Source: Dehalococcoidales bacterium
Lineage (GTDB): Bacteria; Chloroflexota; Dehalococcoidia; Dehalococcoidales; RBG-16-60-22
DNA length: 53,545 bases
Direction of reading: 5' to 3'
Assembly: GCA_050014355.1 (NCBI GenBank)
Contig: JBEKDL010000003.1
Span: 1 to 53,545, forward strand
The notes under the pieces were generated by a model that had not been told where the DNA came from, ran no database searches, and saw only the letters and a program-made list of their open reading frames with translations. A program made the position numbers and the translations under genes. Positions 1 through 53,545 of this stretch are shown piece after piece. The stretch's first letter is position 1. Each line of letters begins with the position of its first letter.

Positions 1-194
1 CCGGCGGCAAAGGCTCTTTCGCCGGTGCTGGTCAGGATAACCACCCTTACCTCCGGGTCGTTCTCGATGGACTCGAAAGCGTCGTAGAGTTCTTTGTAGA
101 CGGTGCTGTTGAGAGCGTTCAACTTATCCGGGCGGTTGAGGGTTACTTTGGCGATGCCATCGGCCTTTTCGTAGAGTAACGTGCTGTAAGTCAT
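1..194 (-). CDS. Enoyl-CoA hydratase/isomerase (crotonase) family protein, N-terminal part (runs off window start)
   Basis: Not in ORF track. Manual translation from ATG 194: MTYSTLLYEKADGIAKVTLNRPDKLNALNSTVYKELYDAFESIENDPEVRVVILTSTGERAFAAG, with typical crotonase LNRP..LNAL and AF.AG motifs. SD AGGAGG at 206-201. Confidence 0.9.
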   Translation of the reverse strand, partial: MTYSTLLYEKADGIAKVTLNRPDKLNALNSTVYKELYDAFESIENDPEVRVVILTSTGERAFAA

Positions 195-375
195 GGTTTA
201 CCTCCTCTAGGTTTGACTGGATGATTCGGATAGCGTACCTGTTCTCATCAATTGAGATGAAGGGGACTCCTGGAGAAGAAAAATCCTTTGATATTTTAAG
301 TTATCAGGCTCGCTGGTGTCAAGCTGCGGTCGTTTCTGATAGAATATAAATGGGGGTTGAGGGGGATTTAAAAAT

Positions 376-1218
376 ATGGCTATTTCCACGATTACAAACG
401 TTAAATATACCGAGAAAGAATGCAAGTCGGTCCTGAATAAGTCCGGCCTGGCCGATTACGCGGTAAACTGCTATACCGGCTGCGCGCACGGGTGCATCTA
501 CTGTTACGCCAGGTTTGCCAGCCGGTTCACGCACCCCGGGGAGGCCTGGGGCGGCTACGTGGATATCAAGATTAACGCCCCGCAGGTGCTCGCTCGTGAA
601 GTTAAAAGGAAAAGCGCCGGGAGCGTGATGCTTAGCTCCGTCTGCGATGCCTGGCAGCCCGCTGAAGAAAAATACCTGCTGACGAGGCAATGCATCGAGA
701 TTCTGCTTCATCATCACTATCATTTGAGTACTCTTACCAAGAGCGCCATGGCCGCCCGCGACCTGGATATCCTGGCGTCATCGAAAGAGACAGATTTTGG
801 CGTGACTATTACGTCTCTTGACCCTGTGCTATGCCGGATAATCGAGCCGCTGGCGTCACCTCCCGATAAACGCCTTGACCTGCTCCAGCAGGCTAAAGAT
901 AAGGGGCTGACGACCTACGCGTTCATCGGGCCTTTGCTCCCCCGTCTTTCCGACAGCGCCGAAAACATTACCGCGCTGCTCAAAGCGATTAAAGATGCCG
1001 GCGTCGACTACTTTTACGTCGATAAGCTCAATCTACGCTATGGCGTGTGGCCCGCCCTGTTGAAAATGCTCCGCGAACATTATCCTTACCTAGTAGAAGA
1101 ATACCGGAAAATCTTCTTCCAACCGGCGGCCCACATGGGCTACGCAGATAACCTGGCCGAACGCGCGCGCCAGACCGCCGCCAGACTGGGAATCACCGAT
1201 AGGATGAAGCTTTGCTGA
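376..1218 (+). CDS. Radical SAM protein, SplB/spore-photoproduct-lyase-like family
   Basis: CxxxCxxC motif in NCYTGCAHGCIYCYA, plus SSVCDAWQPAE and TLTKS segments typical of SplB-like radical SAM proteins. Confidence 0.85.
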   Translation: MAISTITNVKYTEKECKSVLNKSGLADYAVNCYTGCAHGCIYCYARFASRFTHPGEAWGGYVDIKINAPQVLAREVKRKSAGSVMLSSVCDAWQPAEEKYLLTRQCIEILLHHHYHLSTLTKSAMAARDLDILASSKETDFGVTITSLDPVLCRIIEPLASPPDKRLDLLQQAKDKGLTTYAFIGPLLPRLSDSAENITALLKAIKDAGVDYFYVDKLNLRYGVWPALLKMLREHYPYLVEEYRKIFFQPAAHMGYADNLAERARQTAARLGITDRMKLC

Positions 1219-1232
1219 TGAGACGTAATTCA

Positions 1233-1261
1233 TTGACATTCCTTACTATGTCCGTTAAACT
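1233..1261 (+). promoter_or_regulatory. Sigma70-type promoter for tldD operon
   Basis: TTGACA (1233-1238), 17 bp spacer, TAAACT (1256-1261), upstream of tldD ATG. Confidence 0.6.
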
Positions 1262-1297
1262 TGCTAATTGTAAGCGCCTTTAATAGAGGCTTAACCT

Positions 1298-2674
1298 ATG
1301 CCCGATATTGATATTGTTGCCCAAGGGCTGGCTGATGAACTAAAAAAACGCCGCGCTGATTACCTGGAAGCCCGCTTCGAGGAGAGCCAGACCAGCCACA
1401 TCATATATCGCGGCCGAGAGGTAGAATCAGTAGGCCGTTCCGCTGCCAGCGGCGGCAATGTACGCGCCCTGGTAAAAGGGGGGTGGGGGTTCACCTCCTT
1501 CAACGACTTCGAGAAATTGCCCGAACGTATCGCGCTGGCCGCCGAGCAGGCTAAAGCCGCTGGCCGCGGTAAAAGCGAGCTGGCGCCAATACCCGCCGTA
1601 ACCGATAGCGTACCGAGCGGTGTATCCCAAAACCCCGTTGAAATTCCCCTCGCGGAAAAGAAAAAGCTCCTCGATGAATACAACGACATCATCTGGGGCA
1701 CGCCACAGATACAGACCTCCAGCATCGGCTATTCCGACAGTCGTAAAAAAGTCATTTTTTTAAGCTCGGAAGGCAGCTATATCACCCAGGAAAGGGCCGA
1801 TGTCACCCTGCGGCTTACGGCCGTCGCCGCGAAAGACGGGGAGGTGCAGCAGGTAGGGTTGAGCCTGGGTAGCCGCGGGGATTTCAGCGCGATAGCGGGC
1901 ATCCACGAGCAGGTGCGGGAAATGGCCCGCCACGCCGTCGAGCTTCTGACCGCACCGCAGGTCAAAGGCGGCGAATATACAGTCGTGCTCGACCCCGTCC
2001 TGGCGGGCGTCTTCGTACACGAAGCCTTCGGCCACCTGTCCGAGTCCGACTTCGTTTATGAGAATGACCGGATGCGCGAGATTATGACCCTGGGCAAGCA
2101 GTTCGGGGCGCCGCAGCTCAACATCATCGATTCCGCCGCCGAGCCCCGTTTACGGGGCAGCTTTAAATATGACGACGAGGGCGTCCGCGCGGTAAAGACC
2201 TATTTGATTAAAGAAGGCAGGCTGGTGGGCCGGTTGCACTCGCGGGAGACTGCCGCTAAAATGAACGAAAAACCCACCGGCAATGCGCGGGCCATAACCT
2301 ACCGCTTCCCCCCTATCGTCCGCATGACCAATACCTACATCGAGCCGGGCAAACTATCGTTTGATGACATCATCGCCGATACCAGAGACGGGATTTACGT
2401 GAAAAACTGGTACGGCGGTATGACCAGCATGGAAATGTTCACCTTCTCCGCCGGCGAGGCCTACATGATACGCAACGGGAAAATCGCCGAGGCGGTGCGG
2501 CCTGTCAAACTCACCGGCAATGTCTTCGAGACCCTGCAAAACATCGACGCCATCGGTAACGATCTGGATATGAACGAGGGCGGCGGCTGCGGTAAAGGCG
2601 GCCAGTCACCCCTCCCCGTTTCCAACGGCAGCCCCCACATCCGCATCAGGCACTGCCTTATCGGAGGTAAATAA
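1298..2674 (+). CDS. tldD: TldD metalloprotease subunit
   Basis: HEAFGHLSESD (HExxxH), DDEG, PIVRMTNTYI and C-terminal GGCGKGGQ..PVSNGSPH motifs. Confidence 0.93.
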   Translation: MPDIDIVAQGLADELKKRRADYLEARFEESQTSHIIYRGREVESVGRSAASGGNVRALVKGGWGFTSFNDFEKLPERIALAAEQAKAAGRGKSELAPIPAVTDSVPSGVSQNPVEIPLAEKKKLLDEYNDIIWGTPQIQTSSIGYSDSRKKVIFLSSEGSYITQERADVTLRLTAVAAKDGEVQQVGLSLGSRGDFSAIAGIHEQVREMARHAVELLTAPQVKGGEYTVVLDPVLAGVFVHEAFGHLSESDFVYENDRMREIMTLGKQFGAPQLNIIDSAAEPRLRGSFKYDDEGVRAVKTYLIKEGRLVGRLHSRETAAKMNEKPTGNARAITYRFPPIVRMTNTYIEPGKLSFDDIIADTRDGIYVKNWYGGMTSMEMFTFSAGEAYMIRNGKIAEAVRPVKLTGNVFETLQNIDAIGNDLDMNEGGGCGKGGQSPLPVSNGSPHIRIRHCLIGGK

Positions 2675-3975
2675 TGGAACGCATCCTGGCCCTGGCGCAG
2701 AAAGTCGCCGCGGAAGCCGAGGTCTACCAGGTCTCCTCCGAGGAAACGCAGGTGCGTTTCGAAGCCAACCGTCTCAAGCAGCTCCAGACCAACCAATCGA
2801 CGAGCGTGGCGCTGCGCATTATCAAAGACGGTCGGATTGGCTATGCCACCACCTCCGGCGCTTTAGACCGGCGGCAACTGGTGAAAAATGCCGTGGAGAC
2901 GGCGTTTTTCGGCGCGATAGCGAAATTCCGGTTGCCCGGCCGGACCTCTTATCCGGAAATCGAAATACTCGACCCCGCCGTAGCCTCCGTTCCCATTAAA
3001 GGCATGGTCGGCCTCGGCGAAGCGATGATAGACACGATAACGGCGCACACGCCCGGTATTATCTGCGAAGGCGGGGCCAGCCGCGGGACGGTCTCGCTGA
3101 AGATTATCAACTCGCGCGGCGGGCAGGCAGAGTACCGCAAGAGCTATTTCAGCCTGGGCATCGAGGGAACGCTGGTAGAAGGCACGGATATGCTGTTCGT
3201 CGGCGAGAGCGATAGCTCCTGCCACCCTATCACCGACCCCGCGCTAATCATTAAGACTGTTTTGAGGCAGCTCGACCTGGCGCGGAACAAAGCTAAAGCG
3301 CCGACGCGTAAGCTGCCAGTTATCTTTACGCCTGATGGCGCCACCGCGCTGCTTATGCCGCTGATGTCGGCCTTCAACGGCAAGACCGTCCTCGAAGGAG
3401 CCTCCCCGATTGGCGATAAAGTGGACAAGCTAGTTTTCGATAAGAAATTCAGCTTGAGCGACGACCCGACGATTGCCTTCCGGCCGGGGAGCCGCCCCTG
3501 CGATGATGAAGGCGTAGCCAGCCGGCGTAACCATCTTATACAAAACGGCATCGTGAAGGGTTTTCTTTACGACCTGCAGACAGCGGCACTGGCCGGTACC
3601 GAAAGCACCGGTAACGGCAGCCGCGGTCGCGGCGGACTTCCCGCGCCCTCACCCAGCGCGTTCGTCATTGCGCCGGGCGATACGACCTTCGAAGACATGG
3701 TGCAGGACATCAAAGAAGGGCTGGTCATCGAGCAGCTCATGGGGGCGGAGCAGGGAAATATCCTGGGCGGCGATTTCTCCGGGAACGTCCTGCTCGGCTA
3801 TAAGGTGGAAAACGGTAAAATGGTGGGCAGGGTAAAGGATACGATGGTCGCGGGTAACGTGTATCAAATACTTAAAGACATCGCGGCCATCGGGAGCGAG
3901 GCCAAGTGGGTGGGGGGCTTTTTACAGGCCCCGCCCCTCTACTGTAAAGGACTATCAGTTTCCAGCAAGGGTTAA
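2674..3975 (+). CDS. pmbA: PmbA/TldE family protein
   Basis: Coupled to tldD (stop/start overlap at 2674). Has DDEG, STGNG, GDFSG and GNVY motifs and lacks HExxxH, as expected for PmbA. Confidence 0.9.
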   Translation: MERILALAQKVAAEAEVYQVSSEETQVRFEANRLKQLQTNQSTSVALRIIKDGRIGYATTSGALDRRQLVKNAVETAFFGAIAKFRLPGRTSYPEIEILDPAVASVPIKGMVGLGEAMIDTITAHTPGIICEGGASRGTVSLKIINSRGGQAEYRKSYFSLGIEGTLVEGTDMLFVGESDSSCHPITDPALIIKTVLRQLDLARNKAKAPTRKLPVIFTPDGATALLMPLMSAFNGKTVLEGASPIGDKVDKLVFDKKFSLSDDPTIAFRPGSRPCDDEGVASRRNHLIQNGIVKGFLYDLQTAALAGTESTGNGSRGRGGLPAPSPSAFVIAPGDTTFEDMVQDIKEGLVIEQLMGAEQGNILGGDFSGNVLLGYKVENGKMVGRVKDTMVAGNVYQILKDIAAIGSEAKWVGGFLQAPPLYCKGLSVSSKG

Positions 3976-3989
3976 AGAGGTAAAAAACT

Positions 3990-4796
3990 ATGACGAATGA
4001 CATCATCAGAATTCATGCCCGCCCCAAGCTCAATAACCCCAACCTGCTGGCGGCCTGGCCCGGCATCGGCAACGTCGCCATGATTATCGCCAACTATCTC
4101 AAGGCCAAGCTCCCCTTCAAAGAGCTCGGCTACCTGGAGCCGTCTTACTTCTTCGACCCCATCGGTGTGCTGGTGAAAGATGACGTCGTCGAGGAGCCGA
4201 CCTTCCCCGAGAGCGTGTTTTATTACTGGAAAAATACCGGAGGCGGCCGGGACCTGATACTGTTTATCGGCGATGACCAGCCCTCCGCCAAGGGCTACGA
4301 CCTGGCGCATTATGTCCTGGATGTGGGGCAGAGGTTCGGGGTCGGAAGGGTTTACACCTGCGCCGCCGCGATGACGCGCATCCACCACACCGAGCCGCCC
4401 AAGGTCTGGGGCGTCGGGACCAGCCACCTGGTCACCATCGATTTAAAGCAGTACAACCTCGAGCACTCCAGCAACCTGCAAATCGCCGGGCTGAATGGCC
4501 TGCTGCTGGGGGTTGCCAAAGAAAGGGAAATCGAAGGCATCTGCCTGCTGGGCGAAGTGCCTTCCTATGCCAGCCGGGTGACCAATCCCATGGCCGCCCT
4601 GGCGGTGATGAAAGTGCTGGCGCCGATGCTGGGAATCAAAGTGGACCTCGCCGAGCTCGCCAAAATGGCCGTCGAAGCCACGGAGAGAATCAAACAGGTG
4701 GCCGCCCAGGCGATGGAAGAGTACATCGATTACTTCACCGAGCCTATCTGGGAACGCGGTGAAGAGGAGGAAGAAGGGCACGAGGAGGAAGAATAG
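3990..4796 (+). CDS. PAC2 (proteasome assembly chaperone) family protein
   Basis: WPGIGNVA, FIGDDQP, IAGLNGLLLG and GICLLGE..Y..NP.AA motifs; acidic Glu-rich tail. Confidence 0.85.
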   Translation: MTNDIIRIHARPKLNNPNLLAAWPGIGNVAMIIANYLKAKLPFKELGYLEPSYFFDPIGVLVKDDVVEEPTFPESVFYYWKNTGGGRDLILFIGDDQPSAKGYDLAHYVLDVGQRFGVGRVYTCAAAMTRIHHTEPPKVWGVGTSHLVTIDLKQYNLEHSSNLQIAGLNGLLLGVAKEREIEGICLLGEVPSYASRVTNPMAALAVMKVLAPMLGIKVDLAELAKMAVEATERIKQVAAQAMEEYIDYFTEPIWERGEEEEEGHEEEE

Positions 4797-4828
4797 TCCT
4801 CCGAGGGTCCTTGCCATAGACTATAAAG

Positions 4829-5422
4829 ATGAAAAAAAGCAATGCCCTGGCCGGGTTCAGGCCGCTACGCGGTAGTAAAATAGAGGGGAAAAGAATCAGG
4901 CTCCGCGAGAAAAAGCTCTCCGATGTCCGCAACGACTACAACTGGCAGCGTGACCCGGGACTGGCGAGGTTCGATGCCGTCCCGGTGCTGGAGATGCCCT
5001 TCGCGCTTTACCTGCTGGATTACACCACCGAGATTAAAAAACCCAGGCATAACCGCTTTCCCCTGGCTATCGAGACCGTTGAAGGTAAACATATCGGCAA
5101 CTGCACCTGCTATGAAATCGATGAAAAGAAGGGTGAAACGCAATTCGGTATCATGATCGGCGATGCCGCTTACCGCGATAAAGGCTATGGCCAGGATGTC
5201 GTCGATACTGTAGTCTCCCACATTTTCCGTAACACGAGCCTCAACCGCGTTTATCTCAAAACCCTCGACTGGAACCTGCGGGCGCAGACGTGCTTTAGCA
5301 GGTGCGGGTTTACGCCCTGCGGCCAGCTCCGGCGCGATGGCTTCAGCTTTATACTTATGGAGCTGAACCGGGAGCTGTGGGAAAAGGGGCGGAGTGGAGA
5401 AACAGGGGATGGGGTCCATTAA
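4829..5422 (+). CDS. GNAT acetyltransferase, RimJ/RimL-like
   Basis: GKHIGNC, GIMIGD..YRDKGYG and N.RA..CF..CGF motifs. Confidence 0.85.
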   Translation: MKKSNALAGFRPLRGSKIEGKRIRLREKKLSDVRNDYNWQRDPGLARFDAVPVLEMPFALYLLDYTTEIKKPRHNRFPLAIETVEGKHIGNCTCYEIDEKKGETQFGIMIGDAAYRDKGYGQDVVDTVVSHIFRNTSLNRVYLKTLDWNLRAQTCFSRCGFTPCGQLRRDGFSFILMELNRELWEKGRSGETGDGVH

Positions 5423-6452
5423 AGCTTATTATCAGCCCATCGCCTGGCGCGGCGACCGTGTTATCATCCTCGACCAGACACGCTTGCCACAAGAGGAAAT
5501 ATACCTTGAGCTCAATGATTACAGGGCCGTGGCCGCCGCTATCAAAACGCTGAAAGTCCGCGGTGCACCGGCCATCGGCATCGCCGGGGCTTACGCTGTC
5601 GCCCTGGGCGCTTTAAAAATAGATGCTACCGCGCCCGGCGAGTTCCTGGAAAAGCTGCAAAAAATCAGTGACGCCGTGAGCGCCACCCGCCCCACCGCGC
5701 GCAACCTCTTCTTCGCTTTAGAGAGCATGAAAAAAGCCTCGGAAAAAGGAGAAAATATCGCGGTCATCAAAAAAGCGCTCATCGACGAAGCCGTTAAAAT
5801 CCACGATGAAGAGGCGGATGCCACTCGCCGTTTGAGCCGATTCGGGGCGGAGCTGATTAAGGATGGCTGGATAGTGCTGACCCATTGCAACACCGGGCCG
5901 CTGGCCGCTCCCGACTACGGCACCGCTTTAGGGGTTATCATCGCGGCGCATAAGCAGGGGAAAAGGGTAAAAGTCCTCGCCACCGAGACCCGCCCGCTTT
6001 TACAGGGCGCGCGGCTGACGACCTGGGAGTTGCAAAAGGCCGGCGTGCCGGTGACGCTGATTACGGATAGCATGGCCGGTTCGTTTATGAGGCGGGGGAA
6101 AGTTGATTGCGTCATCACCGGCGCCGACCGCATCGCCGCTAATGGGGATACCGCGAACAAAATCGGCACATACACGCTGGCGGTGCTGGCCAAAGAAAAT
6201 AAAATCCCGTTCTATATCGCCGCGCCGACCTCCACCATCGACCGCTCGCTGAAAACGGGAGATTCGATACCAATCGAGGAGCGCAAGCCGGAGGAAGTGA
6301 CACACTTCCAGGGCGTGCCCATCGCGCCGGAGGGCGTGAGCGCCGCCAACCCCGCCTTCGACATCACCCCGCATAAGTATATCACCGCTATCATTACCGA
6401 GAAGGGCATTATCAGGGCGCCTTACAGCACGGGGATTAAGGGGATTCTCTAA
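5409..6452 (+). CDS. mtnA: S-methyl-5-thioribose-1-phosphate isomerase
   Basis: LDQTRLP, VRGAPAIG, TRPTA.NL, LTHCNTG, ETRPLLQGARLT, GADRIAANGDTANKIGTY, NPAFDITP. ATG 5409 preferred over GTG 5394. Confidence 0.95.
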   Translation: MGSIKAYYQPIAWRGDRVIILDQTRLPQEEIYLELNDYRAVAAAIKTLKVRGAPAIGIAGAYAVALGALKIDATAPGEFLEKLQKISDAVSATRPTARNLFFALESMKKASEKGENIAVIKKALIDEAVKIHDEEADATRRLSRFGAELIKDGWIVLTHCNTGPLAAPDYGTALGVIIAAHKQGKRVKVLATETRPLLQGARLTTWELQKAGVPVTLITDSMAGSFMRRGKVDCVITGADRIAANGDTANKIGTYTLAVLAKENKIPFYIAAPTSTIDRSLKTGDSIPIEERKPEEVTHFQGVPIAPEGVSAANPAFDITPHKYITAIITEKGIIRAPYSTGIKGIL

Positions 6453-6460
6453 CCCCAACA

Positions 6461-6483
6461 AAAGAAAAAACCCCTCGCGGGGT
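6461..6483 (-). terminator. Intrinsic terminator (minus strand)
   Basis: Minus strand reads ACCCC-GCGA-GGGGT followed by TTTTTCTTT: a GNRA-loop hairpin plus U-tract. Confidence 0.65.
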
Positions 6484-6510
6484 CAGTAATCTTTTTTCAA
6501 TTGTTCATAT

Positions 6511-6540
6511 ATTATACCATATTATTTAATCAAATGTCAA
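6511..6540 (-). promoter_or_regulatory. Near-consensus minus-strand promoter with no CDS downstream
   Basis: Minus strand: TTGACA (6540-6535), 18 bp spacer, TATAAT (6516-6511) with extended TG. Confidence 0.6.
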
Positions 6541-6607
6541 ACTTTTCTTCGTAACTGGGGGGAAAGGTGAGTTTTAGTGAACCTATCCCCCTTTGTCCCC
6601 CACAGGC

Positions 6608-6710
6608 TGTCATTGCGAGGCCGAAGGCCGCGGCAATCTCCATCATCAGCTTAACTAGAGATAGAGATTCTCACGTCGTCCCGATTAAATCGGGACTCCT
6701 CAGAATGACA
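6608..6710. repeat. Palindromic MITE/REP-like element, copy 1 (TGTCATT...AATGACA)
   Basis: Terminal inverted TGTCATT/AATGACA, internal hairpin GTCCCGATT-A-AATCGGGAC; 3' half nearly identical to 20936-20980. Confidence 0.8.
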
Positions 6711-6818
6711 AGATAATACGGGGCTTGCGCTAGACATAAAGCTATCCTATACTTTAGGTACATTTAATGGGGAATATAGGAGCAAGGTAGACATTATATG
6801 TAATAGGAGATAAATAAG

Positions 6819-7673
6819 GTGGAGAGGAAGAGTATAGGAAGATTTCCTGAGGGTGTTTTGGAGCATATATCAAAAACTATCGGTGATTATAGGACAGGCT
6901 CTGAAATTGCAGAACTTCTGAGGAATGCTGGGTATCCAGAAAAGGGTTTTGTTGTTGGCACTAAGTGGAGATTCCTTTATGAAATTTTCAAGGAATTCAA
7001 CAACAAGCCAGAAGGACAATATCATATAGCTAAAATTGTTCAGGCATTCTGTGAACCAACACAATGGATTGGTAGGAGTTCTGAAAATAAAAAAGTAATG
7101 GATATCCTTAACGAGGGACTTTTACATGTTAATCTTCAACTTAATGAGAACTGCAAAATTATTATTACTCAAAAAAGAATAATTCATACTAACAAAGAAG
7201 AAACAATAGAGTTGCCAAAAGAACCTAGGGTTTTGACCGTCTTCCCTATTTTTACAGCGAGAGATTTTCTGTTAGAGCAGGATTTATGTTTTGTTCTTAT
7301 ACCTTTTAAACCTTCTTTTGATAGACTATATAAAGAAAAAATAAAACCTTGTGTTGAGGCTTGTAAATTTAGATGTCTGAGGGCAGATGATTTATTTTCG
7401 CCGACTCCAATTCTGGAGGATATTTGGGTTCATATTTGTAAGAGTAAAGTCATTGTTGCCGATGTAACCGGCAGAAACTCGAACGTATTCTATGAAATTG
7501 GCATAGCTCACACGGTAGGTAAGCCTGTTATTATTATCACTCAAGATAAGGCTGATGTTCCCTTTGATGTATCACAGTTTAGATATTTCTTGTATTCTGA
7601 TGATACTCAGGGTTGGACTAAACTGTACAATGACATTTCATCAGCGCTTAAAAGTATAATCTCTGGAAGTTAA
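6819..7673 (+). CDS. AT-rich two-domain protein: AbiJ/TIGR02391-like N-terminal domain plus nucleoside 2-deoxyribosyltransferase (NDT)-like C-terminal domain; candidate defence gene
   Basis: C-terminal CFVLIPF...RADD...IWVHI.KS.VIVADVTGRNSNVFYEIGIAH..GKPVIII.Q....PFD is the NDT-like signature. N-terminal TGSEI..LL...TKW..LY resembles the TIGR02391/AbiJ-type N-domain (from memory). GTG start with SD AGGAGA; visibly AT-rich. Confidence 0.7.
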   Translation: MERKSIGRFPEGVLEHISKTIGDYRTGSEIAELLRNAGYPEKGFVVGTKWRFLYEIFKEFNNKPEGQYHIAKIVQAFCEPTQWIGRSSENKKVMDILNEGLLHVNLQLNENCKIIITQKRIIHTNKEETIELPKEPRVLTVFPIFTARDFLLEQDLCFVLIPFKPSFDRLYKEKIKPCVEACKFRCLRADDLFSPTPILEDIWVHICKSKVIVADVTGRNSNVFYEIGIAHTVGKPVIIITQDKADVPFDVSQFRYFLYSDDTQGWTKLYNDISSALKSIISGS

Positions 7674-7698
7674 TTAAGATAAAAGAGGAGGTCTCCTG

Positions 7699-8574
7699 AT
7701 GTCCCCATCACAGGCTAGAATCGGCGTTATCGGCGGAACGGGATTGTATGATATCGAGGGGCTGACGGACGTGAAAGAGGTCCGGCCAGAAACGCCCTTC
7801 GGCAAGCCGTCTTACGCTATCGTGGTGGGGAAACTGGGAAGGGTGGGCATCGCCTTTCTGCCGCGCCACGGCAAGGGCCACCGCATCTCCCCTACCGAGG
7901 TGCCCTACCGCGCCAACATCTACGCCCTTAAAGCGCTCGGCGTGGAGTTTATCATCTCCTCCAACTCCTGCGGCAGCTTTAAAGAGGAGCTTAAGCCCGG
8001 CCACCTCCTTATCCCCGACCAGATTATCGACCGCACTCGCCAGCGCATTAGCTCCTTCTTCGGCGAGGGCGTCGTCGCCCATATCCAGTTCGCCGACCCG
8101 TTTTGCCCCGTCTTGAGCAACATCGTCTATCAAGCAGCTAAAGAGGCCGGCGCCACCGTCCACCAGGGCGGCACGTTCGTCGCCATGGAAGGCCCCGCCT
8201 TCTCCACCCGCGCCGAGTCGCGCCTCTATAAGTCCTGGGGCGCGGACGTCCTCGGCATGACCGTGCTGCCGGAAGCCAAGCTCGCCCGCGAGGCGGAAAT
8301 CTGCTACGCTTCCATCGCCTGCATCACCGACTACGATAGCTGGCGCGAGACGGCGGAAACCGTGACCGTAGATGCCATTTTAACAATCATGAGGAACAAC
8401 ATCGACTTCGCCAAAAAGACCATCAAGCTGGCGGCGGGAAGGGTGCCGTCAGTGCGCCGCTGCGTCTGCGCCAGCGCTTTAGGCCCCGCCCTCGTCACCG
8501 ACCCGGCGGCCATGCCCGCGGCGACGAAAAAAAAGCTCGACCTGCTTATCGGGAAATACATTAAAAAGAGATAG
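7699..8574 (+). CDS. mtnP: S-methyl-5'-thioadenosine phosphorylase
   Basis: IGVIGGTG, TPFGKPS, LPRHG.GH, MEGPAFSTRAES, GMT..PEAKLAREAEICYA, TDYD. Strong SD GAGGAGG. Confidence 0.95.
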   Translation: MSPSQARIGVIGGTGLYDIEGLTDVKEVRPETPFGKPSYAIVVGKLGRVGIAFLPRHGKGHRISPTEVPYRANIYALKALGVEFIISSNSCGSFKEELKPGHLLIPDQIIDRTRQRISSFFGEGVVAHIQFADPFCPVLSNIVYQAAKEAGATVHQGGTFVAMEGPAFSTRAESRLYKSWGADVLGMTVLPEAKLAREAEICYASIACITDYDSWRETAETVTVDAILTIMRNNIDFAKKTIKLAAGRVPSVRRCVCASALGPALVTDPAAMPAATKKKLDLLIGKYIKKR

Positions 8575-8577
8575 ATT

Positions 8578-9612
8578 ATGTCAAATACCGATTTCTACTG
8601 CCTGCCCACCATCATCGGCAGCATGCCGCATACCGACCCGAAAAAAGCGTGCGCGCTGATTGCCCGCTTCCTGAAAGATATTCCCGCCTGGCCGCAGCTG
8701 CCGCGGCGCTCCTTCCTCGAGAACATGTACGTCCAGTACAGCGAGGGCTTCCCGGGCGCGGTCGTCGAGAATAACCGGATTTACGTGGATACTTCTCAAG
8801 ATTTCACCAAATCGCTGGAGACTTTATACCAGGCATATCTCGATAATGACACTTACAGGTTCCCCATTGGGCGGGATTACGCGGCAGGCCTTTACGCGTT
8901 CCTCGACCAGCCCAATCTATCTCCCCGGGCAGTCAAGGGGCATGTCACCGGGCCGCTTTCGTGGGGGCTGACTGTCGCCGACGACAGCAAGCGCGCCATA
9001 CTTTATCATGAAGTCCTCGGCGATGCCATCCCCAAGCTGCTTAAGCTCAAGGCGGCCTGGCAGGAAAAAGAATTAAATAAAATCTCCAGAAATACCATCA
9101 CCTTCGTCGACGAGCCGATTATGGCCTCCTACGGGTCGGTCGTTGCCTCCGGGCCGTTCTCCAAGCCGGAAAAAATCGCGGAGATGGTGGATGAAGTCTT
9201 CAGCGGTATCAGCGGCCTGAAAGGTATCCACTGCTGCGGCAATACCGATTGGTCGGTGCTGTTAAAAACGAAGCTCGATATCCTCAACTTCGATGTCTAC
9301 AGCTACGCGCAGTCGGTCAGCCTTTACCCGGAGGAAATCAAGAAATTCTTGGGGCGGGGCGGGGCGATAGCGTGGGGCATCGTCCCCAACAGCCCTGATC
9401 CTCTGGCACAAGAGTCGGTGGCCAGCCTGAAAGACCGCCTCGAAGAAGCAATCGCGCCCTTTACGCGCAAAGGCATCCCATTCAAAGATATTATTAGGCA
9501 GAGCCTGCTCACTCCAAGCTGCTCCCTGGCCCCGCTGACGGACGACGGCGCCGAGCAGGCATTGAAACTTTTAACTGACTTATCTACGGAAATGAGAAAG
9601 CGGTATAAATAG
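8578..9612 (+). CDS. Core (single-barrel) methionine synthase, MetE C-terminal domain only (MesB-like)
   Basis: TIIGSMP, WPQLP, KGHVTGP, FVDEP, Zn ligands GIHCCG and TPSC, IAWGIVP. 344 aa with no N-terminal folate barrel; adjacent to mtnP. Confidence 0.85.
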
Positions 9613-9614
9613 AC

Positions 9615-9827
9615 ATGGACTGCAACATCAAAGCTAATAAATTAAAATGTAACTGCACCTACGAGCCCTGCCCGCGCAAGGGCAAATGCTGCGAGTGCAT
9701 CGCTTACCACCTGGGGATGGACGAACTGCCCGCCTGCGCTTTCCCGCCGGAGGTGGAGCGTACCTACGACCGCTCGTTCAGTAGGTTTGCCGATATGGTG
9801 CACGGCAGGGCTGGTAAGAAAGCCTGA
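9615..9827 (+). CDS. Small Cys-rich protein (DUF6485-like)
   Basis: [21 protein letters not shown]...ELPACAF...E.TYDRS pattern; starts 2 nt after the upstream stop. Confidence 0.75.
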
Positions 9828-9847
9828 TTTAAGCTATAGTATTACAT

Positions 9848-9943
9848 ATGAACAAATCGAAGAAAGTCGCCTGGCACAAACACCTGAAAACCGGCAAGAA
9901 GCTTAAGGAACAGCGGCGGGCCCTGGCCAAAACCGTAAAATAG
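9848..9943 (+). CDS. Small basic peptide (31 aa), probably leaderless
   Basis: Below ORF-track cutoff: MNKSKKVAWHKHLKTGKKLKEQRRALAKTVK. TATAGT (-10) at 9835-9840, 7 nt before ATG; codon style like flanking genes. Confidence 0.6.
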   Translation: MNKSKKVAWHKHLKTGKKLKEQRRALAKTVK

Positions 9944-10013
9944 CTTAAATTCTAAATCCTAATATCTAGACTGCCAGTTGTTTAGAATTTAGTATCTAGG
10001 ATTTCGTGCTTAT
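9944..10013. repeat. Heptamer-periodic AT-rich hairpin element
   Basis: CTTAAAT TCTAAAT CCTAATA ... TTTAGAA TTTAGTA TCTAGGA. AAATTCTAAA (9947-9956) is a perfect inverted repeat of TTTAGAATTT (9981-9990). Confidence 0.6.
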
Positions 10014-10018
10014 TAATT

Positions 10019-11026
10019 ATGTCCGAGCTACCGGAGCTAATCAAGGCCCTGCTCGCCCCTGAAGCCTACCCGGAACCTCCGTCGCGGGTGGAACTGGCGC
10101 AGACCCAGATTTCCTATGTCTTCCTCGCGGACGATTTTGTCTATAAAATCAAGAAGCCGGTGGACATGGGCTTCCTGGACTACACCACGCTGGAAAAACG
10201 CCTTTCCTATTGCCGTAAGGAAGTCGAGCTCAACCGGCGGCTCTGCCCGGACGCTTACCTCGGAGTGGTTTCCGTCACTAACGATGATGGACATTTCCGC
10301 ATCGACGGCAGGGGCAAGGTCGAAGAATACGCCGTAAAAATGCGCCGCCTGCCCCAGGACGCTATGATGGATGTCCTGCTCAAACAGAACAAAGTCACCC
10401 CGGAGATGGTCGTCAGGGTAGCCAAACTGCTGGCTGATTTCCACCAGAAGGCCGCCACCGGCGAGGAAATCAACCGGCTCGGCGGTATCGATGCCGTGAT
10501 TAAGAACACCTCGGAAAACTTTGACCAGACGGAAAAATACTTCGGGATTATCATCACACCGGAGACCTACCAGCGCATTAAGGAGTATACCGAGGGTTTT
10601 ATCAAGTCGAATACTGATTTATTCCGTAAGCGCGCCGCCGGAGGGCATATAAGGGACTGCCACGGCGACCTCCACGCCGCCCATATCTGTTTCTGTAACG
10701 GCATCTGCATCTACGACTGCATCGAGTTTAATGACCGGTTCAGGTACACGGATGTTGCCGCAGAAGTGGCCTTTCTCGCCATGGACCTGGACCACTACCA
10801 CCGCGCCGATTTATCTAAAGCGTTCGTTGATTCGTACATCAAAGCCAGCGGCGATAAAGAGCTTTTCAAGCTGCTTAACTTTTACAAGTGCTACCGCGCT
10901 TACGTGCGGGGCAAGGTCACTTGCTTCCAGTATGACGATCCGCATATCCCCGATAAAGAAAAGGGGCAGATTATCGCCACGGCCGCGAGCTATTTCCGGC
11001 TGGCGGAGTCTTACATCGAGGATTAA
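10019..11026 (+). CDS. Aminoglycoside-phosphotransferase-like kinase (COG2187-type N-terminal module as stand-alone gene)
   Basis: QTQISYVFL...VYKIKKPV..GFLDY.TLEKR...C..E..LNRRL, RDCHGDLH, YDCIEFNDRFR..DVAAEVAFLAMDL, YKCYRAYVRGKV. Confidence 0.88.
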   Translation: MSELPELIKALLAPEAYPEPPSRVELAQTQISYVFLADDFVYKIKKPVDMGFLDYTTLEKRLSYCRKEVELNRRLCPDAYLGVVSVTNDDGHFRIDGRGKVEEYAVKMRRLPQDAMMDVLLKQNKVTPEMVVRVAKLLADFHQKAATGEEINRLGGIDAVIKNTSENFDQTEKYFGIIITPETYQRIKEYTEGFIKSNTDLFRKRAAGGHIRDCHGDLHAAHICFCNGICIYDCIEFNDRFRYTDVAAEVAFLAMDLDHYHRADLSKAFVDSYIKASGDKELFKLLNFYKCYRAYVRGKVTCFQYDDPHIPDKEKGQIIATAASYFRLAESYIED

Positions 11027-11041
11027 AAGGGTACAGTCGCT

Positions 11042-11422
11042 ATGACGACTAATGAAATACTGATTTTTATCGGTTCGGGCCTTATCATCCTGTGGGGCAT
11101 CGCACATCTTGTTCCTACTAAAAACATTGTCAACGGCTTCGGCAACATCTCCACAGACAATAAAAAGATAATCGCCATGGAGTCCATCGCCGAAGGGCTG
11201 ACCCTCATCTTCCTCGGGGTGCTGCCGCTTCTAATCGTGCGATTGGAGAACCCTGTAAGCTACGCCGCTAGAATTGTTGTACTATCCTGTGCCGTGATGC
11301 TGCTGATCATTGCGCTTCTTACTCTTTTTACCGGCGCTCGGACACCCACAATCTGGTATAAAATCTGCCCGGTGGTGAAAACGGTGGTGGCTGTACTATT
11401 TATTTTAAGCGTGATGTTATAA
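11042..11422 (+). CDS. Small membrane protein (about 4 TM)
   Basis: Four hydrophobic segments, WGIAHL.PT and KICP.VK motifs; fills the gap between the two kinase halves. Confidence 0.75.
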   Translation: MTTNEILIFIGSGLIILWGIAHLVPTKNIVNGFGNISTDNKKIIAMESIAEGLTLIFLGVLPLLIVRLENPVSYAARIVVLSCAVMLLIIALLTLFTGARTPTIWYKICPVVKTVVAVLFILSVML

Positions 11423-11438
11423 TCAACGGAGTCATTTT

Positions 11439-12041
11439 ATGAGAGAACCTTTCGCGAAATATATTAAAGCTAAACTCAAGCCGCCTTTCCTGCTCATAGC
11501 CTGCGGGCTCCCCGGCACCTGGAAAACGGAGACGACGGAAGAGGTCTTTAAAATCAAGGGCGGCAAGCTCCTGCGCACCGACCTCATCCGACTGGAGGTG
11601 CTGAAAAACCAGGACGTCTTCGACTCTAAAGTGGCCGGCGACATGAAGAAACGGACGCAGGTCTATGACGTCATGTTCGAGCAGGCGGACGAGGCCTTCA
11701 AGGATAATAAATGCGTTATCCTCGATGCCACTTTCGTCACGCAGGCGCTGCGGCAGCAGGCGGCGGAAATCGCCGCCAAAAATAAGGCAGCCTTCGTTAT
11801 TCTCCAGACCGATTGCCCGCAGGAGGTCTCCATCCGGCGCATCCTGGCGCGCGATAAAGAAAATTACGTCTCCAACGCCCTGACCGAGGAAGCCTATCTC
11901 AATAACAAGAAGAAGTTCGAAGCCGTCGACCTGGACGACTTGAAAAAGCTGTACCCGGCTCTTAATGTCATCCACCTCGTCGTCGATACCGCTAAAGACC
12001 CGCCGGAAGACTGGTACATCACCGGCGAGAAAAAGAAATAG
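11439..12041 (+). CDS. P-loop kinase (AAA_33/COG0645-like) with non-canonical Walker A
   Basis: LLIACGLPGTWKT, LRTD.IR, VILDATF and R..RI.AR motifs of AAA_33 kinases. Confidence 0.82.
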   Translation: MREPFAKYIKAKLKPPFLLIACGLPGTWKTETTEEVFKIKGGKLLRTDLIRLEVLKNQDVFDSKVAGDMKKRTQVYDVMFEQADEAFKDNKCVILDATFVTQALRQQAAEIAAKNKAAFVILQTDCPQEVSIRRILARDKENYVSNALTEEAYLNNKKKFEAVDLDDLKKLYPALNVIHLVVDTAKDPPEDWYITGEKKK

Positions 12042-12052
12042 CACCGGAACCT

Positions 12053-12907
12053 ATGAAAATTGATTTACATATCCATACCTCCACCGGTTCGGATGGCGCG
12101 CTTTCGCTCGAAGAGGTATTTAAAGAAGCCGCGCGCAGAAAAATCGATTTCATTTCTATCACCGACCATGACGCCATCGACCACCAGGGACAGGCGGTAA
12201 CACTGGCCGCGGCGCATAGCATCAGGTACGTTACCGGCGTCGAGCTGAATGTGACCTTCCCGTACCAGGGCAAACCCCTTTCCCTCGATTTTCTCGGGTA
12301 CGGATATGATTATAAAAATAGCGCGCTCCGGCAAAAGCTCCTGTTGATAAGGGAACACCGTGAAAAGCGGGCGCGCCAGATAGTCGCCAACCTGAACGCC
12401 GAGTTCACCAGAGAGAATCGCCCCCTATTCACCGACGAGGACTTGCGCCAGATGCAGGAAGGCGTTGACGGCATCTTGAGCCGGCCCCATATCGCTGATT
12501 ACCTCATTAAAAAGGACGTCGTGGGCAGTCGGCAGGAGGCATTCGATAAATATCTCGTGAAGTGCGATGTACCCAAGTACCCGCTTTCTTTAGAGGAAGC
12601 CTCGGCGTTGACAAGGGGCGCCGGCGGTAAAATTGTGCTGGCTCACCCCAACGACCCCAACGGCACCTCGCTGGTCAGCGTCACGAAAGATTTAAACGAG
12701 CAGACAAAGATTATCAAAGAGCAAATGCTGGAATACATCGACGGCGTGGAATGCTGGCACTCACGGGCTGACTTCGCAACCACGAAGCACTATATAGAAT
12801 TTTACCGCCGTTATAAGCTCCTCATGACCGGCGGCAGTGATTGCCATCAGAAACCGATTTTAATGGGGACGATAGAGATACCCGAGTGGGTGGCGGGGCA
12901 ATTTTAA
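12053..12907 (+). CDS. PHP domain metal-dependent phosphoesterase (TrpH/YciV-like)
   Basis: DLHIHTSTGSDG, ITDHD, GVE, RPHIA, LAHP, TGGSDCH. Confidence 0.9.
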   Translation: MKIDLHIHTSTGSDGALSLEEVFKEAARRKIDFISITDHDAIDHQGQAVTLAAAHSIRYVTGVELNVTFPYQGKPLSLDFLGYGYDYKNSALRQKLLLIREHREKRARQIVANLNAEFTRENRPLFTDEDLRQMQEGVDGILSRPHIADYLIKKDVVGSRQEAFDKYLVKCDVPKYPLSLEEASALTRGAGGKIVLAHPNDPNGTSLVSVTKDLNEQTKIIKEQMLEYIDGVECWHSRADFATTKHYIEFYRRYKLLMTGGSDCHQKPILMGTIEIPEWVAGQF

Positions 12908-13029
12908 AGATAGATTAATAGTGTAAAATCCCCTGACACGGTGTTTCCTAAATATCTCTATCTTGGCACATTATTTCCATTACGGCCCCGTATTGAGTAT
13001 GGGTAAACTCCTACGGGAATCCAGTATGA

Positions 13030-14595
13030 TTACGGCTTCCCGTACATGGCTCTGATATCTTTCTTGATGAGCTTGCCCATGGGATTGCGGGGGAGCTCAT
13101 CCACAAAAACTACCGTGCGCGGGCGCTTGTAGCTGGCCAGGTTCTGACGGCAGTACTCCATAATCTCGTCTTCCACCGCCTTGGATTTCGGCACGCCCTT
13201 CTTGAGGACGACCACGGCGCGCGGCTCTTCGCCCCAGGTCTCGTCAGGCACGCCGATGACGGCTACGTCCTCCACTTTCGGGTACTCCCGGACGACGTTC
13301 TCCAGCTCTTCAGGCGAGATATTTTCACCCGCCCGGATAATGATATCGCTGGAGCGGCCCGAAAGGAAGTAGTACCCGTCCTCGTCCACATAGCCCACAT
13401 CGCCGGTATGCACCCAGCCGTCTTTATCGATTGTTTTCTTCGTCTTTTCCTCGTCCTTCCAGTAGCCGCTCATCACGCGGGGGCCTCTGGCGAGAATCTC
13501 ACCGACCTCCCCCACACCTAGCGACTTCCCGGAGTCGTCGATGACCTTCATTTCGATATCAGACATCGGTTTGCCGATGGACGCCAGCCTCTTGAGCTTT
13601 TTCTCCCTTTCCTCCGGTGTGCCTGTGATGAAGTGGTCTTCCGGTCCCAGAGCGGTGATGGTGGAGGCTGTTTCCGTCTGCCCGAAGGCATTAATGAAAC
13701 TCACGCCGGGGAACTCGTCCAGCGCCTTCCGGATAACTGGCAGCGGCATGGGTGCGGCGCCGTAGGTTATCACTTTAATGCTGCTCAAATTATGCTTTTT
13801 AAAGTTGGGATGGTCGAGGAGCTGCTTGAGCATGGTGGGCACCATCATGGCGCGGTTCACTTTTTCCCTTTCCACCAGGGTCATCCATTCTTCCGGCTCG
13901 AACTGTCGTTCCATCACCAGCGTCCGCGCTCCGTAAATGGCCGCCATCATCGCCTGGATGCCGGCCACGTGGTAGAGCGGAACCGTCAGGATATTGCTTT
14001 CATTCACTTCCGGGTCGGGCGGGGTGACATTTTCCAGTACGTAGGTGCTGAAACTGGTATGAGAGAGCATCACGCCCTTGGGGAAACCGGTAGTGCCGGC
14101 AGTATACATCAGGATGGTGGTCTCTTTATCTTCGACCGGAGCGGTCACTTCTCTGCCTGAAGATGACTTAATGACATCCTCGTAATTGTGCATATCCGGG
14201 TGTTTGCTCTCGATGGAGATGAGGTGCTTCAGGTATTTGAGCTCGGGCCGGATGGACTGTATCATGGTTGTATAACGCTCCCCGATGATAAAAAACTTAG
14301 CCTCGGCGGTATTAAGCATGTAGGTAAGCTCTTTCTCCTTGGCGCGGAAGTTCAGCGGCAGGTAGATGCCGCCCATTCTGGCCACGGCGAAATAGGTCTC
14401 TACGCACTGGTTGCAGTTGACTTGCAGCAGGGCGATGACATCGCCCTTTTTCGCGCCCATTTTTATCAGGCCGTTGGCCAGTCGGTTGACCCGCTCATTG
14501 AGCTGCGAAAAAGTGTACCTCTTGTCTTCAAAAATAATAGCCGTTTTTTCCGGGCAGATAGCGGTGGCGATACTAAGGAATTCGGCAGTATTCAA
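13030..14595 (-). CDS. Long-chain acyl-CoA synthetase (AMP-binding enzyme)
   Basis: YTAGTTGFPKG, FGQTET, GWVHTGD, GENI.P.ELE, LPRNPMGK. TTG start with SD GGAGG. Confidence 0.92.
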   Translation of the reverse strand: MNTAEFLSIATAICPEKTAIIFEDKRYTFSQLNERVNRLANGLIKMGAKKGDVIALLQVNCNQCVETYFAVARMGGIYLPLNFRAKEKELTYMLNTAEAKFFIIGERYTTMIQSIRPELKYLKHLISIESKHPDMHNYEDVIKSSSGREVTAPVEDKETTILMYTAGTTGFPKGVMLSHTSFSTYVLENVTPPDPEVNESNILTVPLYHVAGIQAMMAAIYGARTLVMERQFEPEEWMTLVEREKVNRAMMVPTMLKQLLDHPNFKKHNLSSIKVITYGAAPMPLPVIRKALDEFPGVSFINAFGQTETASTITALGPEDHFITGTPEEREKKLKRLASIGKPMSDIEMKVIDDSGKSLGVGEVGEILARGPRVMSGYWKDEEKTKKTIDKDGWVHTGDVGYVDEDGYYFLSGRSSDIIIRAGENISPEELENVVREYPKVEDVAVIGVPDETWGEEPRAVVVLKKGVPKSKAVEDEIMEYCRQNLASYKRPRTVVFVDELPRNPMGKLIKKDIRAMYGKP

Positions 14596-14791
14596 GCTGC
14601 ACCTCCAAGCCGACAGTAGTTACTAAATAGGTATTTTAAACCAGACACTGGATAAAAATCAAACTTTGGATATAAGTCTAAAAGTATCTGCGCATCCGCA
14701 GGCATTTCAAAAAACCTTCGTAAAGAAGCAATATCGGCCTGGCGGAGCTTTCCGAGGAGACAACCAGAGCACTCTTTCCTACCGAAAACCC

Positions 14792-15319
14792 CTAGATATT
14801 CTCCCCCTGGTAAACCCCCTTGTACCCTTCCGATTCCCCGGTCAGCGCCAAGAAAATAAGCTGCGTGACTCTCGCGTTCTTCTGGATGCGGAAACCAAGG
14901 GGATTATGCACTATCAGCAGCGACTGTGAGCGTCCCTCATATCCTGCGTCCCACACCGCCGTGCCCACCGCCACGCCGCAACGCAGCAGGCTTGAGCGGG
15001 GACGCCCCAGCGCCATGAGGTTCTTCGGCAGGTGGACAACCTCGTTATAGGTAATCATATAGATGCCGGGCGCCAGTTCGATGCTCCCCGCGCTGTCAAA
15101 CTGCAGAGACACCAGCTCGGAGACCGTCCTCTGGCTGTTCGATGCCATAATCTGCCCCGCCGACTGCATCGCGGCTACGTCCCGCAAGGTAAGGTCAAAG
15201 CCGTTGGTCTGAAGCTGCTCTTCCAGGTTGACATATCCTTCGATGAGCGGCGGCTTCCGCTTCAGTAAACGTCTGATATCCCGCGCAGCAAGAACCGGCA
15301 TAAAAATCCTCCGCTCCAT
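14792..15319 (-). CDS. dut: Trimeric dUTP diphosphatase (archaeal-type dUTPase/Dcd family)
   Basis: QLQTNGFDLTL, PRSSLLR.G, VWDAGYEGR, RVTQLIF, Y.GVYQGEN. True start may be ATG 15301. Confidence 0.8.
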   Translation of the reverse strand: MERRIFMPVLAARDIRRLLKRKPPLIEGYVNLEEQLQTNGFDLTLRDVAAMQSAGQIMASNSQRTVSELVSLQFDSAGSIELAPGIYMITYNEVVHLPKNLMALGRPRSSLLRCGVAVGTAVWDAGYEGRSQSLLIVHNPLGFRIQKNARVTQLIFLALTGESEGYKGVYQGENI

Positions 15320-15431
15320 ATTATCAGTTCTGGCCCGCTCCGGACAATTATAAATTCCCGCGCTCTTCCTTTACAGTCGAAGCGACTTTGATTAGAATGT
15401 AATTGATAAGCCGCATAAAGGAGCATTTTTC

Positions 15432-16139
15432 ATGATTAAAGCCGTCTTTTTCGACCTCTATTTCACACTGGTCCGCTACGAGCCCTCGCAGGAAGAGGTT
15501 GAAGCCGGATTGCTGCATAACCTGGGCATCGAAGTAAGCCCGGAGGCCCTGCGCCGGCCCCTGGCCATGGCCAATGAAACCATCTACCAGGCGCTGATAA
15601 ACCGTCCCCTGAACCAGCGGTCCAAGGAAGAGACAATGGCTTTGTATGCCCAGTATCACCGCGATATACTTAAAGAAGCCGGAATCCAGGCCGGAGAAAA
15701 TGTCATTATGGGCCTGCTGAACGGAATGCTGCAGGCCAAAATGGGACTCGTGCTCTTTGATGATGTCATCCCCGCCCTGGACGAACTAAAAAAGCGGGGG
15801 CTGATAACAGGACTGATTTCCAATATCGAACGCAACATGTCCGGCGCACTCGATGAGCTGCAGCTATCACCCAGACTCGACGTGGTGGTCACCTCGCTCG
15901 ATGCCGGCGCCAATAAACCACGGCCGGAAATCTTCCTCGAAGCGCTGCGCCGGGCTAAAGTCGCGCCCGCTCAAGCGCTATATATCGGCGACCAGTACCA
16001 GGTGGATGTCATCGGCGCCAGAGGCGCGGGTATGCAAGGCATCCTGCTCGACCGCGACGGCCAGCACGAAAACATTACGGATTGTCCTAAAATAAAGAGC
16101 CTGACAGAAGTTACCAGGCATCTCCAGGCGAACGTTTAA
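15432..16139 (+). CDS. HAD-superfamily hydrolase
   Basis: VFFDLYFTL (motif I), ISN, KP.PEIF, IGD....DV.GA. Confidence 0.88.
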   Translation: MIKAVFFDLYFTLVRYEPSQEEVEAGLLHNLGIEVSPEALRRPLAMANETIYQALINRPLNQRSKEETMALYAQYHRDILKEAGIQAGENVIMGLLNGMLQAKMGLVLFDDVIPALDELKKRGLITGLISNIERNMSGALDELQLSPRLDVVVTSLDAGANKPRPEIFLEALRRAKVAPAQALYIGDQYQVDVIGARGAGMQGILLDRDGQHENITDCPKIKSLTEVTRHLQANV

Positions 16140-17496
16140 CCGCCCGGTTCACCGGACAATTTTGACACCCACCCCGCGAGCATAATGTCTTGAAAATGTG
16201 GAGCAGTCCCTGCTGCCGCCGCGCCGTGTTAACCGTGCTCCCAGTAATGCCAAGCTGGCGGCTCATGTGCCTTACGAGCGTATTCGTGGCAAGCGCCGGA
16301 TACCGGCGATATATTTCAATAGCTTTTTCTACCAGCTCCGGGTGCGTATTTGCCCGGCCCCACGCCACCGCGAAAGGCAGGAAGACATTAACGACGATGT
16401 CAGCCGCCCGGTCCCTTCCCAGCAAGGTCTCGCTGTTTCTACCGCATTGGCCGGATTCTGCAAGGCCGCTACCGTCATCTCCGCCCCCGATGCAGAAGGC
16501 GGCTTCCAGCGCCCGGCAATTATCTCCGGTTGCCAAATTATCAAACCTGCCGATTAACCCATCGAGCAGTCCCTCGTGCCTGTACCGTAGCAGCAGCCGG
16601 CTCATGGCCGCGATACGGCGAGCCGGGGCATTGCCCGGCCTGACCCGGAAAAAGTGCCAGTCTCTTAGAGACATCGTTATCGCGTCTCCGGAAGCCGTCC
16701 ATAGCTTTTCCAGCCTGTCAATCCAGGCGCTGTTTTTCTCCCTCCACACGGCGACTTGAGACGGCAGAAACCCCGCCGAACCCATCAGCATCGCCTGATA
16801 CCTGGCCAGGCATTCCGTGGCCGGTGCGTTCGCGGTAACCAGGCGCTCCAGCCGCCGCAGGGGCATCCGGCAGGCCAGCTCCGCCATGGCGTGCTCGTTT
16901 TTAGCGTAGCCGAGGGCCGCCATTATCCCGCGGTACAGGGACTGCCCGGTCTCTTCCTGCGATGATACCGTTTGATAGCCCGCCGCCCGGGAAAGAAACC
17001 TTTGCTCTCCCGCCATATCCAGGATGCCAGCCAGAAAGTCTGCGTTACGCATCACTGCTATACCGGAACATGGCACCGGCGGTATAGCCAGAAGAGAAGG
17101 CTCGCTGTTTTGCCGGAATAGACTTTCCAGCGCCAGCGTTGGTATTTCCCGTCCGTTTTCCAGCCTGACAGCCTTCGCGATATCGCGCCGGAAGACTACA
17201 TGCAGGACCACCCGGTTATAGATAGGGTCCAGGTGGTGCCGGTGCTCCCACCACTGGCTGGACCTGGTATGGATTTCTATGTCACCGGTCAGCAGACCCC
17301 GGCTCGTAGCAACCACCGCATCCCGGTAATCGGCGCCGCTGTCGTCGTTAATCCTGCCCGGATAGAGCACTTTTATCGGCCCGTCCTCTTCGGTTTCCAG
17401 GTCATCCCGGCCCGGGCAGTCCTGCCACAGCAGCACCACCCGGCTTTCCGGGAAATCGCCAGCCCGGTAACGGAATGTCCCGCCCGCATTTATCAT
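16111..17496 (-). CDS. DUF2851 family protein
   Basis: YPGR.N...GAD..DA, GDIEIH..SS.W..H.HH.DP.YN.VVLHVV, W.FFRVRP.N.P.RRIA, RA.DIVVNV.LP and terminal QGL.H....C....C..CP. Start uncertain. Confidence 0.8.
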   Translation of the reverse strand: MINAGGTFRYRAGDFPESRVVLLWQDCPGRDDLETEEDGPIKVLYPGRINDDSGADYRDAVVATSRGLLTGDIEIHTRSSQWWEHRHHLDPIYNRVVLHVVFRRDIAKAVRLENGREIPTLALESLFRQNSEPSLLAIPPVPCSGIAVMRNADFLAGILDMAGEQRFLSRAAGYQTVSSQEETGQSLYRGIMAALGYAKNEHAMAELACRMPLRRLERLVTANAPATECLARYQAMLMGSAGFLPSQVAVWREKNSAWIDRLEKLWTASGDAITMSLRDWHFFRVRPGNAPARRIAAMSRLLLRYRHEGLLDGLIGRFDNLATGDNCRALEAAFCIGGGDDGSGLAESGQCGRNSETLLGRDRAADIVVNVFLPFAVAWGRANTHPELVEKAIEIYRRYPALATNTLVRHMSRQLGITGSTVNTARRQQGLLHIFKTLCSRGGCQNCPVNRAVKRSPGDAW

Positions 17497-17533
17497 ATTA
17501 AAATGTGAAGGTCAAGGAGTGAAGTTAATAAAT

Positions 17534-18982
17534 TCAACCAGCGGCACTAAGATGCTTTTGATAGCGGCACATCGCGGCGAGGGCCAAGATGGCATCATCA
17601 TCACTGGTATAGCAGGGGACACGGATAACCTGAAACCCGCGGCGCATTTTTAGAAATATTTCCCGGTCTCCGAGCTGCGTGACCGCCAGGAGGGGTTTAC
17701 CGGGGAAATCCCTCCGGATGCTGGAAAAAAGGGCGGGCACATCCCTGCCCGGCAGCCAGTCATTGGCCCCCATAATGATAACCGCTGCATCCACGCCGTC
17801 GTCTTCGAGCACGGCCCTTGTGATGGTAGTATACGTGGCCTCAAACCCGCTGGCCTCGATAGCCGTCCAGATATCCACCGGGCTCATCACCTTCCACCAG
17901 TCCGGGTAGACCGTCTTTATTATTTCCTTTGTTTTCTCTGATAATTCGGCAATCCTCAAACCGTTTTTCACGCAGGCATCGACGGAGGTCACGCAACCCG
18001 ACCCCCCCAGGTTGACGATAGCCACTCTGTCCCCCGGCGGTAAAGGAGCCTGGACAAAAGCCCGGGCCACGTCCCAGAGCTGCTCGAAGCTGCCCACCCG
18101 GATAATGCCCGCCTGCCGGAAAGCTGCATCGTAGACCCTGTCCTCCCCCGCGATAGCGCCGGTGTGTGTGGCCGACGCCCTGGCCCCACCTCCCGTGACC
18201 GCCGATTTAAGGATAATCACCGGCTTGTTTTTAACAATACGGCGGCTCAAACCGAGAAAGCGCCGGCCGTCTTTAATACTTTCCAGGTACATGACAATAA
18301 TTCTAGTTCCGGTATCCTCCCCGAAATACTCGAGCATATCGCTTTCATCGACATCGCATTTGTTACCCAGGCAGGCTATCTTGCTGATGCCGATTTCATC
18401 GTTGATTAACGGCAGAAAAACACCGGTAAACAGCCCTGTCTGGCCGATAAAACCTACCGTGCCCTCCTTTATTTCATCTTCCGGCAGGAATGTCTCGTTC
18501 AGCCGGCCGAGGCTGGTATCCAAACGCGCCCCCGGGTTGATGGTGCCCACGCTATTCGGCCCCATGACCCGTATGCCGGCCCCCGCCGCCATCTGTACCA
18601 TCCGCTGTTCCAGCCGTGCGCCGGACTCATCCATCTCCCCGAAGCCGGCCGACTCGATGATAACCGCCTTGGCTCCGGCTTCAATGCAATGCTCGAGAGA
18701 TTTTAATACCTGTGAACGCGGTAAAACGATGATCGCCAGTTCCGGCTTCCCCGGGAGGTTTTTCAGGTCGGGATAGGCCTTAAGCGTTCCCACTTCCCCG
18801 GCCCGGGGATTTATGGGGTACACTCTTCCGGTAAAGCCCAGCCTGCGCAGGTTTTCAATGATGTTATAGCCCCCCTTGCCCGGTGTGCGTGAGGCGCCGA
18901 TGACCGCGACGCTCTCGGGCTCGAAAAACGGCTTAAGACTAGCAATACGATAACGGTTGTCCATAAATGTCTTATAATTCAA
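17534..18982 (-). CDS. Acyl-CoA synthetase (ADP-forming) alpha-subunit-like CoA-binding protein
   Basis: FFEP.SVAVIGAS..PGK.G, GPN..G, GNK.DVDESD, YLESIKDGRRF, phospho-His motif THTGAIAG; no ATP-grasp domain. Start either TTG 18982 or ATG 18964. Confidence 0.87.
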   Translation of the reverse strand: MNYKTFMDNRYRIASLKPFFEPESVAVIGASRTPGKGGYNIIENLRRLGFTGRVYPINPRAGEVGTLKAYPDLKNLPGKPELAIIVLPRSQVLKSLEHCIEAGAKAVIIESAGFGEMDESGARLEQRMVQMAAGAGIRVMGPNSVGTINPGARLDTSLGRLNETFLPEDEIKEGTVGFIGQTGLFTGVFLPLINDEIGISKIACLGNKCDVDESDMLEYFGEDTGTRIIVMYLESIKDGRRFLGLSRRIVKNKPVIILKSAVTGGGARASATHTGAIAGEDRVYDAAFRQAGIIRVGSFEQLWDVARAFVQAPLPPGDRVAIVNLGGSGCVTSVDACVKNGLRIAELSEKTKEIIKTVYPDWWKVMSPVDIWTAIEASGFEATYTTITRAVLEDDGVDAAVIIMGANDWLPGRDVPALFSSIRRDFPGKPLLAVTQLGDREIFLKMRRGFQVIRVPCYTSDDDAILALAAMCRYQKHLSAAG

Positions 18983-19040
18983 AGCTCGAAACCAGAGCTT
19001 GAGCTCTAAGCTTTAACGATATTCAAGTAATCAAGTTATT

Positions 19041-19075
19041 AGTTTTAAGCTGTGGTTTGACTTTTTCGCCTTGAG
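19041..19075. repeat. Heptamer-type intergenic repeat (TTTTRAV family), degenerate copy
   Basis: AGTTTTAAGCTGTGGTTTGACTTTTTCGCCTTGAG resembles 20986-21037 and the reverse complement of 36147-36179. Confidence 0.5.
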
Positions 19076-19084
19076 CCATTTAAA

Positions 19085-19113
19085 ATATTACACGTTTCCG
19101 TGTATATTGTCAA
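19085..19113 (-). promoter_or_regulatory. Promoter of CoA-binding protein gene with TACAC-N6-GTGTA operator
   Basis: Minus strand TTGACA (19113-19108), 17 bp, TAATAT (19090-19085). Palindrome TACACG-TTTC-CGTGTA at 19089-19104. Confidence 0.65.
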
Positions 19114-19352
19114 GGTTTCCCGGGGCGGGGAGAAGCATTGTACCTGAATTTAGCTTTCTCCGCGACCATGGACAACAAGGTTGCCGAAGCGCCGCGCGGA
19201 CGGTACATCCCTATCTCCCATTCGCTGATGGTCTGCTGGCGCGTTCCCAGCTTTTCCGATAGTTCCTGCTGTGTCAGACCCAGATGCCGCCGTAAAGCCT
19301 GGATACTGGCACTGTCCCACTGTTTCCGCTTTGCTCCCCGGCGTTTGCTCAT
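19110..19352 (-). CDS. XRE-family helix-turn-helix regulator
   Basis: IQALRRHLGLTQQELSEKLGTRQQTISEWEIG..RP is a canonical HTH_3 pattern. Confidence 0.88.
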   Translation of the reverse strand: MSKRRGAKRKQWDSASIQALRRHLGLTQQELSEKLGTRQQTISEWEIGMYRPRGASATLLSMVAEKAKFRYNASPRPGKP

Positions 19353-19358
19353 GCCCTG

Positions 19359-19388
19359 ATTTTACACGATGCAGTGTAATAAGGTCAA
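19359..19388 (-). promoter_or_regulatory. Leaderless promoter of XRE gene with second TACAC-N6-GTGTA operator
   Basis: Minus strand TTGACC (19388-19383), 18 bp, TAAAAT (19364-19359), 6 nt before ATG 19352. TTACAC-GATGCA-GTGTAA at 19362-19379. Confidence 0.65.
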
Positions 19389-19405
19389 AATAACTGGCCT
19401 TGGTC

Positions 19406-19434
19406 TTGACAAAAGAACAATTGTTCTATATAAT
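19406..19434 (+). promoter_or_regulatory. Consensus promoter with LexA (SOS) box in spacer
   Basis: TTGACA (19406-19411), 17 bp, TATAAT (19429-19434). Perfect palindrome AGAAC-AATT-GTTCT (19414-19427) matches the GAAC-N4-GTTC LexA box of Firmicutes, Actinobacteria and Chloroflexi. Confidence 0.9.
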
Positions 19435-19455
19435 TAATGTTTGCCGGGTGAAAAG

Positions 19456-20634
19456 ATGAAAATACTCTGTGTGTTATTACCGCATTTCCCGCTGATGTGT
19501 GAAGTCCGGAGAAATCCGGCCCTCGCCGGCCGTCCGGCCATCGTCACCCGCGCGGAAGGCTCACAGAAGCTGGTGCTGGACTATTCCCCGGGGCTCGAAA
19601 GCCTGCTACCCGGTATGCCCCTCCAGGCAGCCCTGGCCCGCCACGGGGGAGCCGAGCTGGTACAGGCGGACCTGCCCTGCTACCGCTCTGTCTGGAACGG
19701 CATCCTGGACGCGCTGGAGCTGAAAAGCCCGCTGGTGGAAGGCGCCGCGCCGGGTTGCGCTTATATCGGCCTGGACGGACTGCAGCTCATTTACCCGGAA
19801 GATGGTGCTGTCATTACCGCCGTGCGGGAAGCGATACCGGAGACCTTCGCCGTGCAGATAGGGATAGCCGGGAACAAGTTCCTGGCCTACCTCGCGGCCC
19901 TGCATAGCCCCGCGGGCGGACAGAAGATACTGACCGGTAACGCGGCCGCTTTCCTTGAAGACCTTCCCGCCGATGTCCTCCCCATCTCGATGGAGAGCAG
20001 GGACAAGCTGCACGCCTTCGGGATGCGTACCCTCGGGCAGATAGCGGCCCTGCCCCCCGGCCCCTTACAGGCGCAGTTCGGCCCGGAGGGGAAAAGGCTG
20101 TGGGAGCTCGCCAGAGGGCACGATGACACCCCCCTTTACCCCCGCATGATGGAAGAGAACATCGAAGAGAGCACCCTGCTGACCTCGGCGACCGTTTCCC
20201 TGGACGCCATCGCGGTCACGGCGGAAACGCTGCTGGCCAGGGTCTTTACCCGGACAGCCCCAAAAGGCCTGGGCATCCGCAGCCTGACCTTCTGGACGCG
20301 CAGCTGGAGCGCGGGCCAGTGGGAGCGGAGCCTGCGCTTTAAAGAGCCGGCGATGGAAATCAAAAGCGTCATCACCCGCGTCCGGCGCACGCTGGAGGAC
20401 TACCCCCAACCCGGCCCCGTCGAGCAGGTGGGGTTGAGGATTACGGGGCTGGGCCGCCAGTCGCGGCGGCAGAAAAGCCTCTTCGCCGATATCAGGGCAC
20501 AGGAGCACCTCATGGACGATATCAAGCAGATGGAACTCCGGCTGGGCGGTAACCAGGTGTTTAAAGTTAAGGAGGTGGAGCCATGGTCGAGAATACCGGA
20601 ACGTCGCTACACCCTGACGCCGTTAAACCGGTAA
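19456..20634 (+). CDS. imuB: ImuB-like inactive Y-family polymerase
   Basis: Y-family features (GMPL..A.A, SPLVE, YI.LDGL, GIA.NKFLA, LH.FG.RTLG.IA.LP...L.AQFG.EG) without the catalytic acidic residues; upstream of dnaE2. ATG 19456 preferred over TTG 19441. Confidence 0.85.
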   Translation: MKILCVLLPHFPLMCEVRRNPALAGRPAIVTRAEGSQKLVLDYSPGLESLLPGMPLQAALARHGGAELVQADLPCYRSVWNGILDALELKSPLVEGAAPGCAYIGLDGLQLIYPEDGAVITAVREAIPETFAVQIGIAGNKFLAYLAALHSPAGGQKILTGNAAAFLEDLPADVLPISMESRDKLHAFGMRTLGQIAALPPGPLQAQFGPEGKRLWELARGHDDTPLYPRMMEENIEESTLLTSATVSLDAIAVTAETLLARVFTRTAPKGLGIRSLTFWTRSWSAGQWERSLRFKEPAMEIKSVITRVRRTLEDYPQPGPVEQVGLRITGLGRQSRRQKSLFADIRAQEHLMDDIKQMELRLGGNQVFKVKEVEPWSRIPERRYTLTPLNR

Positions 20635-20867
20635 ACACGCCGGAGCCGGTGCGCGTTGAAGAAGGCCCCGCCGGACTGCCGCTGGCGGTCAGGCTGCCGA
20701 ACCGACAGCGCGTGGCGGCCATCGAGGACCGGTGGCGCATTGATGACGAGTGGTGGCGGACCGAACCGGTCTCGCGCATTTATTACGTGGTGCTGCTGGC
20801 CTCGGGGGAGAAGCTGGCGCTGTATCAAGACCTCATCAGTGGGGAATGGTACAGGCAGGGGGGATAA
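20583..20867 (+). CDS. Small mutasome-associated protein (DUF6504-like)
   Basis: P.PVRV.....G.P, V..IEDRWRIDDEWW..P.SR.YY.V, LYQDL..G.WY.Q. Strong SD AAGGAGGT inside imuB. Confidence 0.78.
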   Translation: MVENTGTSLHPDAVKPVNTPEPVRVEEGPAGLPLAVRLPNRQRVAAIEDRWRIDDEWWRTEPVSRIYYVVLLASGEKLALYQDLISGEWYRQGG

Positions 20868-20883
20868 AAGGAGAAGTCAAAAA

Positions 20884-20980
20884 TGTCATTCTGAGGGAGC
20901 GTAGCGACCGTGAGAATCTATCTCAAGCCTAAATGGATTCTCACATCGTCCCGATTACATCGGGACTCTTCAGAATGACA
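20884..20980. repeat. Palindromic MITE/REP-like element, copy 2
   Basis: Perfect 11-bp terminal inverted repeat TGTCATTCTGA...TCAGAATGACA; internal hairpin GTCCCGAT-TAC-ATCGGGAC; matches 6608-6710. Confidence 0.82.
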
Positions 20981-20985
20981 AACGC

Positions 20986-21037
20986 TTTGAGTTTTGCGCT
21001 GTGGTTTTGAGATTTGACTTTTAACTTTTAAGCTTTT
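20986..21037. repeat. Heptamer tandem repeat element
   Basis: GCTGTGG TTTTGAG ATTTGAC TTTTAAC TTTTAAG CTTTT directly upstream of the dnaE2 ATG. Confidence 0.65.
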
Positions 21038-21041
21038 ATCT

Positions 21042-24000
21042 ATGGACTACGCCGAGCTTCACTGCCACAGCTATTACTCCTTTCATGACGGTGCTTCGTC
21101 ACTGGAAGAACTGATGGTGCGCGCTAAAGACCTCGGCTACCGCGCCCTGGCCGTCACCGACCACGATAACCTCTGCGGGGCAATGTGCTACGCGCAGCTC
21201 GCCCGCTCCCTGAAGATGCAGGCCATCACCGGAGCGGAGATAACGCTCAAAGGCGGTTATCATCTAACCCTCCTCGCTAAAGACCGGCAGGGCTACCGCA
21301 ACCTCTGCCGCCTTATCACCGCCGCTCATGCCTCCGGCGAGCGCAATAGCCCCGGGCTGCCGCCCGAGCTCCTGCCGGAGCATGCCGCCGGCCTGATAGC
21401 GCTCTCCGGCTGCCCGCAGGGAGAGCTGGCGCAGTTTGTCGTCAAAGTCCGCTATAACGAAGCGCGCAAGCTGGCCGGGCAGTATCTCGACTGGTTCGGC
21501 GCGGAAAACTACTACATCGAGCTACAGCACAACCTTGCCCCCGGTGATAGCGAGCGCAATAAAAGGCTGCTCGCTTTAGCTCAAGAAACAGGCATTAAAG
21601 TCGTCGCGACGGGCAACGTCCACTATCACGTTAGAGAGCGCCACCAGCTGCAGGACTGCCTGGTCGCCATCAAAAACTGCAAAAGCCTGGAGGAGACCCA
21701 CCGCGAGCGGCGGCCGAACTCGGAGTATTACCTGCGGCCGCCGCAGGAGCTCGAGTTTATCTTCAAAGAATGCCCCGAAGCCCTGCAAAACACGGTGGAA
21801 ATCGCCGGGCGCTGTACTTTCGATTTAACCAAAGACCTGGACTATGTTTTCCCCGATTACCCCGCCCCCGAAGGCTATACGCCGGAAAGCTACCTGGAAA
21901 AGCTCTGCCGCGAGGCGGCCGTAAGGCGCTACGGGTCTATAACGCCGCAGGTACAGGAGAGGCTGGCGGAAGAGTTCCGGCTCATCAATAAATACAACCT
22001 GGCAGGCTTCTTGCTGATGTACCACGAGGTCATCAAACTGGGGCGGGAGGTGATGCTCGACCTGGGTTTGAGCGACCCGTCCCTGACCGTCGAGGAGAAC
22101 CCGCCGGGGAGGGGCCGCGGCTCGTCGGTGGCGCTACTGGTGGGCTACCTCATCGGCCTGTCCCACATCGACCCGCTCAAATATAACCTTTCGCTGGAGA
22201 GGTTCCTCCCGGCGGACGTTATGACCAACGTGCCGGACATCGACCTCGATTTTCCGCGCAGCATCCGCGAGGAGCTTATCCTGCGCACGCATCAAAAATG
22301 GGGCTGGCAGCACGCCGCTCTCGCCGGCACCATCGCCACCTACATGGTCAAGGGCGCCGTAAGAGACCTGGGCAAAGCGCTGGGGCTGCCGCTGGTGGAA
22401 ATCGACCAGCTGTCCAAGTTCGTCGACTGGGGCAGCGCCCGGAAGCTGGCCCGGAAGATGGAGAAAATGCCCAATTTCAAGGAAAAGATAGACGCCCCGG
22501 TCTGGCGCGACCTGGTGCGGCTGGCGGCTGAACTGGACGGCTTCCCCAAGTACATGGGACAGCACCCGGGCGGTATGATTTTATCCTCCACCCCCCTCAC
22601 CGATATCGTCCCCGTCCAGCGGGGCGCCATCGAGGGGCGGTACGTCTGCCAGTGGGACAAGGACAGCATCGATGACGCGGGCTTCGTCAAGATAGATTTT
22701 CTGGCCCTGGGCGCATTATCCCAGCTCCAGGAGGCCATCGAACTCATCAAAGACCGCACCGGAAAAAGAATCGATATGTCCCGCATCGATTTCGAGGACG
22801 CCGCCGTTTATGACATGCTCTGCCGGGGGGACACCATCGGCATCTTCCAGGTGGAGTCGGCGGCGCAAATGCAGACCATCACCCGCCTCCGCCCCCGCAA
22901 TCTGCTGGACATGGCACACGAGGTGGGGGCAGTGCGGCCGGGGGTGGGCGTCAACCACGGCGTGCAGGAGTACCTGGCGCGGCGTACTAAAAGAAAGCCT
23001 GTAACATATGACCACCCGCTGGAGAAACGCGCTTTAGAGCGCACGCTGGGCGTGGTGCTTTTCCAGGACCAGGTAAACCAGCTGGCGATAGACGTGGCCG
23101 GCTTTGCCCCCAGCGAGGCCGACCGCCTGCGCCGCGCCTTCGGCCGGAGGCATAACGAGGAGCTCATCGAGCGGTACCGCCAGCAGTTCCTGGCCGGGGC
23201 GGCTAAAAACGGCGTGCCTGAAGAAGCAGCGGAGACCATTTTTAAGAAGTTCAACGGCCAGTACATGTTCCCGGAGTCACACGCCTTCGCCTTCGGGGTG
23301 ACGGCCTACCAGGCGTCCTGGCTGAAATATTATTACCCGCTGGAGTTCTTCGTGGCCATCTTCAACCAGCAGCCTATGGGCTTTTATAACCTGGAGACGC
23401 TGAAGGAGGACGCCAAACGGCACGGGATTATCGTGCTGAACCCGGATATAAATAAGAGCCGGGCTAAATGCGTTATAGAAGACGGCTCCCTGCGCCTGGG
23501 TCTCCTTAATATTACTAGCCTTGGCGAGGTCACCGCGAAAGCGATTGAGCAGGCGCGGGGAAAAGGCGGGGCTTTCAGAAACATCGGCGAGTTCCTGGAG
23601 CGTACCGGCGTGCTGGAAGAGGTCGCTCTCAACCTGGCCTCCGCCGGCGCCTTCGACGCTCTGGAGCCGAACCGCCGCAAGGTGAAGTGGGAAATCGGCC
23701 TGCGCTACCGGCCCATCAATACCCAGCTGCCTTTACCCCTCCCCGTGACGCAGGACATGATAGAGCTGGCAAAGCCCGGTGCCTGGGAGAGCATGCAGGA
23801 CGAGTACAGCGTCCTTAGCCTCTATCCCGGCGGACACGTCATGGCCCGGCTGCGCCCGCGCCTGGGTAAAAACCTGACTACCAGCCGGGACATCGATAGC
23901 CTGTGCGACGGCGCCGCGGTAAGCATTGCCGGGCTGGTCATCCGCCGGCAGAGGCCGCGCGGCAAAGTGGTCTTCATCACGCTGGAAGATGAGTTCGGCC

Positions 24001-24179
24001 ATGTGCCGTGCATGGTCTTCCCCAAAGTGTACGAGCGCTACGAGCACCGGTTCAAAGAGCCCTTCTTGATAGTGAAAGGCCGGCTCTCCCGGCGCGAGGG
24101 GACGCACAACGTGGTCATCAACCAGGTAAAATCTTTCAGCGCCCTGGATAAGGTGCCCGGCTCAAAGGACTTCAGGTAG
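21042..24179 (+). CDS. dnaE2: Error-prone DNA polymerase III alpha subunit DnaE2
   Basis: PHP motif YAELHCHSYYSF.DGAS, GRGS, PDIDLDF, QHPGG, KIDFLALG, FQVES.AQM, FPESHA, NQQPMGFY, FITLEDE and C-terminal SKDFR (DnaE2 SRDFR-like tail); lies downstream of imuB. Confidence 0.93.
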   Translation: MDYAELHCHSYYSFHDGASSLEELMVRAKDLGYRALAVTDHDNLCGAMCYAQLARSLKMQAITGAEITLKGGYHLTLLAKDRQGYRNLCRLITAAHASGERNSPGLPPELLPEHAAGLIALSGCPQGELAQFVVKVRYNEARKLAGQYLDWFGAENYYIELQHNLAPGDSERNKRLLALAQETGIKVVATGNVHYHVRERHQLQDCLVAIKNCKSLEETHRERRPNSEYYLRPPQELEFIFKECPEALQNTVEIAGRCTFDLTKDLDYVFPDYPAPEGYTPESYLEKLCREAAVRRYGSITPQVQERLAEEFRLINKYNLAGFLLMYHEVIKLGREVMLDLGLSDPSLTVEENPPGRGRGSSVALLVGYLIGLSHIDPLKYNLSLERFLPADVMTNVPDIDLDFPRSIREELILRTHQKWGWQHAALAGTIATYMVKGAVRDLGKALGLPLVEIDQLSKFVDWGSARKLARKMEKMPNFKEKIDAPVWRDLVRLAAELDGFPKYMGQHPGGMILSSTPLTDIVPVQRGAIEGRYVCQWDKDSIDDAGFVKIDFLALGALSQLQEAIELIKDRTGKRIDMSRIDFEDAAVYDMLCRGDTIGIFQVESAAQMQTITRLRPRNLLDMAHEVGAVRPGVGVNHGVQEYLARRTKRKPVTYDHPLEKRALERTLGVVLFQDQVNQLAIDVAGFAPSEADRLRRAFGRRHNEELIERYRQQFLAGAAKNGVPEEAAETIFKKFNGQYMFPESHAFAFGVTAYQASWLKYYYPLEFFVAIFNQQPMGFYNLETLKEDAKRHGIIVLNPDINKSRAKCVIEDGSLRLGLLNITSLGEVTAKAIEQARGKGGAFRNIGEFLERTGVLEEVALNLASAGAFDALEPNRRKVKWEIGLRYRPINTQLPLPLPVTQDMIELAKPGAWESMQDEYSVLSLYPGGHVMARLRPRLGKNLTTSRDIDSLCDGAAVSIAGLVIRRQRPRGKVVFITLEDEFGHVPCMVFPKVYERYEHRFKEPFLIVKGRLSRREGTHNVVINQVKSFSALDKVPGSKDFR

Positions 24180-24187
24180 TGATAGTT

Positions 24188-24634
24188 TTAAATTACAGTC
24201 CTGCCGAGATAAATCAGCACGATGACGATTGCGAGCAAAATCCAGTAGAAACTGGGCACTGGCCCCCACCAGCTGCGGTGCCACCAGATTTTACCCTTGC
24301 GGAAGCTTTTAACGCCGTAATGCGGATTAAAAATAAACCATAAAAAGTCTTCCAGCAAGACCAGGCCGATATAAAATCCGACTAAGAGGCTTTCCAAACG
24401 CCAGCTCCACGGGGTAAAGAACAGCGGCAGATGGACGATGCCGATAAGGAAGAGTGTCATAAACACGTGATAGCCGGTGATGGGGCGCCCGCCGGTTAGC
24501 TTTATCGGCCACCCTTTTTCAATGCGCCAGGCCGGGAGTTTGGCCGCCCAGCCATCCGCCCCCTCTATCTGTATCTCCCACAGCGCCAGGATAGCGGCCA
24601 TGAACACCATGAATGCCAGAAGTCCGATAATCAT
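24188..24634 (-). CDS. Membrane protein of unknown function
   Basis: Hydrophobic helices with conserved-looking WEIQIEG..GWA..LP.WR, TGYH and EDFLWF..NP motifs; SD GGAGG. Confidence 0.75.
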   Translation of the reverse strand: MIIGLLAFMVFMAAILALWEIQIEGADGWAAKLPAWRIEKGWPIKLTGGRPITGYHVFMTLFLIGIVHLPLFFTPWSWRLESLLVGFYIGLVLLEDFLWFIFNPHYGVKSFRKGKIWWHRSWWGPVPSFYWILLAIVIVLIYLGRTVI

Positions 24635-24775
24635 TAACCTCCCCTTTTCCCTATATCTTACGTTGCCCTGCCCTATCTTTCAACCCGCTTCACCTGCGTG
24701 CCAATTACGTTCACGCCGTGCTATAATCTTCATATAGGTACCATTGGTTAACAAACGCTTGAGGTGAGATAAAAG

Positions 24776-25390
24776 GTGAAAATATTAATCTTATCCGGGA
24801 GCAAGAACCGCGAAGGCAAGACCGCCAGGGCTATCGAAGCTATTCGCAAAGGTATTACCAGAGCTAAAGGGCAACTGGAAATCATTTTCCTGCTCGAGCT
24901 CAATCTCGAAAAGTGCCGGCAGTGCAACCCCGACGGCTGGGGGATATGCCGGAGCGAGCACCGCTGTATCATCGAGGACGATTTTGCGGGAATAGTAGAA
25001 AAGATTAAAGAGTCTGACCTGGTAGTATTCGCAACGCCGGTGTACTTCGGCGATTTGAGTGAAAGCATACGCGGGTTCCTCGACCGTTTGCGCCGGATAC
25101 GCTTTACCTTCGGTCCGCCTCCCGCCCCGGGCATGCCGCCGCGGCCGACCGGCCCCACGACGCCGGCTATCGGCTTGTGCTATGCGGGAGGTAGCGGCAA
25201 CGGTACGATATCCTGTGCCTTCTTCCTGGAGAGAACCCTGCAAACGTGCGGCTTCGATGTTGTGGACATGATTCCGGTACGCCGCCAGAATTTAGAAATG
25301 AAGCTGCCTCACCTGGAACGCGTTGGGGAATGGCTGGTTACGAAACCGGTATCGGGGCCGCCGCCCGCGCCGCCTCCCCCGGCCCGTTAG
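24776..25390 (+). CDS. Flavodoxin family / NAD(P)H-dependent FMN reductase (iron-sulfur flavoprotein-like)
   Basis: ILILSGS.NREGKT, Cys cluster CRQC..W.IC.....C, VFATPVYFGDLSE...FLDRL, AGGSGNG. Confidence 0.85.
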   Translation: MKILILSGSKNREGKTARAIEAIRKGITRAKGQLEIIFLLELNLEKCRQCNPDGWGICRSEHRCIIEDDFAGIVEKIKESDLVVFATPVYFGDLSESIRGFLDRLRRIRFTFGPPPAPGMPPRPTGPTTPAIGLCYAGGSGNGTISCAFFLERTLQTCGFDVVDMIPVRRQNLEMKLPHLERVGEWLVTKPVSGPPPAPPPPAR

Positions 25391-25407
25391 AGCAGTGAGA
25401 CTACTTA

Positions 25408-26175
25408 TCATCGATGGTTGAAACTGGCATCGATAAAATCAACTATCGGCGGGCCGACTTCGCTGGAAGACCAGAGGTATTCGTGACCGGGAATCTCGAT
25501 TGCGCGGGCGAAATTCATCGCCCGGTGTCCGATTTTTGCCTGGAGCCACCTGAACGGAGCTTTGATAACCGCCGCCGCTATCGCTCTGATATCCCCGTCG
25601 GCGAGCTTATCTTTCCCGTTATTGTCCAGGACAAGAATGCGATTTGAGGTGTAGTTCTGGTACCACCGGGGTACCCCGGCCACAATGGCATCCACGCCGG
25701 GCCTGTCGGCCAGCCCTTTCATCGCCCTTTCGGTAAGCCCTCCTCCGTTGGAAAAGCCCGCGATAATGACCCGTTTGCCGGGAAAGCTAGCCAGGATAAA
25801 CTGCACTTCGTTGGCCATGGCTTCCGAAGAATACTTGAAGGATTCCAGGTAGTCTTTGATGTCCTCTATTTTTCCTGCCAGCCCACGGGGAGTCCGAACG
25901 AACGGGATTATCACCGAGCTATACCCGAGTTGACTTAAAGAATCCTGGATACCGGCCAGCACCGGAGTAAAATCGGTGGCCTGTCCTAGCGGAGTGTTTC
26001 CCCAGCCCCCGGAGTTGAAAACAATGACCACATCCTTGGGGGCTGATAGGTCACGCAACATCTGTTCACGCGCGGCGCCTGGCTCTACATCCTGTTTTAG
26101 CAAGATGACCCACAGCGTAAAGCCGACGAGCAGCACACCCAGGAAGATAATCAGCACTTTCCATATTGTCTTCAT
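25408..26175 (-). CDS. Membrane-anchored alpha/beta-hydrolase-like protein
   Basis: N-terminal TM helix, nucleophile elbow IAGFSNGGG, candidate Asp (DKL) and His (PGHEY). Confidence 0.6.
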   Translation of the reverse strand: MKTIWKVLIIFLGVLLVGFTLWVILLKQDVEPGAAREQMLRDLSAPKDVVIVFNSGGWGNTPLGQATDFTPVLAGIQDSLSQLGYSSVIIPFVRTPRGLAGKIEDIKDYLESFKYSSEAMANEVQFILASFPGKRVIIAGFSNGGGLTERAMKGLADRPGVDAIVAGVPRWYQNYTSNRILVLDNNGKDKLADGDIRAIAAAVIKAPFRWLQAKIGHRAMNFARAIEIPGHEYLWSSSEVGPPIVDFIDASFNHR

Positions 26176-26332
26176 CGATATTATTATATCATTGCGGTCT
26201 TCCCTACGTTTGGACGGGTCCTCCCACTGGCGGCGCCATTAAATAATTGGTAAACGGGGTATAATTGTGATGAAAGGAATACGCAGAGACCTTCTTTTTT
26301 GGTTATCATCCTGACGTAAACGACGGTTAATA

Positions 26333-26986
26333 ATGAGTCTAGCAGAACAGGTTTTATCGTTCGCCGGCACTTTTAATGTCTGGCTGGTACTTTCGATTTT
26401 TATTATGCTCACCCTGGGTGAGTTCGGCACTTCTATTCCCTACGTCATGGAAACAATATGGATACTGGTGGGATATCACGTCACTATCGGCTCGTTTTCT
26501 GTCTTTCACCTGGTGCTACTCTGGCTGGTAGCGGTGACCTCCAGGACGTTGGGGGCGGTGGCGCTTTACTATGTTGCCGGACTCGGCCGGGGACCGATAA
26601 TGAAGCTATATAATCGATTTTTCGGTAAGGTCATCGCGGAAAGGCTATCGGGAACCGGTACCACCGCCAGCCTGCCGGCGAGGCTGCTGCGCCGGATAAA
26701 CCTGCTATCACCGTATTCTGTGGCGTTCGGCCGGCTGATATGGCTAAGGGTTCCGCTAACGATTCTTTTAAGTATGCGGCGGCAACTGTTATTGCTTGTC
26801 GAGGCGGTCGTGCTTTTTAGCCTCATCTGGGATGCAACCTACATCTTAATCGGCATTATCGGCGGCAATATCAAAGTGAATTCCACTGACGTGATTTTGT
26901 ACTCTCTGGGCGGCCTGACCTTCCTCTACGCGATGGCCTTTGTTATCCGCCGCCTATCGGGCTGGTGGCTGTCCAGGCATCAATAA
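26333..26986 (+). CDS. DedA-like membrane protein
   Basis: GE...IPYV.ETI.ILVGY, GA..LYY...G, VAFGRLI..R patterns; multiple TM segments. Confidence 0.7.
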   Translation: MSLAEQVLSFAGTFNVWLVLSIFIMLTLGEFGTSIPYVMETIWILVGYHVTIGSFSVFHLVLLWLVAVTSRTLGAVALYYVAGLGRGPIMKLYNRFFGKVIAERLSGTGTTASLPARLLRRINLLSPYSVAFGRLIWLRVPLTILLSMRRQLLLLVEAVVLFSLIWDATYILIGIIGGNIKVNSTDVILYSLGGLTFLYAMAFVIRRLSGWWLSRHQ

Positions 26987-27007
26987 ACGGGTGGGACTGG
27001 TTTAACG

Positions 27008-28054
27008 TTATAACACCAGCATCGCGTCACCGAAGCTGTAAAAGCGGTAGCGCCGGTCTATGGCCTCACGATAGGCTTTATCAATCAGCTCTTTGCCCGC
27101 GAAAGAGGTCACCAGCATGAGCAGGGTCGACCGGGGGAGATGGAAGTTGGTAATAAGCCCATCCACCACGCAGAAACGGTGACCGGGAAGGATAAACAGG
27201 TCGACCCAGCCCTGAAATGGCCCGATGCCTGGAGACTGGCTGGAGCGCGCCGCGTGCTCCATGAGCCTGGCCGCGGTCGTGCCGACGCAAATAACGCGGC
27301 GCCCTTCTTCCTTCGCCCGCGATAGCTCATCTGCTGTTCGGCTGTCGAGTATACCGTATTCACGGTAGATGGTGTGCTCACGGGGGTCATCCTCCGTGAC
27401 CGGCCGGAAAGTATCCAGGCCGATGTGCAGTGTTACAAAAAGAATCCGGACTCCCCTCTTTTCAATATCCGCCAGAAGCGCCGGGGTGAAGTGCAGGCCG
27501 GCAGTCGGCGCGGCCACGCTGCCGATGGCGCGCGCATAGACTGTCTGGTAGCGTTCTTTATCTGCCAGGGGCTCATGGATATAGGGAGGCAGCGGCACTT
27601 CCCCCGCTGACATCAGGCGGGACTCATCGCGAAACCGCACTATCCTGATGCCGTCTTCGCCGGTGCCGATAATTTCGGCATGAATCGCTGTTTCCGCCTC
27701 GCCGCCCGATGGTGAAGCGCTGGCGATTTCCATCATCGCGCCGGGTTTTAGACGGCGGGCGGGTCTGGTCAGCGCTTCCCAGACATTCGGTTCCCGGCGC
27801 CGTAGCAGTAGAATTTCCACCTTGCCGCCGCTGACCTCCCTTTTACCTGTCAGCCTGGCCGGTATGACGCGGCTGTCGTTAAAGACCATGACATCGCCCG
27901 GGCGCAGATAGTTGCCTATTTCAAAGAACTTACGGTGCTCCAGAGCGCCCGTCGCCCTGTCCAGCGCCATCAGCCGGGAATGGTCTCTCGGCTCGATGGG
28001 GCTTTGAGCGATAAGCTCCGGCGGCAACACATAGTCGAAATCGCTCGTCTTCAT
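27008..28054 (-). CDS. queA: tRNA preQ1(34) S-adenosylmethionine ribosyltransferase-isomerase
   Basis: DFDY.LP.ELIAQ, FNDSRVIPARL, PLPPYI, YQTVYA..GSVAAPTAGLHFT, ITNFHLPRSTL, YRFYSFGDAM. Confidence 0.97.
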   Translation of the reverse strand: MKTSDFDYVLPPELIAQSPIEPRDHSRLMALDRATGALEHRKFFEIGNYLRPGDVMVFNDSRVIPARLTGKREVSGGKVEILLLRRREPNVWEALTRPARRLKPGAMMEIASASPSGGEAETAIHAEIIGTGEDGIRIVRFRDESRLMSAGEVPLPPYIHEPLADKERYQTVYARAIGSVAAPTAGLHFTPALLADIEKRGVRILFVTLHIGLDTFRPVTEDDPREHTIYREYGILDSRTADELSRAKEEGRRVICVGTTAARLMEHAARSSQSPGIGPFQGWVDLFILPGHRFCVVDGLITNFHLPRSTLLMLVTSFAGKELIDKAYREAIDRRYRFYSFGDAMLVL

Positions 28055-28174
28055 GGTGTTTTCCCGTCACGCTATTACCACTATACCGTCTGAAGGAAAG
28101 AAAGGCAATTTATCACGAGTAAGTGTCAAGCCCGTAACTTGATAAATTTATCGTGTGATAGTATAGTTAAAGAT

Positions 28175-29701
28175 ATGCCTGTTTTAGCTATGGAAAATGA
28201 AAAGTTAGCCTTAAAACCTGGCGCTTACCGGCTATTACATAAAATCATCCGACTTCTCGCCGCGGAAAATATTGCGGCTTATCTCGTCGGCGGGTTCGTG
28301 CGGGACCTGGCGCTTAATCGCGATACGGCCGATATCGATATCGCCGTCGGCGCCGACGCGCGGGATACCGCCCGGAAAATCGCCGCCGCTCTCGGCGGTA
28401 AATATGTCTCCCTGGACGAAGAAAACGGCGTGGCCAGGGTGATTATCCCCGACGAAACATGGCACCTCGATTTTACCACTCTCCACGGCGATATCGAGGA
28501 CGACCTGTTCCGACGTGACTTTACGATTAACGCCATGGCGCTGCCGCTGGATAGTAATATCAAAGCTAGTATCAATGCAACCAGACTCATCGACCCGTAT
28601 TCTGGTCTGGAAGACCTGCGCCGCCGTATTTTAAGGGTTGTCAACCCCGGCGTCTTTGCCGCTGATGCCGTCCGTCTGCTGCGGGCAGTGCGCATCGCCG
28701 CCGAACTGGGACTATGTATCGAGCGCCTGACGGAAATACGTCTGCGCCAGTGCAGCCGTCTCATTTCCACCGTCGCCGGTGAGAGGGTCCGGGAAGAGCT
28801 GCTGCGGCTGCTCGCTTTACCCGGCGCCGGGCACAGACTGACCTATCTTGACGAGCTGGGACTGCTCACCGCCGTCATTCCGGAACTGGAACAGTCCCGG
28901 GGCGCGAGCCAGCCCCGGCCGCATGTCTGGGATGTCTTAACCCACTCGATAAATATGGTGAGCGCCGTAGAGTTCCTGCTCCGGCAAGGGAGCTGGGAAT
29001 ATGCCGCTGAAACCATACTGGCATCCGTGCCCTGGCCGGAGAAATTGAGCCGGCACTTCGAGGAAGAGATTGGACACGGCAGCACACGCAAGACTCTGCT
29101 CAAGCTGGCGGCGCTGCTCCATGACATCGCCAAACCGGACACAAAAGCTACCGATGCCGAAGGACGGACGCGTTTCCTCGGGCACCCCCAGGCAGGCGCC
29201 TCTGCCGCCGCCTCGGTGATGACGAGGCTGCGCTTCAGCAACCGTGAGATACAGCACATCGAGCTGCTCATTAAATATCACCTCCGACCGACACAGATGA
29301 GCCACGAAGGCACCCCCACCCGGCGGGCCATCTACCGCTATTTCCGCGACACCAGCGAGACGGGCATCGACCTGCTTTTCCTGTCATTGGCTGACCACCT
29401 GGCCGCGCGGGGCGCCACCCTCGACCCGCGGCAGTGGGAGGAACATACCCAGATAACCCGGGACGTGCTGGCCAGGCATGAAGAGGAAGCAAATATACCG
29501 AAACAGGTCGGCCTGGTCGATGGACATGACATTATTAACGCTTTCCGGCTAACCCCGGGACCGCAGATTGGCAAGCTCCTGGAAGCGGTGCGCGAAGCGC
29601 AGGCCGCCGGAGAAGTGACCGATAGACAGCAGGCCCTGCTTTACATCGAGCGCTTTCTCGCGCAAGATGATACTTCTGGAACGAATCTAATTAAGGAATA
29701 A
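28175..29701 (+). CDS. Class II tRNA nucleotidyltransferase with HD domain (probably CC-adding)
   Basis: YLVGGFVRD..L.....DIDI, EDDLFRRDFTINAMA, D..RLLRAVR, ERVREEL, LLHDIAKP. ATG 28175 lies 7 nt after TATAGT; the ORF-track TTG at 28139 coincides with the -35 box. Confidence 0.88.
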   Translation: MPVLAMENEKLALKPGAYRLLHKIIRLLAAENIAAYLVGGFVRDLALNRDTADIDIAVGADARDTARKIAAALGGKYVSLDEENGVARVIIPDETWHLDFTTLHGDIEDDLFRRDFTINAMALPLDSNIKASINATRLIDPYSGLEDLRRRILRVVNPGVFAADAVRLLRAVRIAAELGLCIERLTEIRLRQCSRLISTVAGERVREELLRLLALPGAGHRLTYLDELGLLTAVIPELEQSRGASQPRPHVWDVLTHSINMVSAVEFLLRQGSWEYAAETILASVPWPEKLSRHFEEEIGHGSTRKTLLKLAALLHDIAKPDTKATDAEGRTRFLGHPQAGASAAASVMTRLRFSNREIQHIELLIKYHLRPTQMSHEGTPTRRAIYRYFRDTSETGIDLLFLSLADHLAARGATLDPRQWEEHTQITRDVLARHEEEANIPKQVGLVDGHDIINAFRLTPGPQIGKLLEAVREAQAAGEVTDRQQALLYIERFLAQDDTSGTNLIKE

Positions 29702-29703
29702 AT

Positions 29704-31263
29704 ATGGCACGACGAAACGGAATAGTATTTCTCATCATCCTGGTTATTTTTGCGTTGACGCTGATAGTTATACTGCCTATCGATTCGACAAGATTAGGCC
29801 GGAAAGGTCTGCGCCTCGGTCTCGACCTCGTCGGCGGCGTCGAACTTACTTACAAAGCAAACTTCTCGGACAACGTCTCTACCAGCGAACAATCAGCTGC
29901 CATGAACCGGGTATTGTTGACAGTGACAAAGCGTATCGATACTTTCGGTATCGTTCAGCCGGTAGTCCAGAGAGTCGGGTCGAACGAAATCGATGTACAG
30001 CTGCCCGGATTCACCGATAAAGTAGCCGCCCAGAAACTTGTTGAGCAGACAGGCTTCCTGGAGTTCCGGGTGGTGGAAAAGAATAGCGCCGGCAACGTGG
30101 TCTACTTGAGCAACTATTTGAGCGCTAACGCGACAGACTTCTTCGATACTAAAGAAACGGGCAACCGCATCTTTGTCGGTCCCGAAGACTCTTCCGGCAC
30201 TTCGCCGGCCGTCACGTTTTTGACTAAAGACACCACCGGGCTCCATTTTACTGACCCCAACGGCAATCCTATCACCACCGCTAACCTGACGAAGTATTCT
30301 TCCAGCCCGTCATGGATTGCCGCGCGCGGCGATGACGGCACATCGCTTACCGGCGCTCTTCTTTCCGATGCCCAGCCCAATTTAAGTAATAGTACTACAG
30401 GTTCCCAGCCCGTGGTAAACATCAAGTGGAACTCCGAGGGCGAAGTCATCTTCAACCAGATGGCCGCCCGGATTTATGACCCGCAGGGAGACCAGGGGCC
30501 CCCTAACCTCGCGCATGATCTGGGTATATTCCTGGATAGTAACCTTCTATCGGCACCCAAGGTTAATAACTCAAGTTATGCGAACGGCGCAGCGGTAATT
30601 CAGGGCAATTTCACCATGAAATCCGCCACCGAGCTGGCCAACCTGCTTAAATCGGGCGCGCTGCCGGTCAAGCTCACCTTCCTCAACTCTTATGATGTCT
30701 CCGCCACTCTCGGTGCTTTATTTTCTAAAATGGTCGTTAAAGCCGGGATTATCGGCGTGCTCCTGGTTATGGCGTTCATGATTGCTTATTACCGCCTGCC
30801 GGGTCTGCTGGCCAGCCTGGCGCTTATCTTTTACGGTTCACTGTGTTTGACGGTGTTCAAGCTCTTGCCGGTGACGCTGGACCTCGGGGCGCTTGGTGGA
30901 TTCATAGCCTCCCTGGGCATGGCCGTGGACGCTAATGTGCTCATCTTCGAGAGGATGAGAGAGGAATTCCGCACGGGACGGACGCTGGGCGCCGCCATCG
31001 ATGCCGGTTTCCACCGCGCCTGGTCAGCCATCCGGGATAGCAATCTGACCACGATCCTCGCCTGCGTCATCCTCTACTGGCTCGGCACAACATCCGCCAT
31101 AGCCAGCTCCGCCGTGAAAGGCTTTTCCCTGACGCTGGCTATCGGCGTACTCTTGAGCATGTTTACGGCCATAACCGTGACCCGCACTTTGCTGCGACTG
31201 TTCATTAACAGCTCACTGGCCAACCAACCGGGGCTATTTACGGTGAGCGGAGGCAAAAAATAA
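29704..31263 (+). CDS. secD: Protein translocase subunit SecD
   Basis: LRLGLDL.GG, L.SGALP, GMAVDANVLIFER.REE, AIRDSN.TT, VKGF.LTL.IG. Confidence 0.95.
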   Translation: MARRNGIVFLIILVIFALTLIVILPIDSTRLGRKGLRLGLDLVGGVELTYKANFSDNVSTSEQSAAMNRVLLTVTKRIDTFGIVQPVVQRVGSNEIDVQLPGFTDKVAAQKLVEQTGFLEFRVVEKNSAGNVVYLSNYLSANATDFFDTKETGNRIFVGPEDSSGTSPAVTFLTKDTTGLHFTDPNGNPITTANLTKYSSSPSWIAARGDDGTSLTGALLSDAQPNLSNSTTGSQPVVNIKWNSEGEVIFNQMAARIYDPQGDQGPPNLAHDLGIFLDSNLLSAPKVNNSSYANGAAVIQGNFTMKSATELANLLKSGALPVKLTFLNSYDVSATLGALFSKMVVKAGIIGVLLVMAFMIAYYRLPGLLASLALIFYGSLCLTVFKLLPVTLDLGALGGFIASLGMAVDANVLIFERMREEFRTGRTLGAAIDAGFHRAWSAIRDSNLTTILACVILYWLGTTSAIASSAVKGFSLTLAIGVLLSMFTAITVTRTLLRLFINSSLANQPGLFTVSGGKK

Positions 31264-32181
31264 ATGAATATCGTCGGTAAAAGATACTGGTTTTTCCTCA
31301 TTTCTGGGGTGCTTATTATCGCCGCGATTGTTTCGCTGGCTACTTTCGGGCTTAAGTCCGGCATCGAGTTCAGCGCCGGCGTGAGGCTGACCATCAGGTT
31401 CGATAAACCGGTGGACTACAGCGCGTTCCAGCAGGAAATATCTAAACTGGGATACTCCGACGCCATTATACAGAGTGTCGGTAATAGCCAGTTCATCGTC
31501 CGCCTCAAGCAAATAACCGATGCGCAGACCGCCGACCTGCAAACGGCGCTTACCACCGCTTTCGGCAACCTGGCCTTACAATCGCAAGAAACAACGCCCG
31601 GCGCGGTAGCCAACACTCCGCGTAACGCCGCCATTGCCGTGGGCGTCGCGCTGGTAGGTATACTCATTTATGTTACCATCGCCTTCCGCAAAATGCCGCA
31701 GCCTTTCCGCTTTGGCGTTTGCTCGGTCATCGCGCTATTTCATGACGTACTGGTGACGGCGGGGCTTTTCTCCCTTTTCGGCGCTATTCTGGGCTGGGAG
31801 ATTAACCTGATGTTCATCACCGGTGTCCTGACCATCATCGGCTACAGCATCAATAACACCATCGTGGTGTTTGATAGAATACGCGAGAATGAAACCAAAG
31901 GCATCAGCAACGACTTCGAGTTTATCGTGAACAGCAGCGTGGTGGAAACGCTGGGGCGTTCTTTCAATACCAGCATCACTGTGCTGATTACTACGCTGGC
32001 GCTGCTGCTCTTCGTGGGTACGACCATTCAGAATTTTGCTATCGTTTTACTTATAGGTAATATCGTTGGCACCTACGACTCCGTGTTTGTGGCGCCCGGG
32101 CTGCTGGTGGTCTGGGACAAGGGTGAGTGGGGCCGGTTCATCGGGCAGAAAGCAACGCCCGCTGTCGCCAAGGGCAGGTAA
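31264..32181 (+). CDS. secF: Protein translocase subunit SecF
   Basis: GIEF..G, ALFHDV, LTIIGYSINNTIVVFDRIREN, TL.RS.NTS.T, GTY.S.FVA. Confidence 0.95.
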   Translation: MNIVGKRYWFFLISGVLIIAAIVSLATFGLKSGIEFSAGVRLTIRFDKPVDYSAFQQEISKLGYSDAIIQSVGNSQFIVRLKQITDAQTADLQTALTTAFGNLALQSQETTPGAVANTPRNAAIAVGVALVGILIYVTIAFRKMPQPFRFGVCSVIALFHDVLVTAGLFSLFGAILGWEINLMFITGVLTIIGYSINNTIVVFDRIRENETKGISNDFEFIVNSSVVETLGRSFNTSITVLITTLALLLFVGTTIQNFAIVLLIGNIVGTYDSVFVAPGLLVVWDKGEWGRFIGQKATPAVAKGR

Positions 32182-32186
32182 CGGCT

Positions 32187-33119
32187 GTGTCTTCGCGTAA
32201 AACCAGGGCCGCGGCCATATCTATCATCTCCAATAGCACGCTGATACTGCTGAAGATAGTGGCGGGACTCATTACCGGGAGTATCAGTCTCATCGCCGAA
32301 GCCATCCACAGCCTGATGGACCTGGCCGCCGCTATTGTCGCCTTTTTCAGCGTCCGCATCTCCGATAAACCCGCCGACCGGGAACACCCCTTCGGCCACG
32401 GCAAAGCCGAGAACATCAGCGCCGTCGTCGAGGCTATTCTGATATTCGTGGCCGCCGGGATAATCATTTATCAAGCCGTTCAAAGAATCATCAAAGGTGA
32501 AACGCTGGAGCTGCTGGAGATTGGTATCGGGATAATGGCGATTTCCATAGTCGTCAATATCGTCGTTTCCCGGTATTTACGAAAAGTTTCGCGCGAGACG
32601 GATTCCTTGGCCCTCGAAGCCGATGCCGCCCACCTTACCACGGACGTTTTTACCATGGCAGGGGTCTTCGTGGGACTCGTTATCGTCAGGGTGGCCCACC
32701 TGGCCGGGTTCAATCTCAATATCCTCGACCCCATTGTTGCCATGTTAGTCTCTTTGCTGGTTATCAGAACGTCATTTTTGCTCACGACCAAATCATTCGG
32801 AGGTCTTGTCGACGTAAAGCTGCCGGAGGAAGAAGAAACCGCTATCAAAGCGGCTATCACCGAGCACTTCGGCGGTGAGGTGGTCAGTTTTCACCGACTT
32901 CGTACGCGTAAAGCCGGCAGCCAGCGCTATATCGACCTGCACCTAGTCATGCCCCGGCAAATCAGCATCGAAGAAGCCCACAGAATGTGCGACCACCTGG
33001 AAAAAGACATGCGCACCCGCCTTCGCCACACAGATGTCACCATACATGTAGAACCCTGCAATGGCCAGTGCGATGGGTGCGACCTGGTCACGTGCGACTG
33101 GAAAGAGCCTAAGGACTGA
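32187..33119 (+). CDS. Cation diffusion facilitator (FieF-like) transporter
   Basis: S.SLIAEAIHSLMD, KPAD.EHPFGHGKAE, ALEADA.HL.TD, H.LRTRKAG....DLH, IHVEP. GTG 32187 follows the secF stop. Confidence 0.92.
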   Translation: MSSRKTRAAAISIISNSTLILLKIVAGLITGSISLIAEAIHSLMDLAAAIVAFFSVRISDKPADREHPFGHGKAENISAVVEAILIFVAAGIIIYQAVQRIIKGETLELLEIGIGIMAISIVVNIVVSRYLRKVSRETDSLALEADAAHLTTDVFTMAGVFVGLVIVRVAHLAGFNLNILDPIVAMLVSLLVIRTSFLLTTKSFGGLVDVKLPEEEETAIKAAITEHFGGEVVSFHRLRTRKAGSQRYIDLHLVMPRQISIEEAHRMCDHLEKDMRTRLRHTDVTIHVEPCNGQCDGCDLVTCDWKEPKD

Positions 33120-34152
33120 CCAGACAGTGCGTCTTTTTAATGGCGGCTACTAAAGAATCAATATCCGGGGGAAAATGGTGCGGCGGCGGCCCCAGCGGGT
33201 CTTCGATTTCCATTTCTCCGAGAAGGACATCAAAAGTGGCCTTGACCGAGTACGCCAGGGCTTCGAGATTATAGCCCCCCTCCAGCGCCAGCACGAGCCT
33301 GCCCCCGCAAAGCTCATCAGCCAGCGCTTTAATAGTACTTACCATCCAGGCGAAGCCTTTTACCGTAACCTGCATCTCCGCCAGTCCATCCGCCCAGTGG
33401 GGGTCGTAACCCGCCGAGACCAATATTAGGCCGGGATGGAAACGCTTTACCACCGGTATGATGATTTGCTCGAAGACCCTTTGATATTCGGCGTCACCGC
33501 AGCCGCGGGGTAGCGGGATATTCACCTTGGTGCCGGCGGCCTGCCCGCGGCCCGTTTCCCCGATTCCGCCCGAGCCGGGATAGTGCGGGTACTGGTGTGT
33601 CGATACATAGAGGACGGCGGGGTCATTAACGAAGGCTTCCTGGGTGCCGTTCCCGTGATGCACATCGAAGTCGATAACAGCCACTCGCTTGAGGCCGTGC
33701 TTTTTCAGGGCATAGCTGGCCGCGATGGCCACGTTATTGAAGATGCAAAAGCCCATGGCCTGCCCGGGTGTAGCATGGTGCCCCGGCGGCCTGACCAGGG
33801 CGAATACGGCGTTCGCTTCCGCCGCCATGACCGCATCCACCGCCCGGATTACCCCTCCCGCCGCGCAAAGTGCCGCGTCGTAGGAGCCGGGGGACATAAT
33901 GGTCTCGCTATCAAAATAACCCCCACCCGCCTGCCCGATTTCCCTGATACGGGCGATATAGGCCTCGTGGTGAACTAAGGCCAGCTCTTTTTCGGTGGCG
34001 GGGCGCGGTTCGATGAGCGCCAGCCGCTCTTTGAGGCTGGACGACCCCAGCAGGGACATGATTGCCTCAAGGCGCTGTGGGTTTTCCGGGTGCTCGCCGG
34101 TCTCATGCCGGAGATAGACAGGGTCGTAAACGTAGCCGACTTTCTTTTTCAT
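33109..34152 (-). CDS. Histone deacetylase family (AcuC/AphA-like) amidohydrolase
   Basis: HPE.P.RL, RPPGHHA, GFCIFNNVAIAA, DFDVHHGNGTQ, SAGYD.H..D.L, LEGGY. Start ATG 34152 (MKKKVGYVYDP). Confidence 0.93.
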   Translation of the reverse strand: MKKKVGYVYDPVYLRHETGEHPENPQRLEAIMSLLGSSSLKERLALIEPRPATEKELALVHHEAYIARIREIGQAGGGYFDSETIMSPGSYDAALCAAGGVIRAVDAVMAAEANAVFALVRPPGHHATPGQAMGFCIFNNVAIAASYALKKHGLKRVAVIDFDVHHGNGTQEAFVNDPAVLYVSTHQYPHYPGSGGIGETGRGQAAGTKVNIPLPRGCGDAEYQRVFEQIIIPVVKRFHPGLILVSAGYDPHWADGLAEMQVTVKGFAWMVSTIKALADELCGGRLVLALEGGYNLEALAYSVKATFDVLLGEMEIEDPLGPPPHHFPPDIDSLVAAIKKTHCLVSP

Positions 34153-34154
34153 TC

Positions 34155-34769
34155 CTACACGTAGGCGATGATGCCTTTCACGATGAACTGCCCGCCGAAG
34201 TAAAGGAGCGCCAGGCTCAAGACAATGAAGACCCACTCCTGCACCCGCTGTCCCCAGAACTTGTGTGTTTTGAAGATGGTGAAAGAGACCAGGGACAGCC
34301 AGACGAGGTCGCACATCCAGTGCACGATAACGAAGAAAGGCAGCCCCCAGTTACCGACCGCTTTTAGGAAATTCATTAAAAGCAGGCCCCCCACCGTTAC
34401 CCACCACACCAGGAAAAAAGGGTTGAGGCTGCTCATCAGGATGCCGGCCGTAAAAGCGTTATAGTTGGTATCCTTCCCTTCGCTCACGATTTTTCGGCGG
34501 GTGCGGAACATATCGAGGCCCATCCACACAATCATGCCTCCGCCGGCCACGCTTAAAATTAACTGCAACATACTGTTCTGTAAAAAATGCGCCACGCCGA
34601 AATAGATGAGCAGTATCAGCGGCACCTCGACGACGGCGTGTCCCGCCGCGACCTGCACGCCCGCCCACGGCGATTTAAGGCTCTTGGCGAGGGTGACGGT
34701 GAACATCGGCCCCGGCGCCATCACGCCGGATAAAGAAGTGACGATTACCGTGCCCAGAGCAGCCAGCAT
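34155..34769 (-). CDS. LysE family translocator
   Basis: SGVMAPGP, GHA.VE, G...S.LNPFF..WW; multiple TM segments. Confidence 0.88.
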   Translation of the reverse strand: MLAALGTVIVTSLSGVMAPGPMFTVTLAKSLKSPWAGVQVAAGHAVVEVPLILLIYFGVAHFLQNSMLQLILSVAGGGMIVWMGLDMFRTRRKIVSEGKDTNYNAFTAGILMSSLNPFFLVWWVTVGGLLLMNFLKAVGNWGLPFFVIVHWMCDLVWLSLVSFTIFKTHKFWGQRVQEWVFIVLSLALLYFGGQFIVKGIIAYV

Positions 34770-34898
34770 ACAAAACCCCTGAAAGATGAGTTACCCGTAT
34801 TATTATAGCATCTGGGCATGTTTTTTATCTTGCGGATTTAATAAATTGCCATTAGCGCGCAGGCGGAAATCCGAAGGGGAAAAAGGGGGGGCGGCGGC

Positions 34899-34927
34899 TT
34901 GAGTTAGCTTTGTTATTGCTCTATACT
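34899..34927 (+). promoter_or_regulatory. Promoter for nurA
   Basis: TTGAGT, 17 bp, TATACT; SD AAGGAG before ATG 34950. Confidence 0.5.
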
Positions 34928-34949
34928 AAAGCCAAAGGAGCTTAAAATT

Positions 34950-36140
34950 ATGTCACTCGACCTGACCAAAGTAGCGGCCCAGGTGGGCGAGATGATAGCC
35001 GGCCTCAAGGACAGCCGCGCGGAAAGAGACCGGCGCTTACATTTCGCCCTTGAGACTCTCGGCAGCCCGGCCATCGACCTCGACGCTTTAAAGAAGAAAG
35101 TCAAGGCCGGCAAAACGACTTGGCTGGTGGCCGAACTCACGGAAGGGCTGAATAAGCGCTATCCCGCGCCGTCCACCCCTGCTGATTTTACCGTCCTCGC
35201 CACGGACGGCTCGCATATCGATGTCGACCGCCACCGCGCGGCGCGCTGCTACCTGATAAACATCGGCGCGGTGGCTATCAGCTACGGCAGCCAGCCGGAG
35301 GCTTCTTTATCGAGTAATCCCCGTCTTTACTCCGATGACAAAGACCTAGCCATCTCCGCGCCGGGCGGCGGGCGCGAGCAGATAATCGAAGGGGCGCTGC
35401 TCGGGGCAAAGCGCTCCGTCGAGGAGTGCCGCCGTCTGGCCAGTTTAGCCGCCACCCTGCCCATGAATGGCTCCGCCCTGGCTTTGCTCGACGGCACGCT
35501 TATATTGTGGGGGCTGGAGGCCTATCCAGATTTCGTCCGCGACGCCCTGGTCGCCGGCGGACTGCTGCCCTGCCTGGACGCGATGAAGAAGCTCAACAAT
35601 GGCCGTAAACTGGCGCTGGCCAGCTACATCAGCTTCCCGCGCAGCACGGACGTGGTAAACGTTTTACGCGTGGCCGTCTGCCCTAACGACATTCCCGACT
35701 GCGACAAACAGTGCCCCAAAGATAGAGCCTGTGACGGCCTGGCCGGCGTACGCGACCGCGATATCTTTACGGAACTGCTGGATAACCGTGAACGCTCGGC
35801 GCTGTTCATCAGCCCGTCGAAAATAGTTAAAGAGCTTTACGGCGAGCACCAGATATATTTCTTTTACCTCAAGTCCGGCGAGGAGATAGCGCGAGTCGAG
35901 GTGCCGCAGTGGGTGGCCGAAAATGAAGATTTGCTCAATCTCACCCACAGCCTTGTTTTAGACCAGTGCCGGCGCGGCCACGGCTACCCGGTAGCGCTCT
36001 CCGAGGCCCACGAGCAGGCGGTGGTCACCGGTGCGGATAGAGAAAACTTCCAGGAACTGATAGAATCAACACTGATAGAAGAACATCTGCCTAATCCTTC
36101 CTCCGGAAAAAGCTTCAGTAAAAGGACGAGGTGGGTTTGA
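34950..36140 (+). CDS. nurA: DNA double-strand break repair nuclease NurA
   Basis: LATDGSHI, LLDGTL..W, E.ARVEVP.W, GYPVALSEAHEQAVV; herA downstream. Confidence 0.9.
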   Translation: MSLDLTKVAAQVGEMIAGLKDSRAERDRRLHFALETLGSPAIDLDALKKKVKAGKTTWLVAELTEGLNKRYPAPSTPADFTVLATDGSHIDVDRHRAARCYLINIGAVAISYGSQPEASLSSNPRLYSDDKDLAISAPGGGREQIIEGALLGAKRSVEECRRLASLAATLPMNGSALALLDGTLILWGLEAYPDFVRDALVAGGLLPCLDAMKKLNNGRKLALASYISFPRSTDVVNVLRVAVCPNDIPDCDKQCPKDRACDGLAGVRDRDIFTELLDNRERSALFISPSKIVKELYGEHQIYFFYLKSGEEIARVEVPQWVAENEDLLNLTHSLVLDQCRRGHGYPVALSEAHEQAVVTGADRENFQELIESTLIEEHLPNPSSGKSFSKRTRWV

Positions 36141-36146
36141 GAATAA

Positions 36147-36179
36147 CTTAAAACTCAAAGGTTAAAAGTCAAAACTACA
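36147..36179. repeat. Heptamer tandem repeat element (reverse orientation)
   Basis: CTTAAAA CTCAAAG GTTAAAA GTCAAAA CTACA is the reverse complement of the type at 21001-21032. Confidence 0.65.
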
Positions 36180-36189
36180 TGGATACAAA

Positions 36190-36603
36190 ATGAAAAAAAT
36201 CCTTCTTATCAGTCTAGTTCTTGTTACGATTTTGTTTGGCGCCTGCATCGTCGGGAAAAATCCGACTAACCCAAATACGTTGCCGCCCTCGCCGACGCCG
36301 ATTGAAATTACCGCCGTCCAGCTTTACAAAGAATATAAAAACAATCAAACGGCGGCAGACAAGAAGTATAAAGGGAAGGAGTTTACCGTTTCCGGAGCGG
36401 TACAGGAAATAGGCAAAGACCAGTCTGGAACACCGTATTTGCTCTTGGCCGCCGGAGAAAATATGACCAATGGAATCTATTGTACTTTCCCCGATAATTA
36501 TGACACGATATTAGCCAGGTTGAATATAGGACAAAACGTCGGTATCACCGGAGTAGGCGTGGGATTCAAGGATGGAAATGTGCTGTTGGACTCGACGCAC
36601 TAG
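36190..36603 (+). CDS. OB-fold lipoprotein (tRNA_anti-like family)
   Basis: Signal peptide with lipobox LFGAC, Pro/Thr linker, ITA.QL..EY..N...AD.KYKGK...VSG.V..I and L..GQ.V.I.G motifs. Confidence 0.82.
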   Translation: MKKILLISLVLVTILFGACIVGKNPTNPNTLPPSPTPIEITAVQLYKEYKNNQTAADKKYKGKEFTVSGAVQEIGKDQSGTPYLLLAAGENMTNGIYCTFPDNYDTILARLNIGQNVGITGVGVGFKDGNVLLDSTH

Positions 36604-36612
36604 GAGAAACAA

Positions 36613-37533
36613 ATGAATAAAGGGCTGCTCGCGGGCATTATTGTTCTCGCACTGGCGCTGGTGGGCACCGTTATTTACGGGATGGGAGTTATCAAAGATA
36701 AAAACACCCTGTCCACCGAATTGCAATCGGTTAAAAGCGAACTGGCTTCCGCGCAGGGGGAGCTTACCTCCACGAAGCAATCGATGACTTCAACTAAAGC
36801 AGAACTCGACTCTACCAGGGCTACGCTTACCTCGACACAATCAGAACTCACCGCCACTAGAGACACGCTTACTTCAACGCAGTCACAGCTTTACACCACC
36901 AACCAGACGCTCGCGTCAAAGCTCGTCGAGCTCAACTCCGCTAACGATAAATATGCTTCCGCGCAAAAGTCCTTGACGACCGCCCAGGATACGCTGACGA
37001 CTACCCAGAAAAAGCTGGCCGCGGCGCAGGACACATTAAACGGATTGGGCATAACCGTGGCCTCCAGCGTGGAATGTTATGATATTAAACTTACCGATAA
37101 CCAGACCGCCAGGAATCCTACCTGGAAGGAGCTGAAGGACTTCCTCGCTAAAGACAAGACCGAAAATCACGCTTACATCGCCAATGAATACGATTGTTCG
37201 CAGTTTTCCCGCGACCTCCACAATAACGCCGAAGCGGCGGGAATCCGGACATCCGAGGTGCAGGTATATTTCAAAAACGAAAATGTGGGCCATGCCCTTG
37301 ACGCGTGCCTGACGACCGATTACGGCCTGATATATGTAGATTGCACCGGAGCACCCGATAAAATAGACTATGTTAAAGTTAATAAAGTATTTAAGGGCGT
37401 GCAGGTGGACTGGATGGTCAGCGCTGCCAATGCCCGAAATGACGTCTGGTGGGACTCACAGAATATGTATTATTACCTGAAATCCAGCACGGGCGGGCAA
37501 TTGGTAACGTCACAGATTAGAATTTTCTGGTAA
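36613..37533 (+). CDS. Membrane-anchored coiled-coil protein with C-terminal transglutaminase/papain-like domain
   Basis: N-terminal TM, long L-T-S-T-x-x-x heptad run, then NPT..EL..FL..D.T....Y....YDCSQFS..LHNNAE..GIR, GHAL and GLIYVD (candidate Cys-His-Asp triad). Confidence 0.75.
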   Translation: MNKGLLAGIIVLALALVGTVIYGMGVIKDKNTLSTELQSVKSELASAQGELTSTKQSMTSTKAELDSTRATLTSTQSELTATRDTLTSTQSQLYTTNQTLASKLVELNSANDKYASAQKSLTTAQDTLTTTQKKLAAAQDTLNGLGITVASSVECYDIKLTDNQTARNPTWKELKDFLAKDKTENHAYIANEYDCSQFSRDLHNNAEAAGIRTSEVQVYFKNENVGHALDACLTTDYGLIYVDCTGAPDKIDYVKVNKVFKGVQVDWMVSAANARNDVWWDSQNMYYYLKSSTGGQLVTSQIRIFW

Positions 37534-37567
37534 ATAGTCAGATTATTTTTCAAATAGGGAGGTAACG

Positions 37568-37654
37568 ATGGGCAGTAAAGGCAGAAAGAACGTCAAGAAA
37601 CCCAAGCAGAACAAGGGCAAGGGACAGGCCGCACCTGATACCAAGAAGAAATAA
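37568..37654 (+). CDS. Lys-rich mini-peptide (28 aa)
   Basis: Below ORF-track cutoff: MGSKGRKNVKKPKQNKGKGQAAPDTKKK, preceded by strong SD GGGAGGT. Confidence 0.62.
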   Translation: MGSKGRKNVKKPKQNKGKGQAAPDTKKK

Positions 37655-37680
37655 GGGGTGAATTCAGGTAAAACCCTTCT

Positions 37681-37798
37681 TCATTTCCCCCTTCCCCTGC
37701 GAGGGGAAGGGGGATTAAGGGGGATGGAGTCCTTAAAAACTCATTCCCCCTCTCCTGCGGAACGCCTCGCCAGGAGAGGGGGACACAGGGGGTGAGGT
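37681..37798. repeat. Tandem pair of GC-rich REP-like hairpins
   Basis: 13-bp perfect stems TCCCCCTTCCCCT/AGGGGAAGGGGGA (37686-37714) and TCCCCCTCTCCTG/CAGGAGAGGGGGA (37745-37783); each is preceded by TCATT and followed by an AGGGGG-containing tail. Confidence 0.8.
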
Positions 37799-38385
37799 TT
37801 ATTATTAAGCAAGCGCGAGACAAAATCGCGGAAATTATCGAAGCTTCAACGGCGCAGTTTATCGCCCAGAGCTATGAGCTTTATGAGCTGCCGCCTCTCG
37901 GCAGCCTCGTGAAAACCGGCGATATTTACGGAATCGTTTGCCATGCCGAGACTGCCGGCATTGAGCCGGGACGCCGTCCTATCGCGCGCGGTAGGGATGA
38001 AGCCTCGGAAGAAGCCGTCTATCAGTCCAGCCCGCAGTTAGCCAAGCTCTTGCGCAGCGAGTTCACCGCGGTGGTGGCGGGGTATAAAAACGGGGGGAAA
38101 TATTACCATTATTTGCCTCCCCAGCCCGCCCGCATTCATGCCTTCATATACTTATGTCAACCCGATGAGGTCAAGGAGTTCAGCCAGTCTTTCGGCTTTC
38201 TCAATATTTTAGTCAACGCCTCCCTGCCTGTCCCTAACGGGGAAGTCATCGCCGCGGTGCTAAGGCAGATGAGCCGGGCGCATGAGGACAGCCGCTCTTT
38301 CCTGGTGGGGGCGGGGAAAGAATTGGCGAACCTACTAAGCGCGGATTTCCTGCGATTGAAAAACATCCTGGGGAGGCTCCAATGA
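37792..38385 (+). CDS. Stand-alone HAS-barrel domain protein
   Basis: IAEIIEAST..F.AQ.Y.L...PPLGSLV, IEPGRRP.A.G, P.L..LL..EF, YLPP.PA.IH; overlaps the herA start (ATGA). Confidence 0.75.
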   Translation: MRFIIKQARDKIAEIIEASTAQFIAQSYELYELPPLGSLVKTGDIYGIVCHAETAGIEPGRRPIARGRDEASEEAVYQSSPQLAKLLRSEFTAVVAGYKNGGKYYHYLPPQPARIHAFIYLCQPDEVKEFSQSFGFLNILVNASLPVPNGEVIAAVLRQMSRAHEDSRSFLVGAGKELANLLSADFLRLKNILGRLQ

Positions 38386-39989
38386 CGGATAAGCTCGGCA
38401 TCGTGACGACAGCCTCGCTGGAAAAAGGCGTCGATGTACGCCTGGATGTCCCCGTCTCGGTGGAGGACATGGTGGTGGGACGCTATGTCACCATCGAGGG
38501 GCAGAAACGCCGCTTTTTCGGGATGATTACAGATGTCAGGCTGGGCGTCACCGATGAGCGCCTCGCCGTTTCCCCGCCCGATGTCAACGACCCCTTTATC
38601 GCCGAGGTCTTGAACGGCACGAGCACTTTCGGGCAGATACACGTCACTCCTATGTTGACCATCGGCGGCGACGCCAAAAGCTTGCTGGAAGGCCCCCAGC
38701 CGGTAAAGACCATTCCCGCGCACTTTTGCCCGGTCAACCTGGCCTCCGAGCGGGACATGGAGCTTGTCTTCGGGAAGGAAGACCCGCAGCGCTTTCACAT
38801 CGGCAACCCGCTGGACATGGAGACCAAGCTCTGCCTCAACCTGGTGGAGTTCGTCAAGCGCTCCAACGGCATCTTCGGTAAGAGCGGCACCGGCAAGACT
38901 TTCCTGACACGTATCCTGCTCATCGGAATGTTGCAAAAAAGCAAGGCCGTTAATTTGATTTTCGATATGCACAACGAGTACGGCTGGCAGGGCACGTCCG
39001 AAAGCGGCCCGGCGGTCAAAGGCTTAAAACAGCTTTTCCAGTCTAAAGTCGCCGTCTTTACCCTCGATGAAGAAAACTCGCGGCGGCGCGGCGTCAGCAC
39101 CGACTTCGTGGTGAAAATCGGCTACGATGAAATCGAGCCGGAGGACATCGTCCTGCTGCGCCAGACGCTCAACCTCACCGAGCCCGCCGTGGAAGCCGTC
39201 TACCAGCTAAGGCGGCGCTTCGGGAAAAGCTGGATTCAAAACACGCTGGACATCGAAGGTGGGGAGGACACTAAAGAGCTTCTCGACTCCATGAGTATCC
39301 ACGAGAGCACTTTCCAGAACCTCAAGCGCGGGCTGGGCACCATCCGGCGGCTGCCCTTCATCGAGCCGCATGCCCCCGTCGATGCCGTAAAAACTATCAT
39401 CGAACATCTCGATAGGGATATCAACGTGGTGCTGGAGTTCGGGCGCTACCGGGATATCACCGCTTATGTTTTAGTCGCCAATATGCTGGCTCGGCGCATC
39501 TATATGCAATACCAGTCGCGCACGGAAAAGGCCATGGCCGAAGGCGCGGCACCACCCCACCCGCTGGTCATCACCATCGAAGAAGCGCATAAGTTCCTCA
39601 ACCCCGAGGTGTCCGGGCAGACCATCTTCGGCACCATCGCCCGCGAAATGCGTAAATATAACGTCAGCCTGCTCGTCATCGACCAGCGTCCCAGCGGCAT
39701 CGATAGCGAGGTGATGTCGCAGATGGGCACCAAGATAACCTGCCTCCTTGATAACGAGCGCGATATCGACGCCGTCCTGGCCGGAGTGTCGGGCAAGAAT
39801 GAGCTTAAATCGGTGCTGGCCCGCCTGGCGCCCAAGCAGCAGGCGCTTATCTTCGGACACGCGGTGCCGATGCCGGTGGCCTTCCAGCCGCGGGAGTACG
39901 GCTCCGCCCAGTCTTATAAAGACCTGGTTTCTTCAGGCCGGCCCCGGACGGAAAAGGCGGATAAAGACATCGAAAAATTGTGGGAGTAG
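38382..39989 (+). CDS. herA: HerA helicase/translocase ATPase (DUF87)
   Basis: N-terminal HAS-like region, Walker A GIFGKSGTGKT, FDMHNEYG, Walker B ITIEEAHKFL, IARE.RKY, VIDQRPS.ID.EV.SQ. Confidence 0.9.
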   Translation: MTDKLGIVTTASLEKGVDVRLDVPVSVEDMVVGRYVTIEGQKRRFFGMITDVRLGVTDERLAVSPPDVNDPFIAEVLNGTSTFGQIHVTPMLTIGGDAKSLLEGPQPVKTIPAHFCPVNLASERDMELVFGKEDPQRFHIGNPLDMETKLCLNLVEFVKRSNGIFGKSGTGKTFLTRILLIGMLQKSKAVNLIFDMHNEYGWQGTSESGPAVKGLKQLFQSKVAVFTLDEENSRRRGVSTDFVVKIGYDEIEPEDIVLLRQTLNLTEPAVEAVYQLRRRFGKSWIQNTLDIEGGEDTKELLDSMSIHESTFQNLKRGLGTIRRLPFIEPHAPVDAVKTIIEHLDRDINVVLEFGRYRDITAYVLVANMLARRIYMQYQSRTEKAMAEGAAPPHPLVITIEEAHKFLNPEVSGQTIFGTIAREMRKYNVSLLVIDQRPSGIDSEVMSQMGTKITCLLDNERDIDAVLAGVSGKNELKSVLARLAPKQQALIFGHAVPMPVAFQPREYGSAQSYKDLVSSGRPRTEKADKDIEKLWE

Positions 39990-39991
39990 CA

Positions 39992-40822
39992 ATGAGCGAG
40001 GATGCGAAAAAGAAAAAAATAGGCCTGGCGCTGGGCGGCGGGGCAGCGCGCGGCCTGGCGCACGTCGGCGTGCTGCGGGTGCTGCAAAAAGAGAAAATCC
40101 CCATTGATATGATTGCGGGCACCAGCGCCGGCGCCATCATCGGGGCGGCTTACGCGCGGCACCAGGATACCGAGCGTATGACGCATGATGCCCTGGACGC
40201 CAACTGGAGGAAAATGGCGCCCCTTATCGACCCCTCGCTGCCAAAATCAGGCTTTATCAAAGGTAAAAAAATCCGCGACCTGATTACGTCTTTCATCGGC
40301 GGGGAAGTCGATTTCAGCGACCTGAAAATACCTTTTGCCTGCGTCGCCACGGATATCGACACCGGCGAAGAGGTGGTCATCGATAGCGGTTCGGTGCCGG
40401 AAGCGCTACGCGCCAGCATCTCCATCCCGGGTATCTTTGCCGTGGTCAAGCATAAAGACCGATACGTGGTGGATGGCGGCCTGACAACCCCGGTACCGGT
40501 GGAAGTGGTCCGGCGGATGGGCGCCGACTTCATTATCGCGGTGAATGTTAACCCTGACGTGACCGGCCGCATGGGGAAAACCTACCGGCAGCGCATCGAA
40601 GCCCACAAAGAGCCCAATATTTTCCAGGTAATGATGCAGTCCATCTACATCACCACCTATGCCGTGGCACAATACGCCCTGGAGAAGGCCGATATCGTCA
40701 TCGAACCCGACCTTACCAACTTCGGCGCCGGGGATTTCAACAAAGCGCCGGAAATGATTACACGGGGCCTGGAGGCGGCGCAAAAGGCGATACCGGAGAT
40801 AAAAAGGGGGTTAGGGGGATAG
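39992..40822 (+). CDS. Patatin-like phospholipase (RssA/NTE-like)
   Basis: LALGGGAARGLAH.G, GTSAG, RASISIPG, VDGG motifs; ATG 39992. Confidence 0.93.
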   Translation: MSEDAKKKKIGLALGGGAARGLAHVGVLRVLQKEKIPIDMIAGTSAGAIIGAAYARHQDTERMTHDALDANWRKMAPLIDPSLPKSGFIKGKKIRDLITSFIGGEVDFSDLKIPFACVATDIDTGEEVVIDSGSVPEALRASISIPGIFAVVKHKDRYVVDGGLTTPVPVEVVRRMGADFIIAVNVNPDVTGRMGKTYRQRIEAHKEPNIFQVMMQSIYITTYAVAQYALEKADIVIEPDLTNFGAGDFNKAPEMITRGLEAAQKAIPEIKRGLGG

Positions 40823-40835
40823 ATCAATACCAGTA

Positions 40836-41081
40836 TTAGTTTATTTCGGCCAGTTTCTTTTCCAGTTCAATATTGCTGGGCTCCACTAATACAGACCCGT
40901 CCGGGAAAATGATTGTGGGGACGCTCTGGTAACCGTGGTTCACTTCCAATACATATTCCAGCGCCTTCTCATCGTTCTCGATGTCAACCCAGGTAAAGGG
41001 AACGTTATGCCGGCTCAACACCTGCTTGGCCCGCGCGCAATCGGGGCACCATTTCGTGCCGTAAACCTTAATTTGTTCCAT
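40836..41081 (-). CDS. Glutaredoxin-like protein (mycoredoxin/NrdH-like)
   Basis: VYGT.WCPDC, SVPTI.F.DGS.L.EPS; ATG 41081 with SD GGAG. Confidence 0.88.
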   Translation of the reverse strand: MEQIKVYGTKWCPDCARAKQVLSRHNVPFTWVDIENDEKALEYVLEVNHGYQSVPTIIFPDGSVLVEPSNIELEKKLAEIN

Positions 41082-41141
41082 TTCCTGCTTCACTCCACGA
41101 ACCGTATCTAATTCCATTATAGCAGATGTTCACCTGTGGCC

Positions 41142-42338
41142 TTAGAGAGAATTTACCGCCTTCTCGATACGTTCCAGAGCTTCCCGGAGAATCGTCCGGG
41201 GACAGGCGATATTCATCCTCTGGAATCCGGAACCCCCGGCACCGAACATAAAACCGTCATCGAAGCCCACCCTGGCCTGCTCGCGCATGAATTTCTGGAG
41301 CGATAAATCGTCCAACCCTAACGCGCGGCAGTCCAGCCAGAGGAGATAGGTACCCTGCGGCTCGATGACTTTAATTTCAGGAATTCGCTCTTTAAAAAAA
41401 GTCATGGTAATATCCAGGTTGCCCTGAAGATAGTCTAATAGCTGCTCCAGCCATTCATCCCCGTAACGGTAAGCGGCCTCCATGGCAGTCAGGCCGAAGA
41501 GGTTTATGCCGGGGACCATACCGGCCCGGGCATCGTTGAAGCTATCTCGGAGCTTCTGGTTGGGGATAATAATCGAAGAAGCCTCCAGTCCGGGGAGATT
41601 GAAGGTCTTGCTGGGCGCCATGCAGACGATGCTGTTCTGGGCGAAATTTTCCGAAATTGAAGCGAAAGGGGTATAATAGAAACCCTTATAAAGAAGCTCG
41701 CAGTGGATTTCATCGGAAACAACGACACCCCTATGGCCGACGACGATTTCTCCCATACGCTTAAGCTCTTCCCGGCTCCAGAGACGCCCAATCGGGTTCT
41801 GGGGATTGCAGAGAATCATAGCCTTGACGCGGCTGTGAGCGACGCGCATACCGGCCCGGGGCTGGAATTTACTTTCCAGGTCAGCATAGTCCATCTCATA
41901 GCGCCCGCGGGTCAGCTTTAACCGGTTATGAGCTATCTGGCAACCGCTGCCGGTAACCACCCCGAAAAAGGGATAATAAACGGGCTCCTGCAATATGATT
42001 TCGTCGCCGGGGTGCGTCAGAGCCCTGACAGCGATATTCAAGGCAGGGATGATGCCGGGGGTAAAGACCACCCATTCCGGCTCAATCTTCCAGTTAAACT
42101 TGCGCTTCATGCGGTCGACCACCGCCTCCGTCAAAGATAGGGAAGGCATGGTATAACCGTAAAAAGGGTGCCTCGCCCTATTGCGTAACGCCTTCACGAT
42201 GGGCTCCGCCGCCGGGAAGTCCATATCCGCCACCCACATCGGAATCACGTCCTCCCGCCCGAAGATGGTCTTTACGGCGTCCCACTTAGCGCAATCGGTA
42301 TTGCTGCGGTCACACACCATATCAAAATCGTACTTCAC
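41142..42338 (-). CDS. PatB/MalY family PLP-dependent C-S lyase
   Basis: PMWVADMDF, ILCNPQNP.GR.W, SDEIH, APSKTFN..GL, GTYL.WLD, R.NIACP. GTG 42338 with SD GGAGG. Confidence 0.93.
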   Translation of the reverse strand: MKYDFDMVCDRSNTDCAKWDAVKTIFGREDVIPMWVADMDFPAAEPIVKALRNRARHPFYGYTMPSLSLTEAVVDRMKRKFNWKIEPEWVVFTPGIIPALNIAVRALTHPGDEIILQEPVYYPFFGVVTGSGCQIAHNRLKLTRGRYEMDYADLESKFQPRAGMRVAHSRVKAMILCNPQNPIGRLWSREELKRMGEIVVGHRGVVVSDEIHCELLYKGFYYTPFASISENFAQNSIVCMAPSKTFNLPGLEASSIIIPNQKLRDSFNDARAGMVPGINLFGLTAMEAAYRYGDEWLEQLLDYLQGNLDITMTFFKERIPEIKVIEPQGTYLLWLDCRALGLDDLSLQKFMREQARVGFDDGFMFGAGGSGFQRMNIACPRTILREALERIEKAVNSL

Positions 42339-42435
42339 GCGAGCACCTCCATACTTAGACCATTTTACACACGAAGCGTCCGGTAACACAAAATCGTTTG
42401 TCTTCACACGGGTGTCAGGCTATAATTACTACCAG

Positions 42436-43083
42436 ATGCACTGGGTTTATTATTTCGGCCGGGTTGTCATACGCGTAGTCGTGTTCCCTTTTGGCAGTTG
42501 GGAGGTCAAGGGGCGGGAAAACATCCCTGATAGTGGGCCTTTTCTTATCGCCTGCAACCACCTACACATCGCCGACCCGCCTATCGTCGCCGCCAGCCTG
42601 CCTTTAAAAAGCGTTTTCATGGCCAAAGAAGAGCTCTGGCATAACGGGTGGTCGCGTTTCTGGGTGGAGAACTTCGGCGCTTTCCCCGTCAGCCGGGGCG
42701 GCATGACCAGAGAAGCCATCCGCCGCGCGGAAGACTGGCTGAAAAAAGGCGTTTCTCTGATTATGTTCCCGGAGGGCGGGAGGAGCAAAAGCGCCCGGAT
42801 GCAGCCAGCGCTGCCCGGCGCCGCGCTCATTGCCATACGCACGGGTGTGCCTATCCTGCCGGTGAGCATCAGAGGCACGGAAAAATTTAGAAAGCTAAAG
42901 TGGAGCTTTTTTCACCATCCTAAAGTGACGGTCACCATCGGTAAGCCGTTTAATCCCTCTTTTACTGAAGGCAGACCGCCTAAAGAACAACGGCAGCTGC
43001 TGATGAAGGAAATGATGGGGAAAATCGCCGCCCTTCTGCCGCCGGAGTACCGCGGCGTCTACGGCGGAGGCGAAAATGCCTGA
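42436..43083 (+). CDS. plsC: 1-acyl-sn-glycerol-3-phosphate acyltransferase
   Basis: NHLHIADP (HxxxxD), FMAKEEL, GAFPV.R, MFPEG.RS. ATG 42436 follows TATAAT. Confidence 0.88.
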   Translation: MHWVYYFGRVVIRVVVFPFGSWEVKGRENIPDSGPFLIACNHLHIADPPIVAASLPLKSVFMAKEELWHNGWSRFWVENFGAFPVSRGGMTREAIRRAEDWLKKGVSLIMFPEGGRSKSARMQPALPGAALIAIRTGVPILPVSIRGTEKFRKLKWSFFHHPKVTVTIGKPFNPSFTEGRPPKEQRQLLMKEMMGKIAALLPPEYRGVYGGGENA

Positions 43084-43924
43084 AATCGAAAAGGCCGGCA
43101 AGACAGGGTTCTGCTTCGGCGTAAGGCGGGCCGTCAACATCCTGGAGAAGGTCGCCCGCGAGCGGGGCGGGGTGGAGACGCTGGGGGCGGTCGTGCACAA
43201 CCAGCAGGTGCTGCACAAGCTGTCCGAGTTGGGCGTCTGCGTGGTGAAAGACAGCGCCGACATCAAAGGCGACACTATCATTACCTCTTCGCATGGCGTG
43301 AGCCCTGACTTGGAAGAAAGTCTGCGCGCCCGCAATCTAAATATCGTCAGCACCACCTGCCACGATGTACGCCGCGCCCAGGTCGCCGCGCAAAAGCTGG
43401 CCGATTCCGACTTCTTCGTGATTGTTTTCGGCGATGCCAACCATCCTGAAGTCAAAGGCATCCTGGGCTGGGCGAAGGGGAAGGGCATCGCCACCACAGA
43501 TGAAAAAGTCATCGCCGCGCTCGACCCCCTGCCGCGCAAGCTGGGTATCCTGTCACAGACGACCGAGGTGCCCGCCCATTTCGCCGAGTTCGTCAAAAAG
43601 ATAATCGACCTCGCCCTGACGAAAAACTCCGAGATACGCATCATCGATACCATTTGCCACGACCTGCGGGAAAGGCAGGCCACTGCTTTAGAGCTGGCCC
43701 ACCGCGCTGACCTCATGCTGGTGGTGGGGGGACGCTCCAGCGCCAACACCAACCGCATCGCCGAGCTGTGCGCCAAAGTCACCGAGACACACCTTATCGA
43801 GACCGCCGCAGATATTAAGCCCGCCTGGCTCAAGGGCAAGCAGCACATCGGCGTCACCTCCGGCGCGTCTACGGCGGAAGAAACGGTAGAAGACGTGATG
43901 GAGAGGCTAGGGAAAATGGCATAA
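43076..43924 (+). CDS. ispH: 4-hydroxy-3-methylbut-2-enyl diphosphate reductase
   Basis: GFCFGV.RAV, VHN, SHG, TC..V, HPEV, SQTT, DTIC, VGG.SSANT, GVTSGAST. Confidence 0.95.
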   Translation: MPEIEKAGKTGFCFGVRRAVNILEKVARERGGVETLGAVVHNQQVLHKLSELGVCVVKDSADIKGDTIITSSHGVSPDLEESLRARNLNIVSTTCHDVRRAQVAAQKLADSDFFVIVFGDANHPEVKGILGWAKGKGIATTDEKVIAALDPLPRKLGILSQTTEVPAHFAEFVKKIIDLALTKNSEIRIIDTICHDLRERQATALELAHRADLMLVVGGRSSANTNRIAELCAKVTETHLIETAADIKPAWLKGKQHIGVTSGASTAEETVEDVMERLGKMA

Positions 43925-43986
43925 TTACCCCATATTGACTTAAATACATGAGGATATTAAAATCTCAACTGAGAGGTGATAATTAA

Positions 43987-44202
43987 ATGTTACCCCGCCC
44001 AAGAAATTATGAGATGTTTAGAGACCCGATCAAGATGATATTGAAAGATGCTAAGAAGCCTTTGACATGGACTGAAATCAGAGTAAAAGCAGGTTTTGAA
44101 CAGAGAGTACCTAATCCTAGATGGGTGAAGTGGATGGAGGAAGATATAGGACTAATTCGAGAAAAAACTAAACAAGGCATCATATTGTGGAGGCTCGGAT
44201 AA
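43987..44202 (+). CDS. Small basic protein, possible winged-helix DNA-binding protein
   Basis: SD GAGAGGT; IK.IL....KPLTWTEIR.KAG...W...ME..IGL.R.....I.W.L has a winged-helix-like pattern. Confidence 0.65.
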   Translation: MLPRPRNYEMFRDPIKMILKDAKKPLTWTEIRVKAGFEQRVPNPRWVKWMEEDIGLIREKTKQGIILWRLG

Positions 44203-44230
44203 TCCCTTATATCTTGCCTGGAGATATAGC

Positions 44231-44866
44231 ATGAGTATTGTTGATGATATTCGCTCCCTTGCATTGCGTTATTCTAAAGAATTGAAAACGCAAATCTCCA
44301 ATCGTGTAGAGGAAATGGAGAAGGATGATACATCCTATTATCTAATCTACACCGTTTTAGGTATTTCCAATGAAGAAGGCAAGCTAATAGATGTGTACCA
44401 AAACAAAGGTCGTTTTTTATATAAATATGCTGGTTCTTTCTTAGAAGATGCCGCGAAGTTATGTTTTAAATATAAGTTCCCAAATTCCAAATCCATGCGT
44501 ATCCCAAACACTGAAGGCAGCCGGCCTAAAACTTTTGAGATAGATTGTGTTATTAGTCAAGAGGCGATAGAAGTTAAATGGCGTGATGCCACGACTGATG
44601 GTGACCATATTACTAAAGAACATACACGAATAAAGACTATAAGTGATGCTGGTTATACACCCATACGTGTTATGTTTTACTATCCGAATCGTGGGCAAGC
44701 AATGCGTATTCAGCAAACTATAGAGTCAATATATCGTGGGTTAAACGGCAAATATTATCATAGTGATGCAGCATGGGAATATATTAAAACTAAAACTACT
44801 ATAGATTTGAAGGGTATTCTGGTAACTCTTGCTAAAGAGCGAGGCATTTCTAACAATGAAAAGTGA
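44231..44866 (+). CDS. Type II restriction endonuclease, ApaLI/XbaI family
   Basis: YQNKGRFLYKYAGSFLE, PKTFEIDC, EVKWRDATTDGDHITKEH (PD-(D/E)xK-like D...EVK), P.RVMFYYPNR. Confidence 0.85.
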   Translation: MSIVDDIRSLALRYSKELKTQISNRVEEMEKDDTSYYLIYTVLGISNEEGKLIDVYQNKGRFLYKYAGSFLEDAAKLCFKYKFPNSKSMRIPNTEGSRPKTFEIDCVISQEAIEVKWRDATTDGDHITKEHTRIKTISDAGYTPIRVMFYYPNRGQAMRIQQTIESIYRGLNGKYYHSDAAWEYIKTKTTIDLKGILVTLAKERGISNNEK

Positions 44867-46070
44867 AGTATATATAGGCGATTGCCTAGAAATAATGAAA
44901 ACATTCCCTGAAAGTAACATAGACTTTGTGTATCTTGACCCGCCATTTTTCACAGGTAAAACACAAGAACTAATGACTAGAGACCGAACAGTGCGATTTT
45001 CGTTCTCTGATGCTTGGAAAAGTGCTGATGATTATACAACCTTTCTTTACAATAGGCTTTTAGAGATCAAAAGGATATTAAAAGATACTGGCTCAATATT
45101 TTTCCATTGTGACCGTAATGCCTCACATATTGCTAGATTTTTACTTAATAACGTATTTGGCGAAAATATGTTCCAATCAGAGATTATATGGCAATATCGA
45201 AGATGGTCAAACGAACAAAAAAGGCTTCTACCTGCACATCAAAACATACTTTTCTATACTAAGTCTCAAAATTATAAATTTAATACGATATATTTGCCTT
45301 ATTCGCCAGCAACAAATGTTGACCAAATACTTCAAAAGCGAGTTAGAGACAAACATCATAAATCTATCTATGCTATCAATGAAAATGGTGATACCATTTT
45401 TAATGGTCATAAAAAAGGTGTCCCTCTTGCGGATGTGTGGGATATACCATATTTAAATCCTAAAGCAAAAGAGAGAGTTGGTTACCCTACGCAAAAACCA
45501 ATTCTGCTATTGGAGCGTATTATACAACTTGTTACTGACAAAAACGATACTATTTTAGACCCTTTTTGTGGTTCTGGCACAACTCTAGTCGCAGCAGAAA
45601 TGTTAGAACGTAACTGTATTGGCATAGATATCTCCGAAGATGCTGTGCGTATCACGCAAGAGCGTTTGAAGTCACCATTGAAATCTAATTCGCATCTTAT
45701 GGAATGTGGCAGAGATTCTTATAATAATGCCGATAAAGATGCGATGACATTTCTAACAGGAATAGATATCGTTCCTGTCCAAAGAAATAAAGGAATAGAC
45801 GCCTTTTTAAGGGATGATTCTGTTTGTGGGTCTATTCCTATAAGAGTGCAAAGACAGAATGAAACTTTACCTCAAGCTGCTGAATATCTCCATAAGGCAT
45901 CTATAACAAAACACGCCTCTTTAATGATTCTGGTCGCAACACATGAAGATATGGAATTGTTTGGTGATCATATATCAATACCACAAATGATAGTCGTCAA
46001 CTCAACTGCAAAATCAATTAAAGATGCTATCCAACAATCAATATTAGTTCATTCGACTACTAGCATATAG
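44856..46070 (+). CDS. Beta-class N6-adenine/N4-cytosine DNA methyltransferase
   Basis: GDCLE, motif IV YLDPPF, ERVGYPTQKP, motif I LDPFCGSGTT in beta order. ATG 44856 overlaps the REase end by 11 nt. Confidence 0.92.
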   Translation: MKSEVYIGDCLEIMKTFPESNIDFVYLDPPFFTGKTQELMTRDRTVRFSFSDAWKSADDYTTFLYNRLLEIKRILKDTGSIFFHCDRNASHIARFLLNNVFGENMFQSEIIWQYRRWSNEQKRLLPAHQNILFYTKSQNYKFNTIYLPYSPATNVDQILQKRVRDKHHKSIYAINENGDTIFNGHKKGVPLADVWDIPYLNPKAKERVGYPTQKPILLLERIIQLVTDKNDTILDPFCGSGTTLVAAEMLERNCIGIDISEDAVRITQERLKSPLKSNSHLMECGRDSYNNADKDAMTFLTGIDIVPVQRNKGIDAFLRDDSVCGSIPIRVQRQNETLPQAAEYLHKASITKHASLMILVATHEDMELFGDHISIPQMIVVNSTAKSIKDAIQQSILVHSTTSI

Positions 46071-46126
46071 TTGATATTCTTTATCATTCTTAATTTAAAA
46101 TTGATACAATATCAATCCCCCTCGCC

Positions 46127-46155
46127 TTGACTCGAATTCAAGCACTCCGTATAAT
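46127..46155 (+). promoter_or_regulatory. Promoter for acyl-CoA dehydrogenase operon
   Basis: TTGACT (46127-46132), 17 bp, TATAAT (46150-46155). Confidence 0.65.
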
Positions 46156-46248
46156 TTAAGCGGAATAAAACTAAGTCAATGATTGCCTCCAACCAGCTGC
46201 CTGCACCGAATTTATTAATTCTCATCCTGCGGAGAGAGGAATAGAAAA

Positions 46249-47406
46249 TTGGACTACTTTTTAACCGAACAACAGAAGACGATTAAGAGCCTGGCCCGGC
46301 GCATCGCCGAGGAAAGAATCCTCCCCGTCCGGGCGGAGCTCGACGAGAAAGAGGAGTTCCCCTGGAATATTATGAAAGACCTGGCCGACGCCGATATGTT
46401 CCGCGTCTTCGTCCCGGAGGCGTACGAAGGGCTGGGCGGCGGCTGCCTGGAGCTGTGCCTGGTCACCGAGGAACTCTCCCGGGTATGCAGCGGCGTCGCC
46501 GTGAGCTATGCGGCCAGCGCTTTAGGCGTGATGACGGTGATGGAGTACGGCACAGAGGAGCAGAAGCGCAAGTATCTACCGGACATCGCCAGCGGCAAAA
46601 GGCTAGGCGCGTTCGCCATCACCGAGCCGATGGCTGGGAGCGACGCCGGCAACATCAAGACCACAGCGGAAAAGGTGGCGGGGGGCTACCTCCTCAACGG
46701 CACCAAGCAGTTCATCACCAACGGCGGTGAGGCTGAAATTTACACGATTATAGCTTTGACGGATAAGACTAAAGGCGCCCGCGGCGCCAGCGCCATCCTC
46801 GTCGAGAAAGGCACGCCGGGCTTTACCTTCGGCAAGAAAGAGAAAAAGATGGGTATACGCTCGTCGGCCACACGGGAGCTGGTCTTTAAAAACTGCCTTG
46901 TCCCGGAAGGCAACTTAATCGGCAAACCGGGACTGGGGTTCATCCAGGCCATGCGCCTTTTTGACCGCTCGCGGCCGGGCATCGGAGCGCAGGCGGTGGG
47001 CCTGGCCCAGGGCGCTTTAGAAGCCGCCGTGGACTACGCCCAGGAACGCATCCAGTTCAACCAGCCCATAATTACCCAGCCCGTCGTCCAGCAGATGCTG
47101 GCGGACATGGCCATCCAGACCGAGGCGGCGCGCGCTCTCGTCTACGCAGCAGCCAGGTATGTCGATAGCGGCGCCCGCAATGTCACCGAGGAATCGGCCA
47201 TGGCCAAGGTCTTCGCCTCCGACGCCGCCATGAAAGTGACGGTGGACGCGGTGCAGATTTGCGGCGGCGCCGGCTACATGCGGGACTACCCCGTCGAGAA
47301 AATGATGCGCGACGCTAAAATCCTCCAGATTTACGAAGGCACCAACCAGATTCTGCGGAACGCCATCGCGGTGAACCTGCGCAAGAGAAGGGCCCGGACG
47401 GCATGA
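46249..47406 (+). CDS. Acyl-CoA dehydrogenase (butyryl-CoA dehydrogenase-like)
   Basis: AFAITEP.AGSDA, LNGTKQFITNG, KMGIR.S.T.EL.F, R.QF, GG.GY..DYPVEK.MRDAKI.QIYEGTNQI. TTG start with SD. Confidence 0.95.
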   Translation: MDYFLTEQQKTIKSLARRIAEERILPVRAELDEKEEFPWNIMKDLADADMFRVFVPEAYEGLGGGCLELCLVTEELSRVCSGVAVSYAASALGVMTVMEYGTEEQKRKYLPDIASGKRLGAFAITEPMAGSDAGNIKTTAEKVAGGYLLNGTKQFITNGGEAEIYTIIALTDKTKGARGASAILVEKGTPGFTFGKKEKKMGIRSSATRELVFKNCLVPEGNLIGKPGLGFIQAMRLFDRSRPGIGAQAVGLAQGALEAAVDYAQERIQFNQPIITQPVVQQMLADMAIQTEAARALVYAAARYVDSGARNVTEESAMAKVFASDAAMKVTVDAVQICGGAGYMRDYPVEKMMRDAKILQIYEGTNQILRNAIAVNLRKRRARTA

Positions 47407-48188
47407 ACGTCATCGTCTGCCTGAAACAGGTACCCGGCACCACCGAAGTGAAAATCGACCCGCAGACCAACACCCTTGTCCGGCAGGGCATCGAGAGCAT
47501 CATCAACCCCTTCGATACCTATGCCATCGAAGAAGCGGTCAGGACCAAAGAGAAACACGGGGGCAAGGTCACGGTTATTACCATGGGGCCGCCCCAGGCG
47601 GAGGCGGCGCTACGCGAGGCTATTTCCCTGGGCGCCGACGAAGCAGTCTTGCTCTCCGACCGCGCCTTTGCCGGCGCGGACACCTGGGCTACCGCTTTCA
47701 CCCTTTCACGCGCCGTGGTGAAGCTGGGACAGTACGACCTCATCATCTGCGGACGGCAGACCATCGACGGCGATACCGGGCAGGTGGGCCCGGAGCTGGC
47801 AGAGATGCTGGGCATCCCTTTCATCGCCTATGTCAGCCAGGTAGAAGAGATTAAAGACGGCAAACTGCGCGCGCGGCGGATGGTCGAGGAAGGCCATGAG
47901 GTCATCGAGGCCGGTCTGCCGGCTTTAATCACCGTCTCCAAAGAAATCAATATCCCCCGCCTGCCCTCGCTGCGGGGTATCACCCGCTCCAGGAGCGCCA
48001 AAATCACGGTATGGGGCGTGGCCGACCTCGGCGTGGAACCGGCCAACGTAGGGCTTTCAGGTTCATCCACGCAGGTAATCAAGATATTTTTCCCTCAAAG
48101 TGTCTGCCAGGCGGAGATAATCACCGGCACCCCGGAAAGCCAGGTCGAAAAGCTCCTGGAGAAACTTAAAGGCACCAACCTGGTCTAA
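47403..48188 (+). CDS. etfB: Electron transfer flavoprotein beta subunit
   Basis: VCLKQVP, INPFD.YA.EEA, MGPPQA, GADT.AT, CGRQTIDGDTGQVGP, PRLPS. Confidence 0.95.
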   Translation: MNVIVCLKQVPGTTEVKIDPQTNTLVRQGIESIINPFDTYAIEEAVRTKEKHGGKVTVITMGPPQAEAALREAISLGADEAVLLSDRAFAGADTWATAFTLSRAVVKLGQYDLIICGRQTIDGDTGQVGPELAEMLGIPFIAYVSQVEEIKDGKLRARRMVEEGHEVIEAGLPALITVSKEINIPRLPSLRGITRSRSAKITVWGVADLGVEPANVGLSGSSTQVIKIFFPQSVCQAEIITGTPESQVEKLLEKLKGTNLV

Positions 48189-48211
48189 CATAAACTAAAA
48201 AAGGAATAAAA

Positions 48212-48907
48212 ATGACTATCACCTGGATAGCGTTGATAATAATCGGTTATCTCCTCGGCTCGGTGCCGCTCTCTTATCTGGCCGGCAAAGCGCGGGGGAT
48301 AGACTTAAGAAACCAGGGCACGCATCAGGTGGGGGGCGGCAACCTCTGGCGCCTGACATCCCGCAGGCTCGGCCTGCTCGTCGGCATCTTTGATTTTATC
48401 AAGGGTATTCTAATGGTTGTGATTGCCCGTCTCGTGGGGCTGGACGCCGGCCAGCAGCTTGTCGTAGGGCTGGCGGTCATCGTGGGGCATAACTGGCCGG
48501 TCTTTTTACGCTTTCACGGCGGGCGGGGCATCGCTACCCTGCTGGGACTGGCGGTGATACTCCCTGCAGTTAATCACATATCGCCCTGGCCCTCGGTAAT
48601 AGCCGTCGGTTTTACAGTATTGATGACGGTTATTTTTCGCTCTTCGCCCTTGCCGGTGCTTATCAGCGCCGCGTCTCTGCCATTGACCAGCTGGTTATTC
48701 CACAGTCCCGAGGCCGTGGCCTGGGGTTTCCTGGCTATTTTCGTGGTGGTCATCGTTAAACGTCTTACCGCCCAGCCGGCACCCGAGAAGATGCAAATCA
48801 GCCGCTTCCGCCTTTTCTTTAATCGCCTAGTTTTCGACCGCGATATTACCGATAAACATGCCTGGGTTCACCGTAAGCACTTCGACGAGAAGGAAATACT
48901 GGAATGA
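48212..48907 (+). CDS. plsY: PlsY-like glycerol-3-phosphate acyltransferase (divergent)
   Basis: GYLLGS.P, D..KG and GHNWP.FL.F.GGRG.AT present; motifs 1 and 3 diverged. Confidence 0.72.
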   Translation: MTITWIALIIIGYLLGSVPLSYLAGKARGIDLRNQGTHQVGGGNLWRLTSRRLGLLVGIFDFIKGILMVVIARLVGLDAGQQLVVGLAVIVGHNWPVFLRFHGGRGIATLLGLAVILPAVNHISPWPSVIAVGFTVLMTVIFRSSPLPVLISAASLPLTSWLFHSPEAVAWGFLAIFVVVIVKRLTAQPAPEKMQISRFRLFFNRLVFDRDITDKHAWVHRKHFDEKEILE

Positions 48908-49419
48908 CCGGCCCGGAACCGGTTAAATGCGCCACCCACCCCGATGTGCTCACCAACCTCCGATGCGGAAAGTGCGGCAAACCGATATGCCCGAAATGCA
49001 TGGTGCAGACGCCGGTAGGGGCAAGATGCCGCGAATGCGCCCGCCTCTATAAACTCCCTACCTTCCAGGTCTCCGGTCAATATTACCTCCGGGCTGCCGG
49101 AACGGCGTTGGGACTGGCCGTGGTCATCGGCCTGCTGTGGGGATTTATCGAGGCCGTCCTTCCGTCCTATTTTTTCAGCCTGATACTGGCCATCGGCATC
49201 GGCTGGGTCATCGGTGAGCTGGTCAGCCTGGCCGTAAACCGGAAACGGAGCAGCGGGCTGGCCGTGGTAGGCGGCGCGGGCGTAGCTCTTTGCTACGGCG
49301 TCGCTTACCTGATGGAATATTTACGGGCTGGCTTTGTCTCGTTCGACTTCTACCGGATAGCTTTTACGCTGGTGGCTATCGGTATCGGCGTTTATTTCGC
49401 GGTTAACCGCCTGCGCTAA
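48904..49419 (+). CDS. B-box-like zinc finger plus membrane domain protein
   Basis: CATHP....LRCGKCGKPICPKC......GARCRECA followed by about 4 TM helices. Confidence 0.8.
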   Translation: MTGPEPVKCATHPDVLTNLRCGKCGKPICPKCMVQTPVGARCRECARLYKLPTFQVSGQYYLRAAGTALGLAVVIGLLWGFIEAVLPSYFFSLILAIGIGWVIGELVSLAVNRKRSSGLAVVGGAGVALCYGVAYLMEYLRAGFVSFDFYRIAFTLVAIGIGVYFAVNRLR

Positions 49420-51125
49420 AGGCTTTTATCCACGATAACATCGAGCAGGGCGGCCCTGCCCCCGGCGATTTGCTTCAACCCGCGTTTCAGGGCAGACTGT
49501 ATTTTCTCCGGCTCTGTCAGCTTTTCGGCGAAAGCGCCGAAAGCTTCCGCTATTTTCACATAGTCCGGCGCGGGCTTGATGTCTACTCCGATAAAGTTGT
49601 CGTGGCTGGCAGCCCAACCCTGCGGGTATAGCGTGCGGTAGCCTTTTTTCATGGCCATATAGCCGCCATTATTTAGAATGATAATCAGGATGGGCAGATT
49701 ATACTCCTGGCCCAGGCCGAGACCTGCAAGCACCGGATTATAGTTAAAAGCGCCGTCACCGATGAGGAGGATGACCGGGCGGAGCGGATTGGCTAGTTTC
49801 ACACCGAGGGCGGCCCCCAAACCCACTCCCAGCCCGCCGTAAGCCGGTTTGATATAGCGGCCGGGTTCGGCCAGGTATTGGTGAAGAATATGCGTATGCA
49901 ATATGGTTTCATCGAGAATAATAGCGCCGTCGAGAAAAACACCTTTCGCTGAATGAAGCAACCACCGCGTAGCGATGGGCTTGTTCGCCTTTACGGCCAA
50001 AGCTTTTTTGACCATAGCTGTGGCCATTTCTTCGTGCTTCTGCCGCCAGCTCTCCAATCGTTCGCGGTAAAGCGCTGCGGAAGTTTTTTGCCGGGCTTTC
50101 TCGGCGCGCACGAGCTTTTCCAGAGCCGCCAGTCCCCCGGCGATATCAGCGTTAATGGCAATGTCGACGCGATAGTTCCAGTAAGGCCATCTTTCGTGCC
50201 GGGTGTCTTCGGCCAGCAAAATGATTTTAGCTTTATCTCCGGGGCCTGCCGAAGGAGGATACCACGGGACCGCAGCCGCCACCACGAAGACTATATCCGC
50301 CTCTTTGAGTGCTTCCGGCGTAACTTGGCCCTGGTAAAGCGGATGGGTACTTGAGATATTGGACGAAAAGTGGAGGATAGTATCGAATACCGGGGCGCTT
50401 AACATCTCTGCCAGCCTGGTTAATGTGGCCGCTGCCTCTGGATTCCGGCCGGCGTGGTCGGCGATGATAATCGGGTGTTTACCATTAATAAGTTGCTTTG
50501 ATACTTTGCGCAGGTCGCTTTCAGAAGGCTCAAGCGCCACGATATAAGGAACAGGCCGCTGGATTTTCGCGGTCGCGGCGGACTTCAGCAGCAGCTCGCT
50601 CGGGACGGAGATATAGACCGGCCCGCGCGGGGCCGAAAGCGCTATCTGGCTGCCGCGGAGAACGGCGTCCGCCAGCCCGTCCCTGGTTTTAACCGCACTA
50701 CTCCACTTCACGTAATCTTTGACTAGAGCCGAATTCCCGCCGATATCGGAAAGCAGCCCGAGCCATTGCCAGCCCTGCGCTTTGACTTCTTCATCGCCAC
50801 AATGCTCGCAGGTCTCGCCGCTGAAGATAAGCATCGGGGCGCGGGCACTTAAAGCGTTACGCATGGCCATGGCCCCCATGAGAGGGCCAACGCTCGAATG
50901 GAGTAACACCGCGGGCAGTCGGCCGGTTACTTCTGTATAGCCCTGGGCGGCGCTGATGGCCAGGATTTCATGCCGGCAGTTGATATACTTAAGGTTGATT
51001 TTGCCACCGCGGTTGAGCAGCCCCTCCCACAGCGGCGTCCACTCCGTGCCCGGCGAGCAAAAGACATACTCAACGCCGCAAGCCTCGAACAGGTCTAATA
51101 AGAGTTCGCCGCTGGTTATGACCAT
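49416..51125 (-). CDS. Thiamine pyrophosphate-dependent enzyme (acetolactate synthase/benzoylformate decarboxylase superfamily)
   Basis: GVEYVF..PGTE, RHE, PRGPVYISVP, GGLG.GLG.ALG, GDGAF...NNGGY TPP motif. Confidence 0.9.
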   Translation of the reverse strand: MVITSGELLLDLFEACGVEYVFCSPGTEWTPLWEGLLNRGGKINLKYINCRHEILAISAAQGYTEVTGRLPAVLLHSSVGPLMGAMAMRNALSARAPMLIFSGETCEHCGDEEVKAQGWQWLGLLSDIGGNSALVKDYVKWSSAVKTRDGLADAVLRGSQIALSAPRGPVYISVPSELLLKSAATAKIQRPVPYIVALEPSESDLRKVSKQLINGKHPIIIADHAGRNPEAAATLTRLAEMLSAPVFDTILHFSSNISSTHPLYQGQVTPEALKEADIVFVVAAAVPWYPPSAGPGDKAKIILLAEDTRHERWPYWNYRVDIAINADIAGGLAALEKLVRAEKARQKTSAALYRERLESWRQKHEEMATAMVKKALAVKANKPIATRWLLHSAKGVFLDGAIILDETILHTHILHQYLAEPGRYIKPAYGGLGVGLGAALGVKLANPLRPVILLIGDGAFNYNPVLAGLGLGQEYNLPILIIILNNGGYMAMKKGYRTLYPQGWAASHDNFIGVDIKPAPDYVKIAEAFGAFAEKLTEPEKIQSALKRGLKQIAGGRAALLDVIVDKSL

Positions 51126-51529
51126 TATTTCTCACCTCTAAGCTGTTGCATTAAGCCCACGTCAGTCACGTTCCAGAACTCCACCCACCGGCCTGCTTTG
51201 ATTCTAATTAAATTAAAAACAGAAATGTCTATTTTCTTTCCGGTTGGAGCGATGCCCAGATATTCATCGGAATGGGTAGCTTTCCAGTTTAATAACATGG
51301 CAACCGTGTCGCCTTCACCGACTATTTCCTTTATAGTGATTTCGAGGTCGGGAAACGTTTTGAAAAATTTTGGTGCGAATTGTTTTAACTGTCCCAGAGT
51401 AATATCCCCGGTTGGTAGATGTTCAATATACTCTGGAGCGAGAAGCTTAAAAAGGTCATCCATTTTTCTCTGGTTCCAGAGTTCTACGACATGCCTGACG
51501 AGCGCTTTATTTTCCTTAATAGACATCAT
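51125..51529 (-). CDS. SnoaL-like ester cyclase family protein
   Basis: ENKALV, FPDL..TI...VGEGD.V, TH..EYLGIAPTGK, GR.VE.W...D..LMQQL. Confidence 0.88.
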   Translation of the reverse strand: MMSIKENKALVRHVVELWNQRKMDDLFKLLAPEYIEHLPTGDITLGQLKQFAPKFFKTFPDLEITIKEIVGEGDTVAMLLNWKATHSDEYLGIAPTGKKIDISVFNLIRIKAGRWVEFWNVTDVGLMQQLRGEK

Positions 51530-51539
51530 GACCGCCCGT

Positions 51540-51896
51540 TTAGTCCTGACTCATCCCGGGCATCTTGCCGTTGACCAAAGGCACGACGCAAATCATGCGA
51601 AAAACGTCTTTGCCCGCGTTGAGGAAGCTGTGCTGCTCGTTGGGGAGCATGGTCGCAGCATCGCCTTCCGCCAGAGCGGTCTCTTTGCCGCCGCTCCTCA
51701 CCACGCCCTTGCCCGCCAGCACGTATACTTCGTGCTCCCAGGGGTGAGTGTGTAAAGGAGTGGCACTCCCCTGTTGAATCTCAAAGACGCGCATCACAAA
51801 GGTCGGGGCACCTTCAGAGGTCCCGGCAACCACGCGCATGGCAACGCCCGGCGCCGCTTTCACGCTCTCGACCTGGCGGTAGTTACGTATTTTCAT
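51540..51896 (-). CDS. Cupin domain protein
   Basis: GAP.F.MR.FE...G..TP.HTHPWEHEVYVL.G.G ... P.EQHSF.N. Start ATG 51896 with SD AGGAGG; the ORF-track extension to 52175 is spurious. Confidence 0.9.
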   Translation of the reverse strand: MKIRNYRQVESVKAAPGVAMRVVAGTSEGAPTFVMRVFEIQQGSATPLHTHPWEHEVYVLAGKGVVRSGGKETALAEGDAATMLPNEQHSFLNAGKDVFRMICVVPLVNGKMPGMSQD

Positions 51897-51978
51897 GCTG
51901 CCTCCTTTGCAGTACCGCGAATAACGGTAGTATACTGGCAAAGAGATCCCTCCGTCAAAAAAGATTTGAGATTTCCTT

Positions 51979-53379
51979 ATGAGCGCCTTATGGATTATTC
52001 TGGCCGTCATCGTTATCCTGTACAGCGTGGCTTTATGGTGGTTTAACGGCCGCCGGCCAAGACTGCGTTTGAATATCGAACAGCTTCGTAATGACCCCTG
52101 GCAGCCGGCAAAAGATTTTCTCTGGGGCAGCGCCACTTCCTCCCACCAGGTTGAAGGCAATTGTACTAATAACAACTGGTATGAGTTCGAGTCCGCCGTC
52201 GACGAGGACGGACAACCCCGTATTTTGAACGGCCAGAAAGCCGGCCTGGCCAGCGACCACTGGAACCGCTATAAGGAAGATATCGACCTGATGAAGGCAC
52301 TCGACCTGAACGCCTACCGCTTTTCGGTCGAGTGGAGCAAGATTGAGCCGGAGCCGGGGAAATACGATGAAAAATCGCTCGACCACTACGAACAGGTCAT
52401 CGATGAGCTTCTGTCCAAAGGCATCGAGCCGATGGTCACGCTCCACCATTTTACCGACCCACTCTGGTTTACGGAGCAGGGCGCTTTCTTCCAGGAAAAT
52501 TCCCCCAAAATCTTCGCCGGCTTCGTGGAAAAAGTGGTCGCGCGTCTCGGCTCTAAAGTAAAACTCTGGTGCACCATCAACGAGCCATCGATTTACGCTA
52601 CGATGGGATATCTCCAGGCGCACTTTCCCCCCGCCGTGAAAGACCCCAGGAATGTCGGTGTTGTTTTCCGGAACCTGCTGCGCGCCCACACTGCCGCTTA
52701 CCAGGTTATTAAAAAGCTCCAGCCGCAGGCGCAGGTGGGACTGGCGGCAGCATTGCTGATTTACGACCCCCGCTACCGCTGGAACCTCCTCGATGTTTAC
52801 ACCGCGCGCGCATTCAATCGCAGCCTGAACGCGTCACAGCTGGCCTACCTGGTGCACGGCTATTTCCGCTTCGGCCTTCCCGGCGCGGCAACTGAATCGT
52901 ATTTAAACGATACTAAAGGCAATTTCGACTTTGTCGGATTAAATTACTACTCCCGCGCGATTATTAAATTCAGCCCAGCCGGCGACAACATCCTTAGGTT
53001 GCCAAACCGGACACCGCCGGAAAAACTGACGGACATGGGGTGGGAAATTTATCCAGAGGGGCTTTACCGCTGTTTGAAATTCATCTCCGGCTACACCTCC
53101 AAACCTATCTATATCACCGAAAACGGCATCGCCGACGACAGCGATACTAAACGGGCGAAGTTTATCGAAGACCACCTGCTCGTGATGAACCGCGCGATGG
53201 CCGAGGGCATGAATTTGAAGGGCTATTTTTACTGGTCGCTGCTCGATAACTTCGAGTGGGCGTTCGGCTTTACAAAGCGGTTCGGCCTTTACCACGTCGA
53301 TTACGCCACGCAACAACGCACCCTGCGCGAGGGTAGCCGCAAGTACTCCGAGATGATACTGCGAAGCCGTAACGAATAA
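51979..53379 (+). CDS. Glycoside hydrolase family 1 protein with N-terminal membrane anchor
   Basis: FLWGSATSSHQVEG, YRFS.EWS.IEP, TLHHF, TINEP (acid/base), GLNYY, YITENG (nucleophile), WSLLDNFEW..G...RFGL. Confidence 0.94.
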   Translation: MSALWIILAVIVILYSVALWWFNGRRPRLRLNIEQLRNDPWQPAKDFLWGSATSSHQVEGNCTNNNWYEFESAVDEDGQPRILNGQKAGLASDHWNRYKEDIDLMKALDLNAYRFSVEWSKIEPEPGKYDEKSLDHYEQVIDELLSKGIEPMVTLHHFTDPLWFTEQGAFFQENSPKIFAGFVEKVVARLGSKVKLWCTINEPSIYATMGYLQAHFPPAVKDPRNVGVVFRNLLRAHTAAYQVIKKLQPQAQVGLAAALLIYDPRYRWNLLDVYTARAFNRSLNASQLAYLVHGYFRFGLPGAATESYLNDTKGNFDFVGLNYYSRAIIKFSPAGDNILRLPNRTPPEKLTDMGWEIYPEGLYRCLKFISGYTSKPIYITENGIADDSDTKRAKFIEDHLLVMNRAMAEGMNLKGYFYWSLLDNFEWAFGFTKRFGLYHVDYATQQRTLREGSRKYSEMILRSRNE

Positions 53380-53396
53380 CCAACAATCTTTAAGCT

Positions 53397-53545
53397 ATGC
53401 GCGCTGATATTGTTCTTAAAAACGCCAACGTCATCACCATGGACGCCGTCCAACCTCGCGCGGAGCTGGTGGCCATCTCCGGCGATAAAATAGCGCTGGC
53501 GGCCGGTAACGGCGCGCTCGAAGCCGTTTCAGGTAAAAAGACCAG
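53397..53545 (+). CDS. Amidohydrolase (YtcJ/Amidohydro_3-like), N-terminal fragment running off window end
   Basis: Manual translation MRADIVLKNANVITMDAVQPRAELVAISGDKIALAAGN..., a typical amidohydrolase N-terminal beta-domain. Confidence 0.75.
   Translation, partial: MRADIVLKNANVITMDAVQPRAELVAISGDKIALAAGNGALEAVSGKKT

Follow-up and report, generated by a model that had tools for sequence, protein, structure and literature searches.

Closest described systems

The N-terminal domains of AbiJ-type proteins were predicted in 2013 to be sensors, and the same paper records two fusion partners of AbiJ-NTD1, Ymh and a nucleoside deoxyribosyltransferase (NDT) of flavodoxin fold, with Abi-like roles proposed (Anantharaman 2013, PMC3710099, Table 2, gi 397664865). 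For AbiJ itself, no mechanism is known according to a 2026 review (PMC13064643). In retron Ec86 the NDT-like effector acts by depleting NAD+ (PMC13276650), ThsI of type VIII Thoeris is a CMP-hydrolase effector in which a MilB-like domain acts as an immune effector (bioRxiv 10.64898/2025.12.03.692087), DrHyd members have been described as either NADase effectors or cyclases (PMC9503650) and NDT-like active sites are present in some ThsB proteins (PMC11204291). At the level of the chromosome, hotspots with rapid gene turnover have been described between core genes and without mobile elements (Oliveira 2017, PMC5635113). Literature searches, outside whose coverage most subscription papers lie, found neither an experimental test of the AbiJ-NTD + NDT architecture nor a paper on a defence hotspot in the Dehalococcoidia.

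The window analysed here is a stretch of 53,545 nucleotides from a Dehalococcoidales bacterium (contig JBEKDL010000003.1), and it contains a gene, termed gene X (6819..7673, + strand), whose 284 aa product joins an AbiJ-NTD1/2-type domain to a DrHyd (NDT/TIR-like) N-glycosidase domain. X belongs with the predicted AbiJ-NTD + DrHyd fusions and is distinct from AbiJ, CBASS, Thoeris and retrons. A preliminary description of this DNA did not recognise the architecture as that of a named system, but it is the AbiJ-NTD1 + NDT fusion predicted in 2013 (PMC3710099, Table 2); the likeness is one of described domain architecture, and to a prediction only, and the passages of that paper on such fusions contain neither the Dehalococcoidia family nor its slot.

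X likely works like an Abi sensor-toxin. AbiJ of Lactococcus is set apart by a C-terminal HEPN domain, in the place of which X has a Rossmannoid TIR/NDT fold. In retron Ec86/Eco1 an NDT-like domain is the NAD+-depleting abortive-infection toxin, as is proposed for X, but the retron has a reverse transcriptase and msDNA whereas X has neither and control would come from the fused N-domain. CAP12/Pycsar TIR effectors (SfSTING, 7un8) share with X the fold and an NV.(F/Y)E.G motif, and CAP12 TIRs also carry the N-domain of X; compared with these and with ThsI, however, X is without a cyclase, a STING, SAVED, cNMP-binding or TPR sensor, or a partner gene.

Gene X and its neighbours

Gene X starts with GTG, nine nucleotides downstream of the Shine-Dalgarno sequence AGGAG (6805..6809, +), and is judged to be a real open reading frame. 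It lies between mtnA (5394..6452, +; TIGR00512 above cut-off) and mtnP (7699..8574, +; TIGR01694 above cut-off), the left and right anchors of what is called here the slot, and ends 25 nt before the start of mtnP, with which it is likely to be co-transcribed. The GC content of the gene is 0.354 (GC3 0.28), as against 0.535 for the genome and 0.58 and 0.61 for the flanks, and among 2438 stretches of equal size from the genome just 0.37% reach this AT content; the AT shift and the ribosome-binding site reported in the preliminary description were thus both borne out. No paralogue was found in the same genome. The AlphaFold model of X consists of two confident domains and a low-confidence linker at residues 126-139.

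Elsewhere in the window, an AT-rich pair composed of an ApaLI-like restriction enzyme and a methyltransferase (44231-46070, +) forms another foreign insert of defence type, NurA and HerA genes separated by small genes occupy 34950-39989 (+), and three genes at 19441-24179 (+) presumably resemble an imuB / dnaE2-type mutagenesis cassette.

The N-terminal domain

The N-terminal helical domain (about aa 7-118; 6837..7172, +), a putative sensor or adaptor, falls into one family with the N-domains of Ymh/TIGR02391 HEPN proteins and of the PD-lambda-3 B model. Ymh fusions made up 17 of the 55 N-domain relatives scanned (best E 8.6e-17), and with an Atlas TM of 0.82 these profile and structure relatives support the AbiJ-NTD-like assignment made earlier. 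HEPN, TIR or HNH effectors were found on 34 of the 55, the PD-lambda-3 B family among them, and the varied toxic effectors joined to this one N-domain comprise HEPN, TIR_2, CAP12-TIR, HNH and Abi_C. PD-lambda-3 B (PADLOC PDLC03987; Ymh/TIGR02391-type), which was reportedly described by Vassallo in 2022, is homologous to X in this domain by way of the relatives P0181, P0186 and P0125, the PD-Lambda-3_B model giving no direct match to the N-domain of X itself; it differs in having a HEPN RNase where X has DrHyd and in being part of a multi-gene system. As to the choice between NTD1 and NTD2, Pfam scans returned neither family and both are fused to Ymh in the account of PMC3710099. A search of solved structures with the N-domain profile gave no match, and fold searches with the model of this domain (pLDDT 93) yielded nothing significant, which is not proof of a new fold. 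One archaeal relative adjoins SIR2 and ApeA genes.

The C-terminal domain

The C-terminal TIR/NDT-fold domain (about aa 153-282; 7275..7664, +) has the five-stranded alpha/beta fold of the TIR-DrHyd-SLOG group, with a Glu on the helix that follows strand 3. The motif ADVT..N.NV.YEIG.A, already noted in the preliminary description, is present at aa 214-230, and its Glu226 (7494..7496, +), the predicted catalytic nucleophile, is unchanged in all 54 family members and in all 60 distant domains. Dimerisation is predicted through helix 219-234, which carries this residue, to give a symmetric, NDT-like dimer.

Against the Pfam NDT family PF05014 X scored 17.5 bits, below the cut-off of 28.8, although weak matches were obtained for 50 of the 54 family members (best E 3.5e-4), and an NCBIfam scan of X gave no match, no curated cut-off being passed. 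The CAP12/Pycsar TIR family PF10137 was matched by one member of 54, at E 0.016, and by sequence the C-domain lies closer to DNPH1 (E 2e-4) than to CAP12 TIR (E 0.32). Fold searches of each domain, as originally proposed, were informative for this domain and, as described above, not for the other: the best Foldseek matches of the C-domain were DNPH1/Rcl, MilB and NDT, TIR and NDT being tied, while a single-sequence search of solved structures with X returned only DNPH1 (E 0.4). With DNPH1/Rcl, MilB and NDT, which are also its best sequence matches, X has in common the Glu-bearing helix and the predicted symmetric dimer; it differs from them in its extra N-domain, in scoring below the Pfam cut-off and apparently in a residue of the DNPH1 site, as the Asp altered by mutation in solved structures of DNPH1 aligns by sequence with Ile/Val202, the neighbouring Asp201 being present in 53 of 54 members.

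A further pointer to substrate is Phe158 in strand 1 (7290..7292, +), invariant in 54 of 54. A Tyr/Phe position separates deoxy-specific NDTs from ribose-accepting enzymes (PMC11204291), and we infer that Phe158 occupies the equivalent position. Taken with the lack of an aligned DNPH1 Asp, this would suggest a preference for ribosyl substrates.

By fold alone, a hydrolase that kills the cell and an enzyme that makes a signal cannot be told apart. X might be a signal producer like Thoeris ThsB or an ADP-ribosyl cyclase, supplying a nucleotide messenger, once phage is sensed, to an effector encoded elsewhere, as the tie with TIR, the cyclases among DrHyd members (PMC9503650) and the NDT-like active sites of some ThsB proteins (PMC11204291) would allow. 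We consider this quite unlikely: the predicted dimer is of the NDT kind, the C-terminal position is that of an effector, often a nuclease, in every swap, and in none of seven slot carriers is there a partner gene with X, whether cyclase, partner effector or reverse transcriptase, the neighbours being mtnA, mtnP or other slot genes.

The slot between mtnA and mtnP

The gene had been described as splitting two normally adjacent genes, and while it does lie between mtnA and mtnP their adjacency is not the rule: in 75 relatives with both genes on one fetched stretch, varied inserts, many of defence type, separated them in 62 and they were adjacent (<250 bp) in 13. Seen from the mtnA side, mtnP was reached in 19 of 33 loci, 6 adjacent and 13 with inserts; from the mtnP side, 80 loci drawn from the best-scoring listed matches with room upstream comprised 49 with inserts, 7 adjacent, 13 without mtnA within about 5 kb and 11 that ended early. 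Rather than a one-off insertion with its own promoter, gene X is one among many genes that can replace one another in this slot, which varies across the order.

The cargo of the slot is mostly AT-rich and co-oriented and includes OLD-type ATPase-Toprim, SoFic, DNA methylases, a CAP12-TIR protein, Schlafen, HNH, NYN, DUF3800, DUF2971, TcmP-like + radical SAM and ParB-ASCH pairs, as well as toxin-antitoxin pairs (ParE-type, UPF0150/HicB-like) and unknown genes; in the window's own family GC-typical metabolic genes are also found there. When 76 ORFs were picked by low GC and orientation, 5 dropped and 3 added, 21 of the resulting 74 cargo proteins matched PADLOC at E<=1e-12, as against 3 of 47 other window proteins, a control not matched to a cargo chosen for low GC; 16 of the 21 matches were to candidate (PDC/HEC) models.

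Such contents also bear on the idea that X is a conflict gene directed against plasmids or further DNA entering the cell, or that the slot carries it as a selfish or almost neutral passenger. The toxin-antitoxin pairs, NYN nucleases and unknown genes speak for this idea, and the evidence from context says "conflict" throughout and not "phage". It is nevertheless unlikely, since both the PD-lambda-3 B model and the Abi-type fusions of PMC3710099 fall within the family of the N-domain, and since the strong conservation of both domains (mean column consensus in 54 aligned members 0.66 for the N-domain and 0.79 for the C-domain, with 0.48 for the linker) argues against neutral decay.

The slot resembles the chromosomal hotspots of Oliveira 2017 (PMC5635113) and the P2 defence hotspots (PMC9519451), as these are described there, in its rapid turnover between conserved anchors without a recognisable mobile element. 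It differs in that particular cargo families come back at a single slot in several families of the order, in that the anchors are only about 65-75% identical and in that the cargo sits behind the promoter of a host gene.

Several observations were made on individual occupants. A recurring gene of about 190-250 aa (L153:1402-2100, L319, L353, L365, L366) is a defence candidate that we take to be HEPN-like; PADLOC gave no match in the five copies and Pfam none in the two scanned. Downstream of the DUF3800-type cargo in L364, L370, L378 and L381, an antisense stretch resembling a promoter lies just 5' of mtnP, and RNA motifs are linked to DUF3800. Part of the 5' end of mtnP (codons 5-29) is present a second time in L023 of G025 (3288-3362), between cargo and the intact mtnP, and is possibly a scar of recombination at the mtnP start. 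In the portion inspected by eye, no conserved recombination site was seen at either slot junction except the mtnP ribosome-binding site.

Regulatory elements of the mtnA-X gap

A promoter-like element TTGCGC-17-TATACT (6725..6753, +) has TTGCGC at 6725-6730, a 17-bp spacer and TATACT at 6748-6753, as first reported, but the element very likely does not belong to X. It is kept in the slot across the family, an element of this type occurring in 16 of 104 slot loci where 0.15 matches were expected from shuffles, and it stands 33-45 nt 5' of mtnP codon 5 in seven relatives, before X or unrelated cargo in others and, in two loci, both before the cargo and before mtnP. Its strict form is single-copy in the window's genome, and in three other X carriers the mtnA-X gap is only 2-33 nt. 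To judge from these positions, the element is very likely the host mtnP promoter. It was also seen twice, flanking cargo or heading each cargo gene (L141:2289; L313:3695, 4777; L323:3116, 3948), as if cargo cassettes had arrived with a copy of the promoter.

On the opposite strand a perfect promoter TTGACA-18-TATAAT with a terminator (6456..6540, -) is predicted to yield an antisense RNA of ~50 nt. The promoter has an extended -10, the terminator follows ~20 nt on and the predicted RNA has ACAAU near its 5' end. This unit is single-copy in the genome, with 16 matches in related mtnA/mtnP loci (13 genomes), where it follows mtnA whatever the cargo, and its role may be to shield the slot from transcription running on out of mtnA; an Rfam scan of the intergenic region gave nothing near the gathering score. 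A REP-like palindromic repeat lies at 6608..6710. It was considered as an insertion signal and rejected, since it is scattered over more than 20 of the genome's contigs and occurs in only 6 of 81 gaps.

Distribution and history of the family

A protein search with X gave 540 matches among 886 candidates, the query being covered to at least 85% in 63 of the best 120 listed matches and the rest matching mostly in the C-terminal half only; the source name of one homologue, 71% identical to X, begins "Dehalococcoid". The family profile matched in 26 of 363 genomes of the order, near full length in only 6. These six, spread over three families, are all directly upstream of mtnP, whereas no mtnA or mtnP lies within 1.5 kb of any of the remaining 22 loci (a contig-end fragment or matches in one domain only). 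Of three metagenome loci one reads mtnA-X-mtnP, one is too short to judge and one carries a 408-aa form elsewhere; these three were all that the metagenome scan gave, as compared with about 60 full-length homologues. A copy in another order (G338) lies between glyS and sbcD. A search for full-length homologues on phages or plasmids found none.

Some relatives have other arrangements. P0016, P0026 and P0036 (L162:623-1849), of 408-424 aa, have an extra N-terminal helical domain ahead of the X architecture, L162 adjoining a restriction-endonuclease-like gene fragment, and a large family of ~305 aa (L197:5361-6287, L061:7635-8567, P0068-P0120), also found as solo inserts between housekeeping genes, has the same C-domain with a different, unannotated N-domain. 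Short relatives of the C-domain are carried by temperate phages of staphylococci, streptococci and Lactobacillus (L163:2992-3642), in phage SA75 antisense inside the replication module. A possible link to Staphylococcus PdpSau was dropped, PdpSau being described as membrane-anchored and the phage homologue being a 216-aa replication-module gene.

The fidelity of X to the mtnP site could suggest a metabolic nucleoside or nucleotide hydrolase acting with MtnP and MtnA in the salvage of methylthioadenosine or 5'-deoxyadenosine, and its likely co-transcription with mtnP, its nearness to DNPH1 by sequence and the trees considered below would fit. However, an unrelated control cargo, DUF2971 (PDC-S31), is equally slot-faithful, 10 of its 13 order-wide matches (query included) adjoining mtnA or mtnP, so that fidelity belongs to the site and is no argument for metabolic partnership; the slot is a hotspot of gene turnover. 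Moreover, mtnP is present in 270 of the 363 genomes and X near full length in only 6, X is far more AT-rich than its flanks in all seven slot carriers (GC3 0.21-0.38 against 0.47-0.81), the Asp mutated in DNPH1 aligns with Ile/Val202 and homologues outside the order (G338, L162, L087) are not at the slot. A salvage role is therefore very unlikely.

In the mtnA and mtnP trees G000 groups with G004 and G630 (bootstrap 100 and 99), but in the X tree with L160 (bootstrap 86). G000 and G004 are 81-85% identical in the flanks and 60% in X, whilst G000 and L160 are 66% identical in mtnA and 75% in X. Identity in X is weakly correlated with that in mtnA (rho 0.40, Mantel p 0.02); for mtnP rho is -0.14. 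The preliminary description had counted vertical inheritance in metabolic contexts against a defence role, and when this was examined by trees vertical descent was not rejected, AU tests leaving the congruence of X with its flanks standing (p 0.13 and 0.62). The topologies suggest, short of statistical significance, lateral exchange into the slot; alternatively, X may have settled there early and then disappeared from most lineages. The many slot-faithful families and the ComEC-family competence protein encoded in the window's genome make it simpler to suppose repeated exchange through recombination in the flanking genes, a process described for hotspots that lack mobile elements (PMC5635113).

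Proposed mode of action and implications

Taken together, X is probably a phage-triggered NAD+ or ribonucleotide hydrolase, a one-gene sensor-effector of abortive infection, with substrate and trigger inferred. On infection its AbiJ-NTD1/2-type N-domain, acting as the sensor, would activate a dimeric TIR/NDT-fold N-glycosidase. X would be transcribed constitutively from the host mtnP promoter, and its likely co-transcription with a housekeeping gene implies that the protein is held off in uninfected cells. A phage product would then bind or cluster the N-domains, and the activated dimer would destroy NAD+ or a ribonucleotide and so arrest the infected cell. The cargo of the slot would meanwhile be swapped by recombination in the flanking genes. 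This reading, the sensor-effector one of the preliminary description, gains indirect support, short of function itself, from the effector swaps of the N-domain, the fold with its Glu, the defence-type cargo and an occurrence in 6 of 363 genomes.

A bolder version, which is doubtful though conceivable, would have an order-wide, promoter-fed cassette slot upstream of mtnP in Dehalococcoidales-type bacteria, exchanging dozens of one- or two-gene candidate defence systems between families without a mobile element, with X as a minimal MyD88-like immune protein whose death-fold-like N-domain forms polymers when triggered by phage and so activates a DrHyd dimer that breaks down NAD+ or ribonucleotides.

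If the abortive-infection reading is true, X, on its own an expected kind of object, would be a compact test case for what AbiJ-type N-domains sense and also for what DrHyd-fold effectors cleave, and the natural occurrence of its N-domain on TIR, HEPN and HNH domains would allow clean comparisons. The slot in turn offers a list of candidate defence genes from a little-cultured group, among them DUF2971, DUF3800, TcmP + radical SAM, ParB-ASCH, NYN and several unknown families.
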